Source of the DNA: Candidatus Shapirobacteria bacterium
GTDB taxonomy: Bacteria > Patescibacteriota > Microgenomatia > UBA12405
Direction of reading: 5' to 3'
Length of the DNA: 64,000 nt
NCBI GenBank assembly: GCA_022837635.1
Contig: JALHFY010000001.1
Span: 23,562-87,561 of the forward strand
Positions 1-64,000 of this stretch are shown here, piece after piece. The notes under the pieces were generated by a model. The model was not told the DNA's origin. It did not search any database and saw only the letters and a program-made list of their open reading frames with translations. A program made the position numbers and the translations under genes. The stretch's first letter is position 1; every line of letters starts with the position of its first letter.

Positions 1-4
1 GGCG

Positions 5-430
5 ATGTATCAAAAATATCGACCTGATTGGGCTGAACCTCTGAAGAAAATTATAGAAGGTGCTGATGTGGCGACAGAATATGCTCAAATGCCTAAGGGA
101 GCGATTGAGGAGGTAACTAAAGAGCTTTATAAAAACAATGGGGCGATGGTGGTAGAGTTACCTTTTGAATGGGTGGATTTTGGAACTTGGGAGTCACTAG
201 GAAAATATTTAAGTGATCATAATCTGATACAGTCTGATGGTGAAACTATAGAGTTGGATAGTACCAATAATGTGGTTAGAGCTAAAAAGATAGTCGCCTT
301 AATTGGAGTGAACGATATGATTATAGTTGACAAAGACGATGCCTTGTTGATTTGTAAAAAGGAAATGAGTGGTCGAGTAGGCGAGATAGTCGATAAACTT
401 AAGGCTGAAGAAAAAATGGATTTGGTGTGA
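5..430 (+). CDS. C-terminal part of a mannose-1-phosphate guanylyltransferase-like nucleotidyltransferase; the 5' end lies before the window
   Basis: Motifs such as DFGTWESL and IVDKDDALLI match the C-terminal region of GDP-mannose pyrophosphorylases. The ORF runs from the window edge. Confidence 0.45.
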   Translation: MYQKYRPDWAEPLKKIIEGADVATEYAQMPKGAIEEVTKELYKNNGAMVVELPFEWVDFGTWESLGKYLSDHNLIQSDGETIELDSTNNVVRAKKIVALIGVNDMIIVDKDDALLICKKEMSGRVGEIVDKLKAEEKMDLV

Positions 431-435
431 TAAAT

Positions 436-453
436 CTGTAATAATAATTACAG
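436..453. terminator. Perfect hairpin ctgtaat-aata-attacag downstream of the first CDS
   Basis: A 7-bp inverted repeat with a 4-nt loop was read directly. It lies in AT-rich flank. Confidence 0.3.
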
Positions 454-512
454 ATGAATTTTAAGAGGCGGTCAATTAGATTGGCGGGCTATGATTACAC
501 CCGACAGGGTTT

Positions 513-1175
513 TTGTTTTGGAAAAATGAAAGTATGTATGAGTTGAGTGAAGTAGGTGAAATGATCGAAAAATCGATTTTGGAAATTGAAAAATATTATA
601 TAGGAATAGGGGTGGAAAAATATGTGGTGATGCCAGATCACGTGCATATGATAATTAAAATTGTAGGGGCAGATTCCTATATCTGCCCGAATAAAAATAA
701 ATGGCATGCCAATAAAAATGGGCAGGAAATTGCAGATAATACGGGGAATAAAATTGTAGGTGATACAGAAAGGAAAATTGTAGGGGCAGATTCCTATATC
801 TGCCCTGGTGGTCAAAATGATATGGAGGGAAAATGGGATGTCGGTTGTAAAAATAATATGGGGCGGGGAATTTTAAATAATATGGAAAAAAATTTTTTAA
901 ATAATACGGGGCGGGGAATTTTAAATAATAAAGAGCGGAAATGGGATTCCGCCCGTACCGGAATTTCATTATGCGCCATAATTCAAAGATTTAAGATTTT
1001 TACCACCAATAAGTATATTCGAGGTGTGAAAAATCAAAATTGGCCAGGTTTTTATAAACGTTTTTGGCAACGCAATTATTATGAAAGAATTATCCGAAAT
1101 TATGGTGAATATAGGCGGATATGTAAATACATTGATGATAATCCGGACACATTTATTCATAAAAATTATCATTGA
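513..1175 (+). pseudogene. IS200/IS605-type Y1 HUH transposase, RAYT-like. It is N-terminally truncated and carries an internal repeat-rich insertion
   Basis: HUH motif VVMPDHVHMII is present. The C-terminal WQRNYYERIIRN...YIDDNP resembles the RAYT/IS200 Tyr region. About 270 nt between IVGA and ARTG contains two 32-bp direct repeats (aaaattgtaggggcagattcctatatctgccc at about 656 and 773) and two 28-bp repeats (ggggcggggaattttaaataata at about 856 and 907). Confidence 0.5.
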
Positions 1176-1206
1176 ATTGTAGAGTGAGAGAGATTAGAAT
1201 GGGGAG

Positions 1207-2652
1207 ATGGGGCAGGCCTTTGACAGCAATAAGTATTTGAAGGCGCAACGAGAAGCGATTGAAGACGGGTTGTCCAGGTTTGATGATCGTTTATATTTAG
1301 AATTTGGAGGTAAATTGATTGATGATTTTCATGCAGTCAGGACTTTGCCGGGCTATGAGGCTAACAATAAATTAAAATTACTTTTAAGCTTAAAAAGAAA
1401 GGTGGGAGTGATTTTTTGTGTTTCAGCCAAACAATTATCAGGTGGAAAAATTAGAGGAGATTCTGGAGAAAGTTATGAAGAAACAACTATTAGTGTGTTG
1501 AAAGATTTAAGAGAATTTGATTTAGAGATAGAGGGGGTAGTAATTAATCGTTATGAGGGAGAGAAAGAAGCGGATAATTTAGTCAGAAGATTAAAACTAA
1601 TGAAAATAAGAGTAGTGAAAAGAAGAGAAATAAAAAATTATCCAAAAAATTTAAGATTAACAATAAGTGAAAAGGGGTTTGGAAGTGATGAGTATTTAAG
1701 GGTAAAAAATAAGTTAATTGTAGTGTGGGGGGCCGGTCCGGGGTCAGGTAAATTATCCACTTGTTTGGGACAAATTTATCATGAAGAAAAGAGAGGAGAA
1801 AATTCAGGTTATGCGAAGTTTGAAACTTTTCCGGTATGGGATTTGCCTTTAGAACATCCAGTTAATGTAGCTTATGAGGCGGCTACGGCAGATTTGGGAG
1901 ATTTTAGTTTAATTGATCCTTGGCATTGGCAGGCTTATAGAATCAAGGCAGTTAACTACAATCGGGATGTGGGTTCTTTTCCGATAATTAAGAAAATGTT
2001 TTCTAGGATATTGGGAAAAAACAATTTTTCTAAAAATTATCAGTCACCGACAGATATGGGCGTGAATCGGTTGTCTGTAGGAATAATTGACGATGACAAA
2101 ATCAGGGAGGCGGCGAAAAAGGAAATTTGTTTTTATTGGTATCGGTATTTAGAGGAATATAAAAGAGGAATTATTAAGAAACAGGTTCTAGGGCGGATGC
2201 AAAAACTAATGAAAGAAGTAGGTATCAATGAAGAATATTTGGCGACGGTGATGCCGGCACGTAAAATTGAGGGAGCGGCAATAGAATTAAAGAGCGGTGA
2301 AATAGTGGTGGGTAAAAATAAAAAATTGTTAAGAGCTGAAGCAGCAGCGATTTTAAATTCACTTAAAATTTTGGCGGGGATTGAAGATGAATATAAATTG
2401 ATTTCTGAGTCAGTCTTAAAAGAGATATTGAAATTTAATAAAAATATAGGTAGAAATCGAGAGAGTTTGACAGCTTCGGAAGCATTATTGGCCTTGGCAG
2501 TATCTGGACGTGATAATCCTTTGGCTAAGAGAGCTTTAGGAAAATTGAAGGACTTAAAAAACTGTTTTATGCATAGTGTTTTAGATTTGAAGGCAGCGGA
2601 CAAGAGGTTGTTTTGGCGATTGAATTTGTGGACCACAACTGATGGTAAATAA
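1207..2652 (+). CDS. DUF1846/UPF0371 family protein
   Basis: A roughly 480-aa protein with the YLEFGGKLIDDFHAVRTLPGY-type N-terminus typical of the DUF1846 family. Confidence 0.6.
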   Translation: MGQAFDSNKYLKAQREAIEDGLSRFDDRLYLEFGGKLIDDFHAVRTLPGYEANNKLKLLLSLKRKVGVIFCVSAKQLSGGKIRGDSGESYEETTISVLKDLREFDLEIEGVVINRYEGEKEADNLVRRLKLMKIRVVKRREIKNYPKNLRLTISEKGFGSDEYLRVKNKLIVVWGAGPGSGKLSTCLGQIYHEEKRGENSGYAKFETFPVWDLPLEHPVNVAYEAATADLGDFSLIDPWHWQAYRIKAVNYNRDVGSFPIIKKMFSRILGKNNFSKNYQSPTDMGVNRLSVGIIDDDKIREAAKKEICFYWYRYLEEYKRGIIKKQVLGRMQKLMKEVGINEEYLATVMPARKIEGAAIELKSGEIVVGKNKKLLRAEAAAILNSLKILAGIEDEYKLISESVLKEILKFNKNIGRNRESLTASEALLALAVSGRDNPLAKRALGKLKDLKNCFMHSVLDLKAADKRLFWRLNLWTTTDGK

Positions 2653-2680
2653 AAGCCCCCGCCGCAGCGGGGGACTTTGA
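2653..2680. terminator. Bidirectional rho-independent terminator shared by convergent genes
   Basis: GC hairpin gcccccgc-cgca-gcgggggac between the convergent CDS 1207..2652 and rplL. Confidence 0.6.
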
Positions 2681-2696
2681 AGTGACAAGATGAGAA

Positions 2697-3089
2697 TTAT
2701 TTTAATTCTACCTGAGCACCAGCGGCTTCCAATTTAGTTTTAGCATCATTGGCAGCATCTTTTTTCATGGTTCCCAAGGAAGCGGGAGCGGCATCAACCA
2801 TGTCTTTGGCTTCTTTCAAACCAAGTTCGGGTTTGAATTCGCGGACAACTTTAATAACGGCGATTTTGTTGGCACCAGCATTGGTGATGGTGACATCAAA
2901 CTCGCTTTTTTCTTCGGCAGCAGCAGGAGCGGCACCAGCAGCAGCAGGAGCGGCACCAGCAGCAGCAGGAGCGGCCATAGCGACAGCTTTAACATCGAAC
3001 TTTTCTTCAAGAGCCTTGACCAATTCGGAGAGTTCAAGAACCGAAAGTTGACTGATTTGGTCGAGTATGGTTTCTAATTTTTTGTCCAT
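2697..3089 (-). CDS. rplL: 50S ribosomal protein L7/L12
   Basis: Ala/Pro-rich hinge ([13 protein letters not shown]) and a C-terminal domain ending [12 protein letters not shown]. Confidence 0.95.
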
Positions 3090-3109
3090 ATTTTTGAAAT
3101 AAATAATAA

Positions 3110-3628
3110 TTAATTAGTAGCTGGTTTGTCAGCTAAAGCTTTCAAAGTTAAAACAAGCTGTTGCTGATTAAAACGGAGAGCATAAGTAAGTCGCTCAAGG
3201 GGATTTCTGAGTCCACCAATAAATTGAGCGATGAGAGTGGATTTGGAAGGTAGAGAGAGGAATTTTTTAAGTTCTTCAACTGAAAGTAATTGTTGATTAT
3301 AAAAACCGTACTTAAAAGAAGTTTTTTCTTGATCTTTATTGACAGTATCGATTTCTTTTAATGGAGCGATTTCGTCAGTTTCAGAGTAGGCGATAGCAGT
3401 GGGGCCGGTAAGAACTTCGGGCAATTTAAGACCCATTTTGTCCAAGGCTCGCATAATGAGAGTGTTTTTAACCACTTCCATGGAACCTCCAGCTTGTTTG
3501 ATATTAGCTCTCAGAGTACTGAGATCGCCGGCACTAAGTCCTTGGTATTGGACTAAAGCGGCGGATTTGGCTTCGGAAAGTTTTTTGATGACTTCGTCAA
3601 CCTTGTCGATTTTTTGTTGAGTTGGCAT
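3110..3628 (-). CDS. rplJ: 50S ribosomal protein L10
   Basis: L10-like sequence located immediately upstream of rplL. Confidence 0.9.
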
Positions 3629-3760
3629 ATTTTTGATATAAAAAAACCTCGACCGAATCGAGGATAAAAATAAAGAATCATTTTCCCTCGGCTGGACTTA
3701 TTTGAATGCCGGCTGTCTTCGGTAGTACGAGGACTATTATACACTACTTTGGATGGTTGG
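3629..3760 (-). promoter_or_regulatory. Candidate L10 (rplJ) leader / autoregulatory 5' UTR
   Basis: A roughly 130-nt noncoding stretch upstream of rplJ with hairpins cctcgaccgaatcgagg and gtcttcggtagtacgaggac. The identification is by position only. Confidence 0.25.
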
Positions 3761-3818
3761 CAAAGAGAAGATTAAGGGTTACAATATAGGTCGTTGTAGG
3801 TTTTCATAGGGGAATACT

Positions 3819-4130
3819 ATGAAAAAAGAAATTGTTGATCAAATAATTAAAGGGATGTCTGGAGGTAATGTTTATTTGGAAACTTTGCTAAAGGAAGTGA
3901 AATGTGTGGGTGAAAGTAAGATTAATGAATGGGATGATTTGGAAGTGTCAAGATTAAAAAAGGTACTAAGTTCAGGAGTATGTATGTTGGTTGGTAGGCG
4001 AATTAGTTTTGAAGAGATTGAGGACGATTCTGAAAAATTTTGGCAAAGTCCACAAGGTCAGGTTGAGAATCGACTATTAATTAATTATATTGTTCCGAGA
4101 TTAGAGCGTGCCAAGAAAAGTAATCTTTGA
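3819..4130 (+). CDS. Hypothetical protein
   Basis: A 103-aa ORF with no recognisable motif. Its 3' end overlaps the next CDS by 23 nt. Confidence 0.35.
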   Translation: MKKEIVDQIIKGMSGGNVYLETLLKEVKCVGESKINEWDDLEVSRLKKVLSSGVCMLVGRRISFEEIEDDSEKFWQSPQGQVENRLLINYIVPRLERAKKSNL

Positions 4131-4704
4131 TTTTGATGGGACGCTGGCGGACACCTTTGATCAGCAGGTCAAACTGATTAAGGACATCAGACCGGAAACC
4201 AGTCAAAAGGAAGTCAATAGATTTCGAGAGGTAGGAGCCACGGCTTTAGTAAAAGAAATAAAATTACCTTTGTCACAACTGATAGTTATGACCAATAAAA
4301 TCAGTTTGAGACATGGAGAAGTGGTAAAAAAAGCCAAAGCTTTTACGGGGATAAAAAGATTGATAGCTGATTTGAGAAAAAAGCAGGTTAGGGTGGAAGT
4401 GTTAACTTCTAATAGAAGTAAAAATGTAAAGATATGGCTTGAAGACAAAGGCATAGTGGTGGATAAAATAATCGGAGGAATTGGGATTTTTGGTAAGGAT
4501 AAAAAACTAAAAACTCTTAAAGGTGATTTTATTTATGTAGGTGATGAGATTCGAGATATAGAAGCTTGCAGGAAGGTAGGAGTAAAAATAATTGCGGTAA
4601 GTTGGGGATTTAATAGCAAAAAGGCTTTAGTGAAAGCGAAACCCGATTATTTAGTGGAGAGAGTGACAGATTTGCGAAAATTGCTTTTGCGATTAAGCCA
4701 ATGA
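4108..4704 (+). CDS. HAD-superfamily hydrolase (phosphatase-like). Probable GTG start
   Basis: Motif I FDFDGTL and motif IV YVGDEIRDIEA are present. Confidence 0.7.
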   Translation: MPRKVIFDFDGTLADTFDQQVKLIKDIRPETSQKEVNRFREVGATALVKEIKLPLSQLIVMTNKISLRHGEVVKKAKAFTGIKRLIADLRKKQVRVEVLTSNRSKNVKIWLEDKGIVVDKIIGGIGIFGKDKKLKTLKGDFIYVGDEIRDIEACRKVGVKIIAVSWGFNSKKALVKAKPDYLVERVTDLRKLLLRLSQ

Positions 4705-5864
4705 GTTTCTTGGCGACAGATAAGGTGGTTAGATAAATAGTAATTTAATTGGACAGGGGGAATGAGAGTTTTAACCAGTTCTTCTAAAAAGATAGTGTTT
4801 TGAGAGCCTTTAACGAGAATAGTGGAATTGGGAGGGAGATGGTCTTTGAGATAGTCGGCAGCTTGCCACCAGTAGAGAAACTTCTGAGCTTTGGGACCAA
4901 AATGACGACTGGTTTCAGGACCGACGCTGATAATCAGATCGGCTGATTTTAAGGCGGATTTATAGAGTTGTTGATGGGATTCCGGGCTGGCTTGACCTAA
5001 TTCACGCATATCACCTAAGACGGCAATTTTAGGTAAAGGAAAGGTAGCTAGGAATTTTAGAAGTTCATTGGTGGCTAGGGGAGAGGAATTGTAGGAAGAG
5101 TCAATAATCAAAGAATCGTTAATACCTTTAATGAGGCTGGCTCGGCTGGCGGGAAGGCGGAAATTTTTGGAAAGATTGTCTAAAATTTGTGTTTTATCCA
5201 TACCCAAACTTTTAGCCAATTCATAAGCGGCGCCAATAGAGATGCTGTAAATGGGAGGCAAATAATAGTCTTTGAGAGTGATGTTTCGAGGCTTAATCAG
5301 AATTTTATGAGGATTTGTAGTAAATTTTTTGACGAGGGGATCTTTGGGATTGATAATGGCTAATTTGGCTTGGTTGACGAGTAGAGCTTTTTCCTGAGCA
5401 ATACTCTCCAGAGAAGGAAAATTTTCCAGGTGGACAGGAGAGACGTTTAAGAAGATGCCAATATCGGGTTGAACAATACTTAAAAGATAGGCCATGTTTT
5501 TAGGAGCTTTTTGAGAATCAATTCCCATTTCCAAAAGATAAACATCGATCTTGGGCCAGTAAAAAAGAATTTTGAAAGGAGTAAGTAGAGCAATTTTTAA
5601 CCAAGAGAGGAGGGAAAAATCGGGGGTAGAAAAACCGAGGATATTGAGAGGAATACCGGATTCAGAGTTGGCGCCATAATTACTTTTAACCTTAAATTGG
5701 CCGGTGAGGGCGGCTTCGGCGGCTAAAAGAGTGGAACTTTTGCCGGCTGAACCGGTAATACCAACTATTTTGAGATGGGGATTGGTTAATTTGTTTTTAG
5801 CAATTTGAATGCGGGCAAAAAAACGAAGATATTTAAGAAAAAGATGAGAGAGGATTTTTTTCAT
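4647..5864 (-). CDS. murF: Mur ligase family protein, probably UDP-MurNAc-tripeptide D-Ala-D-Ala ligase
   Basis: Mur-ligase P-loop GITGSAGKSST. The MurF assignment rests on its position next to alr and ddl. Confidence 0.55.
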   Translation of the reverse strand: MKKILSHLFLKYLRFFARIQIAKNKLTNPHLKIVGITGSAGKSSTLLAAEAALTGQFKVKSNYGANSESGIPLNILGFSTPDFSLLSWLKIALLTPFKILFYWPKIDVYLLEMGIDSQKAPKNMAYLLSIVQPDIGIFLNVSPVHLENFPSLESIAQEKALLVNQAKLAIINPKDPLVKKFTTNPHKILIKPRNITLKDYYLPPIYSISIGAAYELAKSLGMDKTQILDNLSKNFRLPASRASLIKGINDSLIIDSSYNSSPLATNELLKFLATFPLPKIAVLGDMRELGQASPESHQQLYKSALKSADLIISVGPETSRHFGPKAQKFLYWWQAADYLKDHLPPNSTILVKGSQNTIFLEELVKTLIPPVQLNYYLSNHLICRQETHWLNRKSNFRKSVTLSTK

Positions 5865-6988
5865 ATAATTGTTCTTCTAATGGAAGGGTTGATTCCGGTT
5901 AGGAGGGTATAAGGAATAGTATTGAGAATGGAAGCTAATTTGTAAAGAGAGCAAGGATCATTGGGATGAGGAGAAATAAGAGTGACTTTATCGCCAACAG
6001 CAGCTTTTATAGTCCGGGGAATTTTGATGGTGGTCATATTCATGTTGATGTTGCCTACAACTGGGCATTTAGTATGATGAAGAAGAAAAAAAGCCCGATT
6101 ACTAAGGTCTCGAGGCACACCTTCATAGTAACCAGCGGTGAGGATGGCAATACTTTCATCTTGTTTGGTAAGATAGGTGCCGCCATAATTAACTTCACTA
6201 CCGGAGGGAATTTGTTTAATAATGGCGAGCCGAGAGGTAAAGGTTAGAATAGGTTGAAGGGAAGCACGAAGTTGTCGTCCATCTTTGGTATGAGGACCAA
6301 AGGGTGAGTAGCCATAGAGTCCTAATCCAAGTCGACTAAGATTGAAATCAGGATCAGAAAGAGAGCAAGTTGAGGCGGTGGCAGCGATATGTTTGTATTT
6401 AAATTTGAAACCTGCCTCTTCAAAAATAGAGACCATTTTTTTAAATAGTTTGATTTGATTGTTGGTAAAAGTTTTTTTGAGAGGATTGTTAGCTTGAGAT
6501 AAATGAGAATAAATACCCTCGATTTGTAAACGAGAGGATTGTTTAAGGACTGAGATGAAGCTAGGGATTTGTTCTTCTCGAATACCCAGACGGCACATGC
6601 CAGTGTCGAGTTTGATATGAATTTTAGCTCCAGGTTGATATTGATTAAGAGCTTGTAATGATTGAAGGTCGTAAACACTAAAAGTAAAGGGTAATTTTTT
6701 CCAAAGGTGATAATTACGAGGATCGGTGTAGCCCATAATCATAATGGGGGTTTTGATTTTATTTTTGGAAAGTTGATAAGCCTCGTAAAGGGAGTCAACC
6801 ATAATGTAAGGAACAGAAAGTTTAGTATCAATAATTTTGGCAATTTGCAGTAGGCCGTGACCATAGGCGTTGGATTTAAGAACGGGACAAATCTGAGAAT
6901 TTGGATTAATTTTCTGAAAATAATGGTAATTATGAATCAAAGCCGAAGAATCAAGGATAATTTCATTAAGGGTGTGATAAGTGTACAT
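5861..6988 (-). CDS. alr: Alanine racemase
   Basis: PLP motif VLKSNAYGHG and overall length. Confidence 0.8.
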   Translation of the reverse strand: MYTYHTLNEIILDSSALIHNYHYFQKINPNSQICPVLKSNAYGHGLLQIAKIIDTKLSVPYIMVDSLYEAYQLSKNKIKTPIMIMGYTDPRNYHLWKKLPFTFSVYDLQSLQALNQYQPGAKIHIKLDTGMCRLGIREEQIPSFISVLKQSSRLQIEGIYSHLSQANNPLKKTFTNNQIKLFKKMVSIFEEAGFKFKYKHIAATASTCSLSDPDFNLSRLGLGLYGYSPFGPHTKDGRQLRASLQPILTFTSRLAIIKQIPSGSEVNYGGTYLTKQDESIAILTAGYYEGVPRDLSNRAFFLLHHTKCPVVGNINMNMTTIKIPRTIKAAVGDKVTLISPHPNDPCSLYKLASILNTIPYTLLTGINPSIRRTII

Positions 6989-7076
6989 GCTTTATTATAA
7001 CATTTATGTTATAAAGTCAATATTTAGCTTTGTTTTTTAAGTTGACAACATAAAATTTGGATATAAAATAAGGTTA

Positions 7077-7943
7077 ATGCAGAAAGTGAGAATTGCTATT
7101 TTAATGGGTGGGGAAAGTAGTGAGAGAGAAGTGTCCTTAATGACAGGTGAAGAAATGTGGAGGAATTTAAACAGAAAAAAGTATGAGGTAATGAAAATTG
7201 TGTGGCCGGAAGAAAGAAATAAATTAGAAAAAATCAAGGTAAATATAGCGTTAATTGCTTTACACGGAAGGGGAGGTGAAGATGGAGTAATTCAAGGTTA
7301 TTTAGAAACTTTGGGAATTAAATATACAGGATCAGGAATATTAGCTTCAGCTATAGGTATGAACAAGAGGATGTTTAGGAAATTGGCAGAAAAAGAAGGT
7401 TTTTTGATGCCGCGAGAAGTGAAAAGTGTGCCGTGTGTCGTTAAACCCAGTAACGGTGGTTCGAGTATAGGAGTAATAATAGTGAAGAGACAAAGTGATT
7501 TAGCTAGAGCAATTAAAGCGGTAGAGCAATATGACAAAGAATGGTTGTGTGAAGAATATATTAAAGGAATCGAAGTATCTTGTGCTGTATTGGGAAATAA
7601 AGCTTTACCGGTGATTGAGATTGTACCGAAAAATATTTTTTTTGATTATGAAGCGAAATATATTTCTGGCATGGCAGAGGAAATATGTCCAGCGAGAATC
7701 AGTCAAAAGTTAAGTAGAAAAGTACAATCAGAAAGTCTTAGGCTGTGTCAAATTTTGGGAGTAAGAGGTTACGCTAGAGTGGATTTTATAATTAGCAGAG
7801 GGAAAGTTTATCTGCTAGAGATAAATACTTTACCCGGAATGACGGCTAATTCATTATTTCCTAAAGCAGCCAAAGTGGCCGGAATCAGTTATCCAAAATT
7901 ACTGGATCAGATAATTAACCTTACTTTTCAAGAGCCACTTTGA
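7077..7943 (+). CDS. ddl: D-alanine--D-alanine ligase (short form)
   Basis: ATP-grasp Ddl pattern (IAILMGG..SEREVSL at the N-terminus, EINTLPGMT at the C-terminus). Confidence 0.8.
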   Translation: MQKVRIAILMGGESSEREVSLMTGEEMWRNLNRKKYEVMKIVWPEERNKLEKIKVNIALIALHGRGGEDGVIQGYLETLGIKYTGSGILASAIGMNKRMFRKLAEKEGFLMPREVKSVPCVVKPSNGGSSIGVIIVKRQSDLARAIKAVEQYDKEWLCEEYIKGIEVSCAVLGNKALPVIEIVPKNIFFDYEAKYISGMAEEICPARISQKLSRKVQSESLRLCQILGVRGYARVDFIISRGKVYLLEINTLPGMTANSLFPKAAKVAGISYPKLLDQIINLTFQEPL

Positions 7944-8649
7944 TACCGGGGCCCATGGTGGCACAGAGAGAAAGTTTCTTGATTTTAGGAGCCTTAATGA
8001 CTTTGATCAGTTCCGTGACATTGGCGATTAGTTCAGCTTCCGGTTGAGAAACTTTACCCACGATAATATGAACCAAGGGAGCCTTCTTTTCGGTTTTAAT
8101 GGAAGTCTTGGTGACAGCTAATTTTTTAACCGCTTCTTCTGGTTTATCAGTGAGAGTGCCGGTTTTAGGATTGGGCATAAGGCCTTTGGGTCCTAAAAGA
8201 CGGGCGAAGGGCATGAGTTTAGGCATGGTAACGGGAGTAGCAATAAGGATGTCAAAGTCGATTTTGCCATTTTTAAGATTGGCGAGAATTTTATCATCGA
8301 CAATAGCAATTTTTTTGGCGGTGCTTTCCAAGTGAGGGAAAGAGATTTCACCCAAGGTACCGGTGTCGGTAACAGTCAAGTGGGCTTCGACTTTGCCATC
8401 AAATTTGGAAAGAGAAGTTTCTTTGACCAATTTAACTGCTTCTTTGAGAGGGTAAAGTTTCAAGACGTCGACTTTCTTACGGGCATCTTGATATTTTTTG
8501 CCTCTAACACGGGCTTTTTTTTCACCAGGAGTGGTGCTTTTGCTGGTTTCGGTTTCAGGGGGAGTAACAGTTTCCTGAGCCTTTTGATCAACTTTTTGAT
8601 CTTCCACAGCAAGCTTCTTTTTTTTGAGTTCTTGTGAGGTTTTGCTCAT
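7921..8649 (-). CDS. rplA: 50S ribosomal protein L1 with a roughly 40-aa charged N-terminal extension
   Basis: L1 core motifs (LLGPKGLMPNPKTGT) and position next to rplK. Confidence 0.9.
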   Translation of the reverse strand: MSKTSQELKKKKLAVEDQKVDQKAQETVTPPETETSKSTTPGEKKARVRGKKYQDARKKVDVLKLYPLKEAVKLVKETSLSKFDGKVEAHLTVTDTGTLGEISFPHLESTAKKIAIVDDKILANLKNGKIDFDILIATPVTMPKLMPFARLLGPKGLMPNPKTGTLTDKPEEAVKKLAVTKTSIKTEKKAPLVHIIVGKVSQPEAELIANVTELIKVIKAPKIKKLSLCATMGPGIKVALEK

Positions 8650-8683
8650 TTTTGTTTTAATTTAACTTATAAAATTTATAAAT

Positions 8684-8807
8684 CCCAATAACCAAAAAAC
8701 AATTTCCAAACAAATTACAAATAACAAAAAACAAATTTCAAACCTTTTTGTAATTTGGAATTTGAAGAATTGGACATTGTTTGTTTCTTGTAGATTTGGT
8801 TATTGGT
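8684..8807. repeat. Long imperfect inverted repeat in the rplK-rplA intergenic region
   Basis: Arms such as caaattacaaa / tttgtaatttg and ccaataaccaaaaaacaa / ttggttattgg. It could be an L1-binding autoregulatory structure. Confidence 0.4.
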
Positions 8808-8813
8808 TATTTA

Positions 8814-9239
8814 TTAATCTGTAATTTCAATACCCATAGAACGGGCGGTGCCGGCCACCATTTTTTTAGCGGCTTCTAGATCTTTAGTATTGAGATCGAC
8901 GAGTTTGTCGGTGGCAATTTTTTCAATCTGAGCAGAGGTGATTTTACCGATTTTTTCCCGGCCGGCAGTGCCACTACCTTTACTGATACCGGTGATTTTT
9001 TTAATCATATCGGTGACAGGTGGTTTTTTGATAATGAAATCAAAGGAACGATCTTCATAAATAGTAATGATGGCGGGGATAAGAGAGCCACGCATTTCTT
9101 TGGTTTGTTCATTGAATTCGTTGCAAAAATCCATGATTTTGATACCATGAGGACCGAGAGCAGTACCAACAGGAGGGGCGGGATTAGCAGTACCAGCTTG
9201 AATTGCCAATTTAACAACAGTTTTAACTTTTTTAGCCAT
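8814..9239 (-). CDS. rplK: 50S ribosomal protein L11
   Basis: Motif PPVGTALGPHGI is present. Confidence 0.95.
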   Translation of the reverse strand: MAKKVKTVVKLAIQAGTANPAPPVGTALGPHGIKIMDFCNEFNEQTKEMRGSLIPAIITIYEDRSFDFIIKKPPVTDMIKKITGISKGSGTAGREKIGKITSAQIEKIATDKLVDLNTKDLEAAKKMVAGTARSMGIEITD

Positions 9240-9256
9240 AGAGATAAGTTAAATAA

Positions 9257-9853
9257 TTAAAGTTCTTTGGTAACTTGTAAAAAATCCAGTTCCACCGGAG
9301 TTTCTCTTTCAAAAAAGGACACTAAGACACGAAGTTTACCTTTTTTCTGGTCGATAGAGTCAATAGTACCAATGAAGTCGGCAAAGGGACCATTGGTGAT
9401 TTTGACAACATCGCCCAGAGAGAAGGGGGTTTGGTATTTAGGTTTGTCTTCTTGGGTGGTTTTAATGATATTGTCAACTTCCTTTTGGGAAATAGGAGTG
9501 GGTTTAGAACCGATACCGACAAAACCGGTGACACCTTGGGTAGTACGGACAGTAACCCAAGAATCATCAGTGACGATCATTTGGATTAGGACATAGCCAG
9601 GGAAGGTTTTTTCTTGAGTTTTGACTTTATTACCGCGGCGAATCACCATTTTGGATTGGATAGGGACAATGGCTTGAAAAATGTAGTTTTCGAGGCCCAT
9701 GGTTTTGATACGAGTTTTAAGAGCGTCAATAACTTTGTATTCGTGGCCGGAATAAGTATTGATGACATACCAAGCGGCATCAAGACTAGGTTCTTGTGAA
9801 GAGAGTTTAAATAAAAATTCTTTGCGTTTAGTTTTAGTGGAGTTATTGGGCAT
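9257..9853 (-). CDS. nusG: Transcription antiterminator NusG
   Basis: NGN domain followed by a KOW motif (GDVVKITNGPFADFIGTI). Confidence 0.9.
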   Translation of the reverse strand: MPNNSTKTKRKEFLFKLSSQEPSLDAAWYVINTYSGHEYKVIDALKTRIKTMGLENYIFQAIVPIQSKMVIRRGNKVKTQEKTFPGYVLIQMIVTDDSWVTVRTTQGVTGFVGIGSKPTPISQKEVDNIIKTTQEDKPKYQTPFSLGDVVKITNGPFADFIGTIDSIDQKKGKLRVLVSFFERETPVELDFLQVTKEL

Positions 9854-9855
9854 AT

Positions 9856-10089
9856 TTATTTGTTAGCCAGGGCGATTACCTGAGTGAATAAAAGGTCAAA
9901 TCCCCCTAAGATTAGGGAAACAATAACAGAAATGAATATTACCACAATCGTTAATTGAATTATAGAGTCGCGTTTGGGCCAGGCAATTTGTTTAAATTCT
10001 GCCTTGACTTCTCGGAAAAATTTAATGATTTTTTGCATCAGGGTATTATAGTATAGGTCAAAAATGAATTCCAGGTCCAGTTTAAGCAA
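9856..10089 (-). CDS. secE: Preprotein translocase subunit SecE
   Basis: Small protein with one transmembrane segment, located immediately upstream of nusG. Confidence 0.8.
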   Translation of the reverse strand: MLKLDLEFIFDLYYNTLMQKIIKFFREVKAEFKQIAWPKRDSIIQLTIVVIFISVIVSLILGGFDLLFTQVIALANK

Positions 10090-10106
10090 AGACTGGTATT
10101 TTGTAA

Positions 10107-10127
10107 ATGTACATTTATAATGTACAT
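10107..10127. promoter_or_regulatory. Perfect 21-bp palindrome atgtacatttataatgtacat, a putative TA operator overlapping a TATAAT box
   Basis: Read directly. It sits immediately 5' of the antitoxin ATG at 10128. Confidence 0.5.
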
Positions 10128-10373
10128 ATGAATATTATCAGCAGTACTAAGTTAAGAAATAATTTATCAGCAGCTTTTAAGAAGGTAAGTGGAGATAAAT
10201 ATTTATTGGTATCACATCGGGGAAAGATTAAATCGGCGATTGTAGACATTGATATGTTGGAGGATGTTTTGGAATTATCAGATAGTAAATATCTAAAAAG
10301 TATTCGTGAAGCGCGGGAACAATATAAAAGAGGGGAATACTATACTTTTGAAGAGGTATTTGGCAATATATAA
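10107..10373 (+). CDS. Phd/YefM-family antitoxin. The likely true start is the ATG at 10128
   Basis: MNIISSTKLRNNL... matches the YefM-type N-terminus. It is followed by a toxin gene 2 nt downstream. Confidence 0.6.
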   Translation: MYIYNVHMNIISSTKLRNNLSAAFKKVSGDKYLLVSHRGKIKSAIVDIDMLEDVLELSDSKYLKSIREAREQYKRGEYYTFEEVFGNI

Positions 10374-10375
10374 AT

Positions 10376-10600
10376 GTGAATTATGTAATATTACTAACTA
10401 AAAATGCGAAGAGGGATATAGAAAAGTTGGATGGAGTTTTACAGAGAAGAATTGCTAAAAAATTGATTTATCTAAAAAAGGATCTAATTCGTTTATCAAA
10501 GGCTTTGATTGATTTTGAACAGGGTCAATATCGATTTCGGGTGGGTGATTTTAGTAATACACAGAATTAGACATCGGCGGGAAGTTTATAAAATTTGATA
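10376..10600 (+). pseudogene. RelE/ParE-family toxin inactivated by a frameshift (GTG start)
   Basis: N-terminus LTKNAKRDIEKLD..RFRVGDF, then a stop. The +1 frame continues ...IRHRREVYKI, which is the typical RelE C-terminus. Confidence 0.5.
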
Positions 10601-10623
10601 TAGATTTACCCAGAAAGTGGTAT

Positions 10624-10678
10624 TTGACAAACGCTAAGGGTGGTGGGTATGATGTACGGGAAACACTAAACCTAGTGT
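10624..10678 (+). promoter_or_regulatory. Sigma70-like promoter (TTGACA, 18 nt, TATGAT) followed by a candidate NrdR box acactaaacctagtgt (10663-10678)
   Basis: Read from sequence. A 16-bp palindrome lies between the promoter and nrdR. Confidence 0.4.
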
Positions 10679-10732
10679 TTGAGTAAAAATGACCATAAAT
10701 TCAATAAAAATTGTTAAAAAAGGAGAACAATA

Positions 10733-11182
10733 ATGCTGTGTCCCTATTGTGCTTTTGATGAGTCTAATGTTTTGGAATCCAGAGGGGCTTTGGATGGTAA
10801 GGCAACTAGGCGACGACGGGAGTGCTTAAAATGTAAAAAACGTTTTACCACCTATGAGCGGATTGAAAATATAGAACTTAAAGTAATTAAAAAGGATGGT
10901 CGGATTGAAGATTATTCTCGGGAAAAATTGGACCGTTGTTTTGAGAAAGCTTGTTGGAAATTAAGTCCAGAGGAGAGGGCAGAAATAATTGATGAAATTG
11001 AAAGAAAACTCTTAAATTGGAAAAGTGTAGAAATTCCTTCTAAAGAGATTGGTAAATTGGTGATGAACAAGTTGCGAGATATTGATCCGGTGGCTTATAT
11101 CCGTTTTGCAACGATTTATCAGGATATTAAAAATGTAAAAGAATTTGAGATTTTGCTTAAAAATTATCAGAAGAAAAAATAA
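10733..11182 (+). CDS. nrdR: Transcriptional repressor NrdR
   Basis: N-terminal zinc ribbon CPYC...CLKC plus an ATP-cone. Located upstream of the RNR gene. Confidence 0.85.
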   Translation: MLCPYCAFDESNVLESRGALDGKATRRRRECLKCKKRFTTYERIENIELKVIKKDGRIEDYSREKLDRCFEKACWKLSPEERAEIIDEIERKLLNWKSVEIPSKEIGKLVMNKLRDIDPVAYIRFATIYQDIKNVKEFEILLKNYQKKK

Positions 11183-13671
11183 TGGACGAAATTAATCAAA
11201 GAGCCAAAAAAATAGACAAGGATTTAAGGGTACCACAATTGTCGGAAAATGCCCGATATATTGCGGAAACTAGATATGCGATTAAAAATGAGGTAGGACA
11301 GAGTACTGAAAAAGTAGAGGATATTTTTTGGCGGGTGGCTAGTAGTGTGGCTAGAGGCGATAAAAAGTCAGAAACGGAAATGGATAAAACAGCCAGAGCT
11401 TTTTATGAGGTTATGGCTGAGCAGAAGTTTTTGCCAAATACACCTTGTTTTGTGAATGCTGGTAGACAAAGGCAACAGTTGTCAGCTTGTTTTGTATTGC
11501 CAATTGATGACTCAATGGATTCAATTTTGGAGACATTGACTCATATGGCTCAGATTCATAAAAGTGGTGGAGGAACAGGTTTTTCTTTTACCAGATTAAG
11601 ACCGGCTGGAGATTATATTAAAAGTAGTGGGGGGACGACAGCTGGACCAGTGAGTTTTATGCAGGCTTACAATGATGTAACGGGACAGGTGAAACAGGGA
11701 GGAGTTAGACGAGGAGCTAATATGGGAATGTTATCGATTGATCACCCAGATGTATTGCGTTTTGCAGTGGTTAAATTGGATGAGTATTCGTTGACCAATT
11801 TTAATATTTCTTTGGCAGTAACTAATGCTTTTATGGAGAGAGTGGACAAAGACAAGGCTTTTGTGGAGGATGAATCTATTCCTGAGGAAATAGTGGAAAA
11901 GATTAGAATAGCTGAAGGCAATCGGGATGTGGATGCCAAATTGAGAGAAATGGAGGCGGAAATTGCCAAACTTTATGATTGGGCAGAAGCGACTAAGGAA
12001 GGAGAGGGTTACGAATTGATTAATCCTCGAGACGGAAGTGTGACTACGAAATTAAATGCTTATAAAGTGTTTAATTTGGTGACTAGATTGGCGTGGCAAT
12101 ATGGTGATCCGGGATTGGTATTTATTGACAGGATGAATGAGCCTAGTTCAAATCCAGTGCCTCATTTGGGTAGAATTGAAGCGACGAATCCTTGTGGGGA
12201 ACAACCATTATTGCCTTATGATGCTTGTAATCTAGGGAGTATAAATTTGTCTAGATTTGTAAAAGATGAAGATTTAGACTGGGATGAGTTGAGAAGGGTG
12301 GTTCATGAGGCGGTACATTTTTTGGATAATGTGGTGGAGATTAATGAGTTTCCGGTACCACAAATTAGAGAAATGGTTTCCAAGACTAGAAGAATTGGAT
12401 TAGGGATTATGGGTTTTGCGGATATGCTTTTCAAACTGAAAGTGACCTATGATTCGGAGGAAGCTCTGATTTGGGCAGAAAAAGTAATGAAATTTATTTC
12501 TGATGAGGCCAAGATGGCGACACAAGCTTTGGCAGTCGAAAGAGGTACTTTTCCGGAATGGGAAAGGAGTGTTTTTGGAAAAACAAATTATCGACCGCGA
12601 AATATGGCTCTGACGACAATTGCGCCGACAGGAACTATTTCCATGATTGCGGATGCCAGTTCAGGGATTGAACCCTTGTTTTCTTTGGGATATCAGAAAA
12701 ATACAGTTGAGGGTAAGACTTTATACATCATGAATCCGATTTTTGTGAAGACCTTGAAAGAAAGAGAAATTTATAGTGAGGAGTTGATGGATAAGGTTGT
12801 CAAAAATGGTGGTAAGCTAAGTGGAATTGAGGAAGTTCCAGAGGATTTGAAAAAGATTTTTAGGACAGCTTTAGAAATTAGTCCCGAGTGGCATATAAAA
12901 GTTCAGGCGGCTTTTCAGAAATATGTGGACAACGCGGTTAGTAAAACGATTAATTTTCCTAAAGAAGCAACAGTGGAGGAAGTGAGGACAGCGTATAGAC
13001 TGGCTTATTCTTTGGGGACTAAGGGAATAACTATATACAGAAGTGGTAGTCGAGAAAAGGAAGTAATACAGGAAGTGAAAGATCAGAAAACAGATACTAG
13101 AAATGAGAAACAAGAGATAAAAGCTGTTAAAAAAAGGACGCCGGATGCGGCTAGAGGAGTAAGATTACGCAAGGCTTGTGACGTGGGTAAAGTGTATACT
13201 TCGGTATTTTTTGAGGAAGGTGATGGACCGGTGGAGGTGTTTGTAAATTTGGGTAAATCGGGTGGTTATTTGGCTGGATCGGCGGAGATAACTGGCCGCT
13301 TGGCATCACTAGCTCTCAAGTATGGGGCTAATTTGGAAGAGGTGGCAGATGAGTTGGTAGGGATTTCTTGTGGACAAAGAGTCGGTTTTGGTAATGGAGC
13401 TATTTTGAGTATGTTTGATGCTGTTGGGAAAACTTTATTAGAGATATCAAAAGGAGAACAATTGGATTTATTTGAAGGAGAGAAGCATAAATTAGAGATG
13501 CCAGTGAAGGAAAAAAGTCAGATTGAAGAGGTGATGGCGGAGATTAAAAGTAAACAGACGAGTGAGGAAAGTGCTTTTAGCAGTTGTCCGGATTGTGGTA
13601 GTCCTTTGTATGCAGAGGAAGGATGTTTTAAGTGCAGTAACAGTTATTGTGGGTATAGCAAATGCAGTTAA
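11182..13671 (+). CDS. nrdJ: Class II (adenosylcobalamin-dependent) ribonucleotide reductase
   Basis: Motifs include NPCGEQPL and LSACFVLPIDDSMDSI. A C-terminal zinc ribbon is present. Confidence 0.85.
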   Translation: MDEINQRAKKIDKDLRVPQLSENARYIAETRYAIKNEVGQSTEKVEDIFWRVASSVARGDKKSETEMDKTARAFYEVMAEQKFLPNTPCFVNAGRQRQQLSACFVLPIDDSMDSILETLTHMAQIHKSGGGTGFSFTRLRPAGDYIKSSGGTTAGPVSFMQAYNDVTGQVKQGGVRRGANMGMLSIDHPDVLRFAVVKLDEYSLTNFNISLAVTNAFMERVDKDKAFVEDESIPEEIVEKIRIAEGNRDVDAKLREMEAEIAKLYDWAEATKEGEGYELINPRDGSVTTKLNAYKVFNLVTRLAWQYGDPGLVFIDRMNEPSSNPVPHLGRIEATNPCGEQPLLPYDACNLGSINLSRFVKDEDLDWDELRRVVHEAVHFLDNVVEINEFPVPQIREMVSKTRRIGLGIMGFADMLFKLKVTYDSEEALIWAEKVMKFISDEAKMATQALAVERGTFPEWERSVFGKTNYRPRNMALTTIAPTGTISMIADASSGIEPLFSLGYQKNTVEGKTLYIMNPIFVKTLKEREIYSEELMDKVVKNGGKLSGIEEVPEDLKKIFRTALEISPEWHIKVQAAFQKYVDNAVSKTINFPKEATVEEVRTAYRLAYSLGTKGITIYRSGSREKEVIQEVKDQKTDTRNEKQEIKAVKKRTPDAARGVRLRKACDVGKVYTSVFFEEGDGPVEVFVNLGKSGGYLAGSAEITGRLASLALKYGANLEEVADELVGISCGQRVGFGNGAILSMFDAVGKTLLEISKGEQLDLFEGEKHKLEMPVKEKSQIEEVMAEIKSKQTSEESAFSSCPDCGSPLYAEEGCFKCSNSYCGYSKCS

Positions 13672-13733
13672 TCATTCGTCAAATTAAATTTACGATGGAT
13701 TGCGCGCGGAAAATTTATTTGACTCATTAGTAA

Positions 13734-14198
13734 ATGAATATGTCAATTGTGAGTAAGAAAGGAGATCGAGGGGAGACTTGGTATTTTGATAAAAGAGTGA
13801 GGAAGGATTCGGAGTTGATGGAAGCGGTAGGGAGTTTGGATGAATTGCAGGCGATTTGTGGGCTGGTTAAGTTAGAAAAAATACAAAAAGATTTATATGA
13901 AATAATGGCGAACTTAGACAAAGAAACTAGAAACAAGAAACTAGAAACCAGAATAAGGGAGATAGAGAAGGAGATAGAGATGATGGAGAAAAAGATAAAG
14001 GTGCCGAGGGAATTTGTGATTTTCAAAAAAGAGAAGGCGGTCAAGTTAAATTGGGTGAGAACGGTGGTGAGGAGAGCGGAGAGAATGATAATGAAACTAG
14101 AAACTAGAAACCAGAAACCAGATAAAGGTGTAATGATTTATTTAAATAGACTGTCCGATTTTATTTATTTAAGAGCTTTACAAGAAGAATTAAAATAA
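13734..14198 (+). CDS. PduO-type ATP:cob(I)alamin adenosyltransferase
   Basis: GDRGET...EAVGSLDEL at the N-terminus and VRTVVRRAERM...YLNRLSDFIYL at the C-terminus. The gene contains two CYAGAAA heptamer tracts. Confidence 0.65.
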   Translation: MNMSIVSKKGDRGETWYFDKRVRKDSELMEAVGSLDELQAICGLVKLEKIQKDLYEIMANLDKETRNKKLETRIREIEKEIEMMEKKIKVPREFVIFKKEKAVKLNWVRTVVRRAERMIMKLETRNQKPDKGVMIYLNRLSDFIYLRALQEELK

Positions 14199-14272
14199 AT
14201 TGGAATCAGGTGTAAGTCCTGAGCAGTGCCGCTACGGTAACAGCCCGAGCGAGAAAGCTTTCGAGCAAAAGT

Positions 14273-15118
14273 ATGAACAATAAAGAAAATTTTAAGCCTT
14301 ATTATGATATTAATCTACATAGTCATGAGGTGGTTGCCAGAGTGTTTCAAGAAGAAAGAAAAGGAGTGGGATTGGAATTGCGGATTGTTCATGCCGAAAA
14401 TTATGAAGAAAGTCGAATAAAGACTGATGATTGGGAATATAATCTCCATTCGGGAGCAGAAAAAAAAGCGACTCAAAATGTGTTTGAGTTATTGAGACAG
14501 GGTGCTCAAATGGTGATTTGGATTAGTCCACCCAGTGAAGTTTATGAAGAAGGGAGACTAAATGTAATGTTGAAAGGAGAGAAAGAGGGAGAATTGTTTT
14601 TCGATCCATACGGGTTACCATTGGATTTAAACAGAGAGGAGAGTTTGGAATTGGGACAGAGATTATGGAGAATGGAGGGTAAAAGTTTAGTTGCGCCATC
14701 AGATATAGAGATTTTACGGGAACAACCGATTGGTTTTTATCTGAGAGATAAAAATTGGTTGCAAAAGTGTCGGGAATTAATGCCAGAAATGGAATGGGCC
14801 TGGAAAACAATTGAGACGGGAAAGGTGGAGGAAAATATGAAAATAATTGCCGGTGAAGTGAAAGAAGCTAGACAAAAAGCTGGCGGAGATAATTATTTAT
14901 TTGAGGCGATAATGGCTAGAAATGGGTATTATTTGAACGTATCAGGAAGTCATGGAGGTTCGTGGTTGAGTCAGGAATTAGTCAGAAGTACACAGGGTAT
15001 AATCGCCTTTGATATAAATGGAAGAATAGAATATCGATTAGGAAGAACTGAGGGTTTACATTACTGCGAACGTTGTGGTTGTTGGTACAGTGGTGAAAAA
15101 TGTCCGGTCTGTAAATGA
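14273..15118 (+). CDS. Hypothetical protein with a C-terminal zinc ribbon (CERCGC...CPVC)
   Basis: No recognisable family. Confidence 0.4.
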   Translation: MNNKENFKPYYDINLHSHEVVARVFQEERKGVGLELRIVHAENYEESRIKTDDWEYNLHSGAEKKATQNVFELLRQGAQMVIWISPPSEVYEEGRLNVMLKGEKEGELFFDPYGLPLDLNREESLELGQRLWRMEGKSLVAPSDIEILREQPIGFYLRDKNWLQKCRELMPEMEWAWKTIETGKVEENMKIIAGEVKEARQKAGGDNYLFEAIMARNGYYLNVSGSHGGSWLSQELVRSTQGIIAFDINGRIEYRLGRTEGLHYCERCGCWYSGEKCPVCK

Positions 15119-15144
15119 GGAAATAATAGGTTTATAATGAAATT

Positions 15145-15858
15145 ATGAAAAAAACATGGTCGTGGATAGTTCTTATTGTTGTATTATTAATTTTTTTACC
15201 AAAGGTAAATTGGGGTAGGATAAGTCTGTTGCCGGTGGAAACAGTGACAGTTAATGGGGAGGCTAAAAGTCAACAAAAAAATGAAATAGCCACTTTTACG
15301 GCTGGAGTGGAAGTGGTCAGTTCGGTTAAAGAAGAGGCAGTGACAGAGGTGAATGAGAAAATCGCTGAATTAACTAAAGCGATAAAAGACTTTGGCATTA
15401 CCGAAGCAGATATCAAGACACAAAATATCTCTATTTATCAGCAAGAAGATTCTTATTGGGATGGTGGAGTCCAAAAAAGTCGCAAAGGTTTGTGGCGGGT
15501 AAATAATTCAATAGAGATAGTGCTGAGAGATGTGACTAGAGTGAATGATTTTGCAGACCTATTAAATAAAAGTGCGGCCAACAATGTTTATGGACCTAAT
15601 TTTGCTATGAGTGATGTGAACGAGGTTGAGAAAAGTCTCTATGAGGGGGCGATGGAAGATGCTAAAGAAAAGGCAGCCACAATTGCCAGATATTCAGGGC
15701 GGAGAATTGGTAAGGTTATCAGTGTCAATGAAACATCTGGTAGTCAGATGATGCCAGTATATATGAAAAGTGTCATGTTGGATGCTGGAGGTGCCGGAGT
15801 TGAGCCGGGTAGCAGTACGGTCTATAAAGGTCTGACAGTGGTGTTTGAATTGAAATAA
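15145..15858 (+). CDS. SIMPL/DUF541-family secreted protein
   Basis: N-terminal transmembrane or signal segment and a DUF541-like body. Confidence 0.5.
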   Translation: MKKTWSWIVLIVVLLIFLPKVNWGRISLLPVETVTVNGEAKSQQKNEIATFTAGVEVVSSVKEEAVTEVNEKIAELTKAIKDFGITEADIKTQNISIYQQEDSYWDGGVQKSRKGLWRVNNSIEIVLRDVTRVNDFADLLNKSAANNVYGPNFAMSDVNEVEKSLYEGAMEDAKEKAATIARYSGRRIGKVISVNETSGSQMMPVYMKSVMLDAGGAGVEPGSSTVYKGLTVVFELK

Positions 15859-15935
15859 ACTCAAATAAACCGCAATTTGAATTTTTGATATAGATGAGAT
15901 TGTTGAGTTAAGGTGTACTTTGGTTAGAATAGGGC

Positions 15936-16700
15936 ATGATAAAAGAAAGCAGGCTTAGAGTTCATTTACTTGATAGTTATAAAGATCCGGATGCGATAGC
16001 AGCGATTGCTATTCGTCGATGTTATAGCAATGATTCGTACGAAGAATTAATAGAGAAAATTAGTCCTGAGAAGAGAAAACAATTAGTGGCTCAGGTTGGA
16101 GCCAGTGGTCATACCTCGACTTTGGAACATCAAATGTTTACTTTTGCAGTAGAAGGTTTGAGTAGAATTGCAGAAACCCAATTAGTTAGGAAAAGGGTGG
16201 GAGCCAGTTATTCGATTAGGTCTGGTCGATATGTAAACATGACAGAGGCTGAGTACGTGATTCCTGAATCGATTAAGAATAGTTCGTTATTACCTCAATA
16301 TAGGGAACATTTGGAATCAGTGCAAAAGATGTATAAAGAATTAACTGACTCAGGCATTCCCGAAGAGGATGCACGTTTTATTCAGCCACAATCTTTAGCG
16401 ACAAAATTAGTTGTTTCCATGTCTGGTTTGGCACTAATGCAGTTTTTAGAAAAAAGAGAGTGTACTAGAGCACAATGGGAAATTAGAAAAATGGCTACAG
16501 AGATGCATAAATTGGCAAAAGAAGTGTCACCTGTAGTTTTTGATAATGCGGGACCTACCTGTAAAACACAAGGTATCTGTTGGGAAGGGAAGAGGAGTTG
16601 TGGTTTATGGAAGCAGATTGAGGGAGCGACATTAAAAATACGTCAAAAGCATCTATTTAAGGGGGGTGCTGGTGGTGATTTGAAATTCATTGATGAGTAG
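15936..16700 (+). CDS. thyX: FAD-dependent thymidylate synthase ThyX
   Basis: HTSTLEHQMFTFAVEGLSRIAETQLVRKRVGASYSIRSGRYV is the ThyX signature region. The usual RHR is RKR here. Confidence 0.75.
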   Translation: MIKESRLRVHLLDSYKDPDAIAAIAIRRCYSNDSYEELIEKISPEKRKQLVAQVGASGHTSTLEHQMFTFAVEGLSRIAETQLVRKRVGASYSIRSGRYVNMTEAEYVIPESIKNSSLLPQYREHLESVQKMYKELTDSGIPEEDARFIQPQSLATKLVVSMSGLALMQFLEKRECTRAQWEIRKMATEMHKLAKEVSPVVFDNAGPTCKTQGICWEGKRSCGLWKQIEGATLKIRQKHLFKGGAGGDLKFIDE

Positions 16701-17310
16701 TGAAAGAGGGAAACTGATTGTTTTTGAAGGGGTGGGGGGATGTGGTAAAGGAACTCAGGTGGAAATGTTAAGACAAGCACTGACAGAGAGAGGTAAAAAA
16801 GTATTGGTAACTTGTGAACATACCAGAGATACTCCAATAGGAAGATTAATTGAAGAGACGATTAAGAAAAAAAATGAGGGAATGGATCCGGATGCGCTGC
16901 AGGTGGCTTTTATTTCTGACAGAATCAATCACACTAACAGAGTGATTGTGCCAGCTTTGGAAAGTCATGATTTTGTCTTAGCTGATCGTTATGAGGCTTC
17001 AACTATTAGTTATGTGAGAGCTGATAAAAGACAGACGATATTTGATTTTCAAAGAAATATGGGAACAAGAGTAGCTGATTTGACTTTAATTATTGATTTA
17101 GATTTAAAAGAGGCAGTTAAGAGAGTATATGGACGTGGGGATCAGGATATTTTTGATAATATAGAAAAGTTTAGGAAGGTAAGGAAGGGTTATGAATGGT
17201 ATACACAAATGAGTCAAGGAGAGGTGGTTTGGGTGGATGGAAACGGTAGTCGAGAAGAGGTGCATGGACGAGTAATGGAGGAAATAGTGAGTCGAGGGTG
17301 GTTGAGGTAA
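16690..17310 (+). CDS. tmk: Thymidylate kinase
   Basis: P-loop FEGVGGCGKGTQ and LID region. The start overlaps the end of thyX. Confidence 0.7.
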   Translation: MMSSERGKLIVFEGVGGCGKGTQVEMLRQALTERGKKVLVTCEHTRDTPIGRLIEETIKKKNEGMDPDALQVAFISDRINHTNRVIVPALESHDFVLADRYEASTISYVRADKRQTIFDFQRNMGTRVADLTLIIDLDLKEAVKRVYGRGDQDIFDNIEKFRKVRKGYEWYTQMSQGEVVWVDGNGSREEVHGRVMEEIVSRGWLR

Positions 17311-17318
17311 AATAAGTT

Positions 17319-18482
17319 ATGGATAAAATATTTGATTTAATTTCTCAGGAAGATAAATATCAACAAGAGGCGATTAGATTGATTCCCAGCGAGAATTTTA
17401 TCAGTGAAGAGGTAAAGAAGGCTTTGGGTAGTAATTTATCCAATAAATATGCTGAAGGTTATCCGGGGAGGCGCTATTATCAGGGCAATAAATACATTGA
17501 TGAAATTGAAAATTTGGCTATAGAAAGGGGTAAAAAGTTGTTTGGGGTGGAGCATATGAATGTACAGGCTTATTCCGGTAGTCCGGCTAATGTGGCGGTA
17601 CTTTTGGCGCTATTAAAGCCGGGTGACAAGATATGCGGGATGAGATTAGCCGATGGGGGACATTTAACTCATGGACATCCGGGAATTACTTTTTCAGGCA
17701 AATACTTTGAAAGTATTCAATATGGAGTTAATCAGGAAGGGAAAATAGATTATGAGGCAGTGGCAGAGATGCTTAAACAGGAAAAACCACAGTTAATTTT
17801 TTGCGGAGGGAGTGCTTATCCTTGGAAAATCAATTGGCAGAGATTTTCTGAGATTGCTAGCAGTGTTAATGCGTATTTGATAGCTGATATTGCCCATATT
17901 GCGGGTTTAATTGCCGGAGGAGTACATGAGAGTCCTGTAAATTATGTGGACATAATTACCTCTACGACACATAAAACTCTGAGAGGTCCCAGAGGAGCTT
18001 TTATCGGAGTGACGAAAAGAGGGATAAAAATAGCTGAGATGAAAGGTGACGGTGAGTTAAATAAAAAAATCGATAAGGCGGTTTTCCCGGGTTTACAGGG
18101 GGGACCGCATATGAATGCGATTGCGGCTATGGCGGTGGCTTTTGAAGAAGCCAGCCGACCGGAGTTTAAGGAATATGCGCAGGCAGTGGTGGAGAATGCA
18201 AAGGTATTAGCAGAAAGCTTAAAAGCGGCAGGAATCAGAGTTTTTGGAACAGAAAATCATTTGATGTTGGTGGATTGTGGAGTGGGGAGAGGGAAGGAAG
18301 TGGCGGTGAAGTTGGAAAATGAGGGCATAATTGTGAATGCCAATATGATTCCCAGGGATCAAGGTAGCCCGATGAAGCCCTCGGGAATCAGGGTGGGTAG
18401 CCCGGCGATGACTACCAAGGGTTGGGGAAAAAAGGAATTTGAAGAAGTGGGTAAGAGAATTGCGAAGGTAATAAAATCGTAA
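17319..18482 (+). CDS. glyA: Serine hydroxymethyltransferase
   Basis: Motif TSTTHKTLRGPRG with the PLP-binding lysine. Confidence 0.9.
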   Translation: MDKIFDLISQEDKYQQEAIRLIPSENFISEEVKKALGSNLSNKYAEGYPGRRYYQGNKYIDEIENLAIERGKKLFGVEHMNVQAYSGSPANVAVLLALLKPGDKICGMRLADGGHLTHGHPGITFSGKYFESIQYGVNQEGKIDYEAVAEMLKQEKPQLIFCGGSAYPWKINWQRFSEIASSVNAYLIADIAHIAGLIAGGVHESPVNYVDIITSTTHKTLRGPRGAFIGVTKRGIKIAEMKGDGELNKKIDKAVFPGLQGGPHMNAIAAMAVAFEEASRPEFKEYAQAVVENAKVLAESLKAAGIRVFGTENHLMLVDCGVGRGKEVAVKLENEGIIVNANMIPRDQGSPMKPSGIRVGSPAMTTKGWGKKEFEEVGKRIAKVIKS

Positions 18483-18519
18483 TTTTTGTTACAATTATGT
18501 GTGATATTAAGAGAGAGAA

Positions 18520-18745
18520 AACGGAATAGGTTGGTGGGGTTTGATTATTCACAAGCAGGTTGGTATTTTGTCACCATTTGTAGTCAGGAAAAAGGAAATA
18601 TTTTTGGGGAGGTGGTGAAAGGGAAGGTGAAATAAATCAAAATATATTTTTGGATGAATATATAATCATGCCGGATCATGTGCATGGGATTATTGAAATC
18701 GTAGGGGCCGGGCAGTGCCCGGCCCGTACCAATTCGAAATTATAT
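18520..18745 (+). pseudogene. Degenerate fragment of an IS200/RAYT-type HUH transposase
   Basis: MPDHVHGIIEIVGAG, followed by the GC hairpin gggccgggcagtgcccggccc and ...ARTNSKL. The fragment is frameshifted and has no full ORF. Confidence 0.45.
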
Positions 18746-21399
18746 TATCGGGAATCCGAGGAATTTTTTAAAAGCCAAAAAAGGGTGATGATTAACAAGC
18801 CAAAGCCGAGGAATTGAAGCAGTTGAGGCCAGAATAAAATATAGATATCGGGACAGGGCGATGTCTTGTCTGTACATAGGGAATCAGGTAATTCCCAGGC
18901 ATTGGCCCAATTGTTCAAAAGATAATGGTTTTTAAGGAGATGTATTTTGCTGTTTTGTCGGTAAAAAGCCAACCAACCGGAAGAATAAGATTGAGGTAGG
19001 ATCAGAGTATGGGCTAGGGCATCAAGATTTATTTTGTAATAAAAAATACTGTTTTTAGAGTCGAGATAATGTCGATTAAGGGGAGCCGGATAATTTGGGG
19101 GACTGGAGAATAAGTTATAAACAGTGATGTTGTCAATATAGTTTTTGTTGGCTTGATGAAAACTGGTGTTATTGAAAATAAAATTAAGACCATAATCAAA
19201 AGTATCGGACTGTCGAGCGGGAATATAAAACCACGAAGTGGCGGGATTGGGAGAGATAGGGAGAAGGGTTTCAAAATACTTATTTAAAAGATTATCGGAA
19301 ATGGCGGAAATTTTGAGAGGCAATCCAGCTTCATGTCGAGAATTTATTTTGACCAGATAATTTTGGGAGAGAGAGGCTTTGGGGAAGTGAAAAGCAAAAA
19401 TGTTTTGCGTGGTATCTGAATGTTCCTGACTTTGAGTAACCAATACATTTTCGGTTAATAAAAGCGAGTTGGGATCAAAGTTTAATTCTGATTGCAGACG
19501 AGAAGTGAAATAATTATCAAAATTGGGGGAGGCTTGGTGGTCGACAAGATAGTCGCCCAATCTTTGATAATCATAATCGACTAGAGCAAAATCGAAAGCT
19601 GGGGCGGAAGGAAGTTGGGAGGTGGTAGCAATTTTAGTGGAAAAATTAGTTTGATAAACAGAAATATTTTGAGTTTGTTTGACCAGGATTAAATTAGGTA
19701 AACTGTCGAGTAAATTTTTGGTCGGTTGGGATAATTTACCGTAGATGTTTTCATCGGGAAAATAAATATTGTTGTCAAAAATAATGTATTCAATAAAATA
19801 TTTGGAAAAGACATTGTTTAACAGTAATGGATCTTGGCTTTGAATGGCATGACTTAATTCCCAATAATATTGTTCGTTTTTTAAATTCCAAGTATCAAAG
19901 GCACGGTCTAAAATTGGTTGAGGGATGGCATACCAAATGAAGCCAGAACCGGATAGATTCCATTTATAGTTGGTCCAACCCCAAAAAGAACCTTGGGGGA
20001 GATTGGCGATACGAGCGGTCGGGGCGACTTGAGATTGAAAAAAGTTAAAGATTTCCATGTATTCTTGGGGAATTTTTTGTCGAACATCAGGTGAGAAATA
20101 GTTACCACTAAAACTAGGTTGAGAGAAGAAATAAAGACAAAGAAGAGACAGAAAAATTGGCAACTTGGCGACAAAAGAAGAGTATTTTAATTGAGTTGCG
20201 ATTTGATAAAGGAGTTGTAAGCCTAAAGCAAAGAGGTAACTAAAAAGGAAGGCGGCGGGTACCAGAAATTTGGTCCAAGGTGAACGAAAAATTTGGTTGA
20301 TAATGGGCAGTGAACGGAGAGCTTGATTTAAAAGATTGAAAGGAAATTGGTTGGAAAGTAAAGTTAGGGCGGAGAGGAGTAATAAAAAAATAAGGGAGAT
20401 TTTAATATACTTGGGGGTATGTCGATGAGTAAAGAGAGAAATAAAACCTAAGATAACCACAAGAGATAAAAGATAGCCACAGAGGAGAAAATAATGATTG
20501 GAAAAATGTTGTTGCCACGCGGCTAAAAGAGCGGTATTGTTACTGGGAAAATCGTAATAATAGCCACGCAAGAGCAAAAAATCGCTTAGATTGCCCCGGG
20601 CCTGATTGCGAGCAAAGGTTTCATTGTTACTCATGAAATTGCCAATGCCGGCAGTGGGGTTTTGAAGATTGGTTTTGAGAAAATAAAGTTGAGATAAGAG
20701 CCAAAAAGAATTAATTAAGAAGATAATTAGATAAATAGATAAGTAGTTGGGAAGATGAGAAATTTTTGGACGGGTTATAAAATGGGCGAGTAAAATTAAC
20801 GAGATACACAGTAGATAGACAATAAAAATAGTTTGGACGTGGAAAGAGGGGATGGCTAGGATATTTAAGATAATCAGTTTTTTGAGGTGTTTTTTATTTT
20901 CCAAAAAATCCCAAAAAGTAAAAATCAGCCAGGGAAAAAAGCCCCAAAAGGTGGAAAATGATTCCAAAGGGACACGGAAATATTGAACAGAGCCGAAATT
21001 CAGAAGATAAAAAAGAGCAGCGGCGAGAGGGATTAATTTTTGGGACAGATGTTTTTTGAGACCAAAATAAATACCAAAGGTACCTAAAAAGAGCATGGCA
21101 AAATGCCAAAAATAACGGATTAATCTGACAGGTAGAATGAGGGTTAGGGGTAAGATGAGCAGTTGACGGATAAGATCAGTAGCGTGGGCCATACCACCGA
21201 CTAAACCTAGACCTTGATATTCTTGCCAGACGGCTAAAAAAGATCTTTTTAGATTTAAGCTGAGATTGAGTTCCGGCATGAGATTGTCCCAACCGATCAA
21301 AAAGGTACCGGGAGTATAGTTTTTAAGGCACAAAAGAGAGAGGACAGCGACTAAAATAATTTCGCTAAGATGTCGTTTACACCAGGCAAAGATAGGCAT
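18745..21399 (-). CDS. Large polytopic membrane protein, probably a GT-C-type glycosyltransferase
   Basis: An 884-aa protein with many transmembrane segments, adjacent to a GT2 gene. Confidence 0.4.
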   Translation of the reverse strand: MPIFAWCKRHLSEIILVAVLSLLCLKNYTPGTFLIGWDNLMPELNLSLNLKRSFLAVWQEYQGLGLVGGMAHATDLIRQLLILPLTLILPVRLIRYFWHFAMLFLGTFGIYFGLKKHLSQKLIPLAAALFYLLNFGSVQYFRVPLESFSTFWGFFPWLIFTFWDFLENKKHLKKLIILNILAIPSFHVQTIFIVYLLCISLILLAHFITRPKISHLPNYLSIYLIIFLINSFWLLSQLYFLKTNLQNPTAGIGNFMSNNETFARNQARGNLSDFLLLRGYYYDFPSNNTALLAAWQQHFSNHYFLLCGYLLSLVVILGFISLFTHRHTPKYIKISLIFLLLLSALTLLSNQFPFNLLNQALRSLPIINQIFRSPWTKFLVPAAFLFSYLFALGLQLLYQIATQLKYSSFVAKLPIFLSLLCLYFFSQPSFSGNYFSPDVRQKIPQEYMEIFNFFQSQVAPTARIANLPQGSFWGWTNYKWNLSGSGFIWYAIPQPILDRAFDTWNLKNEQYYWELSHAIQSQDPLLLNNVFSKYFIEYIIFDNNIYFPDENIYGKLSQPTKNLLDSLPNLILVKQTQNISVYQTNFSTKIATTSQLPSAPAFDFALVDYDYQRLGDYLVDHQASPNFDNYFTSRLQSELNFDPNSLLLTENVLVTQSQEHSDTTQNIFAFHFPKASLSQNYLVKINSRHEAGLPLKISAISDNLLNKYFETLLPISPNPATSWFYIPARQSDTFDYGLNFIFNNTSFHQANKNYIDNITVYNLFSSPPNYPAPLNRHYLDSKNSIFYYKINLDALAHTLILPQSYSSGWLAFYRQNSKIHLLKNHYLLNNWANAWELPDSLCTDKTSPCPDIYILFWPQLLQFLGFGLLIITLFWLLKNSSDSR

Positions 21400-21406
21400 T
21401 AACTAA

Positions 21407-22285
21407 TTATACTGATTTGGAGAAAGAAACGACAGGGAAGTTTGATTTAGGTTGAGTGACACCACGAACTAAATACCACAAATGATAAATAGTATTGGAA
21501 GGTAGAATTGAGATGGCAAAAATTTGAGCCAAGTTAATCAGAATAGAAAGAAAGGTAGGTCGATATCCATTTTTAAGAGCTAAAAGACGACTTTGTAGAG
21601 TGAGAGCAAAGGTTTTTTTAGGATTAAGACGAGAGAGGGAACCCTCGACTTGACGATAAAAATAAAGGTTGTCGGGTAAATTGGTGATATCACCATATTT
21701 AATCAGTTGAAAATAGAGATTAACTTCTTCAGCGGAACGTTTAGAGGGTTCATACCAATTGAATTTTTTAGGCAACAGAGAACGATTGACCATCATGTAA
21801 CCTTGCTGAGTTGGTACGGCCCAAAACATCATATTTTTGACTTTTTGGGGATTAGTGGGAAAAGATTTGGTGCCGATAACTTGATTTTGTTCATTGACAA
21901 GAGTGCATTGACCACCGACCAAAACAGTTTTTTTATGTTTTTTAAGATAGGCCAGTTGTTTTTCGAGACGGTTGGAAACAGAGATGTCGTCGGCATCCAT
22001 GCGGGCCAAGTATTTGCAACGAGCATGGGCAATAGCGATATTACTGGTCAGAGAAACGCCTAAATTAATTTTGTTTTTATAGGCACGGATACGTTTATCC
22101 AGGCGAGCGTATTTTTTGATGATTTTCCAAGAGTCATCATCAGAGGCGTCATCAATGATGATAAATTCAAAGCGGGTGAAGGTTTGAGAGAGGATGGATT
22201 CAATGGCAGCGGGCAGATAGGTGGCGGCATTCCAGACCGGCATATAGACGGAAATTAGAGGTTTTTTAAATTTAAAGTTGGTCAT
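21407..22285 (-). CDS. Family 2 glycosyltransferase
   Basis: ISVYMPVWNAATYL...IIIDDASDD...DADD motifs. Confidence 0.8.
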   Translation of the reverse strand: MTNFKFKKPLISVYMPVWNAATYLPAAIESILSQTFTRFEFIIIDDASDDDSWKIIKKYARLDKRIRAYKNKINLGVSLTSNIAIAHARCKYLARMDADDISVSNRLEKQLAYLKKHKKTVLVGGQCTLVNEQNQVIGTKSFPTNPQKVKNMMFWAVPTQQGYMMVNRSLLPKKFNWYEPSKRSAEEVNLYFQLIKYGDITNLPDNLYFYRQVEGSLSRLNPKKTFALTLQSRLLALKNGYRPTFLSILINLAQIFAISILPSNTIYHLWYLVRGVTQPKSNFPVVSFSKSV

Positions 22286-22437
22286 GGTAGTTTCGCCTTG
22301 TAACTAAGGACTCATCAGCTCCGCAGTGGCGGAGGACTACCAACAATCTCTTTCTTTCTTTCCTTTCTTTTTCCCCATGCTCCCGCGGGAACTTTGCCTA
22401 TTGGCATTGTTCCCACGAGGGGTTAAGGGGGAGGGGG

Positions 22438-23412
22438 TTATGGCATGATTACAATCTGCACACCTACCAAAATTTCATCAGGGAGATATTCTTTGAGTGA
22501 GTCAGTTACAGCTAGCCCCAGACGGCTGGTTATATCAAAATTGCCATTGAGGATTTCATCGACTACTCGATTGCTAATATCTTTTGTGAGGTGTGGTTGG
22601 TCAAACCATAAGACAAGTTCTGCGTTTCGTAGCTCGATGTCTTGGATACCAGACTTGAGTTGAAATAATGCACCTTCATTAAATTCGAGTCCATTAATAC
22701 GGATACCACCGCCAAAAATGACAGGGATGGTTTCACATGTATTAAGACGAACTTTGATCCAGGTATTTTCAACAGTCCTTAATTCAGTTTCTGTTAATGA
22801 TTCATTCCAAGCTTTGCCTGGTACGATGGTACGCCGCGAGGTCCAAACAACTCGGTTGCCGATATCGTGGACTGATTCGGTTTGGATATACTCTCCGGCA
22901 TCTGTCCAATTGACACCATCGATGGATATTTGAATGGTGTCACAAGCGACAACTTTGTCGTTAGGTTCTTCGGATGTTTCCGACTCTGTCGTTTCGACTG
23001 TCGGAGTAGGGGTGACGACCTCAACTTCTTCCGTTTCTGGTGTGGGAGTGACCTCAACTACAGGTTCTTCGGATGTTTCCGACTCTGTCGTTTCGACTGT
23101 TGGAGTGGGGGTGGGGGGAGTAACGTTGGTAGCTTTCGGTCGAAATACGATTAGAGCTATAATACCCGCCGCCAGTGCTATACCTACAAGCAACGGCCAC
23201 CACGGTCGACGTTGCGGTTCCTCCTGGGTGGTATTGGGGGTAGGGTCGACTTCGATGAAGTCGCCCTCTTCGATATTATTTTCATGGTCCATTATATTTT
23301 CCTTTCTTATCGGTGCCCAACCAGCGGCGACCAGTTTGCGTATTGTTGCTTTTTTAAGCTGACGCTCACGGTAACCTCGGCGGGCATTGATCTTGGTTTG
23401 TCTGGGGTCCAT
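22438..23412 (-). CDS. Membrane-anchored protein with a duplicated Thr/Pro/Glu-rich linker, lying in a GC-richer island. The likely start is the ATG at 23412 behind an AGGAGG Shine-Dalgarno sequence
   Basis: A transmembrane segment WWPLLVGIALAAGIIALIVF. The block TPTPTVETTESETSEEP occurs twice, encoded by 51-bp direct repeats at about 22964 and 23063. Confidence 0.5.
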   Translation of the reverse strand: MDPRQTKINARRGYRERQLKKATIRKLVAAGWAPIRKENIMDHENNIEEGDFIEVDPTPNTTQEEPQRRPWWPLLVGIALAAGIIALIVFRPKATNVTPPTPTPTVETTESETSEEPVVEVTPTPETEEVEVVTPTPTVETTESETSEEPNDKVVACDTIQISIDGVNWTDAGEYIQTESVHDIGNRVVWTSRRTIVPGKAWNESLTETELRTVENTWIKVRLNTCETIPVIFGGGIRINGLEFNEGALFQLKSGIQDIELRNAELVLWFDQPHLTKDISNRVVDEILNGNFDITSRLGLAVTDSLKEYLPDEILVGVQIVIMP

Positions 23413-23831
23413 TAACAGCCTCCTTTCTGGACGGGAGACCTCCCAGAATAAAAACATGTTGAATGCGAACTTCAGCCACCTGTGTGACAAGATCCGTCGT
23501 TGGACCTCTTATTGAACCCTCTCCTTTCAATAGAGTTCACTTAAGCCCGGAGTAGGGCGGGACTAAGTGAACTCTACTAAAGGAGTTTTTTTAGGAAAGA
23601 TTTTAGAAAGAGATTGTTAAAGAACTGTGTTTTTGGCTAATCCAAACGCGGTGTCTGGGTAGCCGCTGACACTGACTGGTGATAAACACCAGGGGAGAAA
23701 CGGAGTAAGTATGACGAGGAGCCACCTTACCCCGAGAGTCTCTCCTCTGATGTTTATTCAGAGGGAAGTTAAACTTCTAGTTGTTAAAAGATTGAAAGTT
23801 GACTATCACAATCAACAATCAATTGTAATGA
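23413..23831 (-). ncRNA. Long structured 5' leader / candidate cis-regulatory RNA of the CDS at 22438..23412
   Basis: About 410 nt with no ORF. A perfect 13-bp stem tagagttcactta / taagtgaactcta with a 20-nt GC loop lies at 23531-23576. Several additional hairpins are present, and a promoter sits upstream on the minus strand. Confidence 0.35.
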
Positions 23832-23860
23832 AGTGTATCAAGAAAAGACGATAATGTCAA
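23832..23860 (-). promoter_or_regulatory. Sigma70-like promoter on the minus strand: TTGACA, 17 nt, TACACT
   Basis: This is the reverse complement of agtgtatcaagaaaagacgataatgtcaa. Confidence 0.4.
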
Positions 23861-23912
23861 GTTATAGGATATGAAAAATTGGTATAAAATAAATTGAAAT
23901 TTTGAAGGTACA

Positions 23913-24281
23913 ATGTTACATATGACAACAATAAGTAAGATTATTAACAAATATAAAGAGTTCTATTTTCAACAATGGCGAGGTCATGAAAAAGAATGTC
24001 CGGTGTTTCAAGAAAAGGTATATGTAACTCGTTTGGGGTGGAATCATATTGTTTTTAACAAAAGACACAGATCAAAGGATGTGGTGATGAGATTGAAAGC
24101 GTTGATGTTAGCTAAAGAATTGTTGGAAAAAGCAACTATATATCAAGACAGACGAATTAAGAACGGCAATTATTTTTATGCGTTTGATGGTATTATTCGG
24201 AATAAAAAAATTAGAGTGATAGTGACTTCAAAGGGAAAGAAAGGTAAGAAGATCTTTTTGTCAGTGATTTATCGAGCATAA
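23913..24281 (+). CDS. Hypothetical protein
   Basis: A 122-aa ORF. Confidence 0.4.
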   Translation: MLHMTTISKIINKYKEFYFQQWRGHEKECPVFQEKVYVTRLGWNHIVFNKRHRSKDVVMRLKALMLAKELLEKATIYQDRRIKNGNYFYAFDGIIRNKKIRVIVTSKGKKGKKIFLSVIYRA

Positions 24282-24422
24282 AAAAAAGATTTTGTGTCTC
24301 CACTTTGGCCTTGATGAGGGTTGAGTGAGTCAAGGGTAAACCTTTCACAAAATCTTGAGTGTATTGTACCTGTTAATGTATGGTTTTGTCAATTGAGTAC
24401 TGGAATAGTCCCGGAAAAGAGA

Positions 24423-25322
24423 TTATTTTAGAGTTTTCAAAAAGTCTTTGATGTCGGTGGCGTAGTCGTCGTTGAGCATGGCTACGGCAATGTTGGCTTT
24501 GAGCCAGCGAAGAGGATCACCGGTGGTCATCCAGTCGGATTTATCGTCGAGGCTCTCGGTGATAACGATGTCAGTTTCAGCCAGGGTATTGATAGAATCG
24601 GCATACCAAAGTTCATTGTCTTTAGAGAGACCTTGTTTAGTGAGAACGGGCCAGAGTTTTTCGGCGTCAACGATAGAACGACCGACTTGTCCAAAGAAAG
24701 AAGGAGCATCTTTAGCGGTGGGTTTTTCAACCATACCGGAGATGCGGTGAGGATATTTTTTATCAGGCATAAATTTAACGGCACCATAGCGGTGAATTTC
24801 GGCGGGACCAACATCTTTAACGGAAACATTGATGGCCGGAGTGTATTTTTCAAAAGTTTTAATCATCTTTTTCAGAAAACGACCGGTTTCTTTTTCGATA
24901 ATCAAGTCATCACCGAACATATAGACAAAAGGGTCGTTGCCGATAAAAGAACGGGCGGCCAACAGAGGTGAACCGTTACCATAGGGAAGGTGGGTGGGTT
25001 GGGGAATTAATTTAAAAGTTTTAAGACTTTGGTGAATTTTTTTGAGAGAGTCGAGGGCGTCCAGTTTGTTAACAGATTTAAGGTATTGTTCCCAATCTTG
25101 ACTGGGTTGAAAATAGCCACGAACGGTTTTTTCACCATGACGGTGGACAATACAAATTTCAGTAATACCGGCAGCAATGGCTTCTTCGACTAGATATTGA
25201 ATATTGGGTTTGTTTAAGACGGGAACTAATTCTTTGGCATAGGCTTTGACGGTGGGGAGAAAACGGGTGCCACGGCCGGCAGCAGCAATAACAGCTTTTT
25301 TGACTTGGATTTTTTTGGTCAT
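24423..25322 (-). CDS. galU: UTP--glucose-1-phosphate uridylyltransferase (GalU-like)
   Basis: Motif AVIAAAGRGTRFLP..KELVPV. Confidence 0.75.
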   Translation of the reverse strand: MTKKIQVKKAVIAAAGRGTRFLPTVKAYAKELVPVLNKPNIQYLVEEAIAAGITEICIVHRHGEKTVRGYFQPSQDWEQYLKSVNKLDALDSLKKIHQSLKTFKLIPQPTHLPYGNGSPLLAARSFIGNDPFVYMFGDDLIIEKETGRFLKKMIKTFEKYTPAINVSVKDVGPAEIHRYGAVKFMPDKKYPHRISGMVEKPTAKDAPSFFGQVGRSIVDAEKLWPVLTKQGLSKDNELWYADSINTLAETDIVITESLDDKSDWMTTGDPLRWLKANIAVAMLNDDYATDIKDFLKTLK

Positions 25323-25350
25323 ATAAAAGATTTTAACAGATATAAATTAC

Positions 25351-25938
25351 TTAGATTTCAATCCAGCTAAAGTAAGTAGTTTTGTCAGGTTGGGTTTCTT
25401 TATAGCCAGTTTTGACTATCTGAGAGGGATTTAATTGTGTTTCATAAAAGAAACCGCGGTATTCGCTATTGAGGCCGGGATAACTAAGAGATGTACGTTT
25501 TGTTTGTGTGGTGCTAGTTGGTTGAAGAAATAAATTGTCGTTTCTAATACCAAGTTCTTCAGCCAGAGCTCTAAGAGCAGCTTTTTCGGGTTGTTCCCCA
25601 ATGTGTATTTTTTCGCTAACAGCACCGGTGGCATAATGTCTGGTTCTAATTCTTTCTTGGAGAGTGTTTTCATTGAAGACCTGTTTTTCTTCGATGAGTT
25701 GGTGCTTTTTGCCATCAAAAAATCCCAAAACATTGATGTCAACAAAATCAACTCTTCTGGTGAGCTCATTATTTTGAGATGTGAGATAACTATCGTGATT
25801 TTTTAACTCTTCAAAGAGGTGTTGAGGGGTTTTTGCGTAACCTTTTCCCCATTCGTTAATAGATATGTTAAATTTTTTAAGGATAGAGATTAGTGAAGGG
25901 AGGTCGGCGGGGACAGTGATTAACTGAGCTTCAATCAT
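25351..25938 (-). CDS. Hypothetical protein with a Nudix-box-like motif. The start is the ATG at 25938, not the longer ORF in the track
   Basis: GEQPEKAALRALAEELGI approximates the GX5EX7REUXEEXGU Nudix box. The upstream ORF extension is a translation of tRNA repeats. Confidence 0.3.
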   Translation of the reverse strand: MIEAQLITVPADLPSLISILKKFNISINEWGKGYAKTPQHLFEELKNHDSYLTSQNNELTRRVDFVDINVLGFFDGKKHQLIEEKQVFNENTLQERIRTRHYATGAVSEKIHIGEQPEKAALRALAEELGIRNDNLFLQPTSTTQTKRTSLSYPGLNSEYRGFFYETQLNPSQIVKTGYKETQPDKTTYFSWIEI

Positions 25939-26085
25939 GTGGACCCAAGGGGACTCGAACCCCTGACCTGTCCGATGTCCATCGGACCGCGTTGACAAAT
26001 GGATAACATACTGTGAACCCAAGGGGACTCGAACCCCTGACCTGTCCGATGTCCATCGGACCGCGTTGACAAATGGATAACATAC
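25938..26085 (-). repeat. Two tandem 74-bp units, each made of the 3' 31 nt of tRNA-Ala fused to a 24-nt palindromic core
   Basis: Unit starts are at 25938 and 26012. The core tgacctgtccgatgtccatcggac lies at 25964-25987 and 26038-26061. Confidence 0.85.
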
Positions 26086-26087
26086 TG

Positions 26088-26160
26088 TGGACCCAAGGGG
26101 ACTCGAACCCCTGACCTTCCCCATGCCATGGGGACGCGCTACCAACTACGCTATGGGCCC
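26088..26160 (-). tRNA. tRNA-Ala (anticodon GGC)
   Basis: Cloverleaf GGGCCCA..TTGGCAT loop..GGTTCGAGTCC..TGGGTCCA. Confidence 0.85.
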
Positions 26161-26186
26161 AAAAGGTAGGTATATTTTAACAAAAC

Positions 26187-26260
26187 TGGCAGGCCCATGA
26201 GGATTCGAACCTCAAATAAAGGTTTTGGAGACCTTGGTGATACCATTTCACTATGGGCCT
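26187..26260 (-). tRNA. tRNA-Trp (anticodon CCA), with an encoded CCA 3' end
   Basis: AGGCCCATAGTGAAATGGTATCACCAAGGTCTCCAAAACCTT...GGTTCGAATCC. Confidence 0.85.
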
Positions 26261-26294
26261 GGATTATGTATTTTATCATTGATATATTACACCA

Positions 26295-26864
26295 ATGAGT
26301 CGAAGTAGGTTAATTTTAGGAATTACGGGAACAAATGGAGCGGGAAAGGGGACGGTGGTGGAGTATTTAGTTAAAAATCATGGTTTTGCACATTTTAGCG
26401 CCAGTGCTTTGATCAGTGAGGAAATTGAAAAAAGAAAAATGCCGGTAAACAGAGAATCAATGATAGAGGTGGGCAATGATTTGAGAGCCAAATTTGGAGC
26501 CGGTTTTATTGCTCAAGAATTGATTAAAAGAGCATCACAAACAGACAAGAATGCGATTGTGGAGAGTATTAGAACTGTAGGAGAAATAGAAAAACTGCGT
26601 GAAGTTGGGGGAATTTTACTGGCAGTTGATGCTTTGCAGAAATTAAGATACGAGAGAAATTTGAAACGGGGTAGTAATAAAGATAATGTGATTTGGGAGG
26701 AGTTTGTGGATCAAGAATTAAGAGAATCAGAGTCGACTGATCCGAATAAACAGAACTTGATAGCTTGCAGGGACAGAGCGGATTATCGATTGGAAAATAA
26801 TGGCAGTTTGGAAGATTTATATGAACAAATAGAAAAAATATTAAATATTATTAAAAACAAATGA
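26295..26864 (+). CDS. P-loop NTPase, putative nucleotide / nucleoside monophosphate kinase
   Basis: Walker A GITGTNGAGKGT. Confidence 0.45.
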   Translation: MSRSRLILGITGTNGAGKGTVVEYLVKNHGFAHFSASALISEEIEKRKMPVNRESMIEVGNDLRAKFGAGFIAQELIKRASQTDKNAIVESIRTVGEIEKLREVGGILLAVDALQKLRYERNLKRGSNKDNVIWEEFVDQELRESESTDPNKQNLIACRDRADYRLENNGSLEDLYEQIEKILNIIKNK

Positions 26865-27349
26865 GCAAAAAATATCAAAGACCAAGTTGGGACGATTATT
26901 TTTTTGAGGTAGCCGATGCTATTTCTAAACGGGCTACTTGTGATCGAGGTAGAGCTGGCAGTGTCGCTGTTAAAGATAATCAAATTTTAGTAACTGGTTA
27001 TGTGGGTTCGCCGGTGGGTTTTCCTCATTGTGATGAAGAAGGCCATGATTTAAGAAAGGTGCTCCATGAAGATGGTAGTATCAGCCAACATTGTATGAGA
27101 ACAGTACATTCGGAGCAGAATTTAATTTGTCAAGCAGCCAAAAGAGGAGTTTCTCTGGATGGAGCCACAGTGTATACCCGGATGACTCCTTGTCGAACTT
27201 GTGCCATGCTTTTGATTAATTGTGGAGTAAAAAAAGTTTTTTGTGAAAGAAAATATCACACTGGTAGTGAAACTGAAGAGATGTTTAAGAGAGCGGGAAT
27301 AGAATTGGTTTATAAGTATGATGAAGTTCAGAAGTATCCGAATCAGTAA
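26861..27349 (+). CDS. dCMP / cytidine-family deaminase
   Basis: HCDEEGH...HSEQN...PCRTC zinc-binding motifs. Confidence 0.75.
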   Translation: MSKKYQRPSWDDYFFEVADAISKRATCDRGRAGSVAVKDNQILVTGYVGSPVGFPHCDEEGHDLRKVLHEDGSISQHCMRTVHSEQNLICQAAKRGVSLDGATVYTRMTPCRTCAMLLINCGVKKVFCERKYHTGSETEEMFKRAGIELVYKYDEVQKYPNQ

Positions 27350-27375
27350 TTAACTTTGTTATACAAAGTTAACTT

Positions 27376-27882
27376 ATGAAATACTTTGAAGCTAATTATA
27401 AAATCGTCGAAGGGATTAGTGAAAAAAATATTGAGGAGTTGATTTTATTCAGTCGTCAAGATGAAGAGGTATTGAAGTTTACCGGGGATAGGGAAAGATT
27501 TGCGAATAGAGAGAAATTTGACCAATGGTGTGAAAAAGGAAGATATATTTATACTTTGGTTGATCAAGAGGGTAAATTAGGTGGAATTGTGTGGTTTGGG
27601 GAGAAAGAGGGAGCTTGGACATTGGCCATCAGGATGTATGGAGCGGCTAGGGGCAGAGACTGGTCCTATGATTTTTTATCCGAGTCGATGAAAAAATTGA
27701 TGGAAAGAAAGGTGTTTAAGACATCGATGGTTAAGGATTGGTGGTTGGAATGTAGTGAAGATAATATGCCGGCGAGAAAATTATACGAAAAAATGGGATT
27801 CAAGCTGAGCGGAAAAGGAAAGGAAGAGGGGAAGATTATTTACCGCCGGAGCCACGACTTTGGGTCCGAAAAGAAGAATTGA
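27376..27882 (+). CDS. GNAT-family N-acetyltransferase
   Basis: C-terminal NMPARKLYEKMGF motif. Confidence 0.6.
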   Translation: MKYFEANYKIVEGISEKNIEELILFSRQDEEVLKFTGDRERFANREKFDQWCEKGRYIYTLVDQEGKLGGIVWFGEKEGAWTLAIRMYGAARGRDWSYDFLSESMKKLMERKVFKTSMVKDWWLECSEDNMPARKLYEKMGFKLSGKGKEEGKIIYRRSHDFGSEKKN

Positions 27883-28026
27883 AACGGTTGTTGTTAAATT
27901 TAGGTAAATTGGGACGGCTTTGAAATTGGGGGTTTTGGAAAGGTGATTGTGGTTTGAAAGGTCTAGGATTGGGAGGAGTTACCGGTGTGGTTTTTTTAGG
28001 TTCTTGTTGAGTAGTCATATCTGAGT

Positions 28027-28803
28027 TTATTTTAGCAGATTTAAGAAACGATCTATGCCTAGACCCACACCACTGCAAAGTGAGAGGCGGCTGCAATAAT
28101 CGATAAAATCGGTGGAAATAGGATGGAGGGGTAGATGATGTTGCTGGCGATATTCTTTTTCCGCTTCAAAAGCGGATTTAATAGAATTGGTATCGGTATT
28201 TTCGACGCAACCATTGGCGATTTCGATGCCGTTGATGTAAAGTTCGAAACGATCGGCAATGGTTTGACCTGTCGAATTATCGACAGGTTTAGCCAGGGGT
28301 GAGAGATAAGCGGGGTAGCCGGTGACAAAGGTGCCACCTTGATGGGGGAGTTTTGCTTCAATTTCATTGAGAAAGTATTGGTTAAAATCAGCTTCATTTT
28401 GAGGTAGATTGGGGGGGAGTTTGAATTCGGTAAAATCAATTTTAAGAAAATGACGAACAAAATTTTTAGTAAATTTGATTAAATCGGCCAGATTTTGGTC
28501 AGGCAAATACCACTCTAACATGAGAAATTCAGGACTATGAAGCTCATTGCTGGCTTCCAGATCTCGAAAACAATGACCGATAGCAAAGCATTTTTGGCGA
28601 TTTTGAGACAGATGTTTTTTCAAAGCCAGCTCAGGGGAAGCGGGAAGATAAAAAGTTTGCTGTTGATGTTTCCAAATAGTTTCAAAAGAGTAGAGATTGG
28701 GTTCTAGAGGCAGACTAGAATTGAGATAAGGCACCTCAACTTCGACAAAGCCCCGGCGCCAAAAGTATTTCCTAATGGACTTTAATAATTCAGACTGTGT
28801 CAT
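28027..28803 (-). CDS. Class II aminoacyl-tRNA-synthetase-like core protein (EpmA/PoxA/GenX-like or a truncated KRS/NRS/DRS catalytic domain)
   Basis: Motif 2 CFRDLEASNELHSPEFLMLEWY and motif 3 GVGLGIDRFL. Confidence 0.55.
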   Translation of the reverse strand: MTQSELLKSIRKYFWRRGFVEVEVPYLNSSLPLEPNLYSFETIWKHQQQTFYLPASPELALKKHLSQNRQKCFAIGHCFRDLEASNELHSPEFLMLEWYLPDQNLADLIKFTKNFVRHFLKIDFTEFKLPPNLPQNEADFNQYFLNEIEAKLPHQGGTFVTGYPAYLSPLAKPVDNSTGQTIADRFELYINGIEIANGCVENTDTNSIKSAFEAEKEYRQQHHLPLHPISTDFIDYCSRLSLCSGVGLGIDRFLNLLK

Positions 28804-28818
28804 ATATTTGTTGGTTTA

Positions 28819-28905
28819 TATATATCGAAAATATAATTTTGCCGTGCTCACGCGCTGGCGGCTTCGCCTGGCATGATTGCGCGTGGAAAATTATATTTTC
28901 GATAT
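28819..28905. repeat. Long AT-rich inverted repeat (about 22-bp arms atatcgaaaatataattttgcc / ggaaaattatattttcgatat) enclosing a 41-nt GC-rich loop
   Basis: Read directly. It lies between two minus-strand genes. Confidence 0.6.
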
Positions 28906-28914
28906 TACCATAAT

Positions 28915-29835
28915 TTATGGTTTTAAATTGCAAAAATAATGAGGGTCGGGGCAGAGAGGAGAGGCGAGGTAACGAGATAAATAGTTGGTGACGATTACAG
29001 AAATAGGGTCGGAAAGGGAGCCGAGTTTGAGGGCGGATTCACAACAAGGATAAAAATTACCGTTTGATTGTAAGGAGAGCATGGCACAGCCGAAATTTTT
29101 TGGTGGATAGACAGGGTATTTTTGGCGAATATGTTTAACTTGAGCCGGAGTGAGAGAACCGAGACGGTCGGTTAAAAAAGTGAAATTAAGAGCTTTAGAA
29201 CTATAGAGCTTTAGAGCTTTAGAGAGGGATTGGGGGAAGGAATGGCGGTAGGGATAGGAGTCTTTGGTGATTAGATAAAAAATTTCCACTGGAAAATCGA
29301 GTTGGAGGGCATGTTTGACAAAGTTAAGACTTTTTTGAAAATTACCGGAGCCACGGTTGTGGTCATGAATTTTTTGGGGGCCGTCAAAGGAAACAATGAG
29401 TTGACAATTTTTTGGATCTGTAATTTGGTCTAACTTATCAATAGTGCCGTTGGTGATTATGGTGATAAAAATGTTTTTTTTGAGCAGAGTGTTGACCAGA
29501 CGGGGAAAAGAGGGGAGGGTAAAAACTTCACCTCCACAAAAAATGATAGATTTCAATTTAAGCTTCTTGTCAACGAATTTTTTGCCTTCGGCCAATCCGT
29601 TACCGGGTTGGATGTTGTCAAAAAATTGTTGACTGCGAAACTTTGATAAAAAAATGTGATAGCGGTTGACAAATTTTAAGATTTGCCGGTTGTTTAGGAT
29701 ATTTTTGGTCTTGCGGGTATAGCAATAACGACACCGGAGATTACAGAGCTCCAAGGGAGAAATGTAGATATTTTCCAGGCTAGAAATTATTTTAGCTTGG
29801 TTGATTCTTTGTGTTCGGTATTTTTTTTGCACCAA
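28915..29835 (-). CDS. Radical SAM protein with a SPASM-like C-terminal Cys cluster
   Basis: CNLRCRYC near the N-terminus and GCAMLSLQSNGNFYPCC at the C-terminus. Confidence 0.7.
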   Translation of the reverse strand: MVQKKYRTQRINQAKIISSLENIYISPLELCNLRCRYCYTRKTKNILNNRQILKFVNRYHIFLSKFRSQQFFDNIQPGNGLAEGKKFVDKKLKLKSIIFCGGEVFTLPSFPRLVNTLLKKNIFITIITNGTIDKLDQITDPKNCQLIVSFDGPQKIHDHNRGSGNFQKSLNFVKHALQLDFPVEIFYLITKDSYPYRHSFPQSLSKALKLYSSKALNFTFLTDRLGSLTPAQVKHIRQKYPVYPPKNFGCAMLSLQSNGNFYPCCESALKLGSLSDPISVIVTNYLSRYLASPLCPDPHYFCNLKP

Positions 29836-29966
29836 CGACAGTATTTATTGAACTTCAACTTATCAGGAGTATTAGTCTTGTTTTTTTCGGTCAAATAATT
29901 TTGAGCGCCACAGACTGAACAGTTGAGGGCGAGTAAAATACGAGGTGTTTTTTTTGCTTTGGACAT
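29797..29966 (-). CDS. rpmG: 50S ribosomal protein L33. It is absent from the ORF track because it is under 60 aa
   Basis: Translation MSKAKKTPRILLALNCSVCGAQNYLTEKNKTNTPDKLKFNKYCRWCKKNTEHKE. It overlaps the radical SAM start by about 39 nt. Confidence 0.8.
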
Positions 29967-29978
29967 GGGGCTATTTTA

Positions 29979-30761
29979 TCAATTAATTAAATGGCCGTCA
30001 AAGGCAGTTTTTGCTAAGGTATCGCAAAAGAACTCGCTACCTAGATCAGATGGGTGAATGTTGCTACCGGAATCAATCAGTTCCGGAAAACCGTCTTGAT
30101 TGATTAAACTAGGGCGATAGGCGTCAGCTAGGGATAGTTGATTTTTTTGACTGAAAGCGATGAAATTATCTAAATACAGTTTAATAGTGTTAGTTTTTTC
30201 AATTTTATCCATAGCGGTGAAATGGAGATTACTAAGACCATTGCCAAAGGTGACCGAATTGGGGGCAATAGTGGCGGCCATCATGATTTTGGTCTGAGGT
30301 AAGGAAGTTTTGATGGTGGAAATAATTTTTTCCAGTTCCTGCAGGTAGCGATTGAGACTGTTTTGAGAATTACCCAAATGATTGTAGGCAAAAGATTCGA
30401 GAATAATCAGGTCCGGTAATTGGGAGATAATAGAGGGATTTTGTTGATCCAGATAGCGAGTGCTTTGGGTTAAACGGTCGTAGGCGCTTTCGATAGTGGT
30501 GGCGCCATAACCATATTTGAGAAAATTGATTTGGGTTTGGGGATAGTATTTTTGAAAAGATTTTTGACAGAGATCGAGATTGAGAGTGTCAATCATGGAA
30601 TCACCTAGGAGAACAATTTTTTTGATTTGGGTTTGAGTACCTAGAACGGCTGGGGCGCTGGTGGGTAGAACTGGAGTGGGGGTGGGGGATACGGGAGTAG
30701 AAGCTACCGGTTTGTAGGCTTGAAGAAGTTGATAATAGAGAGGCACAATAGCTAAGAGCAT
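29979..30761 (-). CDS. SGNH/GDSL-family hydrolase, probably secreted
   Basis: GDS motif VLLGDSMID with a Pro/Thr-rich N-terminal linker. Confidence 0.6.
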   Translation of the reverse strand: MLLAIVPLYYQLLQAYKPVASTPVSPTPTPVLPTSAPAVLGTQTQIKKIVLLGDSMIDTLNLDLCQKSFQKYYPQTQINFLKYGYGATTIESAYDRLTQSTRYLDQQNPSIISQLPDLIILESFAYNHLGNSQNSLNRYLQELEKIISTIKTSLPQTKIMMAATIAPNSVTFGNGLSNLHFTAMDKIEKTNTIKLYLDNFIAFSQKNQLSLADAYRPSLINQDGFPELIDSGSNIHPSDLGSEFFCDTLAKTAFDGHLIN

Positions 30762-30806
30762 ATTTATATTTCAGGATATCATTTATTGATATAATGGGCT
30801 GTATTA

Positions 30807-30893
30807 GGAGGGTTGGCCGAGTGGTTTATGGCGCTAGTTTTGAAAACTAGTGAGCGCAAGCTCTCAGGGGTTCGAATCCCTTACCCTCCGCTG
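30807..30893 (+). tRNA. tRNA-Ser (anticodon TGA), long variable arm
   Basis: GGAGGGTTGGCCGAGTGG...CTAGTTTTGAAAACTAG...GGTTCGAATCC. Confidence 0.85.
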
Positions 30894-30920
30894 AAAAGTT
30901 TCTTGAGAAAAATTTATATT

Positions 30921-30975
30921 GAGCCTGGAATGGAATTTGAATCCATGACCTGTCCGATGTCCATCGGACTGCTCG
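30921..30975 (-). repeat. Duplicated 3' half of tRNA-Thr (T-arm plus acceptor 3' strand) fused to the 24-nt palindromic core
   Basis: gagcctggaatggaatttgaatccatgacc is identical to the 3' end of the intact tRNA-Thr at 31245-31274. The core lies at 30946-30969. Confidence 0.85.
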
Positions 30976-30976
30976 A

Positions 30977-31243
30977 TTAAAATGATTTGGTTATTTTTTG
31001 ATTCGCAATAATTTGTTCAATTAAAGTTTTACTTTTTTGTCGTTTGAGCCAAAATTCAATTTTTCGAGCCATTGTTAATGTTGGATATTCCTGTTGAAAG
31101 ACGAGTTTAAGGGGTAAAGAAAAACTGGTGTAAGTGCTGCGTCCACTAAGATGTTCTTGAAGTCGGCGATTTAAATCAGCGGTGCTACCAATGTAAAAAC
31201 GAGAGTTTTTGAGAGATTGGAGAATATAAACGTAGGCAGACAT
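30977..31243 (-). CDS. GIY-YIG nuclease-domain protein. The start is the ATG at 31243
   Basis: MSAYVYILQSLKNSRFYIGSTADLNRRLQEH. The longer ORF in the track runs into the tRNA. Confidence 0.75.
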   Translation of the reverse strand: MSAYVYILQSLKNSRFYIGSTADLNRRLQEHLSGRSTYTSFSLPLKLVFQQEYPTLTMARKIEFWLKRQKSKTLIEQIIANQKITKSF

Positions 31244-31244
31244 T

Positions 31245-31318
31245 GAGCCTGGAATGGAATTTGAATCCATGACCTTCCCCTTACCAAGGGGATGCTCTAC
31301 CAACTGAGCTATCCAGGC
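31245..31318 (-). tRNA. tRNA-Thr (anticodon GGT)
   Basis: GCCTGGATAGCTCAGTTGGTAGAGCATCCCCTTGGTAAGGGGAAGGTCATGGATTCAAATTCCAT... Confidence 0.85.
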
Positions 31319-31320
31319 AA

Positions 31321-31437
31321 ATTGTTAATCCATGACCTGTCCGATGTCCATCGGACTGCTCTCAACTGAGCCATGAGTCAAAGTTAATCCATGACCTGTC
31401 CGATGTCCATCGGACTGCTCTCGCCTCTAGGCTGGCT
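31321..31437 (-). repeat. Two tandem pseudo-tRNA units (about 59 nt each). Each has a D-arm-like segment, then the palindromic core in place of the anticodon arm, then a truncated T-arm
   Basis: Both units share the exact 41-mer gttaatccatgacctgtccgatgtccatcggactgctctc. The cores lie at 31334-31356 and 31393-31415. Confidence 0.8.
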
Positions 31438-31532
31438 GACCTGAGAGATTGCTTGTTATTTTAACAAATAAAGGTGAGATTGTGGTGGATATTGTATTTA
31501 TGACTAACTCATACTAAAATAGTGCGAGTTGT

Positions 31533-32231
31533 ATGCTTCAATTAAAAAACATTACCCTGGAAAAAGAGGGGAAGAAAATCTTAAACAAGATAAACTTAAA
31601 ATTGGATGATAACCGGTTTTATGTGTTAACCGGACCCAATGGTAGTGGCAAATCAAGTTTGGCCAAGGTGATTATGGGAATAGAAAGCCCTAATGAGGGG
31701 GAGATTTGGTGGCAAGATAGGGAAATAACTAGGGAAAGGATTGAGTTGAGAGCCAAAGAGGGTATAGCTTTTGCTTTTCAGCAACCGGTGCGTTTTAAGG
31801 GGATAAAGGTATCGAAGTTGTTGGAATTGGCGGCGGGGACTAAAAAAATCAGAGGTTGTGGGGTTTTAGCTCAGGTAGGTTTGTGTCCAAAGGATTATTT
31901 AGACAGGGAAATGAATGGATCGCTGTCTGGAGGGGAATTAAAAAGGATTGAGATGGCGACAGTAATTTTGCGAAAACCAAAATTGGTAATTTTCGATGAG
32001 CCGGAGGCGGGAATTGATTTATGGAGTTTTCAAAATTTGATTGAAGTTTTTAAGAAATTGAGAAAAAATTACCACGGAACGATATTAGTCATCTCTCATC
32101 AAGAGAAAATTATGGAAATTGCCGATAAAATATTGCTTTTGAAAAGAGGTAAATTAGAGGAGGTAGAGAAAATTGACAATTTAAGAATTCGCCAAAAATG
32201 TGGTTGTCGGGGAGGTTGTATTCATGAATAA
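31533..32231 (+). CDS. sufC: Fe-S cluster assembly ATPase SufC
   Basis: ABC ATPase motifs GPNGSGKSS and LSGGELKR, with a Cys-rich C-terminal tail CGCRGGC. Confidence 0.75.
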   Translation: MLQLKNITLEKEGKKILNKINLKLDDNRFYVLTGPNGSGKSSLAKVIMGIESPNEGEIWWQDREITRERIELRAKEGIAFAFQQPVRFKGIKVSKLLELAAGTKKIRGCGVLAQVGLCPKDYLDREMNGSLSGGELKRIEMATVILRKPKLVIFDEPEAGIDLWSFQNLIEVFKKLRKNYHGTILVISHQEKIMEIADKILLLKRGKLEEVEKIDNLRIRQKCGCRGGCIHE

Positions 32232-33135
32232 ATTGGAAAAAAAATTATTAAAACAGGTTAATGATTCGAAAATGACGGGGGCGGTGAATATTCGTAAAAA
32301 TGGGAAGACATGGCAGAGAAAAAACAGTCAGTGGGTGACGATTAAAGATAGTCAAGATGGGCGGGGTTTGGAAATTTGGGTAAAGGACAATGCACCAATG
32401 GCAATGGTGGATATTCCGGTATTGTTGACGGAAAGTGGTTTGATAGAAACTGTCGATAACAATTTTTATATCGGTAAAAATTCCAAAGTGGTGATTTATG
32501 CCGGTTGTGGAATTAATAATTGTGGGACTAAAGATACGGTTCATAGTGGTCGACATCGTTTTGTGGTGGGCCAAGGAGCGGAGGTGAAATATATTGAAAA
32601 ACATTATGGAGAAGGTGGAAATTTAGGGCAAAAAGAGATAAATCCGGTGACGGAGATAGAGTTGGTGAAGGATGCGAAAATGATGATTGAGACGGTACAA
32701 ATAGAAGGGGTTGATCAGACTGAGAGGGTGACTAAAGCGGTGTTGCAGGCGGGAGCCAGTTTAGTGATTAATGAAAAAATAAAAACATCGGGAAAACAAA
32801 AAGCCATTTCCAGTTTTGAAGTGAAAATGGTAGGAGAGGGATCAAGTTGTCGGGTGATGTCTCGGGCGGTAGCGACAGATGTATCAGAACAGAAATTTAT
32901 TTCCAATATTGTGGGTAATCAAAAATGTTTTGCTCATGTGGCTTGTGATTCAATTATTAAAGATAAAGGTAAGGTGACGGCGATACCCAAAATTAAAGCT
33001 AATCATGTGGAAGCGGAATTAATTCATGAGGCGACGATTGGAAAAATTGCCGGGGAACAATTATTGAAATTAATGAGTTTAGGGTTGAAAAAAGAAGAAG
33101 CGGAAGAGGAAATCATGGCCGGTTTTTTAAATTGA
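32224..33135 (+). CDS. SufB/SufD-family Fe-S assembly protein
   Basis: Beta-helix SufBD core located downstream of sufC. The ATG at 32224 is in frame with the track ORF. Confidence 0.65.
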   Translation: MNKLEKKLLKQVNDSKMTGAVNIRKNGKTWQRKNSQWVTIKDSQDGRGLEIWVKDNAPMAMVDIPVLLTESGLIETVDNNFYIGKNSKVVIYAGCGINNCGTKDTVHSGRHRFVVGQGAEVKYIEKHYGEGGNLGQKEINPVTEIELVKDAKMMIETVQIEGVDQTERVTKAVLQAGASLVINEKIKTSGKQKAISSFEVKMVGEGSSCRVMSRAVATDVSEQKFISNIVGNQKCFAHVACDSIIKDKGKVTAIPKIKANHVEAELIHEATIGKIAGEQLLKLMSLGLKKEEAEEEIMAGFLN

Positions 33136-33207
33136 GCCTGAAGTCAGACTTGAACTGACGACCTAGTGTTTACAAAACACTTGCTCTACCAACTGAGCTA
33201 TTCAGGC
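33135..33207 (-). tRNA. tRNA-Thr (anticodon TGT)
   Basis: GCCTGAATAGCTCAGTTGGTAGAGCAAGTGTTTTGTAAACACT...GTTCAAGTC. Confidence 0.8.
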
Positions 33208-33248
33208 GTGGTTAAGGCATTTGGTAATGGGATATTATAGAATACTCT

Positions 33249-34394
33249 ATGGCTAAAAAGAAAATTTTGGTGATGACGGATGATATGCCCTGGGGCCACA
33301 GGTCAATTGCCAAGGCGATTTACAGCTTTTTAAAATCACAGGAAAAAAAGGAAAATTTTGAAGTGCATTATGCCGAAGTTAAGGCTAATACTGGTATTGC
33401 CGGAGATGCTTATTTATTTGCTTATCGCTATTTGCCGGTATCAAACAAGGTAGCCGGTTGGGTGTCGTATAACAAGGTGGCCAGGCGAATGATAGAAGAG
33501 TCTTCTCGACTAAATTTACCCGGCCCTAAAAGAATAGTAGACAGATTAAAACCAGATTTGGTAATTTCCACTTATTGGTTTCACAGTCAATCGCTGGCGG
33601 GATGGTTTAAGAAAACTAAATCAAAGATTAAATTATGGACGGTAGTGGCTGATCCTTGGTCGGTAATGCCGGTATCTTACAACAAAAACATAGATTTACA
33701 TTTGGTTTATGATGAGAAAGGGGAAGAGGTTGGAATTAAAGAGATAGGTTTGAGTAAGGAGGCGATTTTGAAAACCGGGTGGTGGACCAGACCGGAAATG
33801 TTTAAAAAATATGATAAATGGGAAATTAGAAAAAAATGGGGAATTAAAGACAGAAGACCGGTGGTGTTTGTGGGTGGAGGGAGTTTGGGCACTAATTCTT
33901 TGACCAGATTGTTGCCAGCGTTGTTGATGCTGAGAAAAAAGGCGGCTTTTATCTTTAACACCGGTACAGATAAATTAGCCTTTAATTTAGTGGAAGAATA
34001 TGTCAGATTGTTTAAGAAAATGAGACGGGGAAATGAGGTGATAATTAAAAATTTTGGTTGGATTGAAAATATGGCGGAAACATTGGCAGGAGTGGATATT
34101 GTTTTTGGTAAAGCCGGACCTAATTTTTTATTTGATGTGGTAGCGCAACAGAAACCATTTGTGGCGATTACTCATATTGGGGGACAGGAGGATGGCAATA
34201 TTGAGTTAATTAAAGAGAAAAAACTAGGTTGGGTAAAAGAAAAGAGAGGTGAAGCAGCCGATTTTTTGTTGGAATATTTAAATAATCCTAGAAAATATCA
34301 GAAAAAATATCGGGAGAATGTGAAACAAGAGGCGGCTAGAAACCAAAAGAGCATGGGAATAATACTAAAGAGGATAAAGAAAGACTTGAAGTAA
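33249..34394 (+). CDS. GT28 / MGDG-synthase-like (MurG-like) glycosyltransferase
   Basis: N-terminus LVMTDDMPWGHRSIA and overall similarity to the MGDG synthase / UgtP family. Confidence 0.55.
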   Translation: MAKKKILVMTDDMPWGHRSIAKAIYSFLKSQEKKENFEVHYAEVKANTGIAGDAYLFAYRYLPVSNKVAGWVSYNKVARRMIEESSRLNLPGPKRIVDRLKPDLVISTYWFHSQSLAGWFKKTKSKIKLWTVVADPWSVMPVSYNKNIDLHLVYDEKGEEVGIKEIGLSKEAILKTGWWTRPEMFKKYDKWEIRKKWGIKDRRPVVFVGGGSLGTNSLTRLLPALLMLRKKAAFIFNTGTDKLAFNLVEEYVRLFKKMRRGNEVIIKNFGWIENMAETLAGVDIVFGKAGPNFLFDVVAQQKPFVAITHIGGQEDGNIELIKEKKLGWVKEKRGEAADFLLEYLNNPRKYQKKYRENVKQEAARNQKSMGIILKRIKKDLK

Positions 34395-34599
34395 CTCCGA
34401 TGAATGCTGGTAAACCAGAAGACCAAATTTAACCTGCCAAAAGTAGGGGCTTCGATAGTGGCTTTTCCACGCAAAAATACGTGGGGAGAACTAGTCTGTA
34501 GAAGCAAGCCTCTAAAGACAAACATCCTCCATTTTTATACTTTAGCTAGAAAAAACACCTTCTCAAAGACTGCTTTCAGCAGGCTGATATAATTGTAGC

Positions 34600-34989
34600 A
34601 TGATTACGGTCTCGAAAAAAGTTGAATATAGTGTGGATTTTTTGAGTTTTTTATCGAAAAATAAGGGTAAAAATGTGTCTTTGGCGGAGGTGAGTCGAAA
34701 AATGCATTTACCTTATCGTTTTTTGTCACAATTAGCAACGGATTTGAAAAAATCTGGACTAGTTAAGTCTCAGGAAGGTAGGGGTGGAGGTTATCAATTA
34801 AGTAGAGATTGGGAAAAGAAAACTCTTTATGATTTAGTGGAAGCTTTGGGAGAAAACAAGGCTCCAGTAGCATGTTTGGGTGAAGGTGGCTGTCATCGGA
34901 TAGCTAAATGTCAACAGAGATTTTTTTGGCAAAAGGTTGGTAATTTATGGCAACGAGAATTAAAAAAAATTAAATTAAAGGAGATATAA
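34600..34989 (+). CDS. Rrf2-family transcriptional regulator
   Basis: HTH region VSLAEVSRKMHLPYRFLSQLATDLKKSGLV and the Cys-containing C-terminus. Confidence 0.75.
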   Translation: MITVSKKVEYSVDFLSFLSKNKGKNVSLAEVSRKMHLPYRFLSQLATDLKKSGLVKSQEGRGGGYQLSRDWEKKTLYDLVEALGENKAPVACLGEGGCHRIAKCQQRFFWQKVGNLWQRELKKIKLKEI

Positions 34990-34990
34990 G

Positions 34991-35269
34991 ATGAAAATCA
35001 GTAAGAATACAATTTTATTGGATTTAATAGAAAGATATCCGAAATTAGCGGAGATTTTGGTATTTAAGTATGGGTTACATTGTGTGGGTTGTGGGATGGC
35101 GCAAATGGAGACATTGGAAGAGGGGGCTTTGGCTCATGGAATGAAGGCGTCAGAAATTAAATCAATGGTTGAGTATCTAAACAATCAAATCAGTAAAGAA
35201 ACTTCAAGCAAAAAGCCAAAATCGGATTCATTATCTGGGATAAAAGGCCGGAAAAAAGTAACAAAATAA
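34991..35269 (+). CDS. DUF1858-family small redox-associated protein
   Basis: ILVFKYGLHCVGCGMAQMETLEEGALAHG. Confidence 0.55.
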   Translation: MKISKNTILLDLIERYPKLAEILVFKYGLHCVGCGMAQMETLEEGALAHGMKASEIKSMVEYLNNQISKETSSKKPKSDSLSGIKGRKKVTK

Positions 35270-35759
35270 TTAACAGGTGACCATATTGTTCTAAAGCTTG
35301 TTGCCAGCGATGAGCGGATTCAATGGGTAAGAGATTGAGAAGAATTTTGGAACCATCCAGAGGAGGTAGTGGTAGGAGATTAAAAATACCTAAAACCAGA
35401 CTGGTAACCACAAAGGTAATACTGAGAGGGTGGTGAATTCGAGAAAAGAGAAAGGCTAAAAGAAAATTACTGAGAGGTCCGGCCAGGGCGACAATAATTT
35501 CATCACGACGGGGGTTTTGGAAATTGTAGGGATCAATAGGGGTGGGTTTGGCCCAGCCAATGACCGGTAGGCCACTCAGAGCGCCAACAAGAGGGATGAG
35601 AATAGTGCCGACAGGGTCAATATGAGCTAAAGGATTAAGAGTTAAGCGGCCATAGGCCCGAGGAGTGGGGTCGCCAAGTTTATCAGCGGCGAGAGCATGG
35701 CAGAATTCATGCAGGCTAATAGAGATGATTAGAGCTAAAATTGAAGTTATGAGAAGCAT
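35190..35759 (-). CDS. Site-2 protease / M50-family membrane metalloprotease
   Basis: HEFCHAL (HExxH) in a multi-TM protein. Its 3' end overlaps the convergent CDS. Confidence 0.7.
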   Translation of the reverse strand: MLLITSILALIISISLHEFCHALAADKLGDPTPRAYGRLTLNPLAHIDPVGTILIPLVGALSGLPVIGWAKPTPIDPYNFQNPRRDEIIVALAGPLSNFLLAFLFSRIHHPLSITFVVTSLVLGIFNLLPLPPLDGSKILLNLLPIESAHRWQQALEQYGHLLIILLLFSGLLSQIMNPILAFCLKFLY

Positions 35760-35782
35760 AAATTTATGATATAGTATAGCCT

Positions 35783-35986
35783 ATGAGAAAATGCAGTTTA
35801 TGTGGAAAGGGCACGACTATTGGTCGAAACCGCTCCCATGCTCAAAATAGAACCAGTCGCACTTTTAAGGCTAACGTGCAAAAAGTGACCATGAAAATGG
35901 GTGAAGAAAAAATTGGAGGGGTGTTTTGTAGTCGTTGTCTAAAAAAGATTAAGAGTGAGATTAAGAAAGATAATAGTAGGGCTTGA
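35783..35986 (+). CDS. rpmB: 50S ribosomal protein L28
   Basis: MRKCSLCGKGTTIGRNRSHAQNRTSRTFKANVQ. Confidence 0.85.
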   Translation: MRKCSLCGKGTTIGRNRSHAQNRTSRTFKANVQKVTMKMGEEKIGGVFCSRCLKKIKSEIKKDNSRA

Positions 35987-36827
35987 TTTGGGACCAGTCA
36001 GTTTTATTTTTACCTTCAATTTGAACGGTTTTTGGGGTTAGAGTTTGAGTGGAAGGATTAAAGTCGGCAGAGAAAATTTTCATTTTTAGAATTTGTTGCT
36101 TGGAGTTGGAAACTGTAGTCCAAGCAATAGGAAAAGGGTTTAAGGCTCTGATGAAATTATAAATATTCCGGGGTGATTGTTGCCAATCAATTTTAGCCTT
36201 TTCTTTGGTAATTTTTGGGAAGTAACTTTTTTGAGAATGATCTTGAGCTTGAAGTCGGGTGGGGTTTTGAAGATAGTTTTTTAGTACGGTGTCGAGGTGG
36301 TCAGCAGCTAATTGAAAAGCACGGTCGTAGAAAGTTCCAGCGGTATCATGGGGGTTAATTTTTAGAGGCAGTGAAGCAATAATTGGTCCATGGTCAGGGA
36401 GAAGATCGATTTGAAAAAAAGTGACGGCACTATTCTCTTCCCCTTTAATAATTTGCCAGGGTCCAGGAGTAGCTCCGCGATAACGGGGGAGTGGAGAAGG
36501 ATGAATATTGATGATTTTTCTGGGAAACAGATCGATAGTGGCTTGGTCAAAGAAAGGTGGGCCAAAGGCGACACAAAGACCAAGATCTGGAGAATAATTA
36601 GAAACTAGAGATAAGAAATGAGAATCAAAAGCGTCGACTTGGAGGAGGGGAAGATGTTTTTCTTGACAAAATTGGGCGACAGGATTGGGAGTAATTTTTT
36701 GATCACGACCGGAAGCTTTATCGGTTTTGGTGACAATTAAGGGAACTTGGAAGTCGGCCAGAGTTAAAAGTTTTTGAAGAATAGGTAGGGAATAAGGGGA
36801 AGCTCCAAAAAAAATAACCTTGGTCAT
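35961..36827 (-). CDS. fmt: Methionyl-tRNA formyltransferase
   Basis: Motifs NIHPSPLPRYRGATP and SLPIL. Confidence 0.85.
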   Translation of the reverse strand: MTKVIFFGASPYSLPILQKLLTLADFQVPLIVTKTDKASGRDQKITPNPVAQFCQEKHLPLLQVDAFDSHFLSLVSNYSPDLGLCVAFGPPFFDQATIDLFPRKIINIHPSPLPRYRGATPGPWQIIKGEENSAVTFFQIDLLPDHGPIIASLPLKINPHDTAGTFYDRAFQLAADHLDTVLKNYLQNPTRLQAQDHSQKSYFPKITKEKAKIDWQQSPRNIYNFIRALNPFPIAWTTVSNSKQQILKMKIFSADFNPSTQTLTPKTVQIEGKNKTDWSQIKPYYYLS

Positions 36828-36862
36828 GAGAGGATTATATCTAAGTTTTGGTAAAATAGACT

Positions 36863-37417
36863 ATGACAGGGATAGTTATGTTTCCGCATCCGGTATTGCG
36901 CCAAAAGGTGGCGGAGGTGAAAAAATTAGACAAAAAGACTTTGAGTGAAATTAATAAATTAAAAGAAATTTTACAAAAAAGTGAAAACGGAGCCGGTTTG
37001 GCGGCCACCCAGATTGGGGTGAGTAAGAGTTTTTTAGGAATGAAGGAAAGAAATGGGGTTAGAGTGTTGATAAATCCTAAATTAGTGGCTTATTTTGGGG
37101 AAAAAGTTTATCCGAAGATGGTAGATGAGAAAGGTGTTGAGAGTGATTTTTTAGAGGGTTGTTTGTCTTTTCCTGATTTATATGGAACGGTCAAAAGGTA
37201 TTTGAAAATCGAGGCACAGTGGCAGGAAATTAAAGATCAGAAACTAGAAGGCAAAAACAAGATTCTGGAAGGTTTTGAAGCGATTTTGTGGCAGCATGAA
37301 TATGATCATTTATTGGGTATTTTGTTTGTGGATCATATTAAAAGAGATGGGGGTAAGTTTTATTTATGGAAAGAGGGTGAGGACAAGAAGGTAGTGGATA
37401 TAAACACGATTATTTGA
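36863..37417 (+). CDS. def: Peptide deformylase
   Basis: Motifs GLAATQIG, EGCLSFP and HEYDHL. Confidence 0.9.
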   Translation: MTGIVMFPHPVLRQKVAEVKKLDKKTLSEINKLKEILQKSENGAGLAATQIGVSKSFLGMKERNGVRVLINPKLVAYFGEKVYPKMVDEKGVESDFLEGCLSFPDLYGTVKRYLKIEAQWQEIKDQKLEGKNKILEGFEAILWQHEYDHLLGILFVDHIKRDGGKFYLWKEGEDKKVVDINTII

Positions 37418-39287
37418 TGTTTTTCAGATAATCTTGGGCGTCGGTGTTGTTGGGGGCATATTTTAAGACGGTTTCAAAGTAATTTTTGGCTTCGGCATAT
37501 TTTTTCTGGTCAAAGTAAATTTTGCCAATAGCAAAGGCGGAATAATCATCATTACTCTTAAGAGAAAAGGCCTTTTGATAATGTTTGAGAGCGGTGTCAA
37601 TGTCACCAGCAGCTTCATAAAAACGACCTAAGAGATAGAAGGTTTTGGCATCGGTGGGAGCTAGTTTGGCAGTAGTTTCTAGAGCTTCCAAGGAATGGAT
37701 AAAGGCAGGAGGGTCGGTGACGGCAATTTGGGCAAAAAGTTGAGCTCGTTCTTTCCATAGATTAGTAGAAGCGGGGGCGAGATAAACACTTTTATTGGAA
37801 GCGGCAATAGCTTGATCGATTTGCTTATTTTGGAAGTAAGTTTTGGCGGCCAAATTCCAATAAATGGCTTCATGAGGGCGGTATTTGAGGCTTTTAGTAA
37901 TTAATTTTTGGGCCAATGGCGGATTTGAGGTTAATTGTTTTTCGGCGGAGTGGTAGTAAATGTCTGATAAAAGGAAGGTAATATTTTTATAAAAAAGAAA
38001 GGCAAAAAGAAGGATTGAGGCGTATATGAGTGGAGGAAAAGATGTTTTTTGGGATGATTTTTTGAATTTGGGTAAACTCAGAACTGGAAGAAGAAAAAAA
38101 AGGAGAGCGGTGACGACGACAGAGAAACCAGCAAAATTAGTAATGAGAATGGAGATAAAGGCGGCCAACAGAGCCGGTTTTTTTCTTAAAAAATAAAGAA
38201 AATAAGCGATTAAAAAGAGATAGGCGGCGAGTCCAAGAATGCCGGTGGTGGCTAAATAATTAAGGTATTCATTATGAGCTTTGTTGTAGAGAAAGTCCCA
38301 TTCGGAAGTAAGATTGTGGGCGGCTGGTCGAGTCCAGTAATAGGTGTAAGCAAAGGTTTCCGGACCAGTACCAAAGAGAGGAAAACGTTTCCATAAATCA
38401 ACACTACCTTGCCAAACGATGTGCCTGATGTCTTGGCTAGGAGTGATATTCAAAATATTAGTTTGAGTGGTTGGCGGAGGATTTTTGGGAGGAAAAACTA
38501 AATCTTTGATAGGGTTTGAGATAGTTAAGGAAAGAGAGAGAAAGACAATTAGATAAGTAGATAAGTAGATAAGTAGATGTTTGCGGGTGAAGAAAATGTA
38601 AATAAAATAAATTGATAAAGAAATGGTGGCGGCGCCAAGACCGCTTTTTGATTTGGTGAACAATAAACAAAGAAACAAGAGACTAGAAACGAGAAACCAG
38701 AAAGCAGAATGAGATTTTTTGGTGTTTTTAAGTGAGCGATGAATAGACAGTGGTAAGAGAATACAGAGGTGTGCCGCCAGCCAATTAGGTTGACCTAAAG
38801 TAGAAAAGACTCGAGCTTGGACGTCTTGAACCCATTGGTTTTTATCGATACCAAAATGCTGGAGAATACCGTACAAAGTGACTAATAGACCAGAAAAGAG
38901 AGTGTAATTAATAATTTTTTCCTTAAATTTAGGGGTAATATAGACGGAGAGAATGATAAAAAGAACTATATAAGCGAGTAGAGAGAATAAACCGCCATTG
39001 AGGCGGGAGTAATAACCAAAAATTGAGGTGTAAGGATCGACGGAAAAAAAAGTAGAAACTAGTTGAGAGAGAAAAAAGAGACAAAGGGGCAGGAGAAGTC
39101 GATGGGGCCGCCACAGAGGGACGTGAGTGCGTAAATGATTGGCAAAATGGGCAATGAGAATCAATAGAGTCAGAGCATAAACAAAATACATTTTAGGGAG
39201 TTCAAAGAGTTCGGAAGTGTTGAGGGTGTAGATAAGAGGGGTAAAAAAAACTAGGAGGAAATAGAGTGAATGGACTAAAGAGGTCAC
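37410..39287 (-). CDS. O-antigen-ligase-like (Wzy_C) membrane protein with C-terminal TPR repeats
   Basis: Polytopic N-terminal domain plus TPR-like YYHSAEKQL..AKTYFQNKQIDQAI repeats. It contains the (AGATAAGT)3 tract and a CYAGAAA heptamer tract. Confidence 0.6.
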   Translation of the reverse strand: MTSLVHSLYFLLVFFTPLIYTLNTSELFELPKMYFVYALTLLILIAHFANHLRTHVPLWRPHRLLLPLCLFFLSQLVSTFFSVDPYTSIFGYYSRLNGGLFSLLAYIVLFIILSVYITPKFKEKIINYTLFSGLLVTLYGILQHFGIDKNQWVQDVQARVFSTLGQPNWLAAHLCILLPLSIHRSLKNTKKSHSAFWFLVSSLLFLCLLFTKSKSGLGAATISLSIYFIYIFFTRKHLLIYLSTYLIVFLSLSLTISNPIKDLVFPPKNPPPTTQTNILNITPSQDIRHIVWQGSVDLWKRFPLFGTGPETFAYTYYWTRPAAHNLTSEWDFLYNKAHNEYLNYLATTGILGLAAYLFLIAYFLYFLRKKPALLAAFISILITNFAGFSVVVTALLFFLLPVLSLPKFKKSSQKTSFPPLIYASILLFAFLFYKNITFLLSDIYYHSAEKQLTSNPPLAQKLITKSLKYRPHEAIYWNLAAKTYFQNKQIDQAIAASNKSVYLAPASTNLWKERAQLFAQIAVTDPPAFIHSLEALETTAKLAPTDAKTFYLLGRFYEAAGDIDTALKHYQKAFSLKSNDDYSAFAIGKIYFDQKKYAEAKNYFETVLKYAPNNTDAQDYLKNIK

Positions 39288-39323
39288 CTGTTAATTTTAC
39301 CAGCAATTGGCTATACTGGAGCC

Positions 39324-40358
39324 ATGAAAAGCTTGGGGGAGTGGATGACAAATTTTTATTGGCAGGTGGGAGTGGATTTGGGTAGCAGCAATATCAGAAT
39401 TTATACCAAGGACAAAGGAGTGATTGTGGAAGAACCAACAGTGGTAGCCAGACTGAAAAAGAAGAGGAATGGGGTACAGCGGATTTTAGTTTATGGGCAA
39501 GGGGCCAAGGATATGTACAATCGTGAACCGAAACAAATTGAGGTGGTGGCACCGATTTGGCGAGGCACCATTGCCGATATGGAGATGGTGGAAGCGTTAG
39601 TGGCTTATTTTATGAAATTTGTTTATGACATCCCCAGTGCTTATCCAAAAATCCTTAAACCTCGGTTAATAGTGGCGGTACCGGGGACAATCAGTAAAGT
39701 ACAAATGAGAACTTTTAGAAATATTTTTAGTCAGATTGGAGTAGCTAAGGTGACATTGGTGGAAAGTGCGGTTTTGGGAGTATTGGGAAGTGGTTTTAAG
39801 TTGGAAGAAAGTAGTGGGGTACTATTTTTGGATATTGGTGGCGGCAAGACCGAAGTCTCACTGGTGTCTATGGGGGGAATTGTCTTGAGTCGAGGTTTAG
39901 ATTTGGGAGGGAGGGATTTTGATGAGGCGATTATCAATTACGTTAAAATGAAGTACGGGTTGTTAATCGGAATCAATACGGCTGAGAAAGTGAAAATTGA
40001 GAAAGGAGGGATTATTAGAGGTCGGGATTTGGAAAGTAATTTACCTAAAAGTATTCGACTAAGAGAAGAGGAAATAGCGGAGGCAACGGCCATGCTGGTT
40101 AAAAAAATTGCTAGTTTAGTCAAGTTAATTTTAGATGAAATGCCAACAGAAATGACTGATGATGTCTTGAAAAAAGGAGTTATTTTATCGGGAGGTGGGG
40201 CTAAATTTGCCGGAATTGATAAATACATAGAAGGAGAGGTGAAGGTTAATGCGGCAGTAGTTAATGATCCGGAATATGGAGTAGTGAGGGGAATGGGAGA
40301 ATTGTTGGAAAATAAAGATTGGTTGACTCGAGTTAAATTAATTTCAGGAATGAATTAA
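39324..40358 (+). CDS. mreB: Rod-shape-determining actin homologue MreB
   Basis: VGVDLGSSNIRIY...LDIGGGKTEVSLVSMGG...VILSGGGA. Confidence 0.8.
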   Translation: MKSLGEWMTNFYWQVGVDLGSSNIRIYTKDKGVIVEEPTVVARLKKKRNGVQRILVYGQGAKDMYNREPKQIEVVAPIWRGTIADMEMVEALVAYFMKFVYDIPSAYPKILKPRLIVAVPGTISKVQMRTFRNIFSQIGVAKVTLVESAVLGVLGSGFKLEESSGVLFLDIGGGKTEVSLVSMGGIVLSRGLDLGGRDFDEAIINYVKMKYGLLIGINTAEKVKIEKGGIIRGRDLESNLPKSIRLREEEIAEATAMLVKKIASLVKLILDEMPTEMTDDVLKKGVILSGGGAKFAGIDKYIEGEVKVNAAVVNDPEYGVVRGMGELLENKDWLTRVKLISGMN

Positions 40359-41878
40359 TGAAATACTGGTGGTTGAGAGGTTTATTGATAGCGACTTTTG
40401 GAGTGTTGTTAGTAGTGGTTTTGAAACTAAATGTAATTAAAGGAGCTTATTATCGAGATTTAGCGCAAAACAATCGATTAACTCGGACAATAATTCCGGC
40501 AGCCCGAGGGGAAATTTTTGACAAAAAAGGGAGAACTATGGCGACTAATGTGGAGTTAAACGGGGAAATGAAGAGATTTTATCCTTATGGAGTGTCGACT
40601 TCAAATATTTTAGGGTATTTAGGAAAGGTTAATGAAGAAGAATTAAAAAAAGGTAAATGTGGACAAAATTTGAATAACTTGAGTGTGGTTGGTAGGGCTG
40701 GAATTGAAGCGGTGTTGGATTGTGAATTGATGGGAAACGATGGTTATAAATTAACAGAAACTGATGCGACCGGGAAGACAGTCAGAGAGTTGGGACAAAT
40801 GGATTTTGTGAAAGGTAAAGATATAAATTTGAGTATTGATGCTTTTTGGCAGGATAAGATTTATAAATTATTGGAGGGTAAAAAAGCGGTGGTGATAGTC
40901 AGTCAACCGGAAAACGGCAAGATTTTAGCTATGGTGAGTTCACCTAGCTATGATGCTAATAATTTTGGTTATGGTTATGATTTAACTACCATTAGGAGTT
41001 ATTTGGAAGACAGTCAAAATTTACCAATGATGAATCGGGCGATATCGGCCAAATATCATCCGGGAAGTATTTTTAAGCCGATAATTGCTTTGGGAGCCTT
41101 GGAAGACGGGACTATTAATGCGGGGACGACTTTTGAGGATACAGGGAAAATTACCATTGGAGAATATGAATTCAAAAATTGGTTGTGGACCAAAAGAGGT
41201 GGCACCGATGGTATGGTGGATGTGGTTAAAGGTTTAAAAAGATCAAATGATATTTTCTTTTATAAATTAGGAGAGAAAATGGGAGTGGAGGCCATGGATA
41301 AATGGGCTCATGTTTTTGGTTTGGGAAAAGTTACTGGGATAGAATTGCCCGGAGAAGTGGAGGGACTGGTCCCTAATGATGCTTGGAAAAAGAAGCATAT
41401 GGGAGAGAGATGGTATCTGGGAGACAGTTATCATATGGCCATAGGTCAGGGAAATTTGGCAGTGACTCCGTTGCAAATGAATCTGGCTACAAATATTATT
41501 GCCAGTCGAGGGAAAAAGTGTCAACCAAGTGTATTGGCAGAGAGTGAGCCTAATTGTACTCAAGTGAAGGCTAAAAATGACAATTGGGATTTAGTAATCA
41601 GAGGTATGGTAGAGGCTTGCAATGAAGGAGGGACGGCGTGGCCACTATTTAATTTTAAGACTGAAATTGCTTGTAAGACAGGTACGGCAGAATTGGGAGA
41701 CGGAAGTAAAGACACCCATGCTTGGTTAACGGCTTTTGCCCCGGTCAACAATCCAGAAATATCAGTGACAGTGCTGGTGGAAAGAGGCGGGGAGGGTAGT
41801 GATGTGGCGGCACCAATTGTGGGCGATATATTAAAAGAGTGGTTTAATGAGCCAGAAACCATAGTGCCCAGAAAATGA
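40358..41878 (+). CDS. mrdA: Penicillin-binding protein 2-type transpeptidase
   Basis: SIFKP (SxxK) and KTGTA motifs. Confidence 0.8.
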   Translation: MKYWWLRGLLIATFGVLLVVVLKLNVIKGAYYRDLAQNNRLTRTIIPAARGEIFDKKGRTMATNVELNGEMKRFYPYGVSTSNILGYLGKVNEEELKKGKCGQNLNNLSVVGRAGIEAVLDCELMGNDGYKLTETDATGKTVRELGQMDFVKGKDINLSIDAFWQDKIYKLLEGKKAVVIVSQPENGKILAMVSSPSYDANNFGYGYDLTTIRSYLEDSQNLPMMNRAISAKYHPGSIFKPIIALGALEDGTINAGTTFEDTGKITIGEYEFKNWLWTKRGGTDGMVDVVKGLKRSNDIFFYKLGEKMGVEAMDKWAHVFGLGKVTGIELPGEVEGLVPNDAWKKKHMGERWYLGDSYHMAIGQGNLAVTPLQMNLATNIIASRGKKCQPSVLAESEPNCTQVKAKNDNWDLVIRGMVEACNEGGTAWPLFNFKTEIACKTGTAELGDGSKDTHAWLTAFAPVNNPEISVTVLVERGGEGSDVAAPIVGDILKEWFNEPETIVPRK

Positions 41879-42276
41879 AAATAGCGGTGGTGGGGAGCAG
41901 GAGAATGAGCGCTTATGGCAGGGAGATAATTGGGAAATTAATGGCTGAATTGAAGCATGAGGAGGTAGTGACGATAGAGGTGAGTGGTTGTAATCAAGAA
42001 GTGATGAGACGGGGAGCTAAAAAAGTTTTTAAGGGTAACGATTTTGAGAAGTTGAATGAAGAAGTGGCAAATTATGCCGATAAATTGATAGTAGTTGAGG
42101 GTGGTAGACAGAGTGGAACTTTACTGTTGGCAGGGAAATTTGCAGAGAAAGGGAAGTCGGTATACGGAATTGTAGGCAGAATTAATGAGGAAAATAGTTT
42201 TGCTCCGAATTGGTTGGTGGCTCAAGGGGCGATACCTATCGTGGAGATTGAACGCTTGACAGAGATATTACAATAG
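41875..42276 (+). CDS. Minimal DprA/Smf-like Rossmann (SLOG) domain protein
   Basis: IAVVGSRR...SGTLLLAGKFAEKGKSVYGIVGRI...LVAQGAIPI. Located upstream of topA, as dprA often is. Confidence 0.55.
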   Translation: MKIAVVGSRRMSAYGREIIGKLMAELKHEEVVTIEVSGCNQEVMRRGAKKVFKGNDFEKLNEEVANYADKLIVVEGGRQSGTLLLAGKFAEKGKSVYGIVGRINEENSFAPNWLVAQGAIPIVEIERLTEILQ

Positions 42277-42337
42277 ATGACAATGAACAGAGTTTAATAA
42301 AGAAACTAGAAACTAGATTTTAGAAACTAGAATAATA

Positions 42338-44320
42338 ATGCAGAAAAAAAGATTATTAATAGTAGAATCTCCAACCAAAGCGAAAACTATTTCCAAGTAT
42401 TTGGGGAAGGATTTTGAAGTGATGGCAACAGTGGGGCATTTTCGGGATTTGCCCCAGAATAAAATGGGAGTGGATTTGAAGAGTTTTGAGATTGAGTATG
42501 TATTGGATCCTAAAAAAAAGGAAGTAATTTCTCAATTAGGAAGATTGTCGTCAAAGGCAGACGAGATTTTTTTAGCCTCCGATCCGGACCGGGAAGGAGA
42601 GGCAATTGCGTGGCATGTGGAGTGGTTGTTGACTGAGGGTCAGAAAAAGAAAATTAAAAAAGAGAAAATTGCCAGAGTGTCCTTTCATGAAATTACCAAG
42701 GAGGCAATAGAAGCGGCGCTTAAAAAAGCGGCTAAAATTGATATGGATTTGGTCAATGCCCAACAAGGAAGACGGGTGTTGGATAGAGTAGTAGGATATT
42801 CATTATCGCCAGTGTTATGGAAAAAAGTTAGAAAAGGTTTATCAGCGGGACGAGTCCAGTCGGTGGCGGTGAGATTGATTTGTGAACGAGAAAAGGAAGT
42901 AGAAAAATTTGCTCGGGAAAAGTTTTTTAAGATCAAAGCTTTATTTAAGAGAGGAGTTAAGTTTGAAGCAGAATTGGTTGAGATTGGGGATAAAAATTTT
43001 ATCAACAGTCAGAGAATAAAGTTGTTTGATGGTAGTTATACTTTTTCAAAATCACTCTTTACCAGTAAATCTGAGGCAGAAAAGTATGAGTCTGAACTAG
43101 AAAAAGAATTTACAGTTAAGGCGATTAAAAGTCGTCAATTGAGTAAAAGTCCGGTACCGGCTTTTACGACTTCGAAATTACAACAGGCTGGAGCTAGAGG
43201 TTTTGGGTGGTCGGGAAAACAAACTATGACTTTGGCACAAAGATTGTATGAACAGGGATTAATCACTTATCATCGAACAGATTCAGTGTATTTATCAGAC
43301 AAGGCGATTAAAGAATTTCGTGAATATATCGGTAAAAATTATGGACAGGATTATGTGGCGGAGAGGGTGAGAGTTTATAAAAACCGGTCCAAAAATGCTC
43401 AAGAAGCCCATGAGGCGATTAGGCCAACTCGGGTAGCAATTAAAACACCTGAGGGGTTGGATGCCAAGGAGACAAAATTGTATCAGCTGATTTGGCAAAG
43501 AGCGGTAGCGACACAAGCGGCGAGTGCGCGCTTGGAAAGTAGCAGTATTGAGTTGGGTAATGGTAATTCGATTTTTAAGGCTAGTGGATTGAGAGTGCTT
43601 TTTGATGGGTTTTACCGAATTTATGGTAATAAACATGAAGATCAGTTGTTGCCGGAATTAAAAGAAGGAGAAAAATTGAAGGCAGAAAAAATACTGATTG
43701 AGGAAGGAGAAACGGCCCCGCCCCCACGTTATTCAGATGCATCATTGGTGGCATCTTTGGAAAAACAGGGAATCGGGAGACCTTCGACTTATGCACCGAT
43801 TATTTCGACAATTATTGCCAGACAATATATTGAAAGGGAAGAGGGTAAATTTAAGCCGACAGCCTTGGGGATGGCAACTAATGAATTTTTAACTAAAAAT
43901 TTTCCAAAAATTTTATCTTTGCCTTTTACGGCGGAGATGGAGGCAGACTTGGATAAGGTAGCTTTGGGTAAAACTGAATGGAAGAAGATGATGAAGCAAT
44001 TTTGGAGCCAATTTGAACCTGAAGTGAAGAAGGTAGAGGCGGTGGCTGACAGGGTTAAGGTGGCAACCGAATCAACGGGTAGGCCTTGTCCTGAGTGCAG
44101 GCAGGGGGAGTTGGTGATTAGATTGGGTCGATTTGGAAAATTTATTTCTTGCAGTCGTTTTCCGGAGTGTAAATATACCGCTACTTACCAAGAAAAGGCT
44201 GGATTTAAGTGTCCGAGTTGCGGTAAAGAAGGAGTGATCAAGAGAACCAGAGCCGGGAGAAAGTTTTATGGTTGCAGTGATTACCCGAATTGCAAGTGGG
44301 CTAGTTGGAAGAAGCCCTAA
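42338..44320 (+). CDS. topA: DNA topoisomerase I with C-terminal zinc ribbons
   Basis: TOPRIM domain LLIVESPTKAKTI...DPDREGE and two CPxC...CxxC ribbons. Confidence 0.9.
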   Translation: MQKKRLLIVESPTKAKTISKYLGKDFEVMATVGHFRDLPQNKMGVDLKSFEIEYVLDPKKKEVISQLGRLSSKADEIFLASDPDREGEAIAWHVEWLLTEGQKKKIKKEKIARVSFHEITKEAIEAALKKAAKIDMDLVNAQQGRRVLDRVVGYSLSPVLWKKVRKGLSAGRVQSVAVRLICEREKEVEKFAREKFFKIKALFKRGVKFEAELVEIGDKNFINSQRIKLFDGSYTFSKSLFTSKSEAEKYESELEKEFTVKAIKSRQLSKSPVPAFTTSKLQQAGARGFGWSGKQTMTLAQRLYEQGLITYHRTDSVYLSDKAIKEFREYIGKNYGQDYVAERVRVYKNRSKNAQEAHEAIRPTRVAIKTPEGLDAKETKLYQLIWQRAVATQAASARLESSSIELGNGNSIFKASGLRVLFDGFYRIYGNKHEDQLLPELKEGEKLKAEKILIEEGETAPPPRYSDASLVASLEKQGIGRPSTYAPIISTIIARQYIEREEGKFKPTALGMATNEFLTKNFPKILSLPFTAEMEADLDKVALGKTEWKKMMKQFWSQFEPEVKKVEAVADRVKVATESTGRPCPECRQGELVIRLGRFGKFISCSRFPECKYTATYQEKAGFKCPSCGKEGVIKRTRAGRKFYGCSDYPNCKWASWKKP

Positions 44321-44723
44321 TCTGAGGTAAGTCAGGATCGGGAGTAAAAGCCGATTTAAATTCATCACCAAGGTGGTTGATGCGATTATTGGCTTCAACT
44401 TTATAAAAACGGGGTTGTGGTTTTTCGGTCATATGTGGTTAATTGATAATTTTTAACTTAAAACGGAAGCAATAAAATCGAGCTCTTTGTCAGTGGCTTG
44501 ATTGAGAGCCATATCTTTAAGACTGAGAGGGGGGATAATTCTAGCTTCTATAAAATTTTGCCTAACTTCAGGCATTTCAGCCAAGTTTGTTGGTTTATAT
44601 CCTATAGTTTCTTTAGACATATGTTTTTTTAAAAATGTGTATATCTAATATAAATATAGGATAGTCTTATAATATTTGTCAAGAGGCAAATTGAAGCTAA
44701 AAGGTTAGGAAAAAACCAGAGGC

Positions 44724-45059
44724 TTATTTTGTGGAATTTTGAAAAATACTGAGGACGGCTTCAAATGTGTGACCAGTCTTTTTTTGAGTTTCTATTTCCA
44801 TTCGAAGAATAGATAGCAGACTTTGACGATGGTAGTGAGGCCATGCTTCTAGGGGAACACCTAAGTCGTCAGCTTGAATAAAAAGTTCGTTTATGCCTGT
44901 ACTGAGTTTTTTAATTTCGTAGGGGTGATAAGTATCCATGTTATCTAAGAAATTTAGAAGTGTTTGACGATCACCCTGATAAACATCTTTGGTTAAAGCT
45001 TCACCGGCTTGTTGAAATGTATTTGACGGAAAATATCTTTCAAGCTTGCTAATTTCCAT
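44724..45059 (-). CDS. Hypothetical protein
   Basis: A 111-aa ORF downstream of the VirD4-like gene. Confidence 0.4.
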   Translation of the reverse strand: MEISKLERYFPSNTFQQAGEALTKDVYQGDRQTLLNFLDNMDTYHPYEIKKLSTGINELFIQADDLGVPLEAWPHYHRQSLLSILRMEIETQKKTGHTFEAVLSIFQNSTK

Positions 45060-45081
45060 AGCCAGTGTATTTTAACACAAA

Positions 45082-47250
45082 CTATAGGATTTTTTTGCCC
45101 CAGCGTTCTTGGGAATTGCGAATGACTTTATTTCGACCTTGATTTTTACAGGCTAGAGGAGGGAGAGTAGTGGCGTAAAAGGGACTTTGAGTTTCGGAGT
45201 CAATACTGAGTTTGCAAATAATCTGGTACTTACCAATTTTAACCAAATCTTCAGCCGGGAACTTGGGACCGAATTCTTTTTGGAGAATATAGGCATCTTG
45301 GTTGCCGACAACGAAAGATAAGAGAGAACCGACGTTGCCAAAGAGAGCGTCTTGAATAGAGCGATCAAGTTGGGCCATATATTGATTAGCCACAATCAGG
45401 TTGAGTTTGAATTTACGAGCTTCAGACAGGATTTTAATAAAGGCTTCGGTGGCAAAATTTTGGAATTCGTCAACATAGAGATAAAAATCGGAGCGTTCAG
45501 ATTCGGATTGAAAAACCCGGTTCATGGCGGATAATTGAATTTGGGTGATTAACATGGCGCCCAAGAGAGCGGAGTTGTCTTCACCGAGTTTGCCGGTAGA
45601 CAGGTCGGCAATCAGAATCTTTTTTTGATTCATAATATCTTCAATACGGACCTTGGATTTGGGGTGAGCGATAGTGTTTCTGATTTTACTTGAGGAAATA
45701 AATTGGCCGACTTTGTTGAGGATAGGAGCGATAGCTTCCTGTTGGAATTTATCGTCCATGCGGTCGAATTCATTTTTCCAAAAGTTGACTAGAGTCTGAT
45801 TTTTAAGCTGGGAAACGACTTTTTGACGGTAAGGCTTGCTGGTTAAAATTTCGACAATATGGGTTAAATCAGAATTGGGAGTGTTGACCAAGGTGAGAAC
45901 GGCATTTCTGAGAATGTGTTCCAATCTGGGTCCCCAGGAAATATTGCCATACAGTTTTTTGAAAATGGAAATGACACCAGAGGCGACCAACTCTCGTTGG
46001 GAGTCATTTTGAGCCTCTAGAACATTGAGAGGATAGACGTAGTCGGGGTCGGCAGGATTGAAGTAGCAACAATCATTGATGCGGGAGGCGGGAATATAGT
46101 CAAGAATAGTTTGGCAAAGATCGCCATGAGGGTCGATAATGGCGACACCACGGCCTTTTCTGATGTCGTCAATGGCCATATTGGCAATAAGAGTGGTTTT
46201 ACCGGTACCGGATTTTCCGATGATATAGGTATGGCGACGACGATCCTCGCCTTCTTTGATACCAAAAATCGCCTCTTGGTTGTGAAATTCGGTTTTGGCA
46301 AAAAAGGTAATTTTAGCTTTTTCTTCGTCGGAGAGGCCGGTGGCGACCGGCAGATTTTCCGGGGGGTCGGCAAAGAGATGTTTGCCCCAGGCAATGTTGG
46401 GTAATTGAGTTTGAACGGTGGGGAAGTGCCAGAGAGCGGAAAGTTCGTCAACATTGAGGATTTGAGTGGAAAGACCGGGTAAAAAAGTACGCTTAAAAAG
46501 TGATTTTTGCAGATTTTTTCGGAACAAAATTCCGGGTTGAGAACTTTTGAGAAAATTGCCACGGGGGTTGGTATAAATACCAAAAGAGGAACTGAGAGAA
46601 TTGAGTAGTCCGGGGTTGTTGCTCATGAGATTAATTTGGGTCAACAGTCCGGGAAATTGGATTTTGCTTTCAAAAACGGCTTTGTCAGGGTGGGCTTGAC
46701 GAAAACCTTTTTCTTTGTCGATTAAAATACCATTTTGAATCAGGGAAATAATACTTCCCTGCCAATTTTTGGGAGGAGCGGCTAAAAGAATTTGGTAGAT
46801 GAAGAAATCACTGTCTAATGGAGAGCGGGCCAAGGGAGAGAGAACTGAGGAGAGGGGATCGGTATCACGGAAATCACGATTGGTTTTGAGAGGGTATTTA
46901 AGGTCTTTGGCGAGAGTCAGTTGAGAAAAATGTAGAGGTTGGGTTTCGGTAAGGGAGAGATAATCCGGACTGTCTTTGGTAATGGCAGTGGGGTATTGGG
47001 CTAAAATTTGGGCGCGGAAAAATTCCAGATTGGCGGCGGGAACGGTGACATAAAAATGGATTTGACCGTCTTTAAGGACAATTTCTAAGGAGGTAATAGT
47101 GGATTTTTTTCTCAAAATTTTATCTAAAAGAGAAGAATGACTCATTTGGACAAAGTTGCTGAGAAGTGAAGACATGGATTCGGGGGTGAACTCATTGTCC
47201 TGTGGGAGACGGATTTCCAGTATTTTCCAAGGAGAGTTAGTTTCGGGCAT
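45082..47250 (-). CDS. VirD4/TraG/TraD-like type IV coupling-protein ATPase
   Basis: Walker A GKSGTGKTT, motif IDPHGDL, Walker B YLYVDEFQNF. The C-terminus is TraD/TraG-like. Confidence 0.6.
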   Translation of the reverse strand: MPETNSPWKILEIRLPQDNEFTPESMSSLLSNFVQMSHSSLLDKILRKKSTITSLEIVLKDGQIHFYVTVPAANLEFFRAQILAQYPTAITKDSPDYLSLTETQPLHFSQLTLAKDLKYPLKTNRDFRDTDPLSSVLSPLARSPLDSDFFIYQILLAAPPKNWQGSIISLIQNGILIDKEKGFRQAHPDKAVFESKIQFPGLLTQINLMSNNPGLLNSLSSSFGIYTNPRGNFLKSSQPGILFRKNLQKSLFKRTFLPGLSTQILNVDELSALWHFPTVQTQLPNIAWGKHLFADPPENLPVATGLSDEEKAKITFFAKTEFHNQEAIFGIKEGEDRRRHTYIIGKSGTGKTTLIANMAIDDIRKGRGVAIIDPHGDLCQTILDYIPASRINDCCYFNPADPDYVYPLNVLEAQNDSQRELVASGVISIFKKLYGNISWGPRLEHILRNAVLTLVNTPNSDLTHIVEILTSKPYRQKVVSQLKNQTLVNFWKNEFDRMDDKFQQEAIAPILNKVGQFISSSKIRNTIAHPKSKVRIEDIMNQKKILIADLSTGKLGEDNSALLGAMLITQIQLSAMNRVFQSESERSDFYLYVDEFQNFATEAFIKILSEARKFKLNLIVANQYMAQLDRSIQDALFGNVGSLLSFVVGNQDAYILQKEFGPKFPAEDLVKIGKYQIICKLSIDSETQSPFYATTLPPLACKNQGRNKVIRNSQERWGKKIL

Positions 47251-47279
47251 ATAAGGATTATATATTACTGGAGTGACAA

Positions 47280-47582
47280 TTAGTCTCGAAGACGTGGATC
47301 ACGGTTCAACAGACTGCGCTGTTCTTCTAGTCGTGCTCGTTTACAGGGTGGTAAACCACTACGGTTAAGAGGGATTGCACTGGAATACATATTTTCTGTT
47401 TCAATGGCATGATCAAGAGCATTTTTGATCCTGAATTCTTCGTTTCTATCTTCTTCTAAACTAGAGGCTCGAAAACCATGTTGCTTTAATTCAGCGGTAA
47501 TCCGTTTCTTGATGGGCGATAAGCCTTCAGAGGCGAGGATTTGTTCCCATTTATTGATTTCAGTATGATTTTCTTTACTCAT
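47280..47582 (-). CDS. Hypothetical protein
   Basis: A 100-aa ORF. Confidence 0.4.
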   Translation of the reverse strand: MSKENHTEINKWEQILASEGLSPIKKRITAELKQHGFRASSLEEDRNEEFRIKNALDHAIETENMYSSAIPLNRSGLPPCKRARLEEQRSLLNRDPRLRD

Positions 47583-47671
47583 ATGTTTTATTATAAGATA
47601 TTTTTTATAAAAATCAAGTAGTCAAATATAAAGATGACTTTGGGTTAATTTGGGTATTAATTAAGTTATAC

Positions 47672-47701
47672 TTGACAATATTAGAGGATATAGTATATAA
47701 T
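47672..47701 (+). promoter_or_regulatory. Strong sigma70-like promoter TTGACA, 18 nt, TATAAT. It ends 6 nt before an ATG, suggesting a possibly leaderless mRNA
   Basis: Read directly. Confidence 0.5.
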
Positions 47702-47707
47702 GTAATT

Positions 47708-47974
47708 ATGCCATTTATTAAAAATTCAGAAGGACGTCCTTCTGGTACTGAAGTTGTGGATTTAAAACCGGATGGTGGAGAATCGCGTATCATTCATTAT
47801 ACTTGTAATTCTCCCCATAATGATGTGCTTAAGAAGCATAACATTCTACCGATAGGAGGAGGTTTTGATGTAGAGCCTAGAGAAGTATTATTAATTCCGA
47901 TAAAATTAATGGATGGTAGAGGTGATCCAGGGGATACTGCAGGGGTGGAACATATGCTTAGAGATTTAAAATAA
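47708..47974 (+). CDS. Hypothetical protein. The ATG at 47708 is preferred over the TTG start in the track
   Basis: The ORF begins MPFIKNSEGRP. Confidence 0.4.
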   Translation: MPFIKNSEGRPSGTEVVDLKPDGGESRIIHYTCNSPHNDVLKKHNILPIGGGFDVEPREVLLIPIKLMDGRGDPGDTAGVEHMLRDLK

Positions 47975-47981
47975 ATAAAAA

Positions 47982-48296
47982 ATGACGAAAGAACAACCAA
48001 CTCCAGGACAAGGAGAATTGTTTCCGGGTTTACGAGAAGCATCAATAAAGCGATTTGATGATATAGATTTTGTGAAACCTAATGGGAAACCTAAAGGATG
48101 GGAGCCGAGAGCAAAGAGAGAGGCAAGATCGGCGGCGATGATGCCAATATCGAGAGATACAACAACAGGTAAAGTTAATGACAATGGAGAAAGTGGACCA
48201 AAACCAGAGGCGACAATGCCGGTGCCAAGAAATAACAATGAGTCAGATCAAGAAAGTCGTCTAGATCGTTATACGCAGTGGATAAACGATCATTAG
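47982..48296 (+). CDS. Hypothetical protein predicted to be disordered
   Basis: A 104-aa ORF. Confidence 0.35.
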   Translation: MTKEQPTPGQGELFPGLREASIKRFDDIDFVKPNGKPKGWEPRAKREARSAAMMPISRDTTTGKVNDNGESGPKPEATMPVPRNNNESDQESRLDRYTQWINDH

Positions 48297-48384
48297 CAGT
48301 GATATAATCTTTTGACTATTACCACGATCCCCGCAAAGCTTGGTGGTAGATCATCCTTCTCCCGTAAACGGGATACGGATTGAC

Positions 48385-48404
48385 AAAGGCGCTCGCCTTT
48401 ATTT
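48385..48404 (+). terminator. Rho-independent terminator aaaggcg-ctc-gccttt followed by a T-run
   Basis: Read directly. Confidence 0.5.
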
Positions 48405-48423
48405 AACAATTAGTGTTTTTCTT

Positions 48424-48498
48424 TCCCCCTTAGCTCAGTGGTAGAGCGCTCGCCTGTTAAGCGATTGGTCCTAAGTTCGAATCTTAGAGGGGGAGCCA
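48424..48498 (+). tRNA. tRNA-Asn (anticodon GTT), with an encoded CCA
   Basis: TCCCCCTTAGCTCAGTGGTAGAGC...CTGTTAA loop...GGTCCTAAGTTCGAATCTTAGAGGGGGAGCCA. Confidence 0.8.
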
Positions 48499-49959
48499 AC
48501 TTTGACGAGAGGCGTAAAAAGCTATCTTGTCAAACGGTTTTATCCAGTCATATCGGGCTTTTTTGCCCTTTAGCTCTAAGTTCTGAAGTGCCATCTTCAA
48601 AAGTAGCCGTTTTTCGTGGGCTTCAGAACTTTCAAAGACTTTTCCAGCGTTTTCAGCCAGCTTTAGCAGGTAAGATGAGGTTACATAGTATTCCTCGTCG
48701 GCAAATTGTAGCTTCTCAATTTTTTTATTGATTGTCTTCTGTTTTGCCCGATACTCTTTTCGTTTTTTCTCATAGTAGCTCTCAGTAATACTACCGTCTA
48801 TTTTGTCTTCCCAAGCCCGCTCAATGCGGTTCTCGTATTTCTTATACTCGGACTGATAGCGGTTGAGTAGACTTTGGTGAAACTCTGATTTGTCTTTGTG
48901 CGAGCTTTTAAGCGAATTGGCAATATCCTCAACAACATCAGGGGGCATTTGGAGCTTGTCAAACACGCTTACAAACTGTTTGGTTAAGTCGTCCTCTGTC
49001 AGCCACTCAGCCCCGTGTTTACCGTTGTATTGTGTGCAGTGGTAGTAGTGATAGACATTACCGCTTTTCTTTATCTTACGCTCAGGCGTAATCATACAAC
49101 CGCAGTCGGCACATCTGATTAAGCCCCTGTAAGGAAAAGCTAGACCCGCATACTTAAAGCGTTTTTTATTAAACCCTGCTTTTATATCCTGCACTTTGTC
49201 AAAAAGTTCCTCGTCAATCACTCTATCGTAGTTGTGCGGGTATTCTTGTCCGTCATAGAGCATTGTCCCGCAGTAAAAGGGGTTTTTGAGGATAAAATCA
49301 ATTTTGCCTTTGGAAAAGTCCAAGCCAAACACTTCTTTAACCTTATTTCTTACCTCAAGCATTGAGTAACTGCCTGTGGAATACCATTGATACATTTTCT
49401 CAACGATTTCTGCTTCTGGCTCGTCAACACCTATCCACTTTGAGCCGTCATCTCTGGTTATATTTTTGTAACCGTAGGGGGCTTTGCCAGGATACTCGTT
49501 TTTGCTTATTTTGAATTTGGCTGTATTGATAGCGTCTTCTTTGAGGCGGTTAAGATATTGCTTGGCAAGAAAAACCTTTAAGTCCCAATCCTGAATATCC
49601 CTGCCTACGCTGTCTTTGTTGATAACGAGGTGGTCATAAACAAAGTGAATTTCTTTGCCGTAATCAAGCCTTAGCTCGTCTATTTTTACGGCATCTCGGT
49701 AATTTCTGGTTATGCGGTCAACTCGGTAAGAGATAATAGCTTTGATGTCCTCATTTTGCTTTACAAAGTCAATCATCTCGTTAAACTTCTTTCTGATTTT
49801 ATAGTCGGCACTTTCGCTAAAAACAAATTCTCGGACTACCTCAAAATCTCTTTTGGTTGCGTAATCCCTTAGTTCGGGAAGTTGAATATCTTTAAGAGAT
49901 AATCCTTCTTTTTCCTGCCTGAGCGTTGATACTCTGGCTAATATAACTGCTTTGGTCAT
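48484..49959 (-). mobile_element. Large serine recombinase (integrase). Its 3' end overlaps tRNA-Asn by 15 nt
   Basis: Resolvase N-domain AVILARVSTLRQ..., recombinase domain, and zinc ribbon CADCGC...YHYYHC. Confidence 0.8.
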
Positions 49960-49962
49960 AAT

Positions 49963-50850
49963 TTATTTCTTCCTAAACTGCTTCCAATTTTTATCAACTC
50001 TTGTTCTATGGACTTTTTCAAGTCTATTCTGTTGCTCCAAAATTCTGGCATACGAACCTCTTATTAAGGCTTTATTGCCTGTTTTTTCAAAAAAATTAAA
50101 TAGCTCAAACCAATGGTTAAAATCTAACTGGCTCGGTTTTGAGTTAGTAGAAAAGCCTACTGTTCTTGCTAAATTAAGTATCGTTTGTTTCCCGAAGACA
50201 TCGGATAATCCTTCAATCACATTAGGCTTGAACTGATTGAAGGTGTAAACAATAAAGTCTTGATATTGACTTTTTGCCTCGTCTTTAATCAAAGGATTTT
50301 TTCTCTTGTTAATTTTTAGTAATACCGTCTCTACTTGCGGTTTTGGGGAAAAATCATCTCTGTTGAATTTATGGGAAATTTCCAATTCAAACCACGGTCT
50401 CAATAAAATAGCCATCTGACTATTTTTACTATCGTGGGGTTTGCCTATAAACTTTTTAGCGGCTTCGTTCTGAACAATAAGAAACGCATCGTCAGGTGGT
50501 TTTGGTGCTTGTGTTAATTTTTTTATAACATCTGAGGTGATATTGAAGGGTATATTAGAAAAAACTTTATAGGGATAACTTGGCAGGGAATAAGTTAAAA
50601 AATTGCCGTGTATTAAGTCTAAGGATTTATTACCCGTAAATTTTCGTGCTAATATCCTAAATAAGTTTTCGTCTATTTCAAAAGCAACTACCTTCCTACT
50701 TCTTTTTAGCAATTCTTCTGTGATAATTCCTTGACCTGCACCAATTTCATAAACAACATCATTAGTTGTTATAGCTGATTTTGCTATCAGATTGGCTATC
50801 AGAGCCTTATCTTTCAGAAAGTTTTGTGAGTAGGCAATTCTTTTTCTCAT
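49963..50850 (-). CDS. Erm-family rRNA adenine N6-methyltransferase
   Basis: YSQNFL, VYEIGAGQGIIT, FEID, YKVFSNIPFNITSDVIKKL, FSPKPQVETVLLKI. These correspond block by block to Erm(B)-type methylases. Confidence 0.65.
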   Translation of the reverse strand: MRKRIAYSQNFLKDKALIANLIAKSAITTNDVVYEIGAGQGIITEELLKRSRKVVAFEIDENLFRILARKFTGNKSLDLIHGNFLTYSLPSYPYKVFSNIPFNITSDVIKKLTQAPKPPDDAFLIVQNEAAKKFIGKPHDSKNSQMAILLRPWFELEISHKFNRDDFSPKPQVETVLLKINKRKNPLIKDEAKSQYQDFIVYTFNQFKPNVIEGLSDVFGKQTILNLARTVGFSTNSKPSQLDFNHWFELFNFFEKTGNKALIRGSYARILEQQNRLEKVHRTRVDKNWKQFRKK

Positions 50851-51050
50851 TCTGTTTTTCTGGGTTTCTTCATTTGCATAAACTCTTTTAAGTCGGTCTT
50901 TTCAATTCGGTATTGCTTGCCCGCTTTGTGAGCCTTGAGTTTGTCGTCCTGTATCCAACGATAGACTGTGAGATAAACTACCTTGAGCATTTTTGCCACT
51001 TCCTCTATGGTGTAGTATTTTTCTTCTGTCATATTAGTTATATTTAACAT
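50847..51050 (-). CDS. Excisionase / HTH_17-like DNA-binding protein
   Basis: YYTIEEVAKMLKVVYLTVYRWIQDDKLKAHKAGKQYRI. Confidence 0.55.
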   Translation of the reverse strand: MLNITNMTEEKYYTIEEVAKMLKVVYLTVYRWIQDDKLKAHKAGKQYRIEKTDLKEFMQMKKPRKTE

Positions 51051-52206
51051 TATTTAACATTTTGTCTTGAATTGCAAGTAGTTTTAACGGCTCAAACTTG
51101 TTTACCTGCTCTTTAAGTAGAGAGAATACGCTTGGTTCGTCGGTTTTGGTAAGGGCTTTCATCTCTTTATTTAAGCTATACCACGCAGAACTGCCGTAAT
51201 GTTTGGTCATTTCCCTAAACTCTCTTACCCCAATCTCGTCAAGTAAAACCCGCAGTCCTAGCATTTTGAGGGCTTGTGTGAGCTTGGTTGTGTGGTTAGC
51301 TCGTATAAAGCCTGAAAAGAACTTTTTGGGGCTATCATATTGGTAAGTGAGTAATGGTGGGTATGCTTCCTCAATCTCGCTGATGTAGTGAAGTAAGACC
51401 TTTTTGGCTGTGTCTTGGCTAAATATGTTGGTAAAAGTCGGTTCTACTTCCTTGCCTATTTTTTTGAGGATTTGGTTGATTTTTTGCCGTCTATTTAGTC
51501 TTATCTCAACTCGCAACACCTCAAGCGGTTTCTGCTTGGTCAGCACATCAAATAAATTAAGCTGTAAGGCATTATCTTCTTCTTCAGCCCGTTTCTCGCT
51601 AATCTTAGCTTGCTCTAAGTCTTTGATTTTGTCGTAAAAAACTATCTCAAACGAGTTAGCCCGATACTTGAAGCTGTGCCCTTCGTTCCTAAAGTCTGTC
51701 CTGTTAGTGTCCAGCCGTTTATTGATGTTGAGCTTGTTGAGTTGAGAGAAGTAGGTATAGGGTGTAGTGTAGTCCGTCAAGGCTATATTTTTGGAGTAGT
51801 GGACTGAGGAAACGGGAGCGTCAATTAAGTGTTGCTCAAGGATATAAACTCCCATTTCTCGTAGTATGATTTTCAGCTTTTGGATAACTGCGGGAAAATC
51901 AGCCTCGGTTAGCTCGTCAAAGTTATTGCCGTATAGAAGTTTGGGGATTGAAAACTCAATTTTCAGAGTTATCTCAAAGTTTCGCTCTCGGTTTATTCGT
52001 TTGGTAACGGTCAATCGGGGTTTGTATACGCCTTGCTTTAACTCGTTAGGAGTTGGGTTCTGTTTGCAGGTAATGTTAGACCTGCCCCCCAAGCGATAAT
52101 AGCCAATAGAGGCGTCATAAAGCCCTTTGGTTGACGGACTAAATTTGTCGTGGTCAAGTATTGTAAACATACCTGTTTTAAGTGTTAAAACGATTGTGTC
52201 TATCAT
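51034..52206 (-). CDS. Putative replication-initiation (Rep_trans-like) protein of a mobile element
   Basis: A 390-aa protein lying between xis and spoVG in a compact minus-strand module. The family assignment is tentative. Confidence 0.25.
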   Translation of the reverse strand: MIDTIVLTLKTGMFTILDHDKFSPSTKGLYDASIGYYRLGGRSNITCKQNPTPNELKQGVYKPRLTVTKRINRERNFEITLKIEFSIPKLLYGNNFDELTEADFPAVIQKLKIILREMGVYILEQHLIDAPVSSVHYSKNIALTDYTTPYTYFSQLNKLNINKRLDTNRTDFRNEGHSFKYRANSFEIVFYDKIKDLEQAKISEKRAEEEDNALQLNLFDVLTKQKPLEVLRVEIRLNRRQKINQILKKIGKEVEPTFTNIFSQDTAKKVLLHYISEIEEAYPPLLTYQYDSPKKFFSGFIRANHTTKLTQALKMLGLRVLLDEIGVREFREMTKHYGSSAWYSLNKEMKALTKTDEPSVFSLLKEQVNKFEPLKLLAIQDKMLNNVKYN

Positions 52207-52471
52207 AGTTGTTCATTACTTCTTCAAACTGCTTTACAACTTCACTCTCTATTAACTGGGCGGTTTCTCTGTTTATTGGGTAAAAAATGTTGAGGTTTCT
52301 GTCGGCTATCTTTTTCGTGGGATAAACGAGCCTGTAACCGCCTTGTGGTCGGGTCATAATTCCTATTGAGCCAAGATAGAGGTTTTTATCCCAAACAAAG
52401 CTGGCAAAGGCTACTAAGCCGTTTTGCGGTTTTATGGGTATGATTTGAACTTCACTTAGTCGGTTTATCAT
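52178..52471 (-). CDS. SpoVG-family protein
   Basis: GLVAFASFVWDKNLYLGSIGIM...YRLVYPTK...YPINRETAQLIESEVVKQFEEV. Confidence 0.6.
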   Translation of the reverse strand: MINRLSEVQIIPIKPQNGLVAFASFVWDKNLYLGSIGIMTRPQGGYRLVYPTKKIADRNLNIFYPINRETAQLIESEVVKQFEEVMNNYDRHNRFNT

Positions 52472-52706
52472 AGAATTTCGTTACATTTTCCCTGCGGTCA
52501 ATTTCTATCAAGAGGGCAAAGAAATCGGTAAGCCGTTTCTTTTCTTCGGGCGTCAAAACTAAACCCTTTGTCTGGGGTTTGTTTTTTTCAAGCTGACTGA
52601 CTTTGCCGTTTTCCATCAAGCAAAGTTTAGGAAACGCCAGGAGAATTGTCGTTGTGGTAGGAAGGAGTAGGTAACCTTAGGTATAAAAGGGGACAAAAAG
52701 GGACGA

Positions 52707-53822
52707 TTAGTGAGGAATAACGAGTTTACCCCCGCCTTTAACAAGTTTAATAAGCGGTTTTTTCATTTCTTCTAAGTCCTTCTTTGTTATCGGGTTTCTG
52801 AACTCAATGGCATTTTTTGATACGCTAAAAAAGACTTCTTTTGTGTCGCCTTCAAAGCCAAGATTTTCAACTATCTTATGTAGAGATTTTGTCAATTTTC
52901 CACCCATAGCCTTCTCAAGTTCTTCTCTGGTTACTCTTTTATTTGGGTGTTCATACAGGAATGAAAAAACAAGGTCGTTTTCACTGTTAAAGTCTGGTTT
53001 ACTAATTTGTGCATTGTTCATTAACACCTGCCTCTGCTTGGTATAGATAATTTGATACAACGGCTCGTCTTTCTCGTCGGTTTTCTTGGTTGCTGCTTGC
53101 TTAGGAATGTCTTTAACCTTTTTTTCATCTATTTTGGTAGCTTTCTGTTTCCGCTTTTCAAACTCTTGTTTTATCTTTGCGTAGAAGTCATCAAAATTTG
53201 CTAGGTTTACCTTTACCCCAATAGAGCCGTAACCAAAAGTGTCGTCATTGTCATATTTTGCTTCAAAAACCGCTTTCTCTTTAATGAGATACTGAACCCC
53301 TTCCCAACGGTATTGCTGGTATGTTTTTCTTGTCCCGATAGTGTCGTAAGGAAATAGCTCTAAGAACCTACCAATATAGGGGTAAGGGAATGAGGGTATT
53401 CTAACAAGGTTTGTTCTAGCTAACTGCAGTTGCTTATCAATGTCTGAACACACATCAAGGGCTTTAAGTAGGTTAAGCCAATCTATATTTTCGGGTTTGG
53501 ACTTCTGCCTCATTCGGTATCGGATAAGCCAGTCGTCAAATGTGTCCAAAATTTTAATTAGGAAGTATTCTATCTTGCCTTCTACGGCTTCCATACTTGC
53601 GGTAATACCTGTTTTTAGCTCTGTTGGTATCTCCTCTACAGTTAAGACTTTTTCGTCGTCTTGAAGCTGTAACAAGAGTTCGTGAACTTCTTGAGGGATA
53701 ATCTTTTTTGTTAATTCCGTTTGTTTAGTAACAAAAATCTTTGCGGATTGACCAGAGCGGGTGCGTTTCTTGGCTTCCACAAGTTCACTGATAAGTAAAT
53801 TTAGTTTTTCTTCGTAAGTCAT
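52707..53822 (-). CDS. Hypothetical protein
   Basis: A 371-aa ORF. Confidence 0.4.
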   Translation of the reverse strand: MTYEEKLNLLISELVEAKKRTRSGQSAKIFVTKQTELTKKIIPQEVHELLLQLQDDEKVLTVEEIPTELKTGITASMEAVEGKIEYFLIKILDTFDDWLIRYRMRQKSKPENIDWLNLLKALDVCSDIDKQLQLARTNLVRIPSFPYPYIGRFLELFPYDTIGTRKTYQQYRWEGVQYLIKEKAVFEAKYDNDDTFGYGSIGVKVNLANFDDFYAKIKQEFEKRKQKATKIDEKKVKDIPKQAATKKTDEKDEPLYQIIYTKQRQVLMNNAQISKPDFNSENDLVFSFLYEHPNKRVTREELEKAMGGKLTKSLHKIVENLGFEGDTKEVFFSVSKNAIEFRNPITKKDLEEMKKPLIKLVKGGGKLVIPH

Positions 53823-53894
53823 AGGTCATTACATCTTCAACTTTGTTTATCATATTTTATCAATTTTTGCTAAAATTTATAATTAGATTAGGCT

Positions 53895-55700
53895 ATGTTG
53901 AAAAAAATATCCTTAAAGTTTACTAGGGACAAATTCCTGAGCTGGGTTATCAAAATCTCAGTTATTGTCTGGCTAACTTGTATCCTCGGCGTCTTTGCGG
54001 TGATTGGTTATGTTGTTGGTATTAGAAAAGAATTGTTTGATAAAGCACCCGATGCGTTTATGTTTTTGCTTCTTGGCTTAATCCTATTAGGATGTTTAGC
54101 TTTTTTGGTTGGAGTAGTAAGTTTTACTGCACAACTTATAACCAAAAGGTCTCAAAAGAAGCAAAATGTTTTTATCTTTTTAATAAGGTTGTTTTTTATT
54201 CTTGCCATCTTACCTTTCTACCTATTGGTTTATATTATTAGACCCCTTGAGATTGTTAGGAGATTGAGACATCTTGGATTCAAGGAGTTGCTAAAATCAC
54301 TAAACCCTAAGTTTTTATTGAGTAAGGCTGTTGCCCTAATCTTGGTTGGAGCTATAGTCTTCCCCATTTGGATTGGCGGGTATGCGACTGTCGGTGCTTT
54401 AGTCGCTGGCCAACTCGGTTATATAACAGAGGATATAAACATTGTGGGAACGGGTTCAATGTATCCAACTTGGGAAAAGGGAAGCAAGGGCAAGAGCAAT
54501 AAAGAATTAGCAAAAGAGATAATTTCTACAGCTGGATTTTTGCCCTATCCTAACGGAATTGTCATAGGAGGGAAAAGGTATTTTGGACACACATTGGGAA
54601 GGGGCGACATAATTACTTGGGAAAATGATGCAACAAGGGAGCTAACGAGCAGAGATGGAGCTGAACCTGCAGGGTTACTAAAGAGAATTATCGGTTTGCC
54701 AGGAGATAAGATAGAACTCAGAGACGGCATTGTTTATCTCAATGAGGAGCAACAAAGGGAACCATACATAGCTAAGCCACGCTCAACATTTGGTGAAAAA
54801 TTCTTAAAAGAGTGCCAAGTAATTACTGTCCCTCAAGATGCGGTGTTTGCGATGGGAGACAATAGAAAAGGCAGTTCTGATTCAAGAGAAATTGGCTTTG
54901 CCCCAATTAAGGATATTACTCGTGTTCTTCCCTTTGAGAAACAAAAGGGCAAATTAGATAAAAACTGGCACGACACAACCAACGACTTAGATGACACGGC
55001 AAAACCAACAGTAGATAGAAATAGGTTTGTTGAGCTTCTCAATGAAAAACGCAAAGAAAATGGGGCGACCCCAGTAAAATATGAACCAAAGTTAGACATA
55101 TCGGCAAAGGCACGGGGTGAATTGCTCTTAAAACACAATTCAATTCAAGAACAGGCTTCTTATGATGTTGTTTCAAATGCAATGTCAAAGGCTGGTTATT
55201 GGAATAGCTATGTTTGGGAATGGTCGTTAGAGGGATACTATACAGCTGATGAGTTGATTGAAGATTATCTTGAAAGAGATTCAACTGATGCAAAGAATGT
55301 ATGGTTTGACAAAAAATTTGACGACATTGGTATTGGAGAAGTTCAAGGGAACCTGAATGGGTGCCCCACACAGCTTATTATTGTTCACGCAGCTGGATAT
55401 GTTCCACCCAACTATAAAAAGGAGGATATTGAATCTTGGAAAACAAGTCTTTCCCGATTAAGAGAGATACAACCAAGTTGGGCAAATCTTAAAAACAATT
55501 CCAATTTTTATCAAAACAATAAGAGTGATGTTGATAGAATCAACGAAATCATTTCTATAAGAATTGCCAACATTTCAACTATCGTAGCTAAAATGGAAGC
55601 TAACCAGTGGTTGGGTGCTACCGAACAAAGAATGATAGAACAAGACAAACCCTTATATGATGAGCAAGAAACAATAGCGACAAGATTAAATAGTCGCTAG
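53895..55700 (+). CDS. Three-part fusion protein: polytopic membrane domain, signal peptidase I (S26) and a CAP/SCP domain
   Basis: S26 boxes GTGSMYPTW and VFAMGDNRKGSSDSR. The C-terminal segment resembles the two CAP paralogues downstream. Confidence 0.6.
   Translation: MLKKISLKFTRDKFLSWVIKISVIVWLTCILGVFAVIGYVVGIRKELFDKAPDAFMFLLLGLILLGCLAFLVGVVSFTAQLITKRSQKKQNVFIFLIRLFFILAILPFYLLVYIIRPLEIVRRLRHLGFKELLKSLNPKFLLSKAVALILVGAIVFPIWIGGYATVGALVAGQLGYITEDINIVGTGSMYPTWEKGSKGKSNKELAKEIISTAGFLPYPNGIVIGGKRYFGHTLGRGDIITWENDATRELTSRDGAEPAGLLKRIIGLPGDKIELRDGIVYLNEEQQREPYIAKPRSTFGEKFLKECQVITVPQDAVFAMGDNRKGSSDSREIGFAPIKDITRVLPFEKQKGKLDKNWHDTTNDLDDTAKPTVDRNRFVELLNEKRKENGATPVKYEPKLDISAKARGELLLKHNSIQEQASYDVVSNAMSKAGYWNSYVWEWSLEGYYTADELIEDYLERDSTDAKNVWFDKKFDDIGIGEVQGNLNGCPTQLIIVHAAGYVPPNYKKEDIESWKTSLSRLREIQPSWANLKNNSNFYQNNKSDVDRINEIISIRIANISTIVAKMEANQWLGATEQRMIEQDKPLYDEQETIATRLNSR

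Positions 55701-64000: not shown

What the first reader, a model, noticed from the sequence alone, without database searches (positions are those of the whole stretch)
30921..31437. GIY-YIG endonuclease gene sandwiched between intact tRNA-Thr(GGT) and a duplicated tRNA-Thr 3' half plus palindrome, with two more pseudo-tRNA copies upstream
On the minus strand the order is as follows. First come two about 59-nt pseudo-tRNA units (31437 to 31321). Each has a recognisable D-arm (for example TGGCTCAGTTGAGAGCA) but the anticodon arm is replaced by the same GTCCGATGGACATCGGAC palindrome, and the T-arm is truncated. Then comes the intact tRNA-Thr (31318 to 31245). Then comes an 88-aa GIY-YIG nuclease whose ATG is 1 nt after the tRNA. 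Last is palindrome + CAGGTC + an exact copy of the tRNA-Thr T-arm and acceptor 3' strand (30975 to 30921). A GIY-YIG gene flanked by direct repeats of a tRNA 3' half is the footprint expected of a small mobile / homing cassette inserted at a tRNA. The palindrome being shared with the tRNA-Ala locus links the two sites to one element family.
Basis: partly seen in the sequence, partly recalled or inferred. Interest (0 to 1): 0.8.

Follow-up and report, generated by a model that had tools for sequence, protein, structure and literature searches.

The report
Nuclease cassette nested in split tRNA genes
A tiny nuclease gene sits glued to a working tRNA-Thr gene, bracketed by broken copies of that tRNA whose anticodon arm has been swapped for an 18-bp DNA palindrome; the same design recurs at many different tRNA genes in many uncultured bacteria, which marks it as a selfish element family I could not find described.

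Summary
On the minus strand lie two 59-nt pseudo-tRNA 5' units, an intact tRNA-Thr(GGT), an 88-aa GIY-YIG ORF starting 1-2 nt after the tRNA, then palindrome plus an exact 34-nt copy of the tRNA 3' end. The palindrome occurs 5 times in the window (0 expected), twice as ORF-less units after tRNA-Ala.

It is not a one-off. Relatives carry the same layout with compensatory palindrome variants. Of 70 non-redundant metagenomic homologues, 58 abut a co-oriented tRNA of 12 amino-acid types. 45 of those 58 have a displaced fragment of that tRNA, and 50 have a GC-rich palindrome. The palindrome replaces the anticodon arm to the base in about 80% of sites. Empty sites exist. In two lineages the inner tRNA is a different allele from the outer fragments.

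The ORF is under purifying selection (dN/dS about 0.1). Its fold is closest to the UPF0213/Slx1 structure-selective nucleases and it has no DNA-binding domain. No integrase, transposase or phage copy was found.

Best reading: a selfish tRNA-nested nuclease cassette with the palindrome as its cis-site. The cleavage target and copying mechanism are inferred, not shown. I found no published description.

The parts
31383..31441 (-). U1: upstream pseudo-tRNA 5' unit. It is a degenerate leader plus D arm, then GAGCA, the palindrome, and AGGTCATGGATTAAC.
   Evidence: It gives no tRNA model hit. There are 2 copies here and in L001/L002, and 3 in the close relative L024.
31324..31382 (-). U2: second 59-nt upstream unit, in tandem with U1. 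Its D arm (GCTCAGTTG..AGAGCA) is recognisable, the anticodon arm is replaced by the palindrome, and the T arm is truncated after ATGGATT.
31398..31415 (.). Palindrome copy in U1 (GTCCGATG-GA-CATCGGAC, 8-2-8).
   Evidence: 5 copies, 0 expected by chance
31339..31356 (.). Palindrome copy in U2.
31245..31318 (-). Intact tRNA-Thr(GGT), the functional gene inside the bracket.
   Evidence: ARAGORN; Rfam 72 bits
30977..31243 (-). 88-aa minimal GIY-YIG nuclease ORF. The ATG is 1-2 nt after the tRNA 3' end, which leaves no room for a Shine-Dalgarno site.
   Evidence: Pfam PF01541 E=7e-13. Y6, Y17, R27, H31 and E63 are invariant in 24 homologues. The AF2 model has pLDDT 89, and its nearest structures are UPF0213 1zg2 and Slx1. 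dN/dS is 0.09-0.13.
30918..30976 (-). Downstream unit: TC + GAGCA (D-stem 3' strand) + palindrome in place of the anticodon arm + variable loop, T arm, acceptor 3' strand and 4 nt of trailer.
30952..30969 (.). Palindrome copy in the downstream unit.
31242..31275 (-). Direct repeat copy 1 (34 nt, tRNA positions 44-73 plus CAAT).
   Evidence: exact, with maximal extent 34 nt
30918..30951 (-). Direct repeat copy 2 (34 nt, identical to copy 1).
26087..26160 (-). Intact tRNA-Ala(GGC), the second locus of the same element family.
26013..26086 (-). ORF-less unit 1 after tRNA-Ala: a spacer (A + 21 nt) + GCG + palindrome (26044-26061) + the tRNA-Ala variable loop, T arm and acceptor 3' strand (1 mismatch).
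25939..26012 (-). ORF-less unit 2 after tRNA-Ala (palindrome at 25970-25987, tRNA 3' part exact). It is followed directly by the ATG (25938) of a NUDIX-family gene.

Best explanation
The locus is one copy of a widespread selfish cassette. A minimal GIY-YIG nuclease gene of the Slx1/UPF0213 type lives glued to, and co-oriented with, a functional tRNA gene. Both sit inside a bracket of displaced fragments of the same tRNA. In those fragments the anticodon arm (positions 27-43) is precisely replaced by an element-specific 16-20 bp GC-rich DNA palindrome with arm consensus GTCCGAYG.

**Shown**
- The architecture and its recurrence at 12 tRNA types.
- Exact palindrome boundaries at the base of the anticodon arm.
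- Presence/absence polymorphism among relatives.
- Uniformity of the palindrome within a genome, and compensatory divergence between genomes.
- Purifying selection on the ORF, and its fold class.

**Inferred working model**
1. The ORF is transcribed with the tRNA. In this type-A layout it is released by tRNA 3' processing as an essentially leaderless mRNA.
2. The nuclease has no DNA-binding domain and belongs to a structure-selective lineage. It cuts hairpin or cruciform DNA formed by the palindrome and, less well, by the naturally near-palindromic anticodon arm of tRNA genes. The cuts fall at the base of the arm.
3. The break is repaired by recombination through the short tRNA homologies on either side. 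This copies the cassette (ORF + palindrome, sometimes with a whole tRNA) into a tRNA gene. The resident gene is split into a 5' and a 3' fossil while one working tRNA is kept.
4. Gene conversion keeps the palindromes of one genome identical.
5. Unequal crossing-over between the direct repeats makes tandem arrays (U1/U2). It can also delete the ORF, leaving ORF-less palindrome units such as those at tRNA-Ala.
For: **Same layout in relatives.** L003 (74% identity) has palindrome GTCCGGTGGACACCGGAC. L004/L015 (60%) has GTCCCGCCGCTGCGGGAC. L026 (61%) has the 16-nt GTCCGAAATTTCGGAC.

**Palindrome scan of species genomes.** Of 21 hits, 14 are true palindromes (arms of 7 bp or more). All 14 lie at tRNA loci, mostly in CPR (Candidate Phyla Radiation / Patescibacteria) genomes. 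The 7 non-palindromic hits are chance matches in unrelated genomes.

**Metagenome homologues.**
- 390 relatives were found.
- Of 70 non-redundant ORFs, 58 abut a co-oriented tRNA (Thr, Ile, Val, Ala, Asp, Gly, Met, Lys, Glu, Arg, Pro, Gln).
- Of those 58, 45 have a fragment of that tRNA and 50 have a GC-rich palindrome.
- Perfect palindromes occur at 0.68/kb within 400 nt of the ORF, against 0.05/kb elsewhere in the same loci.

**Palindrome properties.**
- Boundaries are exact at the anticodon-arm base in 45/56 (left) and 42/53 (right) sites.
- After setting aside about 13 genuine anticodon arms from the 54 sequences, roughly three quarters of the remaining palindromes have an unpaired centre of only 0-2 nt. 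That is more symmetry than an RNA hairpin needs.
- Arm positions 3-5 (CCG) are nearly invariant in 43 variants.

**Evidence of movement.**
- Empty or partial sites exist in L019 and L005.
- In L004/L015/L045 and L026/L053 the outer halves (GCCCGGA...TCCGGGC, T arm ATGAATTCGAATTTCAT) pair with each other and equal the resident tRNA of L003/L005. The inner tRNA differs at 8 positions (GCCTGGA, T arm GTGGATCCGAGTTCCAC).
- Deep nodes of the protein tree mix tRNA species.

**The protein.** Its fold is nearest UPF0213 1zg2, Slx1 and At-HIGLE, ahead of I-TevI and UvrC. dN/dS is 0.087 and 0.126.

**Other points.**
- Palindrome units outnumber ORFs (window 5:1; GCA_964405765 7:1 in the parts fetched).
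- Tandem copy number differs between near-identical strains (2 versus 3).
- There is no recombinase within about 12 kb on either side.
- A parallel exists in CPR rRNA genes: GIY-YIG ORFs sit in non-intron insertions, and insertions lie mostly at the top or base of stem-loops (PMC11270868).
Against: - Nuclease activity, its substrate and any break-repair step are untested.
- The intact inner tRNA carries the same anticodon arm as an empty target. A nuclease cutting that arm would therefore also threaten its own host gene, and the model needs the palindrome to be the much better substrate.
- In the close relative L024 the downstream palindrome has decayed at about the synonymous rate (4 of 18 nt) while the ORF is intact. 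That copy is therefore not needed for ORF maintenance.
- Strong purifying selection and long persistence at the same tRNA (dS about 1.9 between the window and L003) are unusual for a purely parasitic homing gene. They would also fit a host-useful function.
- The near-invariant CCG...CGG could mean sequence-specific rather than structure-specific recognition, or merely common descent.
- No joints with the anticodon arm simply deleted were found.
- No circular or excised forms were looked for.
- The protein tree is based on about 88 residues and is weakly resolved.
Confidence: 0.7

Rival explanations
1. This is a classical free-standing homing endonuclease of the Seg type. The protein recognises a specific DNA sequence in or next to the tRNA gene of cassette-free genomes, cuts it, and is copied in by repair. 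The downstream tRNA 3' copy serves as a portable homology arm. The palindrome is only an accessory: an RNA hairpin stabilising or ending the mRNA, or a patch that makes the displaced fragment uncuttable.
For: - The ORF is a GIY-YIG nuclease next to tRNA genes, as for T4 SegB (PMC2330249).
- Empty and filled sites exist.
- The direct repeats would give homology on both sides.
- In type-A loci the palindrome sits a few nt after the stop codon, where a 3' stabiliser would be.
- CCG...CGG is conserved.
Against: - The protein is 88 aa, a catalytic domain only, with no DNA-binding module. Its nearest relatives are structure-selective nucleases, not I-TevI or Seg.
- The family occupies 12 different tRNA types, which is hard to reconcile with one long specific site.
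- The palindromes are symmetric right to the centre, can be inverted (L003), occur upstream of the ORF in type-B loci, and occur without any ORF.
- No T-tract terminator is predicted.
- No viral copies were found.
Confidence: 0.2
2. This is a host-useful, domesticated small nuclease expressed from tRNA operons, for example in DNA repair at highly transcribed, hairpin-prone stable-RNA genes. The tRNA fragments, palindromes and tandem units would be by-products of replication slippage and hairpin-induced rearrangement at those loci, not parts of a mobile element.
For: - dN/dS is about 0.1, and the ORF persists at the same tRNA over large divergence.
- The family is very large: 6,457 cluster representatives at E<=1e-10.
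- The ORF is tightly co-oriented with tRNAs.
- The downstream palindrome decays neutrally in L024.
Against: - Presence is patchy among close relatives.
- The associated tRNA differs between neighbouring clades.
- The palindrome replaces the anticodon arm precisely, and it is co-inherited with the ORF across the family.
- The inner tRNA allele is foreign to the outer fragments in L004 and L026.
- Some contigs carry several copies within 3 kb (L076, L093).
Confidence: 0.1
3. These are remnants (attL/attR) of integrase-mediated genomic islands or prophages that integrated into tRNA genes and later decayed.
For: - Direct repeats of a tRNA 3' end flanking foreign DNA are the hallmark of such islands.
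- One distant homologue (L032, Chitinophagales) lies next to a phage-type integrase.
Against: - There is no recombinase within about 12 kb on either side of the window locus, nor in the CPR loci examined.
- The cargo is a single 267-nt ORF.
- 5' fragments are as common as 3' fragments.
- The palindrome is not tRNA sequence, yet it sits exactly at the anticodon-arm position.
- The same design recurs in roughly 40 to 58 independent loci.
Confidence: 0.02

Closest known systems
Stand-alone UPF0213 / prokaryotic Slx1-like GIY-YIG proteins (BH0048 1zg2, EF2693 1ywl; E. coli YhbQ, B. subtilis YazA)
   Same: Same size and domain content, with a catalytic domain only. They are the best sequence match (E=1.4e-7) and the best structural match. 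Dunin-Horkawicz et al. (PMC1564403) describe them as the minimal form of the fold.
   Different: No function, cis-site or genomic habit has been assigned to these proteins in the literature I could search. Here the subfamily has a defined habitat (tRNA genes) and a co-inherited palindrome.
Free-standing GIY-YIG homing endonucleases of T-even phages, especially SegB in the T4 tRNA gene cluster (PMC2330249)
   Same: A selfish GIY-YIG nuclease gene lodged among tRNA genes, with presence/absence polymorphism between related genomes.
   Different: By my own knowledge, Seg proteins are more than 200 aa and carry DNA-binding domains. They reside in phages and leave no partial tRNA duplications or palindromes. 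No relatives of the present family were found in viral contigs.
Mitochondrial homing-endonuclease insertions that displace part of the host gene (for example the GIY-YIG element at the 3' end of Allomyces atp6; recalled from memory, not checked here)
   Same: The nuclease ORF abuts a functional gene whose terminal segment was brought in with the ORF. The original segment lies displaced just downstream as a fossil.
   Different: The host gene there is protein-coding. There is no palindrome at the junction, no 5'-side fossils and no tandem arrays.
Short GC-rich palindromes of AT-rich organelle genomes: the Neurospora 18-nt palindromes flanking tRNA genes (Yin et al. 1981, cited in PMC4478555) and yeast mitochondrial GC clusters (PMC4478555)
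   Same: 16-20 nt GC-rich palindromes in an AT-rich genome, concentrated at tRNA genes, multi-copy and apparently mobile.
   Different: Those elements are not reported to replace anticodon arms inside tRNA fragments, nor to travel with a dedicated nuclease gene.
REP sequences with their RAYT transposase; IS200/IS605 hairpin-recognising elements
   Same: Many short palindromic repeats and few copies of one small associated nuclease gene (window 5:1). The repeat sequence is specific to each genome.
   Different: The enzyme class differs (HUH tyrosine transposase versus GIY-YIG). Those elements have no tRNA mimicry or tRNA targeting.
Non-intron insertion sequences with GIY-YIG ORFs in CPR rRNA genes (PMC11270868)
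   Same: Same phylum and same nuclease superfamily. The insertions are in genes for structured RNAs, mostly at the top or base of stem-loops.
   Different: The host genes are rRNA, not tRNA. No palindrome or gene-fragment bracket is described there. Relatedness of those proteins to this family was not tested.

Membership tests
GIY-YIG nuclease superfamily (PF01541) | Profile match above the curated threshold | tested here: met
   49.1 bits against a cut-off of 22.6, E=7e-13
GIY-YIG nuclease superfamily (PF01541) | Catalytic residues: the two motif tyrosines, Arg, His and Glu | tested here: met
   Y6, Y17, R27, H31 and E63 are invariant in the 24-sequence alignment A1
GIY-YIG nuclease superfamily (PF01541) | Three-stranded sheet flanked by helices | tested here: met
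   AF2 model with pLDDT 89 has the element order E-E-H-E-H-H. Foldseek hits are to GIY-YIG domains only.
GIY-YIG nuclease superfamily (PF01541) | Endonuclease activity | not testable with these tools
   Needs biochemistry
Slx1 / UPF0213 lineage (structure-selective nucleases) | Closer to Slx1/UPF0213 than to the I-TevI or UvrC lineage | tested here: met
   By phmmer: 1zg2 E=1.4e-7, 1ywl E=1.4e-3, I-TevI E=0.1. By Foldseek the order is 1zg2, Slx1 (rmsd 2.2-2.7 A, 30% identity), At-HIGLE, then I-TevI and UvrC.
Slx1 / UPF0213 lineage (structure-selective nucleases) | Preference for branched, hairpin or four-way DNA | not testable with these tools
   Inferred from homology only
Homing endonuclease genes (free-standing) | Presence/absence polymorphism at the homologous site in related genomes | tested here: met
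   L019 is empty, L005 lacks the ORF, and other Shapirobacteria are occupied
Homing endonuclease genes (free-standing) | Long sequence-specific target, read by a dedicated DNA-binding domain | tested here: not met
   The protein is 88 aa with a catalytic domain only. The family sits at 12 tRNA types.
Homing endonuclease genes (free-standing) | Cleavage of the empty allele and copying by break repair | not testable with these tools
   Needs in vitro cleavage and genetic crosses
Homing endonuclease genes (free-standing) | Horizontal movement independent of the host | tested here: inconclusive
   The inner tRNA allele is foreign to the outer fragments in L004 and L026. Deep tree nodes mix tRNA species, but the tree is weak.
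Integrase-type islands in tRNA genes | Tyrosine or serine recombinase gene in the element | tested here: not met
   None in the 0.5-kb unit nor within about 12 kb on either side
Integrase-type islands in tRNA genes | Direct repeat of the tRNA 3' part at both ends | tested here: met
   34-nt exact repeat
REP/RAYT and IS200/IS605 | HUH (Y1) transposase | tested here: not met
   The only ORF is GIY-YIG
Group I intron in a tRNA gene | Intron RNA fold interrupting a single tRNA gene | tested here: not met
   No Rfam intron hit in the window or region. The tRNA is uninterrupted.

The most novel reading that the evidence does not exclude
This is a new class of mobile element that finds its target by DNA shape rather than sequence. 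A minimal Slx1-like GIY-YIG resolvase would cut the cruciform that the anticodon-arm inverted repeat of any tRNA gene can form, at the base of the arm. The element would insert there between two copies of its own perfect palindrome. It would split the resident tRNA gene and replace it with an element-borne copy, so the host becomes dependent on the element's tRNA. ORF-less palindrome units would be its non-autonomous derivatives, mobilised in trans.
Probability: 0.25. Interest if true: 0.9.

Novelty: new variant of a known kind. Interest (0 to 1): 0.78.

Why it matters
- It gives a habitat, a cis-element and a testable activity to the stand-alone UPF0213/Slx1-like GIY-YIG proteins. This is a very large family (6,457 cluster representatives at E<=1e-10) for which I found no assigned function in the searched literature.
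- It explains why tRNA loci of CPR genomes are littered with tRNA fragments, GC-rich palindromes and tandem units. It also explains why gene order around them is unstable.
- It flags an annotation trap. Gene callers extend the ORF into the tRNA (P0001 is called at 97 aa). ARAGORN calls palindrome-bearing fragments as tRNA-Pro(cgg) or tRNA-Thr(agt) in soil loci.
- If the structure-guided model is right, an 88-aa nuclease with an 18-bp palindromic site would be among the smallest self-contained nuclease/site pairs I know of (own knowledge).

Tried and rejected
1. **Integrase att remnants.** No recombinase is nearby, and the palindrome is not tRNA sequence.
2. **Extra or unusual tRNA genes.** The units give no tRNA model hit at E<=10. 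An 8-nt anticodon loop (quadruplet decoder) fits some palindrome variants (U33/A37) but fails in GTCCCGCCGCTGCGGGAC, GTCCGAAAGCTTTCGGAC and others.
3. **Split or trans-spliced tRNA halves, or an intervening sequence inside one tRNA.** The outer halves lack any anticodon, so they could not decode.
4. **Group I intron.** There is no Rfam hit.
5. **Intrinsic terminator.** None is predicted and there is no T tract.
6. **Palindrome as promoter.** One weak -35/-10 match uses the palindrome centre TGGACA. It is at shuffle level (2 found, 2.5 expected). It would start transcription inside the tRNA, and the centre is not conserved in other genomes.
7. **Phage vehicle.** The palindrome pattern has no hit in viral contigs, and only N-terminal-motif hits to unrelated phage GIY-YIG proteins were found.
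8. **Simple excision footprints.** No D-stem/variable-loop joints lacking the anticodon arm occur in any locus.
9. **Literature.** Eight full-text searches found no description of this architecture. The library lacks most subscription journals, so absence is not proof.
Full report
**1. The observation.**

Reading 30600-31800 on the minus strand gives this order:
- U1 (31383-31441) and U2 (31324-31382);
- tRNA-Thr(GGT) (31245-31318);
- an 88-codon ORF (30977-31243);
- a 59-nt downstream unit (30918-30976).

ARAGORN and Rfam both call the tRNA (72 bits). The ORF matches Pfam GIY-YIG at E=7e-13. The downstream unit reads TC-GAGCA-GTCCGATGGACATCGGAC-AGGTC-T arm-acceptor 3' strand-CAAT. It shares an exact 34-nt direct repeat with the tRNA 3' end plus 4 nt of trailer, and the repeat does not extend further.

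U1 and U2 are 59-nt tandem units. Each has a degenerate leader and D arm, then GAGCA, the same palindrome, then AGGTCATGGATT, and then breaks off. The palindrome occurs five times in the window, against none in 100 shuffles. The other two copies lie in two tandem 74-nt units directly after tRNA-Ala(GGC). Each of those units consists of a spacer of A + 21 nt, GCG, the palindrome, and the tRNA-Ala variable loop, T arm and acceptor strand. In every case the palindrome occupies the place of the anticodon arm of the local tRNA. None of the units is recognised as a tRNA even at E<=10.

**2. It is a conserved design, not an accident of this genome.**

The protein has homologues of 42-100% identity. 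The loci encoding P0002 (74%), P0006 (60%) and P0007 (61%) have the same order. That order is an upstream 5' fragment with a palindrome, an intact tRNA-Thr(GGT), the ORF, then a palindrome plus a 3' fragment.

The palindromes differ between these loci but stay palindromic: GTCCGGTG-GA-CACCGGAC, GTCCCGC-CGCT-GCGGGAC and GTCCGAAATTTCGGAC. In L003 the centre of the downstream copy is inverted (TC for GA).

I scanned 185,579 species genomes for GAGCAGTCC-N10-GGACAGGTC. This spacing cannot match a normal 17-nt anticodon arm. The scan gave 21 loci.
- 14 have true palindromes (arms of 7 bp or more). All 14 lie at tRNA genes. They come from Shapirobacteria, other Microgenomates, Paceibacterota, two Ignavibacteria and one MAG (metagenome-assembled genome) labelled Clostridia.
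- The other 7 are non-palindromic chance hits in unrelated genomes.

Within one genome the same palindrome marks different tRNA species: GCA_964405765 has it at Thr, Arg and two Val genes; the window has it at Thr and Ala. Between genomes it differs.

**3. The protein family lives at tRNA genes.**

A profile scan of JGI metagenomes found 390 relatives, and the best 80 loci were kept. Counts for the 70 non-redundant ORFs are as follows:

| Feature | Count |
|---|---|
| Abut a co-oriented tRNA gene | 58 of 70 |
| ...of which have a fragment of that same tRNA within 300 nt | 45 of 58 |
| ...of which have a GC-rich palindrome | 50 of 58 |
| ...of which have both | 40 of 58 |

The tRNAs are Thr, Ile, Val, Ala, Asp, Gly, Met, Lys, Glu, Arg, Pro and Gln.

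Two arrangements occur.
- **Type A** (as in the window): tRNA, then ORF, then D-arm remnant, palindrome and 3' part.
- **Type B**: 5' part and palindrome, then ORF, then tRNA.

Several loci have fossils on both sides (L041, L048, L072, L082, L091). The general form is therefore [leader-5' part-palindrome]n, then {tRNA, ORF in either order}, then [palindrome-3' part]n.

Further measurements:
- Perfect palindromes (arms of at least 8 bp, centre at most 2 nt) occur at 0.68/kb within 400 nt of the ORF and 0.05/kb elsewhere in the same loci.
- Where the flanks can be matched to the neighbouring tRNA, the palindrome starts exactly after position 26 in 45 of 56 sites. It ends exactly before position 44 in 42 of 53 sites.
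- One search listed 54 distinct arm-position sequences. About 13 of them are genuine anticodon arms. Of the rest, roughly three quarters have an unpaired centre of only 0-2 nt. This is more symmetry than an RNA hairpin needs, and it points to a DNA-level palindrome.
- The arm consensus is G-T-C-C-G-A-Y-G, with CCG nearly invariant in 43 variants.
- Natural anticodon arms in these genomes are themselves 7-3-7 or 8-1-8 near-palindromes.

**4. Packing and expression signals.**

In 15 of 30 type-A loci the start codon lies -1 to +3 nt from the tRNA end. In the window the junction reads ...GGCTCAATG. There is no room for a ribosome-binding site.

In 16 of 28 type-B loci the stop codon is the T8-A9-G10 of the intact tRNA. 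Several type-A ORFs (ending ...SW*) stop at the TAG of the GGTAGAGC remnant.

I infer co-transcription with the tRNA. For type A, I infer release of a near-leaderless mRNA by tRNA 3' processing. Neither was tested. No terminator, and no promoter above shuffle level, is predicted in the region.

**5. Evidence bearing on mobility.**

- **Empty and partial sites.** L019 has tRNA-Thr(GGT) 41 nt from tRNA-Ser with neither ORF nor palindrome. It does carry a palindrome unit at its tRNA-Thr(TGT). L005 is syntenic with the window but has only the upstream unit.
- **Foreign inner tRNA.** In L004/L015/L045 and L026/L053 the two outer fragments pair with each other (GCCCGGA/TCCGGGC). Hairpin insertions aside, they equal the resident tRNA-Thr of L003/L005. 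The inner functional tRNA differs at 8 positions, all in compensating pairs or the T loop. Neutral fossils that stay unchanged while the functional gene changes at 8 sites are best explained by import of the inner tRNA together with the ORF. That import split the resident gene at its anticodon arm.
- **Target switching.** In a neighbour-joining tree, shallow clades keep their tRNA species and type. Deep nodes interleave Thr, Ile, Val, Ala, Gly, Asp, Lys and Met loci. The tree is weakly resolved because the protein has only 88 residues.
- **Repeats include flanks.** Direct repeats include tRNA flank sequence: an 11-nt leader in L082, a roughly 40-nt leader in L037, 4 nt of trailer at the window Thr locus, and the spacer in the window Ala units. 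This fits single-crossover or break-repair insertion followed by unequal crossing-over. The number of upstream units differs between near-identical strains, 2 in the window, L001 and L002 against 3 in L024.
- **Units outnumber ORFs.** The ratio of palindrome units to ORFs is 5:1 in the window.
- **No other mobility genes.** No integrase or transposase lies within about 12 kb on either side; the neighbours are housekeeping genes. No full-length relative and no palindrome match occur in 2.9 million viral contigs.

**6. The protein.**

Y6, Y17, R27, H31 and E63 are invariant in 24 homologues. The best solved relatives by sequence are the UPF0213 proteins BH0048 (E=1.4e-7) and EF2693. I-TevI and Slx1 are marginal.

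An AlphaFold model (pLDDT 89) is closest to 1zg2. Next come Slx1 nuclease domains (rmsd 2.2-2.7 A, 30% identity) and the Arabidopsis Slx1-lineage junction resolvase HIGLE. All rank ahead of I-TevI and UvrC. There is no second domain.

The family is very large, with 26,541 cluster representatives at E<=1e-3 and 6,457 at E<=1e-10, almost all 82-130 aa.

The ORF is under purifying selection. dN/dS is 0.087 against L024 (dS 0.225) and 0.126 against L003 (dS 1.87). In L024 the downstream palindrome has 4 changes in 18 nt and the 3' fragment 3 in 28. That is about the synonymous rate. Its three upstream palindromes are perfect. Individual units are therefore dispensable and decay unless refreshed.

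**7. Interpretation.**

The shown facts define a family of cassettes: a minimal GIY-YIG gene, a co-inherited palindrome, a working tRNA, and displaced fragments of that tRNA with the palindrome at the base of the missing anticodon arm.

My preferred mechanism is inferred. The nuclease comes from a structure-selective lineage and has no DNA-binding domain. I propose it cuts hairpin or cruciform DNA at the base of the arm. The breaks would then be repaired through the short tRNA homologies. This would spread and homogenise the palindrome and occasionally carry the ORF (with or without a tRNA) into another tRNA gene.

This model accounts for four observations:
- the exact boundaries;
- the wide tRNA range;
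- the uniformity within a genome;
- the parallel report that GIY-YIG-bearing, non-intron insertions in CPR rRNA genes accompany insertion sites mostly at the top or base of stem-loops (PMC11270868).

The weak points are these:
- the inner tRNA carries the same arm as an empty target;
- the conserved CCG...CGG may indicate sequence recognition instead;
- strong purifying selection could reflect a host-useful role.

Rivals are scored in their own section.

**8. Novelty.**

Eight full-text searches and targeted reading of four papers found no description of this architecture:
- the GIY-YIG phylogenomics paper;
- the Patescibacteria tRNA-intron paper;
- the CPR rRNA insertion paper;
- a resolvase review.

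The nearest known things are T4 SegB, mitochondrial endonuclease insertions that displace a gene end, organellar GC-rich palindromes at tRNA genes, and REP/RAYT pairs. I file it as a new variant of the selfish nuclease-cassette kind. There is a real chance that it is a distinct, structure-guided class.

Noticed in passing
window 25354-25938 (-): A NUDIX-family gene (Pfam E=1.3e-5) starts with its ATG directly after the last base of the second tRNA-Ala palindrome unit (...GGGTCCAC|ATG). This is the same 'tRNA 3' end + ATG' junction as the GIY-YIG ORF. It suggests this housekeeping gene is also expressed from the tRNA transcript without a leader.
   Followed up: partly
L096, L099, L101, L103 (soil metagenome loci), about 1116-1208 / 1700-1797: In soil tRNA-Val(GAC) loci the palindrome is 17 nt (GGCCGACCGGGTCGGCC). 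It therefore mimics a 5-7-5 anticodon arm. ARAGORN calls the downstream fragment a tRNA-Pro(cgg) or tRNA-Thr(agt) overlapping the ORF end, which is a source of false tRNA annotations.
   Followed up: partly
L034/L035 about 1850-2060 (GCA_040960375 / GCA_040960175): A full-length tRNA-Ile(TAT)-like gene lies next to the intact one. Its anticodon arm and acceptor stem are intact, but it has three GC-rich hairpin insertions (in the D loop, at the D/anticodon junction and in the T loop). It is either a pseudogene or an unprecedented multi-insert tRNA.
   Followed up: no
L003 2640-2900, L008 4650-4780, L017 1790-1880, L019 6790-6900: The upstream 5' fossils are riddled with additional small GC-rich hairpins inserted in the D loop or D stem, for example CTCCGAGCCTTCGGAG and CCCCGATCACAATATCGGGG. 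These differ from the anticodon-position palindrome and may be a second, independent hairpin repeat family.
   Followed up: no
L024 3690-4130: The close relative UBA1420 has about 360 nt extra, with an opposite-strand ORF, between the decayed 3' fragment and tRNA-Ser. The relative orientation of tRNA-Ser and tRNA-Thr(GGT) also differs among relatives: convergent in the window, L003 and L005; same strand in L015, L019 and L026; divergent in L014 and L018. This indicates frequent rearrangement at this spot.
   Followed up: partly
window 14156-14276 (+): Cobalamin riboswitch aptamer, just above the Rfam gathering score (35.9 versus 31.5 bits).
   Followed up: no
window 2656-2673, 18705-18725, 47727-47744, 48385-48400: Other GC-rich palindromes unrelated in sequence to the tRNA-linked one: CCCCCGCCGCAGCGGGGG; GGGCCGGGCAGTGCCCGGCCC between convergent genes; the perfect 18-mer CAGAAGGACGTCCTTCTG; and AAAGGCGCTCGCCTTT 24 nt upstream of tRNA-Asn.
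   Followed up: no
window 18748-21399 (-), 22441-23490 (-) and 23913-24278 (+): ORFs of 884, 350 and 122 aa with no Pfam match at E<=1e-3.
   Followed up: no
window 28030-28803 (-): A 258-aa ORF matches only the catalytic core of class II aminoacyl-tRNA synthetases (tRNA-synt_2, E=7e-36). It has no anticodon-binding domain, so it may be a truncated synthetase or an AsnA/paralogue-type protein.
   Followed up: no
P0001, P0002, P0006 and many entries: Public gene calls for this family often carry 9-60 extra N-terminal residues. In the three loci examined here (P0001, P0002, P0006), the caller started at an in-frame ATG or GTG inside the upstream tRNA's T arm, for example MDSNSIPGS-MSAYVYIL.
   Followed up: partly
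L032 1150-1980 (Chitinophagales MAG): A 51%-identical homologue is flanked by three direct repeats. Each repeat is a tRNA-like 3' end with a hairpin in the T loop plus a terminator. A phage-type integrase lies next to it and no intact tRNA was called. This looks like a Bacteroidota version of the theme.
   Followed up: no
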